From Octopus sinensis (taxonomy: Eukaryota), in NCBI RefSeq assembly GCF_006345805.1, contig NC_042999.1:154938001-155002000 (forward strand): a DNA stretch of 64,000 nucleotides, written 5' to 3'. Positions 1 to 64,000 of this stretch are shown here, piece by piece. The notes under the pieces were generated by a model. It made no database searches, was not told where the DNA came from, and saw nothing but the letters and a program-made list of their open reading frames with translations. Numbering within the stretch: the first letter of the stretch is position 1; the number at the start of each line of letters is the position of its first letter. Made by a program: the position numbers and the translations under genes.

Positions 1-311
1 TCGTTTTTAACGGTAGAACTCGAAGCAGAGAAAAATAATATATATATATATATATATAATATTATATTAAATTAGAGATAAAACCACTATTAGGCAAATC
101 ATACAATGAAAAACTTAAGCCAATATATAAGATTAATTAATTTATATTATTTAAATATATATCAAAATTATTAAAAAAGATAATTAATATAACACTACGA
201 TCGATTAAATTATCTCTAATTTAATATAATATAATATTTTACTATAAGATTGGATTCAATCCTAAATCTGATTTTTCCCTGTAAGTTTGGATTTATTCCC
301 TAATATTTTAT

Positions 312-393
<82 letters not shown>

Positions 394-703
394 CATACAC
401 TCAGACACCACCTGGCACTGATACAATTACAGAAATAATAATAATAGTGTGCAAGTATTTAGAAAAAGCCGAAGGCTGCCCGTGGGACACGAAACCACAA
501 CTGTCTGTAAACTTGACAGACGTTTTACCATTGGAACAAAGTAATCCTTTGAATTTTTCAATCCATTTTTAAAGATGTTTTGATCATACCAGCAAGAACT
601 GTTGCTGTTTACGTCCTAAGGACGTAAATTTGGGAGGGATTAAATAATTAATTTATTACGGTGGATAAAGCTATAATTAAAAGAGTGTAAATATTGTGTC
701 TGT

Positions 704-1020
704 GGAGGCACATGGCCCAGTGGTTAGAGCAGCGGACTCGCGGTCGAGGAATCGCAGGTTCGAATCTCAGACCGGGCGATGTGTGTGTTTATGAGCGAAA
801 CACCTAAGCTCCATACAGCTCCGACAGAAGGTAATGGCGAATTTCTGCCTTCATCGCCACAACTTCCTCTCACAACTTCATCGCCACAACTTCCCCCTGC
901 ATCTTGCAGCTCACCTGCGACGGACCGGTATCCCGTCCAGGTGGGGAACCTATGCGCCAAGGAAACCGGGAAACCGGCCCTATGAGCCAGGCGTGGCTCG
1001 AGAAGGAACAAACACCAAAC
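704..1020 (+). mobile_element. tRNA-derived SINE (ggaggcgcaatggcccagtgg head) with V-domain-like body
   Basis: A/B-box-like head (tggcccagtggttag ... ggttcgaatc) followed by cctgcgacggaccggtatcccgtccagg. Related copies are at 1570-1866 (-) and 43545-43852 (-). Confidence 0.75.
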
Positions 1021-1569
1021 AGCAAATATTGGGTTTAAAAAACATTTGGATCGAAAAATTCGAAGGCTGTCCGTGGGACGTAAACCCACATCTTTTATAA
1101 ATATGGCTGACGTTCTACCATGCGGTCAAAGCAATTCTTTGAATTTCTTTATCCATTTTAGACGCTTTGTTCTATCCAGGGTTTTCTTAATCCAGTATTC
1201 ACACGCTGTTACTTGCAGATTTATCTACTTCGAGTTCCAGCGTTAAAAATGGATTATTTCACGTCTTTCGAAGTTTCTAAATTTTTACGATACAAAAACT
1301 ATTTTTGTTTATTTCGGAGATGTAGTTGTCTGGAAAGTTATTTGATCCGAGACTGTGTGTTGAAACTGAAGCAATTACATGGAAGACATATTAGCCATTC
1401 ATATATACACAAAAATTGTTGACTACAGTTATAGATGTTGTAGAACTGTGTCGGTGACCAGGTCACAGATAGTACGACGAAAATGTTGACACCAAACAAT
1501 AAATGTTTAATTTTTTATTATTGAATGGCTAAATGTGACTTCCATTCTGCAATTGCTATTTTTGTTTTA

Positions 1570-1866
1570 TTTATTTTTATGCGCCCTTTTCAAACCAAGC
1601 CAGGCTCATGGACCCGGTTTTCCGGTTTCTATGGCGTATGTGTTCCCCCCAGCTGGACGGGACGCAGTCCATCGCAGCGTTACTCAAGAAACAGGACGAA
1701 AGAGTGAGAGAAAGCTGGAGCGAAAGAGTACAACAGGGGTCGCCACCACCCCCTGCAGGAGCCTCGTGGAGCTTTAGGTATTTTCGCTCAATTAACACAC
1801 ACAACGCCCGGTCTGGGAATCGAAACCGCGAGCCCGCTGCTTCAGCCACTGGGCCATTGCGCCTCC
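1570..1866 (-). mobile_element. tRNA-derived SINE, same head, V-like body/tail
   Basis: The reverse complement of the head ends at gccattgcgcctcc; the copy is near-identical to 43545-43852. Confidence 0.75.
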
Positions 1867-2719
1867 GTTTTGGTTTAGAATAGTTGAAATAGTCTTAGCA
1901 AAGTAATGGTGCATTTGGCAGATCCGTTAGAGCATCAGCGACAAGTATTGTAATATATGTTCCGACATTTTGTGTTCTGTGTTCAAATCTCGCCGAGGTC
2001 AACTTAAAATCTTACCCTTTTTGGAGTTGATAAAAAAAAAATCCCTATTTACAGTTGTCTACTAATGGAATCATTCTAGCGTCAGACAAGAAGAATATAA
2101 TATTTTCTCTAGCACTTTAAGTCCCGAGTTCGAATCTTGCTGTATCGTATTTGTGGGGTACATTTAACCCTTTAGCAAATATATATACCGCATATATGAT
2201 GTGCAAAAGCACCAGCAGATTGCGATAGTCAATAAAACAGAAACAGGATTAATTTTTTTTCTTTCTGTGCAGCCCGGTACTGGTCGGCGACCTAGTGGGG
2301 ACCCCTGGTCTAATTGACAAGATAATCACGAGATGAATGCAAAGTGATTGGTATGAATCCTAGTTAATTTCTTCGATGTGACCCTAGATTTAATTGCTTC
2401 AGGGTGTAATTACAACGACAATAATTTCTGCCTTTTGAAGGGCATGTGTCTTTACAAAGCATTATTTTATCGAGTTAAACACTAACTCGAAAATAACAGA
2501 GAAACCAGAAACTATAGGGGCATAGTAAAAACCCTTTCAAAATCCTTCTCGCAACACTGAGAAGACATTGTCGTGTGGTTAAGAAGCTCACTTGGCAACC
2601 ATGTAGTTTTGGGTTCAGTCCCACTATACGATACCTTGGATATCTTCTACTATATCCCTGAATTGTCCAATGTCTTGGAAGTGAATTTGATAGACGGAAA
2701 CTGTATGAAAGCCTGTCAT

Positions 2720-2896
2720 ATAGGTGTGGCTGGTTGGTAAGAAGCTTGTTTCCAAACCACATGGTTCCGGGCTCAGTCCCACTGCGTGGCACCATGGACA
2801 AGTGTCATCTTCTTTAGCCTCGGGCCGATTAAGGCCTTGTGAGTGGATTTGGGGGCTGAAACTGAAAGAAGGCCATCGTATATATATGTATGTATG

Positions 2897-2927
<31 letters not shown>

Positions 2928-3050
2928 ATATATATATATGTATGTATGTATATATATGTATGTATGTATATATATATGTATGTATGTATATATATATATG
3001 TATGTATGTATATATATATATGTATGTATGTATATATATATGTATGTATG

Positions 3051-3083
<33 letters not shown>

Positions 3084-3330
3084 ATGTATGTATGTATGTA
3101 TGTATGTATATATATATATATGTATGTATGTATGTATATGTATTTATGTGTTTGTGTTTGTCCCCAACCAACATCGCTTGACAACAGATGTTGAGGTATT
3201 TACGTCCCCGTTACTTGACTGCTCGGCAAATAAGGCCGATAACATAAATACTAGGCTTTAAAAAGAAATAAATGCTGGGGTCGATTTGTTCGACGAAAAC
3301 CTCTTAAAGTGGCACTCCAGCATGGCCGCA
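2720..3330 (+). mobile_element. Abundant tRNA/CORE-like SINE with internal (TA)n/(TATG)n/(TG)n microsatellite
   Basis: Head gtggctgtgtggtaag...ggttcagtcccactgcgtggcaccttgggcaagt, then microsatellite, then tail ...gctccagcatggccgcagtcaaatgactgaaacaagtaaaagag. Many other copies lie at about 6410-6806, 8580-8975, 12050-12463, 14630-15360, 21830-22155, 25720-26122, 31557-31960, 57755-58740 and 60995-62785. Confidence 0.8.
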
Positions 3331-4052
3331 TTTGAACTCAGAACGTAAAGGCAGACAGAATACCGCTAAGCATTTCGCCCGGCGTGCTAACGATTTTGCC
3401 AGCTCGCCACCTTAAGCACCTTATGATATTAAGAAACTTAGGTAACGAATAAAGGTTTTTGAACATAAATTAGGCTTGAAATGAGATCGCAATTATAGTA
3501 GGTATTAGGTGTCCTATATCTTACTTGAAGCGTTTTGTATCATGTACTTATTTTTCTTGTACTGTCCGTCACAGCCATATTGAAGCTTTTCTTTTTTAAT
3601 GAAAGCCATGTATGATAAAGCAAAGCAAACATTTATAGCAACACACACAAATAGAATAATGGCATGTACAAAAATAAATGTCAGAGCACGCTTATGAGCG
3701 AACACCGTTGCATGAAGTAAGAAGGGTCATTGAAGGTAATGTACTGTTAACAGTAATCAGGGAAATGAAGCAAAATATCAATGAAATGCTTGCGGGTCTG
3801 ATTGCTAACGGCTACAGTTTGGCATAGATGTGAAGAATGTAGCAGAAGAATAACTACTGTAGGGTTGCTTTGTAGACCTCTTTTGTCTTTCCTTCAGGAG
3901 CATAGATGAATAAGTTGTCTGGATGGCCAACTCTGGAACAACCGCCATGTGAAAAGCAAGATGTTTGAAGGTCCAATCCGACAACTTTCAGCGACTGACC
4001 TTGTGCTTTGTTAATTGTCATGGTGAAGCTGAGTTTGAGTGGGGACTGAAGT

Positions 4053-4428
4053 GTGGTGGAAGCACTCCGTCGGTTACGACGACGAGGTTTCCGGTTGATC
4101 CGATCAACCGAACAGCCTGCTCGTGAAATTAACGTGTAAGTGGCTGAGCACTCCACAGACACGTGTACCCTTAACGTAGTTCTCGGGGATATTCAGCGTG
4201 ACACAGAGAGTGACAAGGCCGGCCCTTTGAAATACAGGTACAACAGAAACAGGAAGTAAGAGTGAGAGAAAGTTGTGGTGAAAGAATACAGCAGGGATCA
4301 CCACCATCCCTGCCGGAGCCTCGTGGAGCTTTTAGGTGTTTTCGCTCAATAAACACTCACAACGCCCGGTCTGGGAATCGAAACCGCGAGTCCGCTGCCC
4401 TAACCACTGGGCCATTGCGCCTCCACTA
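4053..4428 (-). mobile_element. Full-length tRNA-derived SINE inserted in the Helitron, 12-bp TSD
   Basis: TSD ggggactgaagt at 4041-4052 and 4429-4440. Near-identical to 32711-33095. Confidence 0.88.
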
Positions 4429-4782
4429 GGGGACTGAAGTATCTGCATAGGGTAGGGGCTGTTTGTTGGGGTTAGAGGAATTTTCGGAATGAAAACGGTA
4501 TCGTTTTCGCCGTGTCCCGTGATAATTTGGGCTTCAATGACATAGTCCAGCATTTGTTTGACCACAAGGCGCGTTCCATTGCATAGTGTGGGTATGTAGG
4601 AGGATGACAGGACAACCGACTTTTAAGTGAAGTTCATGGGCAGGGAGTCCTGGAGGATCTTGGGAGTTGAGAAATTTAGTTGGAAAGTGTGTAACCTGAT
4701 CGAGGTCGGAAACAGTGCCAACTGATCTGTAACAACGTTCTTGAGAAGGTAGCTGGCTAAGTAAGTCATAGCTAAGAGTGTT

Positions 4783-5054
4783 CCGGCAGGGATGGTGGTG
4801 ATCCCTGCTGTACTCTTTCACCACAACTTTCTCTCACTCTTACTTCCTACTTCTGTTGTACCTGTATTTCAAAGGGCCGGCCTTGTCACTCTCTGTGTCA
4901 CGCTGAATATCCCCGAGAACTATGTTAAGGATACACGTGTCTGTGGAGTGCTCAGCCACTTACACGTTAATTTCACGAGCAGGCTGTTCCGTTGATCGGA
5001 TCAACCGGAACCCTCGTCGTCGTAACCGACGGAGTGTTTCCAAAAGAAAAAAAA
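4783..5054 (+). mobile_element. 5'-truncated SINE with A-rich tail inserted in the Helitron, 13-bp TSD
   Basis: TSD agctaagagtgtt at 4770-4782 and 5055-5067. Confidence 0.88.
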
Positions 5055-5499
5055 AGCTAAGAGTGTTGACAGCTGCATTTGTAGGTGCAAGAACAACCCT
5101 GCCGCGAAGCCAATCTGGCTTTATTTATTCCTTTGTAAAATTTGGGTAAATGGCAGAACATAAGTCATCAGGGCTGCAGACAGTGTGGCCAATGGTGGTA
5201 GTGTCAATGTATTCATTGTCGTCAGACGTAATTTGTCCATTGCCGATTTTAAGGAGCATTTCCGAACACTGGGATGTAGGCTGACCAGTCTGTAGCAGTG
5301 ATCTCATGTTGATGGTGAGTTGTTTCGATTGGACATGCGGCCAAAGGATAGATTTTTAAGGCAGGCATTAATTTCACCGGCGGGTGTTCCTTTGGGTATA
5401 ATAGGTAGAGTTTGCCGAAAATCTCCTTCAAGAAGTAGAGTCGCACCTCCAAGGATGTTATTGTTTGATCTAAGGTCTCTCATTGTGGTATCAAGAGCT

Positions 5500-5541
<42 letters not shown>

Positions 5542-5688
5542 AGCTCTTGCGGTACCTATGAATAATAGTACCCTCTTTATAATATAAATAAGTATTTTCA
5601 AAGTTTAAAAAATTTACAGATTTTTTCTCTTACGAGGTTTTTCACGCTAACTACTGATAATTTCTTATAAAGATTTTATCCTTATTTT

Positions 5689-5773
<85 letters not shown>

Positions 5774-5980
5774 GGGGAGTAGTTGATAAAAGTTTTAAAG
5801 CACACGTTATGGAGAAAGGGAACAGATGCTATAATGTCATAATCTATAATAGAATTCAGTACTTGAATGTTTGAAAGCCAGCGTTGACTCTTACAGAATT
5901 TAATCCCGAGGGTTATATATTATACTGTTATACTTTAAATCATCAGTAAGATGGTAGAATATATCTCTTTTATATTTTAG

Positions 5981-16061
<10,081 letters not shown>

Positions 16062-16215
16062 GTGAGTCATTATTTTTTTTTTTTTCTGAGACTCAAATAT
16101 ACAAAGGATTGTTTGAACCAACCAACTGACATTTCTAGACACTTTAAATATCTTCAAAATGTCATTGCATGGATGAGTGTAAAAATCTTCATGTTTCTTT
16201 TACATTAGCTTCCTC

Positions 16216-16626
16216 GGATCTTATCGGTTTGAACGGCAGTTTTTTCTAGCGGTGTCATATGAAATTGTCACCCATAATTATGACCCTAATATCAATCTAT
16301 TGCATTTCAATCTATTTTAGGGTTAGGGGTGGGAGAAAGGGTAACTTTTTTTCTTCACAAATGTAAATAAACCCAATCTGTTTCTTAAACGAGGGACATA
16401 TTCATACGGCACAGAATGTTTTCACCTCAATAGACGGTCATTAATTGGTTGAAATTGCCGAAATGCAAGAAATTAAAGACCAAATATCTTACAAACTATA
16501 GAATTTTCTCAATAAAGCCGAGAGAAAAAAATGTTTTATAAACACATTCTACCAGTATACGAAGTTTAAATTTTTTTAGTTACCTAGAAATTATGTTAAA
16601 AACTGCCGTTCAAACCGAAAAGATCC
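16216..16626. mobile_element. MITE with GG...CC termini and 8-bp TSD (Merlin-like), family 1
   Basis: TIRs ggatcttatcggtttgaacggcagttttt / aaaaactgccgttcaaaccgaaaagatcc, with perfect TSD gcttcctc. Confidence 0.85.
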
Positions 16627-17261
16627 GCTTCCTCTCTAAGAAGTGACAGAGCCCACTGTTTTCGTAGGCCGTCTGAGACCGATGAGATCATCACTGATTA
16701 TAAATTATATTGATTTCTTTGTGATGATGTGAGACGCCTGGCGGAGTTTCTATTTTATTGATAGGGAGTTATCTCCCTTGTCGGACATTGTTAACAGCGC
16801 ATGACAGGGACTGGGGAAGATATAAATGGTAGTCTCCTGGAATGCGGAAGAGGAGTCACTACCGTGAAGTTCCCCGTACAAGGTGAGAACTTGGAGATTG
16901 ATACGTAATGTTCATTGGTAATCCTGTCTTCTATGGATATTTCCTGGATCACAGTCAAGTTGGATATTACTCGTTGGCGTGAATCCGTTCCTACCAGCTA
17001 ACTGTCAGAGAAATAAACATGGTTGGTGGGGATTTATCAGCGCCTACATGCTGTAACAGAAGTACTGGATGTAGTAGTTTAGAGTGGAAGAGTAGGGTTG
17101 TCATGTGGTTATCAGTTATCACATAGGTCGTCAAATGAATACGGAGCTGCTGGTGGTTTGAGTTAAGTCCCTTTTGTGTATAAATGATGCACAAAACTCA
17201 TGGACAATTAACAGAAACTTTATTTATCGCACAAAACATTTTCCATGCTGTTCTTGAATTA

Positions 17262-17782
17262 CCATAAATCCTCAAGTATAATCCGCATTTTTTCCCTAAA
17301 ATTTAACGGTCAAAATCCCTAGTGCATACTATAACCGAGGGTAAAAATGAAAAATATTTTCTAAGCAATGTCCGAGTCTCTATTTGCTGTCCGGCAATGT
17401 TTATTCAGACGCATTTTGTGATGTCGGGTGTGAAAATACCTTAAGCTAAGCCTGAAAGCAATGAAGTCCTAAAAGAATCATTCATAACTTGCAGTAAACA
17501 ACATTTATTAAAATAAAAGTATTCAGAACACAGAATAACATGTAACAAAAAAATTTGCAAACATATTTACATTCCCATATAACAGTTAAGAACATCCCCA
17601 TTATTGTATTACGCATGCGCGGAAGTGTTTGTTCGACTCGGTGCTGCTGGCTTAATTACGCACGACTCAAGTTAGAGAAGTGGTGCATATTATACACAAG
17701 GTTTAGGTTTTTCAGAGGTACAGGCCCCTAAAAATCCCCTGCGTATTATACTCAAGGGCAGACTATACTCGAAGATTTACGG
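17262..17782. mobile_element. Tc1/mariner (pogo/Tc2-like) MITE
   Basis: TIRs cc(a/g)taaatcctcaagtataatccgc / gcagactatactcgaagatttacgg, with TA on the left flank. Confidence 0.75.
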
Positions 17783-19625
17783 TTATAATACAAACAACAA
17801 ATCATACACACTGGAAAAGACAATACTGTAGTTATGACAAAATAGTTAAATAGGATTAAACAAGCTCTGCGAATACTGTAAATAAATCATAATAAATTCC
17901 TGACTGCGATACCGTAGCGGCCGTCTGCTCGGTTGAATGAGAAGTTGTTAAAACAACTGGAAAATACTGAAAAATGAGAATGTGGATTTCAGAGCGAAGT
18001 CAAAACTCGTGTATCTATAAGCCTCGTTAGAAGACGTTCTATAAGATTCTAGAAGATTTGCGTCACGTGATGGCTCGATGTTGACTGGTCAATTAATCGG
18101 CCGATGACGTGAAATGGTTGTTACTAAGCCTTGACTTTTACTTGGAAATTTGCTGATTGGGTTTCGAATCTGCTACAGGGTGGATACAATAGGGGTGTTG
18201 GAAAGAAGGAGAGAAGTCTGAGTTGAGGAGGTTTGAATAAAGGTAGTGTAAAACCAACTAGCTCTGAAGAGTAGCGGTAGAAAAGCAAAGAGAGGAGCCA
18301 GTGCATGTGCGTGCTGAACGTTGCTGTATACTGGTTTCACATTTTAGCACAAGGCCAGTAATTTCGGGGTAGAGGTTGAGTCGATTACATCGACACCAGA
18401 ATGCAACTGGTACTTATTTTATCCGCCACAAAAGGATGAAAATATTGGAATATATTGGCCAGTGACTTCATGCTACCTCATTTGGGAAGATGTTTTCCTC
18501 CTTTCTTCCCTTTCTTTTTATATCCTACGACATCGTTATGTGTAACCCTGGAACCGTCCCAAAAGTGGGAGCAGTACTACGTTCGTGTGCGTGTGTGGTG
18601 GGTATGTGTGTGTGTGTAGTTGAGTGTTTTTTCAGTGTGTGTATTTTTGTATGTATATAGATAGATAGAAAGATAGTTACATACATACATACATACATAC
18701 ATACATGCATACATACATACATACATACATGCATGCATACATACAGACATACATACATGCATGCATACACGTATGCATACATGCATGCATGCATACATAC
18801 ACGTATGCATACATACATACACACATGCATATAACATATATATATACATATATACATGCATATATACATATATACATGCATATATACATATATACATGCA
18901 TATATGTACATACCTACATATGTATGTATATATACATGCATATATGGGTACAGGACATAAAAAAACGTTGAACACAATGAGAAACGAAAACATAAAAACA
19001 GAGCAGAAAACGAAGTTTTTGGGAACAACTAAAAAAAACAGAAAAACGAGACAAGCAACATAAAGAATATTCCCCTTCATCAGTTGTCCCTGTTTCATCT
19101 ATTCCGCGTTCCGAGGGTAAGGACAATATGCGACTTCGCTGAAACAGTCCTTCCCGCAAAGCAAATTAAATAAAATTTGGGATTTTTTGCGGAGGGTGAA
19201 AGTGGTAACAAGAACAGAACAGTGAGAACAAAACAATAAAAACAAACGGTGAGGGTTGTTGAGCCAAGACTATAGAAAAATTATTATGAACGCAAGGAGG
19301 ACGAGCTTATGAGAGAAGACAGGTATAATATATATATATATATATATATAATTTTAAAATAGGGTAAAATCTTCATAAGAATTTATGAAGTAGCTAGCGT
19401 GAAAAACCTCATAAGAGAAAAAAATCCACCAATTTTTTCACTTAAATATATTTATTTATATTATATAGAGGGCATTATTATACATGAATGCCACACGCTA
19501 AGAGAGACCCTTAAAGTCAAAACTACTAAAATAAATAAGTTGCATTCGGTGTGATATGTTTATTTTTTTTAGTAGTTTTGACTTTAAGGGTCCCTCGTAG
19601 CGTGTGGCATTCATGTGTAATAATG

Positions 19626-19697
<72 letters not shown>

Positions 19698-19700
<3 letters not shown>

Positions 19701-20810
19701 ACGATATGCTGTACTGCTTGCCATTTTCGTCAGAACCTCCAATACGAACATTTCGGAGTATTTGGATGTCAATCTGAGGACAGTGCAGTGGATTCGGAAA
19801 GAATCGGATGAGTCTAATGACAGCTCGGAAAACTCACTCTGATCATTCTGATAAGAAAAGAACTCCTGAATTTCTTGGTGAGATCCAGGCCATGACTGAT
19901 AACGATCACCCCAAGTCAATCACATCCAAGCCCAGTGACATAGGAGTGTCTGAGTTTCTTATCAAGCAGGCAGTGCATGAAAACATTCGGTATTCCTCAT
20001 ACAGGATGTTTATCACAAGCCATCAAGGACAAGAGGAAAGACCGCGCTACGAAGCTTTTGAACAAACTCAAGCATCCCCTCCAACCGAACATACTTCGGT
20101 TTTTCTCAGGCGAGAAAAAGTTTTGCCAGGACCAGATGATAAACACACAGAACAACCGTTGGCTTGCCATGTCACCAAAGCATTTACCTATAGTGATAAA
20201 AACCAAACATCCAGTCAACATCATGATGTCTGGAGTGATCTCTAGCGATGGCGACATTATGCCGCCATTCATCTTCCCACACGGCCTCAGACTCAACACG
20301 GAGGTCTACATCAAGTGCCTGGAGGGGATAGTGCTGTCCTGGGTCAAGAGGGTGACTGCTGGAAGACCTTGTCTGTCAACAGGACTCTGCACCCTGCCAC
20401 ACAAGCAGAAGAACCCAGTCATGACTGTCAGACAATTTCTGTGACCACATCACCCCTAACATCTGACCACCTAACTCCCCACACTGAAACCCCTTTGATT
20501 ATTATGTGTGGGGCGCAGTTGAACGAGAAAGACCAACAAAACTCATTGTAACACCAAAGATGAACTGAAGGCAAGGATTATGGCAGCAATCACCACCTTA
20601 AACAAGGAGACTGCCCAAAAAAGTTGCAGGAGATTTCGAAGTTGTCTGGAGGCCATGGTTGAAGCTAATGGCGATTTTATTCAATAAATTTACTCTTCAG
20701 TATTTCAAGATATTTTAATGTAATTTTGGTAAATATGCCTGTTAAAATGAGATGTCAGTGTTATTTTTATTTTTGCGTAATTTAGACGACAGTTTATTCA
20801 CCGAACCCCG
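19698..20810 (+). mobile_element. Decayed Tc1/mariner-superfamily (maT/DD37D-like) transposon, 5' truncated
   Basis: FFSGEKKF..NTQNNRW..KHPVNIMMSGVISSDG..PPFIFPHGLRLNTEVYIKCL, then frameshifted QQDSAP.H and PPNSP..P.DYY.WG-like motifs. The right end ...ttcaccgaaccccg is followed by TA. Confidence 0.82.
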
Positions 20811-21100
20811 TATATAAGACAGTCTTCTTTCAGTTTCCTTTTACCAAATCCACTCACAAGGTTTTGGTCAGCCCGAGGCTATAGACGTAGACACTGAACC
20901 TGGAAACATATAGTTGGGAAGCAAGCTTCTTACCACACAGCCACTCCTGCGCCTATATATATAGGCGTTAAACTAATACACTTGCTTGCTGTTCCTTCAC
21001 CTGCCTTTGTCTTTTGTCTTCTATAAATTTGAACTATATCATCATCATCGTTTAACGTCCATGCATGCATGGGTAGGACGGTAACTGAAAGAAGACCGTC

Positions 21101-21159
<59 letters not shown>

Positions 21160-21512
21160 TCAACTTGTGTGTCTGTGTGTTTAACTTCCCGGAACATTTC
21201 CTCCTAGCCAACAAATCGTAGAACCACCAAAAATGGGTCACTTAACGTTTAGGCGAATGAAAATTGAACTGCGCTATTTCTGTTCCGAAATTCATCTCGC
21301 AAGGGCAAAAATCGATAATGTGCTTGTTTAGGCCTTATCCCATGCATTGAATAGTGAACTTTACTCAGTCAGCTGTTTGACGTGAACTGTGTTCACCACG
21401 CGTGCAAGCATGTGTAAATTGCATGAAAAATAAAAAATCAAGATATAAAAACGAATCGCCGTAAAACATTGTAGAAATTCGGCAATGAAATGAATTTCGG
21501 GATTAGCTGGAG

Positions 21513-21612
21513 NNNNNNNNNNNNNNNNNNNNNNNNNNNNNNNNNNNNNNNNNNNNNNNNNNNNNNNNNNNNNNNNNNNNNNNNNNNNNNNNNNNNNNNN
21601 NNNNNNNNNNNN
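21513..21612. other. Assembly gap (100 N)
   Basis: Run of exactly 100 N. Confidence 0.99.
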
Positions 21613-21760
21613 GTATCCATGTCTGAACTATATAATGTTGTTGTGACTCACAGCCATTCGAGTTTGACCGCGTGACCACTTCCGGAAGCTACACTCGCCA
21701 CCTGCAATTAGTGCCTCCCCGCATCGTGTTCCCTCCCCTGTTTAGTCAGACGAGTAAATA

Positions 21761-22497
21761 CAGAGTATCCCAGAATTAATGATAATAATCTGAGTTAAAT
21801 CGGATGCATTTTTTTAAAAAACTCACTTTTATTTACTCTTACTCTCTCTTTACTCTTTTACTTGTTTCAGTCATTTGACTGTGGCTATGTTGGAGCACCA
21901 CCTTTTAGTCGATCAAATCGACCCCAGGACTTATTCTTTGTAAGCCTAGTACTTATATTATCGGTCTCCTTTTGCCGAACCGCTAAGTTACGGGGACGTA
22001 AACACACCAGGGGTACAAACACAGACACACAAACACGCACATACACATATATATATATACATATATACGACAGGATTCTTTCAGTTTCCGTCTACCAAAT
22101 CCACTCACAAGGCTTTGGTCGGCCCGAGGCTATAGTAGAAGACACTTGCCCAAGTGGACCCCTCTTATTTGTCCATGACAGCTTCTTCCTTTTCAATTTG
22201 GGAGCAATCATTTTCTTTACCTCCATCCCTTTGATGGAATAATTGTGTAGCCGAGCTTAAAGAACACATTCAGTTAGCAGTGCAGGAGCTAGCTCATGAA
22301 ATGCTTCAAAATGTGTTTCACGACGCTAAGGAGAGATTTGAAGTATGCAGGGATACAGAATTGTTGAAAATTTTCAATAAAAGTTTGACGTAAGATTTAT
22401 AAATCTATTTGTTTTGGTAATAAACATAAAATTCTGTCAGTGTTTTTAAAATTTGCTCAATTTTATTGAAATAGATAGTTAATTCTGGAACACCCTG
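21761..22497. mobile_element. Deleted Tc1/mariner element with SINE insertion
   Basis: Imperfect TIRs cagagtatcccagaatta / taattctggaacaccctg, each flanked by TA. Confidence 0.6.
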
Positions 22498-22809
22498 TAT
22501 GGTGTAGCGCTGTTAGTTTTGCGTTCCTCGTGTAAATATTTAAATCAAAGGTCTTCTCTCCGTAAACATCCCATCTTTTTGTTAAGCATATTGTATCAAG
22601 AAGTATATTATCCAAAATCTATCCCTCCTTTATAGGCGCGGCTGTGTAGCTCAGAAGCTTGCTTTCCAACCATGTCGCCTTGGATTCAGTCCCACTGTAC
22701 AGCACGTTGGGTAATTCTCTTTCATTACAGTTCCATGCCGACCAAAGCCTTGTGTATTATATAATTGCCATTACTGTACTGATATATAAAATAACACATA
22801 CAACTCATT

Positions 22810-23990
22810 ATTGCCATATAATAAACAAAAAGAAGTTCGTGTATAAAATTGATCTTTTTTCTACTTTAATTATTACGTTTATTTTCTTATAAAATACACA
22901 CATACAGGAGGAGTAAATTTCTATATATAATAACACTTTGAATGTGGCTCCCGAGAAAGTCGGGTCTCCCCAACCTCGAGAATCTCTGTTATTTCTTCCA
23001 GCTTGGTCTGCTCGACTTGCATCACAATTCGAAGGCCCTGGCCATGCCAGCTGCGTGGCTCCATTACGGCAGCTTCCAATACGGATATTTTGTCTTCTAG
23101 ACCGATAGTAACTGCCGCGACGAGCCACTCTGGGACTACGTCAGGAGGAATATTACTTATCGTAACTCTTGACGTTCTTTTGCCCATATATATGGGCAGA
23201 AGTACCACCTCTTCGGTTTTAAAGGGTCGACTGAATGGAGTCGGGCTGCCTCTTCTGACTCCATTCTTACTTCGACGGTTGCATACCGCCTACCTCTGTT
23301 TACGTATTTTACCAGGTGCTATATAGGCTTTAGACACTTTTCAATTTCACTCTCCACAACGTAGTCTATCTTCTTTATTTTCACCTTGTATGTCTTATAA
23401 ATGAGAGTTTTCTTCTCTATATATTGTTGAATATCTTTTGGAGAGGCTACTTTAACTTCATTCCCCTCCTTCGTTAATAATTCCTTGTGTTTTTCTAAGT
23501 TGTTCAGGTTTAGCATTTTCACTTTTGTGCCTGCCGCAGCGGCAAAATCCAATTTTCTCGATTATTTTCTCATTTTTTTTTTCTGCTATTTTTCTTTTGT
23601 ACATAAACTTGCAACATAATTTTTTTTTTTTTTTGACGTCGATGGTCTAGGTGGGGTATTCTCAAATTCTTCTTCTATTAATGTTTTTTCCACATTTCTT
23701 TCCACTTCCTCTTCCCTCAATAACCCTTCTATATTTAGTTTATTCGAGCTTGCCATAATGCAAGCTTCCCCACACGGGAGTAAAACACGCAAAAAAAAAA
23801 AAAAATTCAGAAATAATCCAACAATGGTTTCAACAAGTAACCAAATGGTTTCAACAAACTAACACTATCAAAAGTTCAAAACAATAAAACGCCCACCCCC
23901 TCGTAAACAGCAAAACATCCAACAATTAACTCAAGACACAACTTGCACGAACTGGTTAGACTTTGGCATCGATCGGTACCGTACAAGGTG
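22810..23990 (-). mobile_element. ORF1/gag-like-only retroelement unit U1 (frameshifted)
   Basis: KTLIYKTYKVKIKKIDYVVESEIEKCL...EEVVLLPIYMGKRTSRVTISNIPPDV..WLVAAV aligns by eye with the 27552 ORF. Confidence 0.7.
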
Positions 23991-25420
23991 ATTTTTTTAT
24001 TACTTACAGGGGGCTATACAAAGAATGGGACAATACAAAACGTGACAAACATAAACTCGGGGAACTTAAAAATTATGAAAAGAAGATGAATTAAGAAGTG
24101 AAAATTGAAAGAAACGAATGAAAATATGAAAGAATATAAATGAGACGCAATGCCCACTCGAACTCCGAAGTCGAGTGGTTACATTTCGACAATTTTTCTC
24201 TTTTTCATAAATGAATATCACAAAAATTACAATCTAATTTTTCTTTTTAGTCTCTCATATTCCATTATGGGTAGGTGGACTCTTATGCAGCCGACACCAT
24301 TTCACCAGTTTTACATTTTTCGCAAATCCCTCCATGAATTTGTCATATCTCTCCTGAGGTATCAAAATACCTCCGTCATTTACATCAAAACTGTCTCCCG
24401 ACAGCCTCACTCTTACCATTTCCTTCACTTTCGCTATTTTTCTCTCCGCGTCCGCACTTTTTTTTTATATATTACAAAGGCTCCCTCAAATTTATACAGT
24501 TCGTTTTCTGTTTCTTCCTCTTGCATATTCTTAGTTTCAAGTTTCTCCGGAACTTTTCGGTTTGAACGGCAGCTTTTTCTAGCGGCGTCATATGAAACTG
24601 TCACCCATAATTATGACTCTAGTATCGATCTATTGCATTTCAATCTGTTTTAGGGTTAGGGTTAGGGGTGGGAGGAAGGATATCTTTTTTTTCTTCAGAA
24701 ATGTAAATAAACCCAATCTGTTTCTTAAACGAGGGACATATTCATACGGCGCAGAATGTTTTCACCTCAATAGACGTCATTGATTGGTTGAAATTGCAGA
24801 AATTGAAGAAAAAAACAACAAATATCTTACAAACTATAGAATTTTCTCAATAAAACCAAGAGAAAAAGATGTTTTATAAACACATTCTACCAGTATACGA
24901 AGTTTAAATTTTTTTAGTTACCTGGAATTAATTTTTAAAAACTGTCGTTCAAACCGAAAAGATCCGTTTTTCCTTACCTTTCTTGTTTTCTACTGAGTGT
25001 TCCCTTTTCTTAGACCTCTTTCTTCTTTTGGGGCTAATAACTCCCTCAATCTCTTCCTTTGATTCTTTCACTTCACTTTTCTTCTTCTCTTTATCTTTCT
25101 GGGTACGGTCCTTCTCTATTTTGTCTTCTTCTCTGTTTGTAATTTCTCCTGCATCTGCTCTTTCTTTTGCTCTTTCATTTGTTCCTTTTCCACCGTCTTT
25201 TCGCTGTGTGTGAATTCGTATTAGGGGCACTCGGTCCTTATGGTGTCCTCTCACTCGCATAAGTAGCAATTTGGTTTCCTTCCCTCCACCACTACCACAT
25301 TCAGCGTCATCTCGTCCTCAACCTCAATCTGATAAGGGATTCCTTCGATATCCTCAAATGTAGCGATAAGCCACATTTCAACTCCAAACGCCCACCAGTT
25401 CAACATATCCGTTTCACCAA
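23991..25420 (-). mobile_element. ORF1-only retroelement unit U2 (3' part: zinc knuckle, K/E-rich linker, C-terminal domain, 3' tail)
   Basis: VVVEGRKPNCYLC..GH..TEC (frameshifted CCHC), hairpin at 24154-24178 and a tail at 23991-24050 similar to SINE tail B. Interrupted by the MITE at 24549-24965. Confidence 0.68.
24549..24965. mobile_element. Merlin-like MITE family 1, second copy
   Basis: Near-identical to 16216-16626. TSD gtttctcc / gtttttcc. Confidence 0.85.
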
Positions 25421-25935
25421 CTATACAATGGTAGAAAGAAAGAGGAATAATGTGGAATCTCCATCTAAAAGCCCAAAGAAGAAAAGAAAGGCACAGGAGA
25501 ACAAGAACGAGAAGAGAAGGAATGAGGAGCCAAGTGCGGAACGAACACAAAGGCCGTTGCATTCAACTAGTAAGGAGGAGGGAGGACGGAAGAAGAGGAG
25601 ACATGAAAGTGAGAAGGAAGGACAAACAGAGACGGGAATGCCAGCAACAGAAGAGGAAGAGAGTGGTGAAGAACAGCAGAGAGAGCCACCGAAGGAGAAA
25701 TATGAAAGAGCTGTGATATTCTTTCTTTTACTTCTTTCAGTCATGCGACTGTAGCCATGCTGGAGCACCGCCTTTAGTCGAACAAATCGACCCCAGGACT
25801 TATTCTTTGTAAGCCTAGTACTTATTCTATCGGTCTCTTTTGCCGAACCGCTAAGTTACGGAGGCATAAACTCGCCAGCATCGGTTGTCAAGCGATGTTG
25901 GGGGAGGGGGGACAAACACAGACACACAAACATAT

Positions 25936-25966
<31 letters not shown>

Positions 25967-26624
25967 CGATGGGCTTCTTTCAGTTTCCGTCTACCAAATC
26001 CACTCACAAGGCTTTGGTGGGCCCGAGTAGAAGACACTTGCCCAAGGTACCACGCAGTGGGACTGAACACGGAACCATGTGGTTCGTAAGCAAGTTACTT
26101 ACCGTAACGCCACTCATACGCCTATGAGTGGCATATGTTACAAAAAAAAAGTGTAAAGATAGAAAAGAAAATTTCAAAAATGAAACATGTCATAAGGGTT
26201 AAAGTGGCTGACAGTGAGTACAATCGAGATGAGAAAGCGGTACTGTTGGAGGAAGAAAAAACAAGAAGGTTGCAGGAAATATTTGGCGACAGGATAGTGA
26301 TAACAAGAATTCGATTTCGTTACGATGAATTGCCACCAGTGATAATATTTGACGATTTGGTGAAACATATGGTGTGACTTTGTGAGGATCTTTAAACAAA
26401 AGGAAAACTAACAAGATATAAGACTGATAAGTACACGCTTTATTTAAAAAAAACAGTAAAATGAAACTACTTGCTTACAGTGGGGCAAGCAAGTCATTTC
26501 ATCTTCATTTTCATTTATATTCATAATTCATTCGTTATATGTTTTTATGAACCCCAATGTATTGTTTTGTCTGTCTTTTGTGTTGTTCCTTCTCTATGAG
26601 GCCTTGTGCCTAATTGAAGAAATA
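25421..26624 (+). mobile_element. ORF1-only retroelement unit U3 (3' part) interrupted by SINE
   Basis: K/E-rich linker (25428-25720), C-terminal domain EKKISKMKHVIRVKVADSEY...YDELPP, hairpin at 26469-26494, tail ending aagaaata at 26624. Confidence 0.65.
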
Positions 26625-27447
26625 AGGACGTTGGTGTTGTCAGTGTTTTATTTAATTAGTGAGTTGGAAGTGTATATGCTCCTTGTGAGTACCGTTTTGT
26701 TTAACTGATATTTGTTGAATTGTTGGAGTGTTGTTACCTGTTGAACTTGTTGTTACGGCTTTTTAATTTTTTCCCCCCATTTATGGGTGAAGTGGTGAAT
26801 AATATGGAAAGTACACTAGTGCAAGCGGGTAGTTATGCTGCGGTGACTGGCAAAAGCCAGTCAGCGGAGGGACTGCAAGTTACAGAAATTAAATTACAGG
26901 AGAAAAACTTCAAAAATACTATGATTTATTAAGAAAGGAGGGAGATAGCCTAAGGTTGACGCTCCTCAAACAAGTAACAGAAAGAACGGAGAAGGTAACT
27001 ATCGTGTATAGAACATTGAAAATTGCAACAAAAAAGGTGGAAATAGCAGCGGTGGAGGCGGTCGAGGAGTGCCTCAGAGAAATTAAGAACGTTGAGACGT
27101 TCTACACCAGAGGAAGGAAATACGGCACAGTGGTGGTACGCTTCGTGAATAAAGAAGCGAGGAAATACTCCACTGTGCCTTTGAGATCTGCAGAGTGGGC
27201 GCTGCTACCGACTTACTGTGGCAAACGTGTGACCAGAGTAAGAATAAGTAGAGTGCCCCCAGAAATTGATGAGGCGTGGCTGGTGGAAGCCATCCTCTTC
27301 AATAGAGAGGAAGACACGGAGATGTTCATTTTCATGTGTCATTCATTATATCATATTTCATTTTTATATTTTTAATTGTTATATATCCCCACATGTGCTG
27401 TAGTGTTCCCCTCTGTGTAATGCCTTTAAGGCAATTTAAAAGAAATA
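26625..27447 (+). mobile_element. ORF1-only retroelement unit U4 (internally deleted)
   Basis: TIVYRTLKI...GRKYGTVVVRF...WALLPTYCGKRVTRVRISRVPPEIDEAWLVEAI, joined directly to a 3' tail ending aagaaata. Confidence 0.68.
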
Positions 27448-27551
27448 AAGAAGCTTGCTTCCCGCGCATGCGTCGGTCTATTCGTTGTGTTGATTTTTGA
27501 CGAGACGGACGGAATTTTTTGAGCTGCTTGTCAGCGGTTTGTCGGTGAGAG

Positions 27552-28607
27552 TTGTACCGGTGGAAAGGAATGTATTCGGACCTTAGCGAGTATGGACTGT
27601 CCTCAGCGGAGGAGGAGCTCGTTAAGGCGGTAAATAGAATGGACGAGCATTTGGAAAGAGTAAAGAGTTTTGCTGAGGCTGCAGAGGTGAAGAAAAGGGA
27701 GGTGGACCTTGCCGGACTAACACAGAAGGTGGGCACTGACGTAAAGTTATTACCCCCAAAAAGGGTCATGGAAAGTATGGAAAAGAAGGCTATTACCTAC
27801 AAGATGTACTCAGTGGAGAGTAGGTCGGTGGAGCGGATGGAGATAGAAAAAGTAGAAAAAGCATTGAAGGGACTTTCGAAGGAAGTGACATACATAGCGA
27901 AAGGAAATGGATATGGGACGGTAGTTGTCCAGTTTAGGACAGCGGAGGAGGCAAAGTGGCTGGCGAGTACAACGGTGAGAACGGAGGAAGTAGTTCTTCT
28001 ACCCACGTACCTTGGAAGAAAGACTTCTAAGGTGAAGGTAGAAGGAATCCCACCCAATATAGAAGTGGCTTATGTTGCGGCAGCCGTCCTCGTTGGTAGT
28101 GAAGAGGAGGTGGCTGTCCTCCAAACCACAGAGACGGAGGAAGGAGGATATAGAGGAAACACATAGGAAATCATCATACAAGTGGAGGCGAAGCAACTGG
28201 AAAATTTGGCGGAGACAGTGACGTTGGGAGAAATAGTATTGAGAGTATGGGTAGAGGGCAGAGTTCCGCGATGCTTTAAATGTGGCCAAAAAGGCCACAT
28301 TAGAGCTCACTGCCTTCTACAGAAGAAAACGACAGAAGAAGCGGTGCTGGAGACGGAGGAGAAAAAGAAAGAAGTACAGATAGATGGAAGGAATAAGGAG
28401 GATGAATGGACAGTGACAGAGAATAAAAGGAAAAAGAGAAAGAAGAGGAAGAACAGTCAGTGTGATGTGGGACCCCAGACCAACTCCATCCCACCCAAGA
28501 CCACTCAGATCCACCATCCCCATACACACACCAAACCCACCCACTCCCTCTCCCCACAGGAAAAAAGATTAGACACCACAAAATTTACAAGACCCCTCCC
28601 CCGCTGA
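27552..28607 (+). pseudogene. L1/Tx1-type ORF1 (gag-like, RRM-like region + CCHC zinc knuckle), unit U5, one in-frame stop
   Basis: ORFs 27552-28166 and 28182-28607 are in the same frame, separated by a single TAG at 28164-28166. Contains CFKCGQKGHIRAHC and a basic NLS-like tract. No endonuclease or RT follows. Confidence 0.8.
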
Positions 28608-28849
28608 TAAAGGTTACGTGTACATGTAACTCAGTGATGAGGAAAGCGGCAAAAGAAAGACTAGATCAAAGACTAAAGAGGACTCAGGACTCAGAGGTGG
28701 CGGTTGGTGTTACTCAGTGTGGGGTGAGTAACACACTTTTCATATTCTCATTTCTCAGTTATCATTCATGTATCAGTACAACCTGAATATAATTTTTTCC
28801 TCTATACTTTTATTTATATTTTTAGTTCCGATTTTTTTTTTGGGGGGGG

Positions 28850-29460
28850 TAGTCGATTAGATAGAACTCAGTACGCAACTGGTACTTAATTTATCGATCT
28901 CGAAAGGATGAAAGGCAAAGTCGGAATTTGAACTCAGAACGTAAAGGCAGATGAAACATCGCTAAGTATTTCGCCCGGCGTGCTAACGTTTCTCCCAGCT
29001 CGCTGCCTTAAGAAAGAAATATAAATATTCTTTTCTACTCTAGGCACAAGGCCCGAAATTTTGGGGGAAGAGGCAAGTCGATTAGATCGACTCAGTACGC
29101 AACTGGTACTTAATTTATCGACCCCGAAAGAATGAAAGGCAAAGTCGACCTCGGCGGAATTTGAACTCAGAACGTAGCGGCAGACGAAATACTGCTAAGC
29201 ATTTCGCTCGGCGTGCTAACGTTTCTTATTTCTTTATTGCCCACAAGGGGTTAAACATAGAGGGGACAAACAAGGAGAGACAAAGGGACTAAGTCGATTA
29301 CATCGACCCCAGTGCGTAACTGGTACTTATTTAATCGACCCCGAAAAGATGAAAGGCAAAGTCGACCTCGTCGGAATTTGAACTCAGAACGTAAAGACGG
29401 ATGATACACTGCTAAGCATTTCGGCTAGCGTGCTAACGTTTCTGCCAGCTCGCTGCCTTT
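28850..29460 (-). mobile_element. Tandem array of three Nin/Deu-domain SINEs (tails A and B)
   Basis: Repeated cgaaaggatgaaaggcaaagtcgacctcggcggaatttgaactcagaacg units. Confidence 0.8.
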
Positions 29461-29545
29461 AGAGAGAAGGCAAGATTGATAGATGAAAAACTTAGAGAAA
29501 ACTGAAAATTTGAATTTATGTTTTATTCTATTGTGTTGTAATATC

Positions 29546-29763
29546 GGTACCACTTAAGAAGAGTGGTCCCGGTGCGCGCACTCGCGCAAGCTAGTTGTGA
29601 CTAGTCGATCCTTACTTTGCGTTTTTGTGTTTTATTTACTATGTTTAAAAAAATTATTTACTTTGCTAGGTAGTCGTTGTAGGATCGACTAGTCACGACT
29701 AGCTAGCGCGGATGCGCAAGTACGCGAATGTGCGCACCGGGACCACTCTTCTTAAGTGGTACC
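29546..29763. mobile_element. Merlin-like MITE family 2
   Basis: TIR ggtaccacttaagaagagtggtcccggtgcgc and its inverse, TSD gtaatatc / ttaatatc. An inverted partial copy interrupted by a SINE lies at about 31503-32104. Confidence 0.82.
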
Positions 29764-30656
29764 TTAATATCTTCATCAACACCGCCACTGAATTTAAGAC
29801 GTTTATATGAAGTACTTCTTTATTCCTTCACGGTGTTTACGTTTTACAAAATTAAACTAGAAAATTGGGCAAAACAGAGAACAAAATTTTAAAAATTTTA
29901 AAGAAAAAAAAGAAAAAGAAAAAACAAAATAATTCACCACCTTGGGCTGAAAACTTGGGGGCGCTGGAAAATTTGAATATTTCTGATTGAAAAAAAAAAA
30001 AAAAGAAAAGAAATATATTCATTGTATCTTATTATTTGCCATTATTTCTCTCAGTGGAAATAGTAAAAATATGGAGTTGACGAAGAAGCATCGACTAGCT
30101 AGAAATAGCAGCTAAATCTCCCTTAAATCATACCCTTTTCTCTTAAGAGAATAAGAAAAGACATGTTAGATAATGTAGTCCTAGATCCCTCCATAAAAAG
30201 ATGGAGTGGCCATAACTGGAATGGCTTTGATCATATGAGCTCTGTCAATGATGATGTGGAACTAAACAAGTCGGAATGCTTTAATCTCTCCTTAGAGCGC
30301 CTCATTTGTGTGCGGTGTAAGGGGAAACTAGTTCCTGTCTGAATATTACCCACATTAAGTCTCCAACTTACAATTCTTCCAATAACATCTGTACAAATAA
30401 AAATTAATTCTTGTTTACGATGATGAAAACCGTTTGTTACAGCTGTAATTTCCAATGTAGAGATAGTTTATAGTAAAGATGTTATTGTTTTGTGGGTGGA
30501 GAACAGTATATATAAGGAATCTTAACTTCAGTCGCTTAATTTACAAGAAATAGCAACCGAATCTCCTTTAAATGACACCTTTAAAACATTCGAACGACGA
30601 TCTAACGAGGAGCCCACCACGCGGTGATTCGTCCTTGTGGTAATAACAAAATCTCT

Positions 30657-31079
30657 GGCGATCTTTCGTCTCTAGTAGACCTTTCCGTCGATTTCCGTAA
30701 AAAAATTTTTTTTTTTACATATGGGCTTGCGGGAACTTTTGAAGTAATATACATACATATACACATACACCGAGTAAAAAATTTCAGTTATCTCTTTCTT
30801 TCACACATTACTCTGTCTCTTCACACATACTAACAGAAGCACTTCACTTACACAACATACTGTCTGTCTCCCACACCCCATCAAACCCACACACACACTT
30901 GTACATCAATGCTTCCCATGCACGGTAACTTCAAAAGAACTTCCCTCGTCATACAATCGCTTTCTCTTAGTCTCTTTCGCTCTCATTACTTCAAAAGTTC
31001 CCGCAAGCCCATATGTAAAAAAAAAAAAAAAATTTTTACGGAAATCGACGGAAAGGTCTACTAGAGACGAAAGATTGCC
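30657..31079. mobile_element. Merlin-like MITE family 3 (~90-bp TIRs)
   Basis: ggcgatctttcgtctctagtagacctttccgtcg... / ...cgacggaaaggtctactagagacgaaagattgcc, TSD aaatctct / taatctct. Confidence 0.85.
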
Positions 31080-32710
31080 TAATCTCTCGCAATTAAAAAA
31101 TGAATTGTCACACGATGGCAGGTCTACTAAGGTAAACGACCTCATCAACAACGAGAGACTGTTTACTTAAATGAATAGCGGGATTATGTTTCACCAACTT
31201 AAATACTACCATCTACTTGACATTTCTCAGGCTCTTGTCGGTCAACATTAATGGTCTTTTTTTTTTTTTGTATTCTTAAAGTTCTCGAATCTGTACAAAA
31301 CGGTACCACATAAAAATGGCTTGCTGGTATCCACGAACGTCTCCGAAAAATTCAGTCAGGTATTGTTTTATTGTTTATAAAATAAACCGTGGTAAGAAAC
31401 TGGCTTCCCAGCAACATGGTACAGGGTTCAGCCTCACTGCGTGACACCTTGGGTGTATTCTACTTATATACTCGGGCCGACCAAAGCCTTGTGAGTGGAT
31501 TTGGACGACCTAGCAAAGTAAATAAAACACAAAATAAATCATTTTTTTACACAAAAGGCGCAGGAGTGGCTGTGTGGTAAGTAGCTTGTTTACCAACAAC
31601 ATGGTTCCGGGTTCAGTCCCACTGTGTAGCACCTTAGGCAAGTGTCTCCTAATATAGCCTCGGGCTGACCAAAGCCTTGTGAGTGGATTTGGTAGACGGA
31701 AACTGAAAGAAGCCCGTCGTATATATGTATATATATGTATGTGCGTGTATGTTTGTGTGTCTGTGTTTGTCCCCCTAGCATTGCTTGACAACGGATGCTG
31801 GTGTGTTTATGTCCCCGTCACTTAGCGGTTCGGTAAAAGAGACCGATAGAATAAGTACTGGGCTTACAAAGAATAAGTCCCGGGGTCGATTTGCTCGATT
31901 AAAGGCGGTGCTCCAGCATGGCCGCAGTCAAAATGACTGAAACAAGTAAAAGAGTAAAAGTAAATAAAACACAAAGTAAATAATTTTTTAAACAAAGTAA
32001 ATAACACAAAAACACAAAATAAGGATCGACTAGTCATGACTAGCTGGCGCGGATGCGCGAGTACGCGAGAGCGCGCACCGGGACCACTGTTCTCAATTAC
32101 TACCGGAAAACCCTTTCTTCACAACAGATTCCGATATAATTGGAAAATATATCATCTGAAGCGCGTTGGTAGAAAATTGCATTTAAAAATACCCACTTTT
32201 TCTGTAAGTTATGAGGAAACAAAGCCGTGTGGGCGGCGGATGGAGGGAAGGAGGTAGATATATGTAGGTAGGCCAAACGTTCAACAGCTTTTCGTCTGTT
32301 TCCACGTTCTGAGTTCAAATCCTGCCGAAGTCGTCTTTACCTTTCATTCTTTCGGGGTCGATAAAAATACGTGAGTCGAGTACTGGGGACTCGATGAAAT
32401 AGACTAGCCCCTTCCCCAAGAATTTCAAGCCTTGTGCCTATAGTAGATAGGACCATTATTAGAGGCGACGGGCTGACAAAATCGTTAGAAGGCCGGATAA
32501 AATGTTTGTGATATTTCGTCCGTGTTTACGATCCGGGTTCAAATTCTGCCGAGGTCGATGAAATAGGTACCAGTTGAACACTGCATGCAATGTAATCGAC
32601 TAGCCCCCACCCCCTTTGTATTTATAAGCACAAGACCTGAGAATTTATGGGAGGGGTCTAGTCGATTACATCAACCCAATGTTCAACAGGTACATAGTTT
32701 ATCGACCAGT

Positions 32711-33095
32711 GGAGGCGCAATGGCCCAGTGGTTAGGGCAGCGGACTCGCGGTCATAGGATCGCGGTTTCGATTCCCAGACCGGGCGTTGTGAGTGTTTAT
32801 TGAGCGAAAACACCTAAAGCTCCACGAGGCTCCAACAGGGGGTGGTGGTGATCCCTGCTGTACTCTTTCACCACAACTTTCTCTCACTCTTACTTCCTGT
32901 TTCTGTTGTACCTGTATTTCAAAGGGCCGGCCTTGTCACTCTCTGTGTCACGCTGAATATCCCCGAGAACTACGTTAAGGGTACACGTGTCTGTGGAGTG
33001 CTCAGCCACTTACACGTTAATTTCACGAGCAGGCTGTTCCGTTGATTCGGATCAACCGGAACCCTCGTCGTCGTAACCGACGGAGTGCTTCCAAA
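32711..33095 (+). mobile_element. Full-length tRNA-derived SINE
   Basis: ggaggcgcaatggcccagtgg...cgtaaccgacggagtgcttcc plus A tail; same family as 4053-4428 and 51490-51868. Confidence 0.85.
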
Positions 33096-34003
33096 AAATA
33101 AATTTTATCGACCCCGAAAGGATGAACTGCAAAAAGTCCGGCCGGTTAAACTCCAGTTTCTGACCCGGGCAGTTTCGACCTCGGGCGAATTTGAACTCAG
33201 AACGTAAAGACAGGCGAAATGCCGCAGAGTATTTTATCCGGTGTATTAACGAATCTGCGAAAAATATAATTAGTGAAGAGAGACATCACAGACTCCCATC
33301 ATAACGAGAGCCATATGAATGAATGGTGTGGTTCGCACTTAATGCCCGACTGGACCGCAGATCACATCCGTTTGCTCCGCACCCCTGCTTTTTTTTTTTT
33401 TTTATTAATTAACACAAAATAACTTTTATTTTCGACATGATTTAAAAAAAAAAAAACATTGTTTACCGCTCAACAAATTATTTCACAATTTTTAAATCTG
33501 ATCAATTTTATAACAGTTTATGTATATTTTCGATCAAATAAAAAAAAAAAATGTCGAACACGACTTGAGATCATTATTAAAATTTTAGAGGAATGAAATA
33601 AAAAAAATGTTAATTAGAATTTTGAATTAAAAAATATTTTGGTATCTAAGTGGAAGTTCTCCTTCCTTTAATTACACTCCGTGGCCCTACTGCGGCCCTT
33701 AAATTAACACTGTCAACTAGAACAAATATGTATACTGTCTATTGATGTATATAATAAGTATGTGACCTTAAAAGTAATTATACTTTATATATTTATTTTG
33801 TATGGATGTTGTCCTCATGTAAGAAATTTTATTTAATTATATTATTATATATCGAAGATGGAAAATAATCGCCTTTTTACGGTTGTATTACTATTTTAGT
33901 GTCAAAACAAATATTTTCTTCTTGTCGGTTTCACTTGTTAACTCGTCGTGTTCATAATATTAATAATTCCTATATTGATTACCGTTAAAACTCTCGCCAA
34001 ATC

Positions 34004-35860
34004 ATGGAAAGACCGAGGAAGCGTCGAATCGGCGAGGAAAATAGAAAATTTCAAGAAAAATGGACCAAAGAATATTTTGTCATTCCACAGAACGATAAAG
34101 TTTTGTGCCTGATTTGTCATAAAGTCGGTGCTTGTTTGAAAGAATATAATATTAAACGGCATTACAATTCACACCACAAATCTTATAACATGTTAGTAGG
34201 CGATGAACGGAATATGAAGCTAGAATTACTTTTGAAAGATATTGCTGATCAAACATTTGTTTTCCAAACTGCCCAAAACGAAGTGTCAGTCTATGCTAGT
34301 TATGTTCTTGCTTATGAACTTGTCAGGAGTGCCAAACCATTATCTGAAGGTGAATTTCTTAAACAGTGCATGATGAAAATAGTAGACGTTGTTATTCCTG
34401 ATAAAAAACAACTTTTACAAGATATCGATATGTCGAATGTCACAATGTTCCGCAGAATTATTGATGTCGCTGAAGATCTTCAAAAACAACTCCAAACGCA
34501 TTCGCAGAGTTTTGTAGCTTATTCTATTTCCTTAGATATTTGTAACGATATTAGTGAAACCCCACAACTTTTGGTTTTCATCCGAGGAGTTTTAGAGAAT
34601 TTTGATATTCATGAAGAATTGCTTTCTGTAGAAAATCTGTCAGAAAAAGCTACAGGGATCGATATATTTCACGCCACTTGCCGGGCTTTAAATGCAAACA
34701 ATATGAATTGGGAACTTTTGGTAGGGGTCACTACGGATAGTGCACCAGCTATGATTGCAGCAAAATCTGGTGCCGTTGCTTTGTTAAGCCAAAAAATGAA
34801 GCAAAAATATGACATGGATTTAATCCATTACCATCGTGTTATTCCTCAAGAGACACTTATTAGCAATGTTCTTTTAATGGATAATGTTATAAGTGTTGTT
34901 GTCAAGTGTGTAAACCTGTTGAGAAGTGAAGTTCATGAACATAACCTGTTTAAAAGTTTCCTGGAAGATTGCAAAGCGGAATTTGGTGATGTGTATTTCT
35001 CTACGGATAGATGGGTCAGCAATTATTCTTGTCTCAAACGCTTTTTTTCTTTAACAAATGAAATCAAAGAATTTCTGTATCGAAAAGATCACGAGTTAGT
35101 AAATATTATGGACAGCGACTGGATGTGTGATTTGGCCTTTTTGGTTGATATTTCCTCAGTTTTAAATGAATTAAACACACAACTTCTTGGAAATGGTAAA
35201 TTTGCTACAACACTTTTTGAACATACCAAAGAAACTGGAAAAAAACTCCAAATTCTACAGAAGCAGCTAAAAGATAAAAATTTGACTAATTTTGCAACCT
35301 GCAAACTGCTATTAGATGATGGCTTCAAAGTTTATAAAGATGGATGTGTTGTTTTGGATAAGAGTTGCACAATTCTAGAAACATTTTCTTCTGAAAAATA
35401 TACCCAAATTCTTCAACGTGCAATAGGTTTTTTGGACTTACAGGAGCATTCACAAGCTTTAGATATTTTTGAAAATCCCTTTACTGTAGAACCAGAAACT
35501 GCGCCAACAACCTTTCAATTAGAACTTAGAGATTTGCAGGAAGATTCCAAATTTAATTATCCTTTCTGTGAAAAAAGTCTCATTAATTTTTATGAAGAAC
35601 TTTCTGCTAAACAATATCCTAAATTACGCCATCATGCCCAACAAATGACTTCTTTGTTTGGAAGTACATATATATGTGAGAAAACTTTTACCATGATGAA
35701 TTTAAATAATAATAGTTCCTTGTTTAAAACTAAGTTTACCGAAACTTATCACCATCCATATTTACGTGTTCTAACTTCAAATTACTGTCCTAGAATGGAA
35801 CACATCTTAGAAAAAAAATCATCCTCCATCATATCAGGAGATTATGTTTATTTTTCATAA
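34004..35860 (+). CDS. Intronless hAT (Buster/SPIN-type) transposase-derived protein, GTF2IRD2/EPM2AIP1-like, 618 aa
   Basis: N-terminal FQEKWTKEYF..VLCLIC..KEYNIKRHYNSHH zinc finger, KPLSEGEFLKQCM, SISLD(178), VTTD(245)SAPAM, RW, DLAFLVDI..LNELNTQLLG, and the C-terminal dimerisation motif FGSTYICE(559)KTF. The ORF is uninterrupted. Confidence 0.9.
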   Translation: MERPRKRRIGEENRKFQEKWTKEYFVIPQNDKVLCLICHKVGACLKEYNIKRHYNSHHKSYNMLVGDERNMKLELLLKDIADQTFVFQTAQNEVSVYASYVLAYELVRSAKPLSEGEFLKQCMMKIVDVVIPDKKQLLQDIDMSNVTMFRRIIDVAEDLQKQLQTHSQSFVAYSISLDICNDISETPQLLVFIRGVLENFDIHEELLSVENLSEKATGIDIFHATCRALNANNMNWELLVGVTTDSAPAMIAAKSGAVALLSQKMKQKYDMDLIHYHRVIPQETLISNVLLMDNVISVVVKCVNLLRSEVHEHNLFKSFLEDCKAEFGDVYFSTDRWVSNYSCLKRFFSLTNEIKEFLYRKDHELVNIMDSDWMCDLAFLVDISSVLNELNTQLLGNGKFATTLFEHTKETGKKLQILQKQLKDKNLTNFATCKLLLDDGFKVYKDGCVVLDKSCTILETFSSEKYTQILQRAIGFLDLQEHSQALDIFENPFTVEPETAPTTFQLELRDLQEDSKFNYPFCEKSLINFYEELSAKQYPKLRHHAQQMTSLFGSTYICEKTFTMMNLNNNSSLFKTKFTETYHHPYLRVLTSNYCPRMEHILEKKSSSIISGDYVYFS

Positions 35861-36213
35861 TTTCCAAGGTTGCAAGCTCACAGAATCATGAGAATTTTTT
35901 TAACAAAATACGTCATGGCATTTTTTCTGACTCACTACATTCAAAGTTCAAATTCCACCATGGTTGACTTTGCCTGGGATCAATGTAATCGACTAACCCC
36001 TAAAATTATTGACCTTCTGCCTAGATGACAAAAAAATTATTAGTAATTTTCTGTGTCTCTTCATTATGTTTTTTTTCTATTTTATTTAATCATGTGACCA
36101 TCTACCAACTGTATCAGGATAATTACCCCACTAGGACAATTAACCCACCTAGGACGATTTCCCCTGATGACAATTACCCTGCTTGATTAATTACCCCATC
36201 TCCAATATATTAA

Positions 36214-36433
36214 CCCTTTCATTACCAACCCAGCTGAAACCGGCTCTGGCTCTGAGTACAAATGTCTTCTTTTCATAAGTTTTGAATTAAAATCTTCCAC
36301 CAAACCTTAGTCACAATTTATGTTCCTAACCCTAGCTGAATGATAACTAAGTTATTTTACTAAATTCTTTGTTGTATTTAAAGTAATTGAAAGAAACAGA
36401 GAGCATCTCAAAATAAATACAGTAACGAAAGGG
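36214..36433. mobile_element. piggyBac-type MITE
   Basis: ttaa|ccctttcattac ... gtaacgaaaggg|tgaa (one TSD copy mutated). Confidence 0.7.
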
Positions 36434-37404
36434 TGAAATTTTAAATCATCATCTGTTGTCCTCAGGAGTAATTGTCGATGGTGGGGTAAATGTCCTAGAC
36501 TCCTAACAACAGTCTGCTCATATTTTGGTGCTTCTCATGTACTGCAATACTGTATATCTTCTTTGATCCTTGTTTTCAGGTTTATAGAATTCAGTTTATA
36601 AAGTTTAAACTTTTAATTCATTATGTATCTATTGATGATAACAAAAACAAAAAAAATTTTTAAATCATGTAACAAAAACGTAAGTAAATTTGTTCCGAAT
36701 CCAATCTGTTTATCTCTTTGTTCATTTTATATCCATTTTTCTATGCTAGCATGGGTTAGATGAATACATATTTATGAAGCATTATTTTACAGCTGGATGC
36801 CCTTGCTGCTATTCCCTTATTTTTCAAGTAAAGGGTTTTTTCTTTGGAAGCACTAAACTATCAGAAAGTTTGTTGACAAGGAAATTACAACAAACACCAG
36901 TCTGGAGCTCAACTCAGCACAATGTAAACATTCACACATCATCGTCATTATTATCATTATTATTATTATAAAAGATGGTGGATTGGTAGAATCGGTGGAG
37001 CATCAGGAAAATGCCTTGTAGTATTTGTTCTGGCTCTTTACATTCTGAGTTCAAATTCCACCAGGGTTGACTTTACCTTTCAACCTTTTGCGGAAGGTTG
37101 ATAGGGTAAGGACCAGTTGAACACTGGACTTGACTTACTCCCACTCCTAAAATTCCTGACCTTGTACCAAAATTAGTAAGAATTATTATTAGTAGTAGTA
37201 GTAGTAACAATTGTAAGGTAGCAGAATTATTAGCACATTGGGCACAATGCTTAGCAGCATTTCATCTGTCTTTATGTTCTGAGTTCAAATCCTGTTGAGG
37301 TCAAGTTTGCCTTTCATCCTTTTGGGGTCAATAAAACAGCTGATTTAATTCACTTCGCCCCACCCCCAAGCCTGATAGCCTGGTGCCAAAATTTGAAACC
37401 ATTA

Positions 37405-37960
37405 TTGTTGAGTGAGAGAGTAATGCATGCCATCAAAGTGATGCTGGGGTACAAATATGCGAAACTCAATATAATTATGACTACCTGTCTGCTAAGGATG
37501 CACCAAGCATATGCATCACAACCATGTGTGTGACATGGTGACCTCATATCAAGATAAACAGTGCATGACCTTGCAGTTGGAGCCCAGTTAGAATTTTCTT
37601 CAGGTTAAGTAGACCATCCTACTCAAAAAGTCCCTGAATATGGTTTGTTTAAAGATGATGGATGAAACACCCATCTTTCCAGAGGTGAATTATTCAAACC
37701 CCCAAAAAATCCTTCTCAACATATGGCTATGATGCTTCACCGCTACTTCTACTTGTGATCAGAGCTGCACATATCAGCGGTCACTAAGGGACATGCTCAA
37801 ATGATGGAGGTTAAACAACTGATAGGCAAATCTGTGATGCTCAGCAGAATATTTGCTGTAGCCCGTCTTTTACACCAAAACAAAACATGTACAAGTTAAA
37901 ACATCTAAATAGTTAAGATCAGAAGCCATGAAAGCCAGTGCCTGGTATTATAATAATAAT
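37405..37960 (-). mobile_element. ~530-bp retroposon with (AAT)n tail
   Basis: Reverse complement of the unit tandemly repeated at 52525-53600. Partial copies at 10600-10720 and 54780-55140. Confidence 0.7.
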
Positions 37961-37964
37961 GATA

Positions 37965-38295
37965 ATGAAATTATTGTATACAGTACTCAGGTGCACCACA
38001 ACTTGTCAAAAGTGCGTATAAAGCATATGCAGTAATGTACAAATGTCTGGAAAGTGAACAGTGTATGAGTCAGATACATGCTTGCATGTGTATGGAGGGG
38101 ATAAAATCAGGTGTAGTGTTGGCGAATCTCAGGAAGCATGGAAGTTTTGAAAGATGCAGTGCTCCAACAACTAACAACTGATGCTGGCAGTTTGTTCCAT
38201 GCTTCAGCAACTCTTAGTGTGAAAAAATGTCTCTGAAAGTTATGGGAGCTGTGCTGTTTTCTGACTTTGTAAACATGTCCATGAGTGTTAGACAA
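37965..38295 (-). mobile_element. CR1/L2-type LINE 3' end fragment
   Basis: SNTHGHVYKVRKQH..FFTLRVAEAWNKLPASVV; homologous to 54509-54750. Confidence 0.75.
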
Positions 38296-38536
38296 GGAAA
38301 ATGCGATAATGTGCTTCTAGATTCATTATATCTGGAAAAAAAAAACATGAAAGATGGAGTTTGAAAAGGTGCTCAGAGTTATTGTTTGCACCAGGACACA
38401 TCATTACAGTTGTTTTCTGTTATTTTACACGATTGGTATTTTAAGTGGTTTACTTACGCTTCCTAGGATAAGGAGCATTTTGTGTATTATTAAAAAAAAA
38501 ATCTGTTCTGTATATTTGTTTTTGCATTGTATTGAG

Positions 38537-39232
38537 GACTTTTCAAGTAATTCCTGCTGAACCTAACAGATAGGTTTTCTGCACTGCATCCACTCCCAGA
38601 TAAAGTGAAGCTTACCGAGATTTGTTTTATAAATTTTAACATTCATTTTCACTACAAACGTTTTACCGTGCTTCTGGGCAAGGTAGACAACTCTGTCTAA
38701 TTGTCGAAATGGATCACATCCTGAGTTAATTTTGTAATTCTGATAGAGCAGACCTCTGGTCAAAGGCGCCCCAGTCATGACTATTTCGTTGGTTTTTTTT
38801 TCAAATATAATGCATCTAGAAGCACATTATCTCATTTTTCCTTTTATTTAATACAATAATGTGATTTGAGGAGACTTTTCAAGTAATTCCTGCTGAACCT
38901 AACAGATATGTTTTCTGTACTGCATCTACTCTCAGATAAAGTGAAGCTTACCGAGGTTTGTTTTATAATTTTGTTTTATAAATTTTACATTCATTTTTGC
39001 TACAAACGTTTTACCGTGCTTCTGGACAAGGTAGACAACTCTGTCTAATTGTCGAAATACATCAAATCCTGAGTTAATTTTGTAAGACACAAGTCAGCCT
39101 TGATAGAGCAGACCTCTGGTCAAAGGCACCCCAGTCATGACTGTTTCATGTTATTTTTTTCCAGATATACTGTATCTAGAAGCACATTATCACATTTTCC
39201 TTTTATTTAATACACTAATGTGATCTGAGGGA
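38537..39232. repeat. Local tandem duplication of a ~340-360-bp unit
   Basis: gacttttcaagtaattcctgctgaacctaacagata... begins at about 38537 and again at about 38873. Confidence 0.9.
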
Positions 39233-39577
39233 GATTTGTCTCAGGTTTCTCTGTTTCAAACTAACAAGGTTATCTTCGTCATTTAACATCTGTTCTCCAT
39301 GTTGGTGTAGGTTTTCCAATACCCTTACACAAAGTACCCGAGAATTGATGCACATACTCACAAAATTCTTCAATCTTCCTCGACAAGGTTTTTAGAAACA
39401 TGCCACAGTATGTCACTTCCTCAAGATGCGCAACTATCAGACCATCAATTTACAACCAGGACATCTCACAAATCTCTGCTACCTCCACAAACAAAGATTC
39501 TTCAAAGATGACATTACAGTAATGTTTTCTTCACTGTGCACAACCATCTACCTCAGCCTCAGCAGAAGGACACAATA

Positions 39578-40480
39578 AGGTGGCGAGCTGACAGAAACGT
39601 TAGCACGCCGGGCAAAATTGTTAGTGGTATTTTGTCTGTCTTTACGATCTGAGTTCAAATTCCACCAAGGTCGACTTTGCCTTTCATCCTTTCAGTGTTG
39701 ATAAATTAAGTACCAGTTATGTACTGGGGTCAATCTAATCGACTGGCCCTCTCCCCAAAAATTTCAGGCTTTGTGCCTAGAGTAGAAAAGAATATTTTAA
39801 AGGTGGTGAGCTGGCAGAAACGTTAGCACGCCAGGCGAAATGCTTAATGGTATTTCGTCTGCCACTACGTTCTGAGTTCAAATTCCGCCAAGGTTGACTT
39901 TGCCTTTCATCCTTCTGGGGGTTGATAAATTAAGTACCACTTACATACTTGGATTGATCTAATTGACTGACCCCAATCCCCAAAAATTTTGGGCCTTGTG
40001 CCTAGAGTAGAAAAGAATATTTTAAAGGTAGTGAGCTGGCAGAAACATTAGCACGCCAGGAAAAATGCTTAATGGTATTTCATATGAAGGCGGCGAGCTG
40101 GCAGAAACGTTAGCACGCCGGGCGAAATTCTTAGCAGTATTTCGTCTGCGTTATGTTGTGAGTTCAAATTTACCTTTCATCCTTTACCTTTCATCCTTTC
40201 GGGGTCGATAAATTAAAGTACCAGTTACGCACTGGGGTCGATGTAATCGACTTAATACCTATGTCTGTCCTTGTTTGTCCCCTCTGTGTTTAGCCCCTTG
40301 TGGATAATAAAGAAATAGGTATTTCATCTGTCTTTACATTTTGAGTTCAAATTCCACTGAAGTCGACTTTGCCTTTCATCCTTCAGAGGGTCAATAAATT
40401 AAGTACCAGTTACATACTTGGGTCGATCTAATCAACTGGCCTCCTCCCCCAAAATTTCAGGCCTTGAGCATAGAGAAGCA
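39578..40480 (+). mobile_element. Array of Nin/Deu-domain SINEs: tail-A units plus a tail-B copy nested with TSD ggtatttcat
   Basis: TSD at 40074-40083 and 40318-40327. Confidence 0.82.
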
Positions 40481-40991
40481 AAGGACACAACCTTCTACCT
40501 CAGCCTCTCTAATCTTGAACACATTACCCACTAAGTTGCTACAAGCACTTAATTCTCATTTGTTTTAAATGTTTTCTTGTGCTAACATGGATAGGATGAA
40601 TATGTACTGAGGTGTTGTTCTATAGCAAGATGTCCTTGTCACAATCTTCTACAGCTGTATGGCAAGAAGCTTGCTTCCTAACCACATGGTTCCGGGTTCA
40701 GTCCCACTGCATGGCACTTTGGGCAAGTGTCTTCTACCAAAGCCTTGTGAGTGGATTTAGTAGATGGAAACTGAAAGAAGCCTGTCGTATATATATATAT
40801 AAATATTCAGGGATTATCTCATACATTCAAGTACCTTGGATCCCAGAGCATCCCGCTGTGCTTGAGGAGACCTGTTGAGTCAAGTACATGTACATGAACA
40901 TCGAAACAAATATCAATGGAAATAGTTGTTGTGATACCTGTGCCGGTGGCACGAAAAGAAATAGGAAAAGAGAGAAAGAGTTTTCAAAGCC

Positions 40992-40997
40992 TTTATT
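40992..40997 (-). terminator. Putative NME7 polyadenylation signal AATAAA
   Basis: About 70 nt downstream of the stop codon, followed on the - strand by a pyrimidine-rich tract. Confidence 0.5.
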
Positions 40998-41067
40998 CAC
41001 AAAATAATGAATATCTTTTTAAAAAATGGTGAATATAGAACAAATAAATTAAATAAATCCAGCAAAT

Positions 41068-41100
41068 TCATCTGTCTAAGATCTTGAAGAAATATTCAAC
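41068..41100 (-). CDS. NME7: NME7 last coding exon
   Basis: Acceptor ttgtag, then VEYFFKILDR*. Confidence 0.92.
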   Translation of the reverse strand, partial: VEYFFKILDR

Positions 41101-41974
41101 CTACAAGAAAGAAAATATATTAAAAAGAAATTATCCTGTTTCTATAAAATGGTATATTTTAATTAGTTAAGATAAAAAATAGAGACGTAAATGGTTAAGA
41201 TTTTTAGATATCATTATCACCAATCACCATCATCATCCTTTAATGCTTGTTTCCCATGCTGGCATTGGTGCCATGTAAGAAATACCCAATACATTCTGTG
41301 AAGTGGTTGGCATTAGGAAGGGCATCCAGCCATAGAAACCTGGCCAATACAATGAAGCCTGATGGAGTTCTCTAGCTTGCCAGCTCCTGTGAAAATGTCC
41401 AACCCATGCCAGCATGGAAAACAGATATTAAATGATGATGGTGATGAGCTCATGATGTGTGTGTGTATACATATATTTATTTGTAAATAAAATATAATAG
41501 TAAAATCTTTATAAAATTTTATTGAGTAGCCAGCATGTGAACTGATTAAGGAAAAAAATTAACACAAGGGATCTAATTTTTTCCATTATACACACACACA
41601 CACACACATATATATATATTAATTGATAGAGGGAGATAAAAAAAACCAAGGCAGTAAATATATTTCATAACATTTATCAGGAAAAGGTCTTACAGCTGTT
41701 TCCAGGATATTTTATATATCCCTTCATCAGAGACGGTGCAAGATATATAAAATATCCCGGAAACACCTGTAAGACCTATTTTTGATAAAGGTTATGAAAT
41801 CTATTTTCTGCCTTGGTTTTTTTTTTATCTCATTCTGTCAATTTATATCTATGCATAGTAATACATGACCCACATTGGACTCCTCACTCATATATTGAGC
41901 CTGGATCTTAACCATAGCACTTACTTAGCTTTTACCTGATACCTTTTAGGTCTTCCTGACACCAATACCTTTCA

Positions 41975-42007
<33 letters not shown>

Positions 42008-42240
42008 ACGGGAAAGTTTACGAAAATAAACAAAAGACGAAGGCAGGTGGAGTACAAACAAACAAATGTATTAGTATAGCGCTCAGGAATAGAAATAGAA
42101 AAAATCTTTTACATTTCGAGCCTATGCTCTTCGACAGAAAGATACACAGAAAAAACAAGGATAGAAAAAAAATGTGTGTAGGAGCTAACGATCTATCATG
42201 GCGTCCTGACTTTGGAAAGTATATATATATATATAATACA

Positions 42241-42300
<60 letters not shown>

Positions 42301-43851
42301 ATATCAAGTGCTATTACTGTGCATAAAAGCCAGATGCACCAACTTCAAGGGAATGAAAACTAGGAGGAATTCCTTCAATAAAAAAAATGGTTTAGTCATA
42401 TACCATTAATGATTTCATGGTAACGCTGTTTACCATGTTCTCCACTCATCATAACCAGGAAAAATAAATATATAAACATCTGTACATACCATACGAACAC
42501 CACGCATCCAGTAGAGCATATACAAATGTTTACACTTATAAATCTAATTTAAAGGGGTCTCTGCCTAGTTCATCTTGCCACATGTGTATAATTGGAATAA
42601 TTCAACGCTGACTATATTCCGGTGCAATATTTGTAAATAAAATATAAGGATAAAATCTATATGAGATTTTATCGAGTAGCCAGTGTGTAAACCAATTAAG
42701 GGAAAAAGTACCTATTGAAGTAGTTTGGCATTAGGAAACCTTGCCAGATCAGACTGGAGCGTGGTGCGGCCTCCTGGCATTCCAGTCCTCAGTCAAACCG
42801 TCCAACCCATGCCAGTATGGAAAGCAGACGTTAAACGATGATGATGATGATGATGTATCGTTTATACTTGCCAGATGAGTTGAGTGAAGCAACATGCAAT
42901 AAAGCATCTTGCTCAAGAACACAACATGCTACTGAGAATTGAACTCACAACCTTGTGATCATGAGCTGAACACCCTAACCACTAAACCATGTGCCTTCAC
43001 ATGAACTGTCATAGGACTAGATTAAATGTAATACTTACTTCTAAAATTCCATCTTCAGGTAGATCTGTGCAGTGGACAGCATTTTTGATTTTATCAATTC
43101 CAAACTGGGCACGCAGTGAGCGCGGTCGTAAATGTCGAGCAATCTCCTGAAGAAAATTTTTTAAAAATATATTTTGTCAGCCGGACTCTTTTCCCAACAT
43201 TTTTATTTATTTCTTTTTAGATTTTCACTTTTTAACAATTAACAATCTGGATTATTTCATTTAATTATTTATTCATTTATTTTGTATTACAACTGCTGAA
43301 CAACAGAATTGGTAAGGATAGGGCCCACACCAGATTTCTGTTTTGGTATGGTTTCAAGGGTTGGATGCCCTTTCTAAAGCCAACCACTTTACAGAATGTA
43401 CTAGGTGCTTTTTGTGTGGACCCATGTAAGTGGCACTCATTAGTAGCACCATGCTTTTTATGTGACACTATCATCAGTGCTTTTTACATGGCACCAGCAC
43501 CAGTGCTATTTACATGAGACCATCACTGATGCTTTTTGTGTTTTTTTTTATTTATGTGCCCTTTTCAAGCCTAGCCAGACTCATGGGCCCGGTTTCCCGG
43601 TTTCTGTGGCATATGTGTTCCCCCCAGCTGAACGGGACGCCAGTCCATCGCAGCGTTACTCAAGAAACAGGAAGAAAGAGTGAGAGAAAGTTGGGGCGAA
43701 AGAGTTCAACAGGGGTTGCCCCCCTGCCGGAGCCTCATGTAGCTTTACGTGTTTTCACTCAATAAACACACACGACGACCAGTCTGGGAATCGAAATCGC
43801 GATCCTCCGACCATGAGTCCGCTGCCCTAACCACTGGGCCATTGTGCCTCC

Positions 43852-43904
<53 letters not shown>

Positions 43905-44126
43905 GTGTGTGTAAGTATGTAAATATATATCAATCAAAACAGGAGATTGGAAAATGTTTTTGGTGCTATTTACTCACCATTACACATGTTTCATTTGCTA
44001 ATAGGAGTTACAAAATTGTGCATATAGGACAAAAGCATGTAGGATGCCTCTGAAAAGAAATTCTTCAGACTAAAAACAATTTGGGTTTTGATCCTATCTA
44101 CATAACATTATATATATATATGTATA

Positions 44127-44168
<42 letters not shown>

Positions 44169-47100
44169 GAGCTTCCACTGCCAAATTGACTCAGAAGGCT
44201 TTAGTCAGGGTTAGTTATAATAGAAGACCCTTGCCCAAGGTTCCACACGATGTGGTTGAACCCAAATACCATCTGGTTATCAGTTTAACCCTACAAACAT
44301 GCCTGTGACTAAAAGTCTATGAAAAACAGCATAAAACGCTCTTTTAGGAAAAAATAGGAACTGAAGTAACTTACAGGATCAGCAGGACCAGCCATTTCCC
44401 GGAAGGCCTTCGGAGCATCTTTTGCCCGTAGAGCAATAGCCACACATGGTCCACTGGTCAGTTCAGTGACCATCGATGGATATTCTGGCACAACTCCTTT
44501 GTACACTTCAAGGAATTCTTCAGCACAAAGTCGTTCCAAGTGAAACATCTGGATCGCAGTTATTTCAAACCCAGCATCTGTTATTGTTCTTATGATTTTA
44601 GGGGCAAGCCCTGAATTAAAAACCAAATACAAAGAAAGATTTTCGGTTTATTCAAACAAAGATCACATGAATTTATTTAATTATTTACTTATTCATCCAC
44701 CCTGTATCTACCTTTCGCTACATTCACCATATAAAAGGCACCTATGCCAGTACCAAAAAGGCACTCATACCCACTAACGTAGCTAGAGTGTGTGTCGCTC
44801 CTGGACTCCACAAAAAGCACATATTGCCTACAAAAAACCCCAAAGTGCTGCCCCCGCCCCTAGTTACACTAGTGCCTGTACAGGTGCCAAGTAAGTAGCA
44901 CCCGTGTCAGTAACAAGTAAGGAACATCCATGCTAGAACCATGTAAGAGGCACTTGTGCCAGTGCCACATATTAAGCACCTATGCTGGTGCTATGTAAAA
45001 AGCACCCAGTACACTCTGTAAAGTGGTTGGTATTAGGAAGGGCATCCAGTCATAAAAAGACCATGCCAAAACAGACAATGGAGCCTGGGCACCTGTCTGT
45101 CCAACCCATGCCAGCATGGGAAACAAATACTAGTTCTTCCATTCATTATTTTCACACAAGGAGAGCAATTCCAGGTGAGGGGGATAATTGATTGCATCAT
45201 ATCCAGTGCTCAACTGGCACTCAACATCAGCGGAATTTGATAGGAAATTTTGATGGGTGATTATAATAAATACATCATTACCAGCATCCCCTTACTGGCA
45301 CTTGTGCTAGTAGGGTGCCAAGAGCACTATCTGAGCATGATCGTTGCCAGAGCAGCCAACTGGCTTCCATGCCAGTGGCACGTAAAAGGGCACCATTCGA
45401 GCGTGACGTCGCCTTACTGGCACCTGTGCTGGTGGCATGTGTAAAAGGATTCAAGCGAGGTTGTTGCCAGTACCGCCTGACTGGCCCCCGTGGCCCGTAA
45501 AAAGCACCCACTACACTCTCGGAGTGGTTGGCGTTAGGAAGGGCATCCAGCTGTAGAAACACTGCCAAATCAAGATTGGAGCCTGGTGCAGCCTTCTGGT
45601 TTGCCAGCCCTCAGTCAAAATCGTCCAACACATGCTAGCATGGAAAGCGGACGTTAAACAATGATGATGACAGGAAGTTTGCATCATAGAAGCAGGGGTT
45701 GATCTCAGGTAGATTGGTATCAAAAAGGCTTAGCCAGTTAACTGATATAATCTACCTTGGGGTAGGGTAGGGGGTGATGAAACCAGTCAAATATTGGGGT
45801 CAATTTCGTTGACTGCTTCCTGCCTCGAATGTTTGAAGTTGTGTCTTAAGCTGGCGGAATCATTGAGACATTGGACATTGGACTTTATGTCTGGCAGAAT
45901 CATTGAGACATTGGACAAAATGCTCGGTGGCATTTCGTCCAACCCTTTAGTTTCTGAGTTCAAATTCCACTGAGACACCATGTAGAGGATTCCTTGTTGG
46001 CTTGTTGTTTTTATGAGTTGCATTTCAGATCAACTTCTTAAGAATTTATTCCATTCCCACAGTAACCAAATTCATCAGAAAAGAAAAACAAAATGGAAAT
46101 CTAAAGGAATATACTCACCACTGAGGACAGCATGTGGTTTGACCACGCAACAGGTACAATCTTCGAGGACAACAGGGTTCCTACGAATAATACCACCAGA
46201 AGTTGGGAAGAAAAATTCTAGCTGCTGTGCTGCTTCACCGGCACATCTTGGTCCATAGCAGAGATTAGCTGGGAAAGATATAGAATCTTATTAAATATTA
46301 AATTCATCTCATAAACTAAATTAATATCATCATCGTCACTGCCACCGCTACTACCACCACCACCATCATACAAACAGTGTCATTCATTTCCAGTATTCTG
46401 TGAAAAACACGTCTGGGGATATGTTACCTTGCTGGGAAACAGGTGAGGGTTAGTGATAGGAAGGGTATCCGGTTGTACAATATTTGCTTCAATGAATTCT
46501 ATCCAACCAATGTAAGCACGGAAAAGTGGACGTTAAAACAATATTGATGATGATGATGATAATGGTGGTGATGACTATTCAACATACCTTCACCAAAGTG
46601 AGCCGATATAGTCAGTGGAGCACTTGCAACAGCCTCTTCTGTATTTACAGGACCTAATGCTCTTAACCAGGAACATATGGCATCATCTCCCAATAATTCC
46701 AGAGCCACTACAGGACCAGATGTCATGTTTTCGATCAATTTCCTGCCAATCAATAAATGGGAAAATAAATGAATTACAGAGATGTACTTGCATAGCAAGT
46801 GACCTGATCTGAGATCGTGCGCTGAAACAAAAACAATTGCAGCATGGAAGGTGTTTATAAGCCATTTAAAAACACAGAAAAATTGTTAGATCCACTTCAA
46901 CATTGAACTTTAATTCGTCAAAATATTTTTGTCGTTTTGAAACCGTGACCTGTTCACTGACAAAATTCCATGCAGCACGGAATTTTGTCAGCGAACGGGT
47001 TGCAGTTTCAAAGTGATGAAAATATTTTGACAAATTAAATTTAAATGTTGAAGTGAAATCTAACAATTTTTCTGTGTTTTTAAATGGCTTATAAACACCT

Positions 47101-50100
47101 TCCACACTGCAATTTTTTTCGGTAAATTAATTAAATCTTTATATATAAAACTGTAGTTGTGTGAGAGTCTGTCCCCTCCGATTTAGATTCCTAACTACTC
47201 CCACATTTTGCGGTGCAGTTTAACCAAAAGCGGGTATCTTATAGTCGTGATTCATATCGAGCCCTTCTGGGTATTAGCGCGTGTCTATGATAAGTCTACA
47301 ATTTAAAAAAAAAATTACTATCATTTTTCGTTTTTTAATGCATTTTTTGCTCGGTTTATATAAGGGAAGTAACTCTTTAAAAATGCTTATATAGTTATTT
47401 CCCTTACAAACCTAGCAACGCTGGACGATACTGCTAGTTTAGTTTAATTAAACAAATTCTATCAAAAGTTCTTGGTACTTACAAACATCAATTACTTCAA
47501 ATTACTGAAACCAATAATGATGTCTACATAGGAGACTGAATTCCAAGTATATTACATATACACAAGGGGGTACAACATATATACAAGGGGGTACTGAAAA
47601 GTTCCTGAAAGGCCTCATTGGAGACTCAACCTTCCGAGTTCTTTCACAGGGCTTAGAAAAACTGAAGGACTGCTGCAATAAGTGAGTGAATCTGAGAAGG
47701 GAATATGTTAAATAATATCATAATTAACTGATCCTCTTCTATTTTCTTTTGCCCACTGGTTTCTGCCACGACTGCAATTAACTAAGTACCGTAAAATATT
47801 TTGTCTACCATTTTACCAATTCTGCGACTCCATTCAGACACTTGAGTTGCAGACCATCAGGCTCAGCAGTGATTGCTTTAATTCATTTTGCAAGAAGGAC
47901 TGCTTCAGCCAGATTGTGTTCTGCCCGTACCTTCGAAATATGTATTGAGTCGAAACAGGGGCAGCTGATGAAGGGGAATATTCCTTGTATTGTTTGTCTT
48001 GTACTCTGTTTTTTCGATGTTAAAAAAAGTCCGTTTCCTTGTTTGGTTTTATGTTTTCGTTTCTCGTTGTGTTCTACATTTATTTGTGGTGTCCTGTACT
48101 CATATATGCATGTATATATACATATAGATGTAGGTATGGACATATATGTATGTATGTATACATATGTTTTATTTATTAAATTGTTATTATATGATTGAAC
48201 GCCACACATCGTTTCTTCTTCTCCAAGTAAATTGCTTTCTAAAGTTGGTTAGAAGAAGAAAACAAAAAAAAAAAACACTAAATAAAAAGAGAACGAATAG
48301 TTGTATAAATGCCATTTGAAATTTACATGTAAAATTCTTTGTCCTTATAACCGAGACAAAATTCTGCAGCTTCTGCTCGTGTCAGCACACACATCTTCAT
48401 CTTTGTTATCTTAAATCCTTTATTCTGAATAAATTCAAACATTTCTCCCATTTTCGGAACAGCTTTCGCATTCAGCAAGCCAAGAGTTCTGAAAGAAAAG
48501 GTAAAAGAAAACAAAAAAGTGTCATTGTCACCAAGAAAATATCTGGAAATATTTTGGATAGGTGCAAGCATGTCTGGTTGAAAAGTTGGCTTTCCAACCA
48601 GCCACTGAAAGTGCTAGACTTAACATTGCATGCTAAATAGCCATCAGTTACAGGGTACTTGCTGTTATTGTTGTTGTTGTTAAGCAACAAGATGGGTAAG
48701 GGAGATTAGGTGATGGTCTAGGGCTTAGGGGCGGGAGACCCCAGACCTTGGAAAAAAAAAATCTTTAGTCGTCTTGTAGTCGAGGGCTCTTTGTTGACGC
48801 CCGACACTACTTGGAGGTGGCCCTTGAAGTTGCTAGAAATGGAGATCTCCAGGTCCAAATTCTTGGACAGTTACTTGCTGTTAGGATTGCAAGGGTAGAA
48901 AGAAAATGTGAACTACACATGTCCAGAGCTAATTCCTTGCCTTCAGTCCCAACAGACCACTAGTGCCCAACCTGACTGGTCAAGGCCAGACACCAGGTCC
49001 CATCTTCTCCCATGTGATGTCCTTCATCATTGTCACAAACAACAGATGAACAGATGATACAGCCTAGAGCCAAGGTGTGACAAAAAGAAACTCCCATATT
49101 TTAAAGGGTGACAGCAGCTGAGGCAAGGTGTGCAGTACTCCAAATCATGATGGGAACTTAGAGAAAGAAAGATAAAACAAGTTACACAGAGACACCATTA
49201 CCACTTACCTAACTTCATTATTTAATATGCATTGAAACAACAAGAGTTTTTCTGCCACATTCTATTTACAGTGGGGTAGACTGGGTAACTGTAAATTAGT
49301 GGGAAGAGGGACAAAGAGAGGGGTGGAGAAAGAGAGAGAGAATATGTGTGAGAGAGAGAGAGGACAGAATAGTGATGTTGTGGCGGACACCCCTAAGTGA
49401 GAAGTGGGCTGTTCCACTACTGATGAATAGTGGACTGACACAACAAGCAGGGTCAGTCAATGAAGTACGCTGCGTGGGCCAGTCATGCAGACAACAAAAT
49501 ACATTGTCATAATATAGGATATATCAGTGGCAATGAGGATTCGTACACAGGTAGTGAAAAATAAATCCTGTTGGAGAAGGAACTGAACTGCACACAGTGA
49601 AAATTATATAAATTCTACTGAAAAAAAGATTCTGAAGAACAAAAATAATAATGTTGTGTGAAAGAAAAAAAATTCTGGTGTCTGGCCTTGACCCCCAAGT
49701 GAGAAGTAGGCTGCTCTGCTACTGATAAATAGTGGACAGTTAAAGTTATTTTAATAAATTTTTCATTATTTTCAAAATTAATTGACATAAAGAGATTGTA
49801 TTTCAACAGAAATTCTTCATAATTTTCAAAATTAGTTGAAACAAAAGCAGTGTCATTCAAATGGAATATGGCAACGAAGGGTTAAAGTGTTTTAAATGAA
49901 AACTTTCCACCAAAATTTCATGCTAAATTTATGTATTGGGTTGTCCGGAAAGTTTGTGCCGATTTTTAAAGGAAAAAAAAAAGGTCAATAAATACTTGCC
50001 ATTACATTTTTAATCAACCAAATACGAACCATTTTGTTGCACAATGCGTCTCCATCTTTCCTTTAACTTGAAAATACCTTCTTCCCAGAATTGTGGTGGT

Positions 50101-53100
50101 TTCATGACAAAGAATTCATCAAGGTATCTTTTTATTTCATCCAAGGAATTGAAATTTTTACCATTAAGACTATTCTGCAGAGACCTGAATAAGTGGACAT
50201 CCGAAGGAGCAATATCTGGCGAATATGGATGGTGGGGTAACACATCCCAGCCGAGCTGCAGCAATTTTTGTCTGGTTCCCAAAGCATCAAGCGCCGAAAA
50301 TGAACTTTCTTATCTTCCATTTTAAAGGGTTACAGAATTAACACAGGTTATAGGAACATAAACCTTCTTTCACAAAAAGATAGCTTAACCCTTTAGCATT
50401 TAAACCGGCCATATCCAGCCCAAATTTTCTACTTCTTTTACGTTCAAACCATCTAGATCTGGCCTCTCACTCATATCCTACAATGTCATCCTCAAAATAA
50501 ACCATCACATCATCAAATTCTCAGAGCTACAAGATAATGCAGGATTAACTCAAAACAATGTGAATGAAAAAGCATTAGATTTGACAGAGTAATCTGAACA
50601 CTAAAGGGTTAAACTGTGCTCTAAATGGAGGTGTAGTCAAATCCTATTTTATGGACTCAACCATGTTCTAAAATAAGTTGAAAGGTAAGCTACTATAAAT
50701 TGGCATGAACTTTCCGGACAACCCAATAATAAACACTAACTTAATAAATACAAACATTTTACAAAATCCTTCATTATTTTCAAAATTAATTAAAAGAAAG
50801 ACAATGAATTTCAACAGGAATACAGTAATAAAAAAAGGTTAAAAGAACATCATTTTTACTTCTGAGTTTGATTTGTGAGTTCCCTTCTGGTAAATTCATC
50901 TCCAAAGTCTACAACATTAAGTTGTCGGGAGAATAAATTAATAACACTTCCAATGTAGAGGTCTTCTAAACTGATATTGTCACAAACAGTTCGCCTTAGG
51001 AAAACGCGATGCTTCTTGTATTCGTACTGGAAATAAATATTATTTAAAAAAATCATATTTCTTTGTATTAGAAAAATACTTTTTGTTTTTATTAGTTTTT
51101 GTTTGTTTTTATTAGTTTTATTAGTGCGGGTGGCACGTAAAAAGCACACACTACACTCACGGAGTGGTTGGCGTTAGGAAGGGCATCCAGCTGTAGAAAC
51201 ATTGCCAGATAAGACTGGAGCCTGGTGCAGCCTTCTGGCTTCCCAGATCCCCGGTCAAACCGTCCAACCCATGCTAGCATGGAGAACGGACGTTAAACGA
51301 TGATGATGATGATGATGAACATATACCGTACTTAAACATGTATAAGGAACCCTTTTTTTGTCAAAAATTAGGTTAACAAAATATGGGAGTTTCTTATACA
51401 TGGATAGTATTATAATCCCTTACAAAACTGTTTTTCCAAATTTTAAGCTCCCAAAATTAGGGGGTTCCTTATACACGTTAAAATCGTGGCACACTGTCGG
51501 TTATGACGATGAGGGTTCCAGTTGACCCGATCAACAGAACAGCCTGCTTGTGAAATATTAACGTCTAAGTGGCTGAGCACTCCACCGACACGTGTACCCT
51601 TAAAGTAGTTCTCAGGGAGATTCAGCATTACACAGAGTGTGACAGGTCTGGCCCTTTGAAATACAGGTACAACAGAAACAGGAAGAAAGAGTGAGAGAAA
51701 GTTGTGGTGAAAGGGTACAGCAGGGTTCGCCACTACCCTCTGCCAGAGCCATGTGGGACTTTAGGTGTTTTCGCTCAATAAACACTCACAACACCCAGTC
51801 TGGGAATCGAAACCGCGATCCCACGACCACGAGTCCGCTGCCCTAACCACTGGGCCATTGCACCTCCACACACATTAAAATACGGTAGTAACAATAAAAT
51901 AGTGTGAATAAGCATGCTATAAGATAATGGGGTTCAGTCCCACAGTGTGACACCTTGGACAAGTGTCTTTTATTAAAACCCTGAACCAACCAAGGCCTTG
52001 TGGGTTGATTTAGTAGATGGAAACAGTCACTAAGCAGAATAAGATCTGCTTTCCTTCTCTGCCAAAAGGTGGTGTGTTGCTCTTCACTATAGACTTGGTA
52101 GACAGCTGGATTCATGTTATATGAGACAGCAGCTGCTCAACAGAATCCCGCAAACCAGTAACAATATTAATATGGACATCCAACAGAGAAACACAACTCG
52201 CATTACACACAAACAAACACTGTGGATATGTGATCTATCTTTGCCAAATTCAGGGGAAAATGCATTGAGCAGAACAGGTCTGTATACGCAGTGTTCATAG
52301 ACTTCACAAAGGTTTGACACAACACACAATACAAACACCAATACAACAAAAGACTTGTGCTAAAGCCAATAACAAAACAAACCAATGCAATACACTACCG
52401 GGAAGAGTCTGGTTATCCCCCAACACCAATAAAAACAAAAAACACACCTCAGCAACACGTGATGCAGTAGAAATTTGCCTGAAACTATCAAATATTGAAT
52501 GATGATGATGATTGATAGTGATGATAAATGCCCTGATGCAGTACCAGGCAGTGGCTCTCATGGCATCTGATCTTAACTGATTGGAAGTGTTATCATGTAC
52601 ATTGTTTTGTCATGGTATAAAATATTCTGCTCAATACCACAAATTTGCTTGTCAATTGTTTGACCTTAACTAGCTGAGCATGTCCCTTAGTGGCTTACAA
52701 TTTGTGCATTCCTGATCAGGAGCAGGAATAGTGGAGGATAGCTATGGGTCGAGAGGAATTCTTTGGGGTTTGAATAATTCACCCCTGGAAACATGGGTGT
52801 TTCATTCATCATTCTTAACCAGCCCTTATTCAAGGACTTTTTGAGTGGGATGGGCTACTTGACCTGAAAAAAATTCTAACTGGACTCCAGCTACAAGGTC
52901 ATGTGCTGTTTATTCTGATATGAAATTACCATGCCATGCACATACGGTTGTGATGCATGTGCCTGGTGTACCCTTATCAGATAGGTAGTCATGATGGGTA
53001 TATTGGACTTTGTATATTTGTACCCCAATATCACTTTGATGGTATGGACTGCCCTCTCACCCAATGAATAATAATGCCCTGATACAGTACCAGGCAGTAG

Positions 53101-53589
53101 CTCTTATGGCTTCTGATCTTAACTGGTTGGAAGTGTTATCATGTACATGTTTTGCCTTGATATAAAAGATGGGCTACAGCAAATATTTATTCTGCTCAAT
53201 ACCACAGATTTGCTTGTCAGTTGCTTGACCTTAACCAGTTGAGCATGTCCCTTAGTGGCTTATATGTGCATCCCTGATCATGAGCAGGAATAGTTGGAGA
53301 GCATCTTAGCTATGGGTCAACATGGGTGTTTCATTCATCATCCTTAATTAACCCGTATTCGGGGATTCTTTAACAGGTGGGCTACTTGACCTGAAAATAA
53401 TTCTAACTGGGTTCCATCTGCAAGGTTATGCGCTGTTTATCTTCATAAGAGATTACCATGTCACATACATATGGTTGTGATGCATGTACCTGGTGTACCC
53501 TTATCAGATGGGTAATCATGATGGCTATACTGGGCTTCATATATTTGTACCCCAGTGTCACTTTGATGGCATGTACTGCTCCCTAACTC

Positions 53590-53645
<56 letters not shown>

Positions 53646-53656
53646 TAATAATAATA

Positions 53657-53697
<41 letters not shown>

Positions 53698-54020
53698 GTC
53701 CTCTCAATGATTAGTCAGAGATGATTTTTAAAATGAGAATATCTGAAATACTTGAATGCTCTCACAAATTAGAATACTAAAGATGAACCTGACTGCTCCC
53801 AAAAATTAAGTAAAAAACAGGAAAAATAATCCAGAATCCTTGTCTGGCATCGGATCAATCCCAAGATCTATTAAGTTTGTGCCAGTCAGGAGGCCAAATA
53901 TCCCTAAAAGTTTCAGCCGAATCCATCCGGCAGTTCTTGAGATATCTTGTCCACAGACAAACAGACATGACCGAAAACAATACCTCCACCTTCACTAAGG
54001 CAGAGGTAATAATACTTATA

Positions 54021-54062
<42 letters not shown>

Positions 54063-54745
54063 GATGATGATGATAACACTGATATCAAGAAATCCTCTTG
54101 CGAGTGTGACCTAGGCATCACTGTCAGCAGTGATTTGCGTTGGTCAAAGCATATCTCTAAGATTGTCAGGAAGGCCGAGGGTGTCTTGGCATCACTCAGC
54201 AGGTCTTTTGTTAGCCGCTCTCCAGCCATCTATTTAAAACTGTATACAGCTATGGTACGACCACACTTGGAATTCGCATCATCAGTTTGGAACCCCTATC
54301 TTGCACAGAACATTGACCTCCTGGAATCTGTCCAGAGACGTGCAACCAAACGCATACCCTCCATCAGACACCTACCATATTCTGAGCGCCTTGTTTCCCT
54401 GGGCATGGATTCACTGAAGCTCCGGCGTTTGGCGACGGACTTGGTAAACACCCACAAAGTTATCAACCACCTCACAACAACAACACTGAACACCTTTTTG
54501 ATCTCCATGTGTCTAACACACGTGGACATGCCTACAAAGTCAGAAAACAATACAGCTCCATGACTTTCGGAAACATTTTTTCACGCTCAGAGTTGCTGAA
54601 GCATGGAATAAACTGCCTGCGTCAGTTGTTGACTGCCATGACACTGCATCTTTTAAGGCCCTCATGCTTTCCGAAATCCGCCGAAACTACACCTGATTAT
54701 ATATACACTTTAGATGAGTTGTAGTGCACCTGAGCACTGTACACA

Positions 54746-54778
<33 letters not shown>

Positions 54779-57700
54779 ATAGTGGGGGAGCATCACAGCC
54801 ATGTATTGAGAGGAATGCTTTGGGGTTTGAATAATTCGCCTCTGGAAACATGGGTTTTTCGTTCAACATACTTAAACAACCCTTATTCAGGGACCTTTTG
54901 AGCGGGATGGGTTACTCGACGTGAAGAAAATTCTAACTGGGCCCCACCTACAAGGTCATGTGCTGTTTATCTTGATATGAGATCACCATGTCATGCACAT
55001 ATGGTTGTGATGCATGTGCCTAGTGTACCCTTATCAGACGGGTAGTCATGATGGGTATACTGGGCTTCGTATATTTTACCCCAGTGTCGCTTTGATGGCA
55101 TGCACTGCTCTCTCACTCAATAATAATAATAATAATAATAATGGTTTCAAATTTTGGCACAAGGCCAGCAATTTTAGTGGTGGGGTGGGGGTCAGTCAAT
55201 TTTATTCATTCCAGTACTTCATTGGTACTTTATTTTATTAACCCACAATGGTTGAAAGGCAAAATTTTAGTAGTAGTAGTAGTAGTAGAAGTAGTAGCAG
55301 CAGCAGCAGTAGTGGTGGTGGTAGCAGCAGTAACAACTACAACAACTATTTTTAATTTAAGCACAAGACCAGGAATTTCAGGAGAAAGGGGCAGTTGATA
55401 TCAAGGTGAGATTTTGAAGTGTATTTCTCTGAATTTCGATGGAAATAGTTCATACTTCTCTCTCAATGCCACTGACCCCATTCTTCCATTATTCACCTGT
55501 TGTTTGTTTTTTGTTTTTTTGTTTTTTTATTGAGAACAAAAGAAATAGCACAAAATTAAACTAACATTTCATATTATGTTTCCCACAACCTACCAATATA
55601 TCAACATCTACTGTCTCCCTACCACCACCACCACCACCACCACCACCCGCCATCACACACAGCTGTTACATAGTGTTGTTGGTTTGTTTCTATTTCTTTT
55701 GTCCATAAATTCAGTCTTTCTAAGACAAACAACCATTAAACCTTGAATAATTATATATTTACTACTGTTTAGCTCCAGGGAAAAAAATCTTTTCCAGCTA
55801 GCTACTGGCACACAGTTTCTGTCCTGGGAGTGATAAACTCCCTTGCTCATTCCATACGGGCATGAGCTGCGTGTCGGAAGCCAGCTGGAAAAGATGTTTT
55901 CCTGGGGCTAAACAGTAGTGACATCATCCTGTGTAGGACTGTCACATTCTGTTGACAAATTAACTGTTCAGTACTGTAATTGCATATCTGTCACTCAGAG
56001 ATTTAAAAAAATTGTTTTTCTCTTTAATCATATATTTCTTATGGTCCCTCTTTCTTGTTAACTTTCTCACTCCCTCTCTCTTTCTCTCTGGTTGGGCAAC
56101 CATGTACCTCCTCTACAGCAAAACATCTTTTTTTTATTTCTTTATTACCCACAAGGGGCTAAACATAGAGGGGACAAACAAGGACAGACAAACGGATTAA
56201 GTTGATTACATTGACCCCAGTGCATAACTGGTACTTAATTTATCGACCCCGAAAGGATGAAAGGCAAAGTCAACCTCGGAAGAATTTGAACTCAGAACGT
56301 AACGGCAGACGAAATACCTATATCTTTACTACCCACAAGGGGCTAAACATAGAGGGGAAAAACAAGGACAGACAAAGGGGTTAAGTCGATTACATCGACC
56401 CCAGTGCGTAACTGGTACTCAATTTATCGACCCCAAAAGGATGAAAGGCAAAGTCGACCTCGGAGGAATTTGAACTCAGAACATAACGGCAGACGAAATA
56501 CCGATAAGCATTTCGCCCGGTGTGCTAACGATTCTGCCAGCTCGCCGCCTTCGTTTCTGTCTCTGTTGCACTGTAATCATTCATCATCTGACATAAGATC
56601 ACCACCTCCAATGCCCCCCTCCTCCTCTCAAAGGATCTTTGTCTTACAAAGTTATTTGGCGGCCCTGTCAGTGCAGGCACCATTTAAAAAGCATCCAATC
56701 CACATTGTAAATGGTTGGCATTTGGAAAGGCATCCAGCTGTAAAAACCTTGCCAAAACTAACCTCGCCTGTGCTGGTGCCATGTAAAAAGCACTCAGCCA
56801 ACTGTGCAGGGTGGTTGGTGTTAGAAAGGGTACCCAGCTATAAAAGCCATGCCAAGAGAGACACAGAAGTATGGTGCAGGTTTCTTATTTCTTTATTACC
56901 CACAAGAGGTTAAACAAGGACGGACAAAGGGATTAAGTCTATTACATCGACCCAAGTGCGTAACTGGTACTTAATTTATTGACCTTTCAAATACAGGTAC
57001 AACAGAAACAGGAAGAAAGAGTGAGAGAAAGTTGTGGTGAAAGAGTACAGCAGGATTTGTCACCATCCCCTGCCAGAGCCGCATGGAGCTTAAGGTGTTT
57101 TCGCTCAATAAACACTCACAACCCCCAGTCTGGGAATCGAAACCACAATCCTATGACTGCGAGTCCGCTGCCCTAACCACTGGGTCATTGCGCCTCCACA
57201 TAGCTAAAATATGTATATAGAAAAACTGTCTATGTACAGCTAATGTATGCTTATAGTTAATGTATACATATAGCTAATGTATGCATATAGTTAATGTATG
57301 CATATAGCTTAATGTATGCATATAACTAATGTATGTGTATAGCTAATATATAAGTATAGAGAAACTATGGGAAGCCAGTAAGGGCAAAAATCACTACATC
57401 AATATTCTAGTTTTGTGAATCTTGACTCCTCAATAACTTCATTAGATTTAATTATACTTACCATTTCCACAGACTTGTCTTTAGGGTAGTAGAGAAACTG
57501 GTAGCGCCGTGTCAGCGAAGCAACAGCATCGTACCAGTCGACAACGAAGCAGTAACGCTTACAATCTTCCTCCTGCACAACAAAATGAGAGTGAGATAAT
57601 TTTTAAAAAAAAGAAAGATGGAACATGTCTGTCTGTCTTGTGAGCCGCTACAGCAATGATGTTTGTCTCACTCCAACATACATAAATGTTTTAACACAAA

Positions 57701-58355
57701 TCAATAAAGAGATTTTATTTCAGACAATGGCACAGCATTAAGCCTTCCAAGTGTTCTTTTACTCTTTTACTTGTTTCAGTCATTTGACTGCAGCCATGTT
57801 GGAGCACTGCCTTAAGCTGAAGAAATCGACCCCACGACTTATTCTTTGTAAGCCTAGTACTTATTCTATCGGTCTCTTTTGCCGAACTACGAAGTTACAG
57901 GAATGTAAACACACCAATATCGGTTGTCAAGCGATGGTGGTTGAACAAACACAGACACACAAATATATACATATATATATATATATTTATATATACTCTT
58001 TTACTTGTTTCAGTCATTTGACTGCGGCCATGCTGGAGCACCGCCTTTAGTTGAGCAAATCGACCCCGGGACTTATTCTTTGTAAGCTCAGTACTTATTC
58101 TATCGGTTGTCAAGCAATGCTAGGGGGACAAATACAGACACACAAACACACACACATACATATATACGACGGGCTTCTTTCAGTTTCCGTCTACCAAATC
58201 CACTCACAAGGCATTGGTCGACCCGGGGCTATAGCAGAAGACACTTGCCCAAGATGCCACGCAGTGGGACTGAACCCGGAACCATGTGGTTGGTTAGCAA
58301 GCTACTTACCACACAGCCACTCCTATATTTATATATATATATATTATATATATAT

Positions 58356-58410
<55 letters not shown>

Positions 58411-59870
58411 TATATATATACGACAGGCTTCTTTCAGTTTCCATTTAACAAATTAACTCACAAGGCTTTGGTTGGCCCGAGGCTGTAGTAGAAGATATTT
58501 GCTCATGGTGCCACACATTGGGACTCAACCCGGAACCATGTGTGTCTGTGTTTGTCTCCCCAACATTGCTTGACAACCGATGCTGGTGTGTTTACGTGCC
58601 CGTAACTTAGCGGTTCGGCAAAAGACACAGATAGAAAAAATACTAGGCTTACAAAGAACAAGTCCTGGGGTCGATTTGCTCGACTAAAGGCGGTGCTCCA
58701 GCATGGCCGCAGTCAAATGACTGAAACAAGTAAGTAAAGAGAGTAATTACTTTTTAGATAATGCTGTACAAATCACAGATTCTTTCTTCCTTTCTTTTTT
58801 TTTTCTTTCCAAATCTTGTCAATATTATCGTAATATTTACCCTTGTAATCCTGAAGAAATACGCATTCAACAAAGTTAGGTGGGAGAGGGAATGATCCCC
58901 CCCCCTCACACAAACACCTCAAAATAACCATTTCTACTATAAGCAAGAGGGCTAAAATTTGGTGGAAGGGGGTAAGTCGATTACATCCACCTCAGCGCTC
59001 GACTGGTACTTATTTTAACGACCCCGAAAGGATGAAAGGCGAAGTTGAGCTCAGCGGAATTTGAACTCAGAACGTAAAAATGGGACGAAATGCCTCTAAG
59101 CATTTTGTTCGACGCTCTAACAATTTTGCTAGCCCTTCTCCTGCTCCAATAATCTTAATCTACATCCATCCTTTATAATGGACTAGCAGTATCGCCCGGC
59201 GTTGCTCGGGTTTGTAAGGGAAATAACTATATAAGCATTTTTAGAGAGTTATAGCCAAAAAATAGCAAAAAAAATGCATTAAAAATGGAAAAAAAATTAT
59301 GGTAAATTTTTTTTAAATCGTAGACGCGCGCTAATACCCAGAAGGGCTCGATATGAATCACGACTATAAGATACCCGCTTTTGGTTACACTGCACCGCAA
59401 AATGTGGGAGTAGTTAGGAATCTAAATCGAAGGGGACAGACACACAACTTCACTTTTATAAATAAAGATATCGGGAAAATTTCATTAAAAATTATGCGTT
59501 CTTAAGCTATGAAGGAAGGAAACCAAGGCGTAAGAGAGGAGCATATTTCTGAAGTTATAACCAATAAATTAACAACCGTTTAAAATAACTGTAAATATTG
59601 AAATAATGTGATATTTGATAAAGATCAAATCCTAATAGAACCGCCTTTAATTATTTCTTTTTAAATGATCATGATCTGTATTTTGGCGGGGAAATAAAAC
59701 TGTTTTTGTTGTCGTTCGTTATCTTTCTGCAACCGCCAAACAAACTGTTGTGGTAACTAACGAAAGAGAAGAAAGAAATGTAAATATTAGTAAAACAGAA
59801 CCACATTATATGTAAATAGAAAAAGACTTCGACTTACTGAATTCTGATTTTCTAAATTACCTCCTAACAT
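41068..59870 (-). CDS. NME7: Nucleoside diphosphate kinase 7 (DM10 + two NDPK domains), 9 coding exons, 384 aa
   Basis: Exons 59870-59838, 57572-57462, 51026-50860, 48488-48327, 46742-46588, 46268-46119, 44610-44375, 43146-43039 and 41100-41068 join in frame (1155 nt incl. TGA) through GT-AG introns. RYCFVVDWYD..RRYQFLYYPKDKSVEM (DM10), TCCVVKPHAV, EEFLEVYKGVVPEY, GPADPEIARHLRP..NAVHCTDLPEDG.LEVEYFFKILD match NME7. Confidence 0.95.
41687..41734 (-). ncRNA. Minimal type I hammerhead ribozyme motif inside a Penelope-like palindrome
   Basis: - strand reads gtct-CTGATGA-agggatat(ataaa)atatcctg-GAAAC-agct-GTA-agac. It sits in a ~190-bp inverted repeat at 41640-41828. Confidence 0.75.
42104..42143 (-). 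ncRNA. Variant hammerhead ribozyme motif (CUGUCGA core)
   Basis: - strand reads atcttt-CTGTCGA-agagc(atag)gctc-GAAAT-GTA-aaagat. Stem I is a perfect 6 bp, but there are two core deviations. Confidence 0.5.
43039..43146 (-). CDS. NME7: NME7 exon 8
   Basis: EIARHLRPRSLRAQFGIDKIKNAVHCTDLPEDGILE. Confidence 0.95.
44375..44610 (-). CDS. NME7: NME7 exon 7 (NDPK domain B)
   Basis: GLAPKIIRTITDAGFEITAIQMFHLERLCAEEFLEVYKGVVPEYPSMVTELTSGPCVA...GPADP. Confidence 0.95.
45280..45670 (+). mobile_element. SINE with Meta-like domain and RTE-type (GAT)n tail
   Basis: gtggttggcgttaggaagggcatccagc...aacccatgctagcatggaaagcggacgttaaacgatgatg. Other copies at about 41260-41445, 42720-42855 and 51125-51317. Confidence 0.65.
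46119..46268 (-). CDS. NME7: NME7 exon 6
   Basis: ANLCYGPRCAGEAAQQLEFFFP...EDCTCCVVKPHAVLSG. Confidence 0.92.
46588..46742 (-). CDS. NME7: NME7 exon 5
   Basis: KLIENMTSGPVVALELLGDDAICSWLRALGP...PLTISAHFGE. Confidence 0.92.
46835..47114. repeat. ~280-bp palindrome (~135-bp arms)
   Basis: aattgcagcatggaaggtgtttataagccatttaaaaacacagaaaaattgttagat... is mirrored by ...atctaacaatttttctgtgtttttaaatggcttataaacaccttccacactgcaatt; centre at about 46974. Confidence 0.9.
47136..47437 (+). mobile_element. Non-autonomous Helitron (family C)
   Basis: A|TCtttatatataaaa ... hairpin ... CTAG|T. Inverted copy at 59183-59468. Confidence 0.82.
48327..48488 (-). CDS. NME7: NME7 exon 4 (NDPK domain A)
   Basis: TLGLLNAKAVPKMGEMFEFIQNKGFKITKMKMCVLTRAEAAEF; phases 2/2 fit the neighbouring exons. 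Confidence 0.9.
49936..50726 (-). mobile_element. Internally deleted mariner element with both TIRs and TA TSD
   Basis: TIRs ttgggttgtccggaaagtt / aactttccggacaacccaa. The N-terminus MEDKKVHFRRLML is fused to the C-terminal [28 protein letters not shown] (YSPDLAP motif). Confidence 0.9.
50389..50608. mobile_element. piggyBac-type MITE nested in mariner
   Basis: ttaa|ccctttag ... ctaaaggg|ttaa. Confidence 0.85.
50860..51026 (-). CDS. NME7: NME7 exon 3 (DM10)
   Basis: YEYKKHRVFLRRTVCDNISLEDLYIGSVINLFSRQLNVVDFGDEFTRRELTNQTQK. Confidence 0.93.
51326..51885. mobile_element. pogo/Tc2-like MITE interrupted by a SINE (51490-51868)
   Basis: ta|ccgta ... tacgg|ta termini, inner aaggaaccc / gggttcctt, and a duplicated acac(g/a)ttaaaat around the SINE. 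Confidence 0.65.
52215..52320 (+). mobile_element. RTE-type LINE reverse transcriptase fragment
   Basis: Translates as ..CQIQGKCIEQNRSVYAVFIDFTK.FDT, like the RTE RT motif QEKC.EQN..LY..FVDLTKAFDTV. Confidence 0.6.
52525..53600 (+). repeat. Two tandem copies of a ~530-bp (AAT)n-tailed retroposon
   Basis: gccctgatgcagtaccaggcagtggctctcatggc... starts at about 52530 and about 53076; each copy ends ctcactcaataataat-like. Confidence 0.8.
54075..54778 (+). mobile_element. CR1/L2-group LINE 3' end (RT C-terminal region) with (ATT)n tail
   Basis: ECDLGITVSSDLRWSKHI...LYTAMVRPHLEFASSVWNPY...LESVQRRATKRI...YSERL..L..RR, then TRGH.YK. Confidence 0.88.
55760..55920. repeat. Inverted repeat / small MITE-like hairpin
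   Basis: actactgtttagctccagggaaaa..tcttttccagct mirrored by agctggaaaagatgttttcctggggctaaacagtagt. Confidence 0.7.
56130..56550 (-). mobile_element. Nin/Deu-domain SINE dimer with tail B
   Basis: Same architecture as 11251-11667 and 60358-60770. Confidence 0.8.
57230..57360. repeat. 17-bp minisatellite (tagctaatgtatgcata)n
   Basis: About 7 degenerate tandem units. Confidence 0.8.
57462..57572 (-). CDS. NME7: NME7 exon 2 (DM10)
   Basis: EEDCKRYCFVVDWYDAVASLTRRYQFLYYPKDKSVEM; tgcag acceptor and gtaagt donor. Confidence 0.93.
59183..59468 (-). mobile_element. Non-autonomous Helitron (family C) in NME7 intron 1
   Basis: TC...hairpin...CTAG in an AT target; homologous to 47136-47437. Confidence 0.82.
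59838..59870 (-). CDS. NME7: NME7 putative first coding exon (MLGGNLENQNS)
   Basis: ATG at 59870-59868, donor gtaagt in phase 0 matching exon 2, adjacent to X-box/ETS motifs. The sequence is not conserved, so this exon is inferred. Confidence 0.65.
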
Positions 59871-59959
59871 CGTGATGCAAGTAATTTCTTTTCTTTTTAA
59901 ACGCAGAGAATTCTAAATCAAACTTATGAAAATCGAGACATTTTCTTTTAGTTAGGAAG

Positions 59960-60014
59960 CTGTTGTTAGCAACGGTTCCAAACCGGAAGAATTTAGAAAT
60001 ATCTCTTCCGGAAA
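59960..60014. promoter_or_regulatory. Putative NME7 promoter: RFX X-box-like gttgttagcaac (59962-59973) and two ETS-like ccggaa sites (59983-59989, 60005-60013)
   Basis: Motifs lie 90-140 bp upstream of the putative ATG. A second X-box-like gttgtggtaac is at 59747-59757 in intron 1. Confidence 0.55.
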
Positions 60015-61945
60015 CAATATTAAACCGTTCACAGCTGACTTAGAAGGGGGCTTCTATGTGTGAGAAGCTTCGAAATGCTAGAAATAGCAGCCAGGTCTCT
60101 CCCAAATTACGGCGAGCTGCGTTTTATTTAAAGAAGACGTGTTGGTGGCAGCCAGATAGAAAAGATCCAAGTTCTGGATCTGGATAATCTGTGCTGGAAT
60201 GGTCACAGTTGGAATAACTTTTGATGATACGTTTGCTCAATCTCGGGGTGCTAGGAGCTTCGAAATGCTAGAAATAGCAGCCAGATCATTTCGATGCTGT
60301 AGTTTTGGACCTGGGTGCATTTGAACTCGGGGTAAACAACAACGGCGATAGTTATTCGGGCGGGCTGGCAGAAATGTTAGCATGCCGGGCGAAATGCTTT
60401 GTGGTATTTCGTCCATCGCTGCGTTCTGAGTTCCAATTCCGCCGAGGTTGACTTTGCTTTTCATCTTTTCGAGGTCGATAAATTAAGTACCAGTTACGCC
60501 CTGGAGTCGATATAATCGATTTAATCCGTTTGTCTGTCCTTGTTTGTCCTCTCTGTGTTTAGCCCCTTGTGGGTAGTAAAGAAATCGGTATTTTGTCTGC
60601 CGCTACGTTCTGAGTTCAAATTCCTCCGAGGTCGACTTTGCCTTTCATCCTTTCGGAGTCGATAAATTAAGCACCAGTTACGCACTGGGGTCGATATAAT
60701 CGACTTAATCCGTTTGACTGTCCTTGTTTGTCCCCTCTGTGTTTAGACCCATGTGGGCAGTAAAGAAATAAGTTATTCACAATAAGGAAGAGAAAAATAT
60801 ATCCCAAGCGGTGCGAGAGATATTAGTTAAACAAACGTCAGGTAGATCCTATGTGGTGAGACAAAAATCTTCGATTTACTCAAATTATCTATGCAATTCA
60901 TGAACAAAAGCTCCCTCTATATGTGTTTAAAATCTCAAAAACAAATATCGAGATGACTTTATTAAAAACGAAGCAAGACGATGTGAGTGAATCTTTTTAC
61001 CTTGTTTCAGTCCTTAGACTGCGGCCTAGCTGGGGCACTGCCTTGACGGGTTTAGTACTAATTTTTTTAAAAGTCTAGAACTTATTCTAATGTCTCTTTT
61101 GCCAAACCACCGATGTTACGAGGCTGTAAACAAACCAACAGTGATTGTCAAGTAGTGTACGCGGGAGAGGTACACAAGCACAAGGGACACACACACACAT
61201 ACACACACACACACACACACACCACACAAACACACACACACACACACACACAAATTTATATATACACAATGGGCTTCCATAGTTTCATTCTACCAAATTC
61301 ACTTACAAGACATTGGTCGACCCGGAGCTACAGAACATGCTTGTCCAAGGTGTCTTGCAGTGGGATTGAACCGAAACCCACCTAGCCAAAGAGCGAACTT
61401 CTTAATCACACAGTCATGTCTACGCCTTGTCTTTGAAGAAAGCCTCTTTCAGCCCTTTTACATCTCTCCTAAGCGGAGCATAATATTCAACGAAATCAGG
61501 GACTTAAAATACAACAATATGTCTTTACTCGTTTTTTTTTTACTTGTGTCGGTCATGTGACTGTGGCCATGCTGGAGCACCGCCTTTAGTCGAGCAAATC
61601 GACCTCAGGACTTATTCTTTGTAAGCCTAGTACTTATTCTATCGATCTCTTTTGCCGAACCGTTAAGTTACGGCGACGTAAACTCACCAGCATCGGTTGT
61701 CAAGCGATGTTGGGGGGACAGACACAGACACACAAACATATACGCACGCACACACACACACACACACAAATATATATATAGGCGCAGGAGTGGCTGTGTG
61801 GTAAGTAGCTTGCTAACCAACCACATGGTTCCGGGTTCAGTCCCACTGCGTGGCATCTTGGGCAAGTGTTTTCTGCTATAGCCCCGGGCCGACCAATGCC
61901 TTGTGAGTGGATTTGGTAGACGGAAACTGAAAGAAGCCTGTCGTG

Positions 61946-61976
<31 letters not shown>

Positions 61977-62178
61977 GCTTGTGTGTCTGTGTTTGTCCCC
62001 CTAGCATTACTTGACAGCCGATGCTGGTGTGTTTACGTCCCCGTAACTTAGCGGTTCGGCAAAGGGGACCGATAGAATAAGTACTGGGCTTGCAAAAAAT
62101 GAGTCCCGGGGTCGATTTGCTCGACTAAAGGCGGTGCTCCAGCATGGCCGCAGCCAAATGACTGAAACAAGTAAAAGA

Positions 62179-62223
<45 letters not shown>

Positions 62224-62224
<1 letters not shown>

Positions 62225-62604
62225 TAGCAGTATCGCCCGGCGTTGCTCAGGTTTGTAAGGGAAATAACTATAAAGCATTTTTAGAGAGTTATAGTCAAAA
62301 AATAGCAAAAAAATGGGAAAAAAATGATGGTAAATTTTTTTTGAGAGTTAAAAAGGTGGAGTTGCGTCCCCTAGACGGTCTGTGGTTTGGGTTTCTGATT
62401 CTCGACCCCATGTCGAATTTATCGATTTTTTTCAGAACTGAGGGAACTTTTCAAAATTTTCGCTGCGTTAGTTTTGAATTATGACATTGGGCTATGTGTG
62501 TGTCAAGTTTCATCAGAATCGGTTGAAAGCCGTGGTCAGAGTGAGGGTACGAGAAAACAGACACACAGAAAACGCACAGACAAACTGCCGTTTATATATA
62601 GAGA
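62224..62604 (-). mobile_element. Non-autonomous Helitron (family A) inserted in a (TA)n tract
   Basis: Near-identical to 9548-9930. Confidence 0.85.
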
Positions 62605-63199
62605 TATATATATATATATATACGACAGGCTTCTTTCAGTTTCCGTCTACCAAATTCACTCACAAGGCTTTGATCGGCCCGAAGCTATAGTAGAAGACAT
62701 TTGCCCAAGGTTCCACGCAGTGGGACTGAACCCGGAACCATGTGGTTGGTAAGCAAGCTACTTACCACAGAGCCACTCCTACGCCTACGTCTGTAAATAA
62801 TATTTTCAACTGGCAACTTTATAAGTGAGGGAATGAATTTTGCTCCGGGAGTGCAAACCCAGGCCCGATGAAGTTTTTCAGGAGGATGTTCAAACCGTTT
62901 TTATTGCCCACGAAAATTTTAGTGGGTGCTCTTGTAACCCTTGTATCTCTTGTTTCCGATCCTATGTGTGGCTTTTGAAATGTTCAAGAATGGGTACTGG
63001 ACCCCTAGCAAGACTAAGATGCTCGTAAGGTGGGGAACCTGGATGTTTCAACGCCTCAGCCTTGCAATTACCTGCGCTGATGGCATATCTTGGGGTATCT
63101 AAAAAATTTAGAAAGGAACCAATTTCCTCTGACCTGATTATAGCTGAAATACAATGAATGGTATGCTTGTGCTCCCGTGGCGATTATTTATTGATTGAT

Positions 63200-64000
63200 T
63201 TTCTTTGCTTTTTTTTCTTTATTCCTTTTCCATTTTCTAACTGTTTACTTTTATATGTAACGTAACCACGAATCTGGTCTCCGTCATTCTTTGTGTCAAA
63301 ACGCTCTTCAAAACCTTTCCATTAACACTGACCAGTGATATTGGTTAGCACTGACCAATCCTTTTAACGTACTTCACCTCTTCCGCAATATACATCAAAG
63401 TGCTCATTATAACTCCTTTTCGGATAGAGAGCCCATTCTAGCCAGCCTTTGCCATTTGTAACACAGCATCAACCACCTTCAGTTGCAAATCACCCACGTC
63501 AAACTCATACAGTGGTTTTATTGGTGTGCTAAAACCTGAGGTCGCCATGAGCGGCTCACTCCATTTCTCATCTGAACATGTGGATTTCAGATATGCTTCC
63601 CGCTCTTCTTTCAACACCTTTAGGAATTCGAATGCTCTTTCTTCATACATTTTTGGTCTTTATAGAAACCCTTTCACCGTTTCTCTCGGTATTTCCTCTT
63701 CTAGAAATGCTATTCCGCCTTTCTCTTGTTTACGAACCTTCCCTTCACATCATCATAGAGCTCCGAAGGGCCTGCTTTTATTTCTTCCCGAGCCTTCAAC
63801 ATCTGTCACCAAAGAATTTTTTTCTAGGCCTGAAATTCGCCAGCAGACGCCGCTTTCTTCGATAACTTCCATCCCAAATTGCTCGGTTTCCTCTACTCAA
63901 CATGGACTTGGGGACTTGGCCCCAAATTCTTCCGTTGACTAAAATTAACGCAGTTTCAGCACCCCTGGCTCCCCCCCCCCCCGCTTCACTCTTCAATTCC
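63200..64000 (-). mobile_element. Highly degenerate purine-rich coding remnant, possibly another ORF1-like unit
   Basis: Fragments such as RISGLEKIL and EFDVGDLQLKVV loosely resemble the 22.8-28.8 kb ORF1 family. Many stops and frameshifts. Confidence 0.3.

Follow-up and report, generated by a model that had tools for sequence, protein, structure and literature searches.

Introduction

A cluster of short units in the genome of Octopus sinensis raises the question of how sequences that encode an RNA-binding ORF1 protein, and no reverse transcriptase, come to lie head-to-tail beside one another. The units occupy 22.8–28.8 kb of the 64,000-nucleotide stretch that was analyzed (contig NC_042999.1; hereafter the window). 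A preliminary description regarded them as five homologous but diverged ORF1-only elements (U1–U5). The analysis described here indicates that the cluster very probably consists of fragments of ORF1-only retrotransposons together with the stump of one full LINE, that these elements use fixed sites, and that the ORF1-only elements were likely copied in trans by LINEs of the L1/Tx1 type. This reading draws on directly observed element ends, 15–16-bp duplications, two target repeats, a full LINE at the SINE site, a shared tail, and selection on ORF1.

Architecture of the Cluster

Homologous ORF1-type pieces were found at 22957–23560 (−), 25218–25421 (−), 26789–27327 (+), and 27528–28322 (+); U5 matches U1 (E = 1e-28) and U4 (E = 1e-21), and U2 can be aligned with U3 across the C-terminal domain (E = 2e-9). 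The homology proposed earlier is borne out, but the units are not five equals, U3 and U4 being halves of one family. Between 22.8 and 28.8 kb no homology to ORF2 was found, in agreement with the initial statement that the cluster lacks APE and RT. The window's sole ORF2 match is a scrap of 47 codons (52022–52162), and no further unit was found in the other 58 kb. All five units are broken, and Pfam searches with the window fragments returned a weak CCHC match only.

U1 (22957–23944, −) is the 5′ stump of a family H LINE, comprising the 5′ UTR and ORF1 to just before the CCHC knuckle. It is 85% identical over 1,037 bp to copies in which ORF1 continues into the CCHC knuckle and APE (L137/L156 and L138/L157). 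Because family H runs into an APE–RT ORF2 (L137/L156, L138/L157, L139/L158, and L175), U1 is a truncated full LINE, and the claim that all five units are ORF1-only fails for this unit alone. A 46-bp remnant of a Helentron-like (HINE-like) target repeat (23945–23990, +) separates U1 from U2 (23991–25422, −), a 5′-truncated ORF1-only element of family J that retains the CCHC region, K/E linker, C-terminal domain, 3′ UTR hairpin, and tail; it is 82–84% identical to the copies L140–L155 and has the same tail end. U2 is interrupted by a MITE foreign to the element (24540–24969, unstranded) with 30-bp terminal inverted repeats (arms at 24548–24577 and 24937–24966), a second copy of which, 90% identical, lies at 16207–16630.

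U3 (25419–26624, +) is the 3′ half of an ORF1-only family G element (K/E linker, C-terminal domain, hairpin, and tail), 86–88% identical to L122/L165, and U4 (26640–27323, +) represents the 5′ half of another G copy, with its 5′ UTR, first RRM, and start of the second RRM; full G copies consist of a U4-type 5′ half followed by a U3-type 3′ half. Within U3 lies a tRNA-headed SINE (25724–26125, −) with an empty site; it belongs to the family that is the target of U5, has many further copies in the window, and its head aligns with tRNAs of this genome. The tandem G copies are separated by a duplicated target in the HINE-like repeat (target 2; 26625–26639, +), a 15-mer that flanks G copies on either side. 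Homology of U4 to G copies ends at 27323, where it is fused to a 3′ tail of the U5 type, family A (27322–27447, +), which aligns with the A-type tails of L051, L053, L057, L060, L064, and L068 (87% identity to L068). A duplicated site in the tRNA-like head of an older SINE variant (target 1; 27448–27463, +) then leads into U5 (27464–28778, +), an ORF1-only element of family A that is 89% identical to L048. U5 has an ATG at 27570, an in-frame stop at 28164–28166, a CCHC knuckle at 28272–28313, and a frame broken near the C terminus; its own 3′ terminus is gone beyond 28778. The 5′ leader of each following unit had been placed directly after the preceding tail, but one of the duplicated targets or the 46-bp remnant intervenes.

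The hairpins that had been described after the ORF ends are present in U5 (z = −2.4), U3 (z = −3.6), and U2 (z = −2.7). The terminus said to be common to U2, U3, and U4 is partly upheld: the terminal hairpin is shared with their genomic relatives, with compensatory changes in three of four pairs, but the tail attributed to U4 is the U5-type 3′ end. Folded singly, the three tails were no better than shuffles (z = −0.2, −1.8, and +0.9). Short-read contigs of run X16, which may be the source sample, span the U1/U2, U2/U3, and U3/U4 joins with no difference; among the contigs listed, none covers the join at 27322. Aligned to the cluster, they revealed no empty allele, the signal being swamped by repeats. 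Rfam matches were rejected as miRNA-shaped chance hits on a MITE outside the cluster.

Families with and without ORF2

Genome-wide, the ORF1-only family is dispersed and large, as judged from 150 scored out of 11,086 candidates for the ORF1-type family. A survey of 80 selected 10-kb loci counted 94 units without ORF2 within 1.6 kb, belonging to families A, B, D, E, F, G, and J, and ORF2 was present in 8 C and 4 H units, a tally that leaves out an antisense artefact (L102) and assigns four A/F rows to family H. ORF2 accompanied 0/44 A/B, 0/26 E, and 0/5 J units. U2–U5 belong to genome-wide ORF1-only families.

Target Sites in Two Unrelated Repeats

The insertion site of family A, to which U5 belongs, is a single fixed position within the tRNA-like head of an abundant SINE, where 15–16 bp are duplicated. 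Of 31 A-type 5′ ends, 27 carry the target motif, as do 28 of the 32 A/B-type 3′ ends, and the tail-plus-site pattern has 282 exact and 1,365 degenerate matches in the genome, compared with 0 for reversed controls. Among the first 30 exact matches, 19 end an ORF1-only element, 10 end ORF2, and 1 is a short piece. Complete insertions that split a single SINE comprise 11 ORF1-only elements (1.44–2.27 kb) and 5 LINEs (5.4 kb), with identical duplicated runs of 8–16 bp; complete relatives of U5 measure 1.44–1.77 kb between the duplicated sites, for a family size of about 1.5 kb. The elements end in a short hairpin and a few A-rich bases, followed by the duplicated site, with no poly(A) tail. The target SINE has a tRNA-like head, which among 15 distinct tRNAs of this genome aligns to tRNA-Ala (z = 6.9) and tRNA-Lys (z = 5.2). 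Real tRNA genes were rejected as targets: none of these 15 carries the motif, and no ORF1 lies beside 30 tRNA loci, a small sample. Exact empty SINE sites number at least 26,305, and a count of 17 SINE targets in 200 kb corresponds to one per roughly 12 kb. Octopus SINEs known from the literature are OK, OR1, and OR2.

Family G (U3/U4) and the H LINE (U1) use a second, Helentron-like repeat; their two sites in it lie about 180 bp apart on opposite strands, an arrangement that accounts for the divergent layout of the cluster. Family H inserts at the left edge of this repeat on the minus strand: repeat sequence adjoins the H 5′ end in L156, L157, and L175, and is uninterrupted in L161, L163, L164, and L166. 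The tails of 17 of 25 G copies continue into the 3′ end of the repeat, and empty and filled states were found reciprocally for both sites. The H site is supported by four 5′ junctions, including that in the window, and one 3′ junction (L211); the 3′ junction pattern gave 4 matches against 3 in the control, of which L211 alone is informative, and the 3′ end of the L175 LINE does not continue into the repeat. By eye, the repeat has palindromic subterminal inverted repeats and a 3′ stem-loop (in L164, L157, and G 3′ flanks), matched to the published features of HINEs and non-autonomous Helentrons (PMC4067079). No single complete empty copy was recovered. A copy outside the cluster (53698–54006, −), with an empty H site and 82% identity over 315 bp to the L164 copy, provides an internal control. 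For family J (U2), no flank was common to 16 3′ ends.

A Candidate Helper at the SINE Site

A 5.4-kb APE–RT LINE of the L1/Tx1 group has the same SINE site and the same 3′ tail as family A, and is therefore the likely helper. Its ORF2 contains Exo_endo_phos, RVT_1, and zf-RVT domains (APE, RT, and a C-terminal zinc motif). The best solved relative is L1 ORF2p (E = 9e-55 over APE and RT), compared with 1e-18 over RT only for R2 proteins, a placement in the L1 group that is a coarse test given the few LINE clades in the PDB; at least 120 relatives of ORF2 are unnamed or hypothetical proteins. The helper ORF1, about 36% identical to that of U5, contains a zf-CCHC motif (E = 2e-5) and aligns with the modeled two-RRM protein, making it type I (RRM + CCHC). 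All 30 helper 5′ ends lie at the site, 29 abutting the SINE head and 1 a half-element tail, and five complete copies have 15–16-bp duplications. As far as sequence can indicate, a site-specific APE–RT LINE of the L1/Tx1 group likely moves the ORF1-only elements in trans. At the G site no helper LINE was found, with ORF2 upstream in 0 of 25 G tails.

Growth of Arrays and Alternative Explanations

Since the duplication restores the target, mixed head-to-tail arrays grow; one locus has 12 units in 21 kb, and arrays were found on many contigs. At least two units, all co-oriented, occur in 13 of 40 protein-picked loci, a biased sample in that four were picked for two close matches and a fifth had its neighbor 13 kb away. 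The fraction is 9/36 without the four biased loci and 2/20 in a batch chosen by rank only, whereas 20 arbitrary loci included none with two units and held one unit overall. There are 64 LINE 5′ ends, versus the at least 26,305 exact empty SINE sites; of the seven youngest A copies, however, two lie directly upstream of a LINE and a further two upstream of a different half element. Random choice of sites would give fewer arrays than are observed, and simple site regeneration does not account for their frequency. The suggestion that the elements insert beside their relatives is correct in that occupied sites attract more insertions than chance, but the main determinant is a fixed sequence in two unrelated repeats.

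Alternatively, arrays could mainly represent single events, in which the helper RT, on reaching the target-like 5′ end of one RNA, switches to a second RNA at its 3′ tail, or dimeric read-through RNAs are copied whole. This is a serious possibility, though it falls short of being probable. An extra-T site variant marks the 5′ junction of 10 of 30 LINE copies at unrelated loci, and half elements have subfamily-specific 5′ variants, which implies that the element itself carries some of the 5′ “duplication”; four of the seven youngest A copies are followed directly by another element, L031 and L032 have in common a 3,549-bp A-plus-E block (98.5%) spanning the internal junction, and template jumping and head-to-tail products are among the activities reported for R2 proteins (PMC11371274). 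However, some arrays combine a decayed unit with a young one, such as an old B followed by a young LINE at C3:70.87 Mb, and so need separate events, two A–LINE pairs carry different LINE variants, which rules out a single master A–LINE dimer, and site variants specific to a locus recur at neighboring junctions, as expected if insertions were sequential. A piRNA cluster or other transposon trap, also raised in the preliminary description, would fit the unusual presence of three target systems within 6 kb and the excess of insertions at occupied sites, but is improbable and not needed: arrays lie on many contigs, every junction is at a site defined by sequence, no unit lies elsewhere in the window, and with SINE targets so frequent, a neighboring SINE array is not rare.

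A view of the ORF1-only copies as dead remnants left by deletion in full LINEs, never mobile as such, holds for U1 and would suit the broken state of all five units. As a general account it is very improbable, being largely refuted by the ORF2 counts for A/B and E and by complete, flanked copies. The ORF1-only copies differ in length by family, have 3′ UTRs of their own and duplications on both sides, and are 97.8–98.9% identical at unrelated loci, while their ORF1 is only 24–37% identical to that of the LINE or between one another. Least probable of all is the duplication of a domesticated host gene family resembling ZCCHC3 or L1TD1; purifying selection on ORF1, the annotation of some copies as genes, and a ZCCHC3-type cluster at 0.89 in an Atlas search, a lead only, are outweighed by flanks shared no further than the target repeat, by target duplications, and by stops or frameshifts in most copies. 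The initial proposal of a dispersed octopod group of ORF1-only retroposons agrees with the discrete 5′ and 3′ ends, target duplications, and head-to-tail piling.

A Model for Mobilization and Locus History

In the favored model of trans-mobilization, a half element would be transcribed as a 1.5–2.3-kb RNA, which its own two-RRM/CCHC protein would likely coat in cis. The helper ORF2 would recognize the 3′ hairpin tail, nick the site, and prime reverse transcription there; the duplication would leave a usable site at each end, at which later elements could insert head-to-tail. At this locus, a HINE-like repeat may first have gained an H LINE (U1, −) and two G copies (U3 and U4, +). A 5′-truncated J copy (U2) and deletions would then have cost the repeat its middle and U3 its 5′ half, and a further deletion, perhaps with a 5′-truncated A insertion, would have fused U4 to a neighboring SINE-targeted A array (the tail and U5), an order of events that is a reconstruction. 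A broader view is tentative and rather doubtful: that octopods harbor an old, still active radiation of half-LINEs parasitizing Tx1-type LINEs, outnumbering them about 2 to 1 at the SINE site, with selected ORF1 in deep lineages and homing to occupied sites far above chance via target-like RNA 5′ ends, through which RT would link different elements into a single insertion.

Relation to Known Elements

Each ingredient of the octopus system has a precedent, and the Tx1 and HAL1 leads of the preliminary description were apt. HAL1 has a poly(A) tail as in L1, presumably requires ORF1p in cis for movement, and survives in humans as fossil copies. It has been described as a non-autonomous LINE derivative of several origins that codes for ORF1p only (PMC5753468). 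The octopus elements likewise encode ORF1p without ORF2p and have intact ends. In contrast, their ORF1 is of type I, whereas mammalian L1 ORF1p is of type II with Transposase_22; their 3′ end is a hairpin tail common with the helper instead of poly(A); and their insertion is sequence-specific and builds mixed arrays. They work like HAL1 yet are not HAL1; likely borrowing the copying enzyme of a full-length relative at the same site, they would represent a site-specific version of the mammalian “half-L1.”

Tx1L in Tx1D, Keno, Kibi/Koshi, and crocodilian Tx1-Mar are described as APE–RT LINEs that prefer a site in another repeat, with a non-autonomous partner, SINEU, sharing a target and with a duplication lying between tandem copies (PMC4494074). 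The octopus elements resemble these in the site in another repeat, the target-sharing partner, and the duplication between tandem copies, but the targets given there are DNA transposons, LTR elements, snRNA genes, and microsatellites, not a tRNA-SINE head or a HINE-like repeat, and the octopus partners are protein-coding half-LINEs instead of SINEs. Dictyostelium TRE5-A.2 is reported to keep ORF1, lack ORF2, and be moved in trans to its helper's target, with a 3′ module needed (PMC3159450). The octopus elements also keep ORF1 without ORF2; unlike TRE5-A.2, by that account a deletion derivative of its helper directed near tRNA genes via TFIIIB, they form many deep lineages (24–63% ORF1 identity), and their target is a DNA sequence. 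Drosophila HeT-A is a telomeric, Jockey-related, ORF1-only element in head-to-tail arrays mixed with RT-coding partners. The octopus elements are likewise ORF1-only and form head-to-tail arrays that include RT-coding partners, but are interstitial, of L1/Tx1 type, and have a duplicated site at each junction.

The O. vulgaris annotation comprises 80 L1-Tx1 families, 13 of them recently active (PMC13282606), which may include the helper and perhaps also the half elements; the text does not mention ORF1, HAL1, or the target. No prior description of these elements was found in the literature, a search that did not extend to Repbase or Dfam. If the broader view of an old half-LINE radiation holds, the parasites would be layered, with SINEs as target, LINEs as helpers, and half-LINEs as riders, forming a natural site-specific carrier of 1.5–2.3-kb coding RNAs; tools for targeted insertion could draw on a sequence-specific APE–RT able to move coding RNAs in trans. 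A LINE that targets the SINE head also bears on the disabling of octopus SINE copies, and half-LINE ORFs are currently called as host genes in annotation.

Retention and Selection of ORF1

HAL1 raises the open question of why a non-autonomous element keeps ORF1. A need of pol II transcripts for ORF1p, as described in PMC2666806, provides a ready hypothesis. Young copies (98–99% identical), a matching helper, and a fixed target together make a cis ORF1 need, tail recognition, and trans-mobilization directly testable.

ORF1 is predicted to contain two RRM-like domains and a CCHC knuckle (model pLDDT 80.6); the types follow PMC5203782. Among 21 members, Pfam identified zf-CCHC in 20 and RRM_3 in 2, with no Transposase_22 at E ≤ 1. 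A PDB profile search by sequence returned knuckles only, and the matches listed in fold searches are generic RRM proteins, L1 ORF1p and ZCCHC3 not being among them, which does not count against either. Between ORF1-only subfamilies, dN/dS is 0.17–0.23 (A–B) and 0.11–0.28 (E, 15 pairs), at dS values reaching about 2; comparisons inside older subfamilies give 0.62–0.63. Values of 0.11–0.28 point to purifying selection on ORF1 between ORF1-only subfamilies, although the low ratios could partly date from an era when each lineage had ORF2. The same range fits, though indirectly, a cis need for ORF1p.

Composition of the Cluster

Both strands of the cluster at 22810–28830 carry mutually homologous parts of a single ORF1-type protein (units U1 and U2 on −, U3–U5 on +), and, as the preliminary description had reported, no APE endonuclease or reverse transcriptase was found in the region. 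The central idea of that description, a group of ORF1-only elements, held for four of the five units; the exception is U1, whose family, H, carries ORF1 and ORF2. In U5, the most complete unit, an ATG lies at 27570 and the frame contains a single stop; a CCHC knuckle is present, and the 3′ terminus is missing. U2 is interrupted by a MITE and U3 by a SINE; a high-copy MITE with 30-bp terminal inverted repeats occupies 24540–24969 and 16207–16630. Three joins within the cluster were crossed without change by contigs from a short-read run (X16) that is possibly the source sample of the assembly. An assembly gap of about 100 N lies at 21513–21612, 1.3 kb left of the cluster, and an isolated 47-codon scrap at 52022–52162 (−) resembles the C-terminus of a LINE ORF2.

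A structure model of one intact family A (U5-type) ORF1, built from a 21-row alignment, had a mean pLDDT of 80.6. Residues 69–156 match RRMs (best Z 9.6, rmsd 2.5, 80 aligned) and are followed by a second RRM-like domain, with tandem-RRM proteins at the top of the Foldseek list and the CCHC knuckle closing the core. The RRM-like region proposed from sequence was recovered as two domains, and as modelled the protein is a type I ORF1, the type said to accompany Tx1 elements (PMC5203782).

ORF1-Only Families in the Octopus Genome

The U5 core gave 150 scored matches out of 11,086 candidates in the searched genome, 40 of which were taken as 10-kb loci (12 for long open frames, 4 for two close matches, and 24 by rank). 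Some ORFs in these loci are intact, at about 410 aa, and the copies fall into several diverged families, named A–F; U3/U4, U1, and U2 supplied three more, G, H, and J, respectively. In 80 selected 10-kb loci, 94 units lacked an ORF2 within 1.6 kb (A 35, B 9, D 1, E 26, F 2, G 16, J 5), whereas 12 had one (C 8, H 4; one antisense artefact removed); two units lay at a locus edge, and 20 arbitrary loci yielded one unit. Among the families represented in the cluster, copies that continue into ORF2 were found for H only.

By a simple counting method, dN/dS was 0.17–0.23 for A versus B, 0.11–0.28 within E (15 pairs), 0.20–0.47 for J, and 0.62–0.63 inside older B and G pairs. A tree supports the families well but not their deep order. 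Named homologues of the ORF1 protein are all from Octopus or Argonauta, the remaining relatives being unnamed ENA proteins. Because such proteins match the whole ORF1 core (P0149, P0173, P0197, P0222, P0264) and many of P0007–P0099 match ORF2 at about 50%, the lineage may extend past octopods. A top match to the ORF1 profile, P0127 (CAI9742213.1), carries the source name “EPM2A-interacting 1-like,” probably a misannotation.

A Fixed SINE Target and a Tail Shared with a LINE

Alignment of ends showed that A copies split an abundant SINE at one position in its tRNA-like head, which is alignable to tRNAs of the same genome. Among copies chosen by protein homology, most 5′ ends (27 of 31) and 3′ ends (28 of 32) had the site motif. 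For the tail joined to the site there were 282 exact matches, 1,365 matches when known variants were allowed, and 0 in reversed controls; for the empty site, one variant by itself gave 26,305. In 16 complete insertions, the element lies between the SINE head (left) and the SINE remainder (right), and the duplicated runs that flank it are identical over 8–16 bp.

The first 30 of the 282 tail–site junctions end an ORF1-only element in 19 cases, an ORF2 in 10, and a short piece in one. When extended, five ORF2 loci proved to be 5.4-kb elements with ORF1, APE, RT, and zf-RVT between duplicated sites. The ORF1 of this LINE, named family C, shares about 36% identity with U5. Among solved structures, L1 ORF2p is the nearest to its ORF2, and the LINE is provisionally classed as L1/Tx1-type. 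The genome holds 64 exact 5′ junctions of the LINE, the first 30 of which adjoin the SINE head (29) or the tail of an ORF1-only element (1). A 3′ hairpin is common to the LINE and the ORF1-only, or half, elements, with compensatory changes in three of four pairs.

The shared site, duplication length, and tail, together with the known behavior of TRE5-A.2 and of SINE–LINE pairs, suggest that this LINE would act as a helper moving the half elements in trans. HAL1 is a non-autonomous L1 derivative encoding ORF1p only (PMC5753468), TRE5-A.2 retains ORF1 and is mobilized in trans (PMC3159450), and Tx1 families target other repeats, with SINEU sharing the same target (PMC4494074). Related papers are PMC4758252, PMC8967140, and PMC2666806. 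The half elements would work in the manner of HAL1 or TRE5-A.2, with a target-specific L1/Tx1-type LINE as their carrier; they are HAL1-like in mode and distinct from HAL1, from which their ORF1 type and tail exclude them. For O. vulgaris, 80 L1-Tx1 families are reported (PMC13282606), and the text and one supplement of that study, whose repeat library may contain these elements, make no mention of ORF1, HAL1, or the target. The open-access literature searched contained no account of cephalopod Tx1 elements that are ORF1-only or SINE-targeted.

A second abundant SINE-like repeat has a 184-bp unit, often in head-to-tail pairs, with copies at 28837–29460. Its tail is nearly identical to that of the helper over about 30 bases (56136–56208 and 14259–14331, −), so L1/Tx1-type LINEs may also mobilize this repeat.

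Arrays of Half Elements

Head-to-tail clustering, anticipated in the preliminary description, was found as co-directional arrays with the site motif at the junctions between successive units. At C7:10.442–10.472 Mb in the searched genome G000 (loci L270, L050, and L271), 21 kb of one strand carries 12 ORF1 units, of five or more kinds, with no ORF2 among them; a thirteenth starts at the edge, and immediately upstream stand a full LINE and one further ORF1 unit. Tandem growth is expected because the duplication restores the site, as is also stated for SINEU-3 (PMC4494074). The array rate exceeds this expectation: four of the seven youngest A copies are followed directly by another element, and in two cases this is the LINE, which provides 64 sites compared with at least 26,305 that are empty. 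The preliminary description proposed a preference for insertion beside relatives; arrays are commoner than expected, but the main determinant of position is a fixed site motif.

Sequential insertion into favored loci is one possible source of the arrays, and pairs of old and young neighbors show that it does occur. Template jumping by the reverse transcriptase, reported for R2 (PMC11371274), and copying of read-through dimers may also contribute. An extra-T variant of the target is found at the LINE 5′ junction in 10 of 30 copies at unrelated loci (L297–L326), which makes it likely that the LINE RNA begins with target-like sequence; half-element families also have family-specific 5′ site variants, so some of the 5′ duplication is carried along by the element.

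A Second Target and the History of the Locus

The five units had been described as separate, yet the U3 and U4 types are the 3′ and 5′ halves, respectively, of one family, G. The repeat that G enters, on one of its strands, is about 370 bp long; its palindromic subterminal repeats and 3′ hairpin agree with the description of HINEs (PMC4067079). Of 25 G tails, including the window's own, 17 continue into the 3′ end of this repeat and most others into another G-type copy; ORF2 was upstream of none of the 25. Family H, with an APE 40%–51% identical to that of the helper, starts at a second site of the HINE-like repeat, on the opposite strand to G, in L156, L157, L175, and the window, and its 3′ junction there was seen in L211; the case for the HINE-like target is thinner than that for the SINE target. 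In L175, H and G stand back to back on one repeat, as in the window. Family J (U2) is ORF1-only, with duplications in several copies, no common 3′ flank across 16 copies, and, by eye, a relative's tail preceding 4 of 11 5′ ends.

An order of events at the cluster can be inferred from these arrangements. An H LINE and, on the opposite strand, two G copies would have entered a HINE-like repeat. A 5′-truncated J copy and deletions would then have eliminated U3's 5′ half and most of the HINE-like sequence. Through a second deletion, U4 would have been joined to the tail of an A element that preceded U5 in a nearby SINE, after which U1 and U5 would have lost their 3′ parts.

Elsewhere, the HINE-like repeat in L211 apparently carries an ORF1 unit followed by a full LINE, both inserted on the − strand at points about 10 bp from each other, and the copy at 53698–54006 (−) has an ATT microsatellite in place of its 3′ end, exactly at the G insertion site. 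A small element at 29546–29763 has 41-bp terminal and 37-bp inner inverted repeats; its miRNA matches are due to chance.

Follow-up and report, generated by a model that had tools for sequence, protein, structure and literature searches.

A hairpin-bearing 3′ tail shared by ORF1-only elements, an abundant SINE and target-specific Tx1-like LINEs in Octopus sinensis

A 64-kb stretch of the Octopus sinensis genome (the window, by which we mean this whole stretch) contains a row of short units bearing remnants of a LINE ORF1, and the original prediction for this locus was that three of these units, U2, U3 and U4, end in the tail of a SINE ("tail B") and that one unseen autonomous LINE mobilises both the units and the SINE through this common signal. 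The locus thus raises the question of what kind of element these units are, and of whose enzyme copies them. Our analysis makes it probable that U2, U3 and U4 are decayed half-LINEs, and that the tail they share with an abundant SINE and with target-specific Tx1-like LINEs would be a signal by which a reverse transcriptase (RT) picks up their RNA.

Units and tails in the window

The SINE tail in question belongs to a SINE-Y dimer (11249..11667, + strand) made up of a full unit and a second unit beginning GGTATTT, with its two tail-B ends at 11420-11482 and ~11604-11667. The dimer as a whole is flanked by a target duplication of ~19 bp, ggtttgttag(g/a)agctggc. Among the ORF1-bearing units, U1 (22880..23990, − strand) is decayed and carries residues 24-215 of LINE ORF1 at 23540-22963; its end is a vestigial ..aagaaaata without a recognisable hairpin tail, and tail model R1, which finds 92 tails within 310 kb (window plus loci), gives no match there. 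U2 (23991..25420, − strand) is a 5′-truncated copy of a dispersed ORF1-only family, family D, with ORF1 residues 187-243 at 25397-25224, a MITE-like insert at 24548-24966, and its tail at 23991-24054. U3 (25421..26624, + strand) is likewise a 5′-truncated copy, here of ORF1-only family B; a SINE-X has inserted at 25716-26125, and the hairpin of the U3 tail (26561-26624) is AGGC/GCCT. At the U3/U4 boundary lies the 15-mer AGGACGTTGGTGTTG (26625..26639, + strand), which recurs after family B tails elsewhere and, judging from this recurrence of junctions, would be a second target duplication. U4 (26640..27447, + strand) is a short unit with ORF1 residues ~37-187 at 26905-27345, interrupted by stops, and a family-A-like tail (27384-27447, hairpin TGCC/GGCA), followed by the junction AAGAAGCTTGCTTCC (27448..27462, + strand), a copy of the motif in the SINE-X head that LINE-T-type insertions target and duplicate. 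The last unit, U5 (27463..28825, + strand), is a copy of ORF1-only family A that begins CGCGCATGCGTCGG; its ORF (27570-28728), with 69% identity to the intact form of 408 aa, is broken by a stop at 28164-28166, and its 3′ UTR is cut off short of the tail. In place of U5's end stand three SINE-Y copies (28837..29462, − strand), of which the one at 29227-29462 has tail B (29227-29290) and the other two a different tail containing GGCCTTGTGCCTA, a 13-base hairpin string that, by reading, is common to U3 and this SINE tail variant (~29040-29060). Comparison of the window's own ORFs with Pfam gave nothing above threshold. The array was most likely built by repeated insertion into duplicated target motifs, and U3 and U4 were possibly co-inserted via one read-through RNA.

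The four tails on which the original prediction rested, those of the second SINE-Y end, U2, U3 and U4, do lie where it had placed them. In pairwise local alignments with the SINE tail, U2 scores a z of 9.7, with none of 2000 dinucleotide shuffles as high, and the corresponding values are 2.7 (38/2000) for U3 and 2.5 (55/2000) for U4. We also searched the whole window with leave-out nhmmer profiles. The profile from three LINE tails at other loci matched 10 SINE tails (E 5e-9 to 2e-4) and U4 (5e-7), reached just 0.13 for U3, and missed U2; the SINE-only profile gave 4.7e-6 for U2, 0.072 for U4 and 0.49 for U3; and the ORF1-only-tail profile matched nine SINE tails (5e-9 to 6e-5). By shuffled controls and profiles, the proposed likeness therefore stands for U2 (to the SINE) and for U4 (to the LINEs and the SINE), and is marginal for U3 taken alone. 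Furthermore, LINE-T and SINE-Y copies have an identical run of 26 bases in common, TTTGTCTGTCCTTGTTTGTCCCCTCT, which together with the LINE-only profile identifies the SINE 3′ end as homologous to a LINE 3′ end.

The U2 tail resembles the SINE more closely than it does the LINE tails, as might be expected if the unit tails were separate 5′-truncated SINE insertions with target duplications of their own; a related possibility is that the units form a tandem host gene cluster, in line with their head-to-tail order and with the fact that, among their relatives in protein databases (which have cephalopod names and no clade given), one is called merely "uncharacterised protein". In other genome copies, however, the tail is present at the end of 10/10 copies of family A, 17/19 of family B and 17/19 of family D, and it is this constancy at unrelated loci that makes it an integral part of each family, as opposed to a SINE fragment that happens to lie there. 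Copies of family D are 5′-truncated to varying extents and show a target duplication, those of family A lie inside a SINE between duplicated target motifs, and a first look gave >12,000 ORF candidates genome-wide, all of which makes either version of this explanation very improbable.

The tail and its hairpin

The tail (45-60 bases) comprises a T-rich box, TTTGTC..TTTGTCCCCTCT, a hairpin with a 4-bp stem and a 5-6-base loop, and an A-rich end, (A)AAGAAATA, and it is homologous among SINE-Y, the ORF1-only families A, B and D, and the LINE lineages T, TC and M. In a plain MAFFT alignment of 17 tails, 86.8% of the cells of the hairpin are paired vs 61.1% in shuffles (0/500 as high). For 87 distinct tails, the corresponding values are 90.8% vs 64.2% (again 0/500 as high), with both-side changes at 4/4 hairpin pairs and 22-45% in slid controls, a covariation signal that partly counts inherited changes because the lineages are related. 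There are six fully paired stem types, and these sort by lineage: GCCC/GGGT occurs in SINE-Y and family D, TGCC/GGCA in LINE-T and family A, AGGC/GCCT in family B, CGCC/GGCG and GGCC/GGCC in LINE-T sublineages, and AGCC/GGCT in LINE-M. The aligned tails show that compensatory changes maintain the predicted hairpin, such that the conserved stem-loop proposed for this tail is indeed found, and covaries. We note that RNAalifold predicts no consensus structure for the tails, and that single-sequence folds are no better than shuffles (z −1.8 to +0.9), the hairpin being thermodynamically weak.

This weakness, in a stem of just 4 bp, has a bearing on whether the tail is kept by descent or as a polyadenylation or termination signal at the transcript 3′ end, with the RT choosing its partners in some other way. 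Tails of SINE-Y, LINE-TC, LINE-M and family B contain AATAAA or ATTAAA, and tail conservation could therefore partly stem from 3′-end processing and not RT binding. In the tails of LINE-T and family A, however, which lack AATAAA, box, hairpin and GAAATA end are all retained, and the SINE, for which we assume pol III transcription, has the same module. In addition, genomic copies, including those of the ORF1-only families, end exactly in ..GAAATA without poly(A), from which reverse transcription appears to start there, and neither descent nor 3′-end formation sits well with compensatory changes that maintain the hairpin. We thus consider it unlikely that the tail is such a signal, and favour its role in RT recognition.

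ORF1-only families and tail-bearing LINEs

The view of the units as LINE relatives with ORF1 only is borne out, as ORF1 homology is present, and ORF2 absent, at the units sampled. In blastp, the family A ORF aligns with the LINE ORF1 over 243 aa at 37% identity (E 6e-51), and a CCHC knuckle, which scores 25 bits in the LINE ORF1, falls slightly below the 20.8 cutoff in family A (20.5 bits). An AF2 model of ORF1 contains two beta-alpha-beta-beta-alpha-beta-like units in residues 80-233 (pLDDT 70-87). Among family A subfamilies dN/dS is 0.17-0.31, and among near-identical copies 0.98; going by these sequence comparisons, what family A encodes is homologous to LINE ORF1 and evolves under purifying selection. 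The unit of this family spans 1508 bp with a single ORF, and complete copies all begin with the same bases; the GCGCATGCG motif may be the transcript start of the ORF1-only units. As to expression, the listing gave no RNA holder, and contigs from runs of unrecorded kind cover parts of a family A unit.

An ORF2 was found beside family B and D tails at 0/38 plus 0/16 loci (54 sampled, the further 16 at family D tails), and none was found in the window or in two 20-kb target-2 arrays, which hold ORF1-like units only. We also considered whether family D might form the 3′ portion of a LINE that has a third ORF, and rejected this, as 0/40 other LINE-M hits continue into family D; the lone copy with a LINE-M ORF2 end upstream of family D is read as a one-off junction. 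A relationship between the C-terminal ORF parts of U2 and U3 was likewise dropped, blastp giving no alignment.

Full APE-RT LINEs ending in the same tail, as the original prediction called for, occur elsewhere in the genome, in three lineages (LINE-T, LINE-TC and LINE-M). Their ORF2 matches Exo_endo_phos (5.3e-12), RVT_1 (1.1e-27) and zf-RVT (1.4e-9), and thus has the APE endonuclease, reverse transcriptase and C-terminal zinc-binding motif of the L1/Tx1 group; the closest solved chain is human L1 ORF2p (E 2e-63), with R2 at 2.6e-20. Database relatives of these LINEs carry no clade names, and we call them putatively Tx1-like by target specificity and domain make-up. Each is target-specific, with sequence-specific insertion and target duplication: LINE-T lies at AAG(T/A)AGCTTGCT within the SINE-X head (30/30 and 18/20 loci), LINE-TC within (TC)n (6/6), and LINE-M within (TATC)n (11/11). 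The window itself holds 11 empty SINE-X target sites.

Family A tails are followed by AAG(T/A)AGCTTGCT in 10/10 cases, with the SINE-X head on the 5′ side in 7/10, such that family A, and also the right junction of U4, are at the target site of LINE-T. Family B, in contrast, sits at its own junction 15-mer (that of U3), and the flanks of the dispersed family D copies all differ. By reading, family A starts with ACGCGCATGCGTCG.. and LINE-T with cctcactgactg.., such that their 5′ ends differ as well, while the 3′ tail module is common to both; with such a difference, the comparison does not point to family A as a simple internal deletion of this LINE-T.

Targets, partners and known systems

With targets in hand, the proposal can be weighed that the SINE and every ORF1-only unit owe their mobility, via their common tail, to a single autonomous LINE. 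The tail module is indeed common to all partners, and SINE-Y does reach LINE targets: one full copy lies precisely at the SINE-X (LINE-T) site with a 16-bp duplication, and 37 SINE-Y ends lie in the (TATC)n of LINE-M, a raw count of which chance may make up a part. Of these 37, 34 keep the register of LINE-M, and in the two examined by reading the repeat stands on either side. However, LINE-T is at one SINE-X site in 48/50 loci, and of 106,129 exact SINE tails only the one is there and none is at the (TC)n of LINE-TC; in 35% the SINE's own GGTATTT site comes next, and SINE-Y is dispersed in the genome, without the insertion-site preference of the LINEs found. Family B has another junction, the flanks of family D vary from copy to copy, and hairpin sequences sort by lineage. 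Because landing sites differ in this way among LINE-T, LINE-TC, LINE-M, families A, B and D, and the SINE, the single-LINE model fails, and we regard it as quite unlikely.

We instead propose that each ORF1-only family would be copied in trans by the ORF2 protein of a LINE lineage that shares its target. Family A, and the insertion that placed U4, would be served by LINE-T at the SINE-X head, and family B by an unseen lineage using the AGGACGTTGGTGTTG junction. SINE-Y and family D (U2), both dispersed and with a GCCC/GGGT hairpin in common, would mainly depend on an unseen relative with relaxed target choice. This main partner of the SINE is one that we infer, since no LINE with a GCCC/GGGT hairpin and dispersed flanks, serving the SINE and family D, was found in the loci searched. 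When the pattern TGAAATAGGTATTTNGTCTGCC was used to look for LINEs inserted at the SINE's GGTATTT site, 133 hits were obtained, and the 20 that were read included no LINE (18 SINE-Y variants, 1 native SINE head and 1 SINE-X end). The rare SINE-Y copies exactly in the targets of LINE-T and LINE-M, in which SINE RNA is apparently usable by both lineages, suggest that the tail also works with these LINEs, if inefficiently. In a tentative extension of this, the tail may act as a cross-lineage passport, with the ORF2 of more than one lineage copying the SINE and the half-LINEs, and the dispersal of the SINE reflecting either relaxed targeting in trans or an unseen lineage without specificity; if true, this would amount to a layered parasite network and not to simple LINE-SINE pairs. 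As to the SINE heads themselves, ARAGORN found 0 tRNA genes and Rfam 0 matches in the window, and by these searches the SINE-X and SINE-Y heads are not recognisable as tRNA-derived; B-box-like strings are read there by eye.

SINEs and LINEs dominate octopus genomes, according to two studies (PMC8967140, PMC13282606), and our full-text literature searches turned up no paper naming an enzyme supplier of the main octopus SINEs. The tail and its covarying hairpin are a concrete, testable candidate recognition signal, and the target sites offer a natural indication of the ORF2 by which a given RNA was copied. For annotation, such units should be masked as retrotransposons, and the calling of CCHC-type genes avoided. 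What emerges is a real multi-lineage guild of Tx1-like LINEs, half-LINEs and a SINE, of kinds that are already known (HAL1, HeT-A, Tx1-Mar/SINEU), this way of life being familiar from mammals, flies and crocodiles.

HAL1 (half-L1) of mammals, HeT-A and Ag-Sponge are described in two publications as non-autonomous LINEs in which ORF1 is present (PMC5753468, PMC5786205). Like them, the octopus units encode an ORF1 homologue alone, without ORF2, and presumably depend on autonomous LINEs; unlike them, they have a Tx1-like, target-specific cephalopod LINE group as parent, comprise several families with different targets, and end in a specific hairpin tail instead of poly(A). In HeT-A, too, units stand head to tail in arrays with RT-bearing partners, at a fixed kind of site. 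With cephalopod names among their relatives and ends without poly(A), the octopus units are an analogue of HAL1 and no member of it, and with ORF1 alone and purifying selection acting on it, they take the HAL1/HeT-A way of life to molluscs, within a Tx1-like group.

The crocodilian Tx1-Mar LINEs with SINEU are target-specific and insert into another transposon, and non-autonomous partners are assigned via shared target preference, with different lineages having different partners (Kojima 2015, PMC4494074). The octopus system is similar in the insertion of a LINE into a transposon, in target-based partner assignment and in lineage-specific partners. It differs in that target sharing is seen in the ORF1-only families, whereas the main SINE does not have the targets of the LINEs found; the link to this SINE is the shared 3′ tail, an argument absent from the Tx1-Mar passages (PMC4494074). 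The same source describes Kibi and Koshi as microsatellite-specific Tx1 families, with Kibi in (TC)n, and its passages on them do not name the (TATC)n target of LINE-M (PMC4494074). LINE-TC is thus like Kibi in its (TC)n, and LINE-M likewise sits in a tetranucleotide repeat, a likeness by target. Stringent SINE-LINE pairs with a common tail were reportedly treated by Ohshima and Okada in 2005, and work on eel UnaSINE1/UnaL2 is said to have found a stem-loop in the common 3′ tail. As in such pairs, the octopus SINE has a LINE-homologous 3′ end with a small conserved stem-loop near its terminus; unlike them, its exact partner LINE was not found, and no fewer than three LINE lineages and four ORF1-only families have its type of tail.

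A common 3′ tail and its hairpin

The tail strings of the abundant SINE (SINE-Y) and of the ORF1-bearing units U2, U3 and U4 are all four present in the window where the original prediction had placed them. In pairwise comparisons with the SINE tail against 2000 shuffles, U2 gives z 9.7 (0/2000 as high), U3 z 2.7 (38/2000) and U4 z 2.5 (55/2000). Leave-out profiles are more telling than these pairwise shuffles: a profile built on LINE tails at three loci elsewhere matches 10 window SINE tails (E 5e-9 to 2e-4) and U4 (E 5e-7), reaches only 0.13 for U3, and does not have U2 among its matches in the window scan, while a SINE-only profile scanned over the window gives 4.7e-6 for U2, 0.072 for U4 and 0.49 for U3, and a profile of ORF1-only tails recovers the window SINE tails (E 5e-9 to 6e-5). 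On these scores, U2 and U4 thus bear out the claimed resemblance beyond chance; for U3 taken alone it is weak.

The tail is also constant at the family level. Family A (the U5 type, which the U4 tail resembles) carries the tail and a ..GAAATA terminus in 10/10 complete or near-complete copies, family B (that of U3) retains the tail at 17/19 loci, and family D (that of U2) retains the hairpin and A-rich end at 17/19 loci. Since the tail is kept as the end of all three families, we reject the alternative that these tails are separate SINE fragments. SINE-Y and family D have in common a GCCC/GGGT hairpin and a ..TAATAAA(G/A)AAAT end.

The conserved stem-loop for which the original prediction proposed a test takes the form of a 4-bp hairpin that covaries. 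When 17 tails are aligned with MAFFT, 86.8% of cells at the four proposed pairs are paired compared to 61.1% in shuffles (0/500 as high), with changes on both sides at 3/4 pairs. Among 87 distinct tails, which were collected by a covariance model and aligned by fitting to that model, with a bias towards it, 90.8% of cells are paired compared to 64.2% in shuffles (0/500 as high; slid controls 22–45%), with both-side changes at 4/4 pairs; kinship of the sequences inflates the cell counts. Stem types segregate by lineage. RNAalifold predicts no structure for the tail, and the hairpin is present in single folds of 7/10 tails, with stability no better than shuffles, such that its support comes from covariation rather than energy.

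ORF1-only units of the array

The order of units was obtained from tblastn and self-BLAST over window 22,880–29,462, with genome searches covering 2.72 Gb in 13,516 contigs. Database proteins related to those encoded here bear Octopus and Argonauta names, in keeping with a probable octopus genome. U1 (22,880–23,990) and U2 (23,991–25,420) lie on the minus strand, and U3 (25,421–26,624), U4 (26,640–27,447) and U5 (27,463–28,825) on the plus strand, with the 15-mer AGGACGTTGGTGTTG between U3 and U4 (26,625–26,639) and the 15-mer AAGAAGCTTGCTTCC between U4 and U5 (27,448–27,462). U3 is interrupted by an insertion of SINE-X, a second SINE, at 25,716–26,125, and the 3′ end of U5 has been removed by three minus-strand SINE-Y copies (28,837–29,462). 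U2 is split at 24,548–24,966 by an element of ~420 bp that looks like a MITE; its terminal inverted repeats are 30 nt long and 90% complementary, a short TTAGGG-like run lies near 24,650, and a second window copy at 16,207–16,630 is 90% identical to it. We also note a near-palindromic element of ~220 bp at 29,546–29,763, with 41-nt arms (95% complementary), a second nested arm pair and a relative at 31,972–32,105.

The array would have begun with insertion of U5 into a SINE-X head, followed by insertion of U4 at the duplicated motif to the left of U5. As U3, the 15-mer AGGACGTTGGTGTTG and the start of a U4-like unit are likewise grouped at two other sampled loci (L057 and L059), U3 and U4 may have arrived jointly on one read-through RNA, 5′-truncated within U3. 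U2 and U1 are oriented head to head with U3, which may reflect either inversion during insertion or separate events.

The U5 ORF has more than 12,757 first-look candidates genome-wide. The intact form of family A is a 408-aa ORF within a 1508-bp unit, the protein of which matches a full LINE's ORF1 at 37% identity across 243 aa (E 6e-51). A CCHC knuckle is present in both proteins, with a score of 25 bits for the LINE ORF1 and, slightly below the 20.8 cutoff, 20.5 bits for family A. An AlphaFold model of the family A protein (mean pLDDT 56.7; the input alignment was shallow, with 10 rows) is confident in a core spanning about residues 70–250, with two beta-alpha-beta-beta-alpha-beta-like units, for which RRM identity is a prediction. 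No ORF2 homologue was found in the window, adjoining 38 plus 16 tails of families B and D, or in two 20-kb arrays. Among family A subfamilies, dN/dS is 0.17–0.31 (0.13–0.27 in the folded core), and for two near-identical copies it is 0.98, as would be expected of an ORF that propagation requires, in copies that decay once inserted.

Different ORF1-only families start with a GCGCATGCG-like palindrome (ACGCGCATGCGTCG, CTGCGCATGTGCGAG, CCGCACATGCGCAG; L013, L014, L015, L021, L128, and window 27,463), which full LINE-T, an autonomous lineage, lacks at its 5′ end. This palindrome may be an internal promoter motif and may resemble an NRF1 site.

Autonomous LINEs, target sites and probable dependent elements

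The original prediction called for one unseen autonomous LINE ending in this tail; several such lineages are present elsewhere in the genome. At locus L014, the elements on a single strand run from a SINE-X head through a family A unit and the motif AAGTAGCTTTGCTAA to a full LINE-T, after which comes the remainder of SINE-X. This LINE-T encodes an ORF1 of 382 aa and an ORF2 of 1036 aa with Exo_endo_phos, RVT_1 and zf-RVT domains, and terminates in ..TTTGTCTGTCCTTGTTTGTCCCCTCTTTGTAAATGCCTAAATGGCAAATTATATGAAATA, the first 26 bases of which are identical to many SINE-Y tails. The LINE-T tail is followed by AAGTAGCTTGCT in 30/30 sampled copies, and then by the remainder of SINE-X in 28 and another unit in 2; sublineages at 74–93% protein identity show tail plus AAGTAGCTTGCT in 18/20. 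Two further lineages are microsatellite-specific: LINE-TC (67–69% identity; L049–L054) lies within (TC)n in 6/6 copies, of which the 3 that were read 5′ of the element all have (CT)n there, and LINE-M (~57% identity, terminus ..TGTCCTGTCTGTGTGCAGCCCTGTGTGGCTAATAAAGAAACA; L152, L155–L165) lies within (TATC)n in 11/11 rows. The nearest solved protein to the LINE ORF2 is human L1 ORF2p (E 2e-63; R2, 2.6e-20). We call these lineages Tx1-like by analogy, because they are L1-group and target-specific, as Tx1 families, including the (TC)n-specific Kibi, are described by Kojima (2015; PMC4494074).

Kojima (2015) assigned SINEU to Tx1-Mar by common target preference (PMC4494074), and we applied this logic to partner assignment here. 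It splits the partners. Family A occupies the LINE-T site, with the motif after the tail in 10/10 copies and the SINE-X head plus motif on the 5′ side in 7/10; the right junction of U4 is likewise the LINE-T target motif, and the window holds 11 unoccupied SINE-X sites of this type. For family B, AGGACGTTGGTGTTG comes next after the tail at 8/19 loci, as also in the window, and AGGACGTTGGTGTTG is preceded by conserved context at three array starts. From these recurrent junctions we read AGGACGTTGGTGTTG as a second, putative target; no ORF2-bearing user of this junction was seen. At the array left ends L056, L057 and L016, a conserved stretch ..aaaaatcatctctggctaatcgttgag stands before AGGACGTTGGTGTTG. 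Family D copies have flanks that all differ and are 5′-truncated at many points, one with a clear 15–16-bp duplication, and SINE-Y target duplications are varied. Several genome searches did not find the lineage spreading SINE-Y and family D. At L080 (221–760), a family D copy directly abuts a fragment of a (TATC)n-specific LINE that comprises the end of ORF2 and some of the 3′ UTR; as this junction is absent from 40 other copies of that LINE, it represents a single chimera or nested event.

Genome-wide, the exact SINE-Y tail pattern CCTTGTGGGNANTAAAGAAATA occurs 106,129 times. In 37,389 cases (35%) the next bases are GGTATTT, which is also a site within the head of SINE-Y itself, a count that reflects in part dimers or multimers moving as one, as the dimer at 11,249–11,667 did. 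Such dimers, a full unit plus a GGTATTT-starting unit within one target duplication, also lie at 56,135–56,551 and 60,360–60,770, and runs of about ten tails at ~185 bp spacing are found elsewhere in the assembly (G000:C1:8970108-8971805). The LINE-T motif follows 1 of the 106,129 exact tails, and (CT)n in the LINE-TC register follows 0; (TCTA)n follows 37, 34 of these in the LINE-M register, with the repeat on both sides in the two copies read. The sole exact-tail SINE-Y at a SINE-X head site (L131, 1500–1760, minus strand) is full length, with a 16-bp duplication, AAGAAGCTTGCTTTCC. SINE-Y RNA thus seems to be usable, rarely, by two site-specific lineages. Taking these counts together with the target sites, which differ among families A, B and D and SINE-Y, the proposal that a single L1/Tx1-type LINE mobilizes all partners is not supported.

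Comparison with known systems

ORF1-only non-autonomous LINEs are established, with HAL1 derived from L1, HeT-A from Jockey and Ag-Sponge from CR1 (PMC5753468, PMC5786205), as are SINE–LINE pairs with a common tail and SINEs that depend on target-specific Tx1 LINEs (PMC4494074). Recent octopus repeat surveys, in the sections available, list L1-Tx1 families and mention neither ORF1-only elements nor nested or site-specific insertion; the openly accessible main-text literature on ORF1-only retrotransposons, cephalopod HAL1 and octopus SINE/LINE/Tx1 elements yielded no description. The tail-sharing feature is real and belongs to already known kinds. To this the window and its relatives add a single tail found in three or more autonomous lineages as well as in four ORF1-only families and a SINE, and target sites that reveal which element depends on which.
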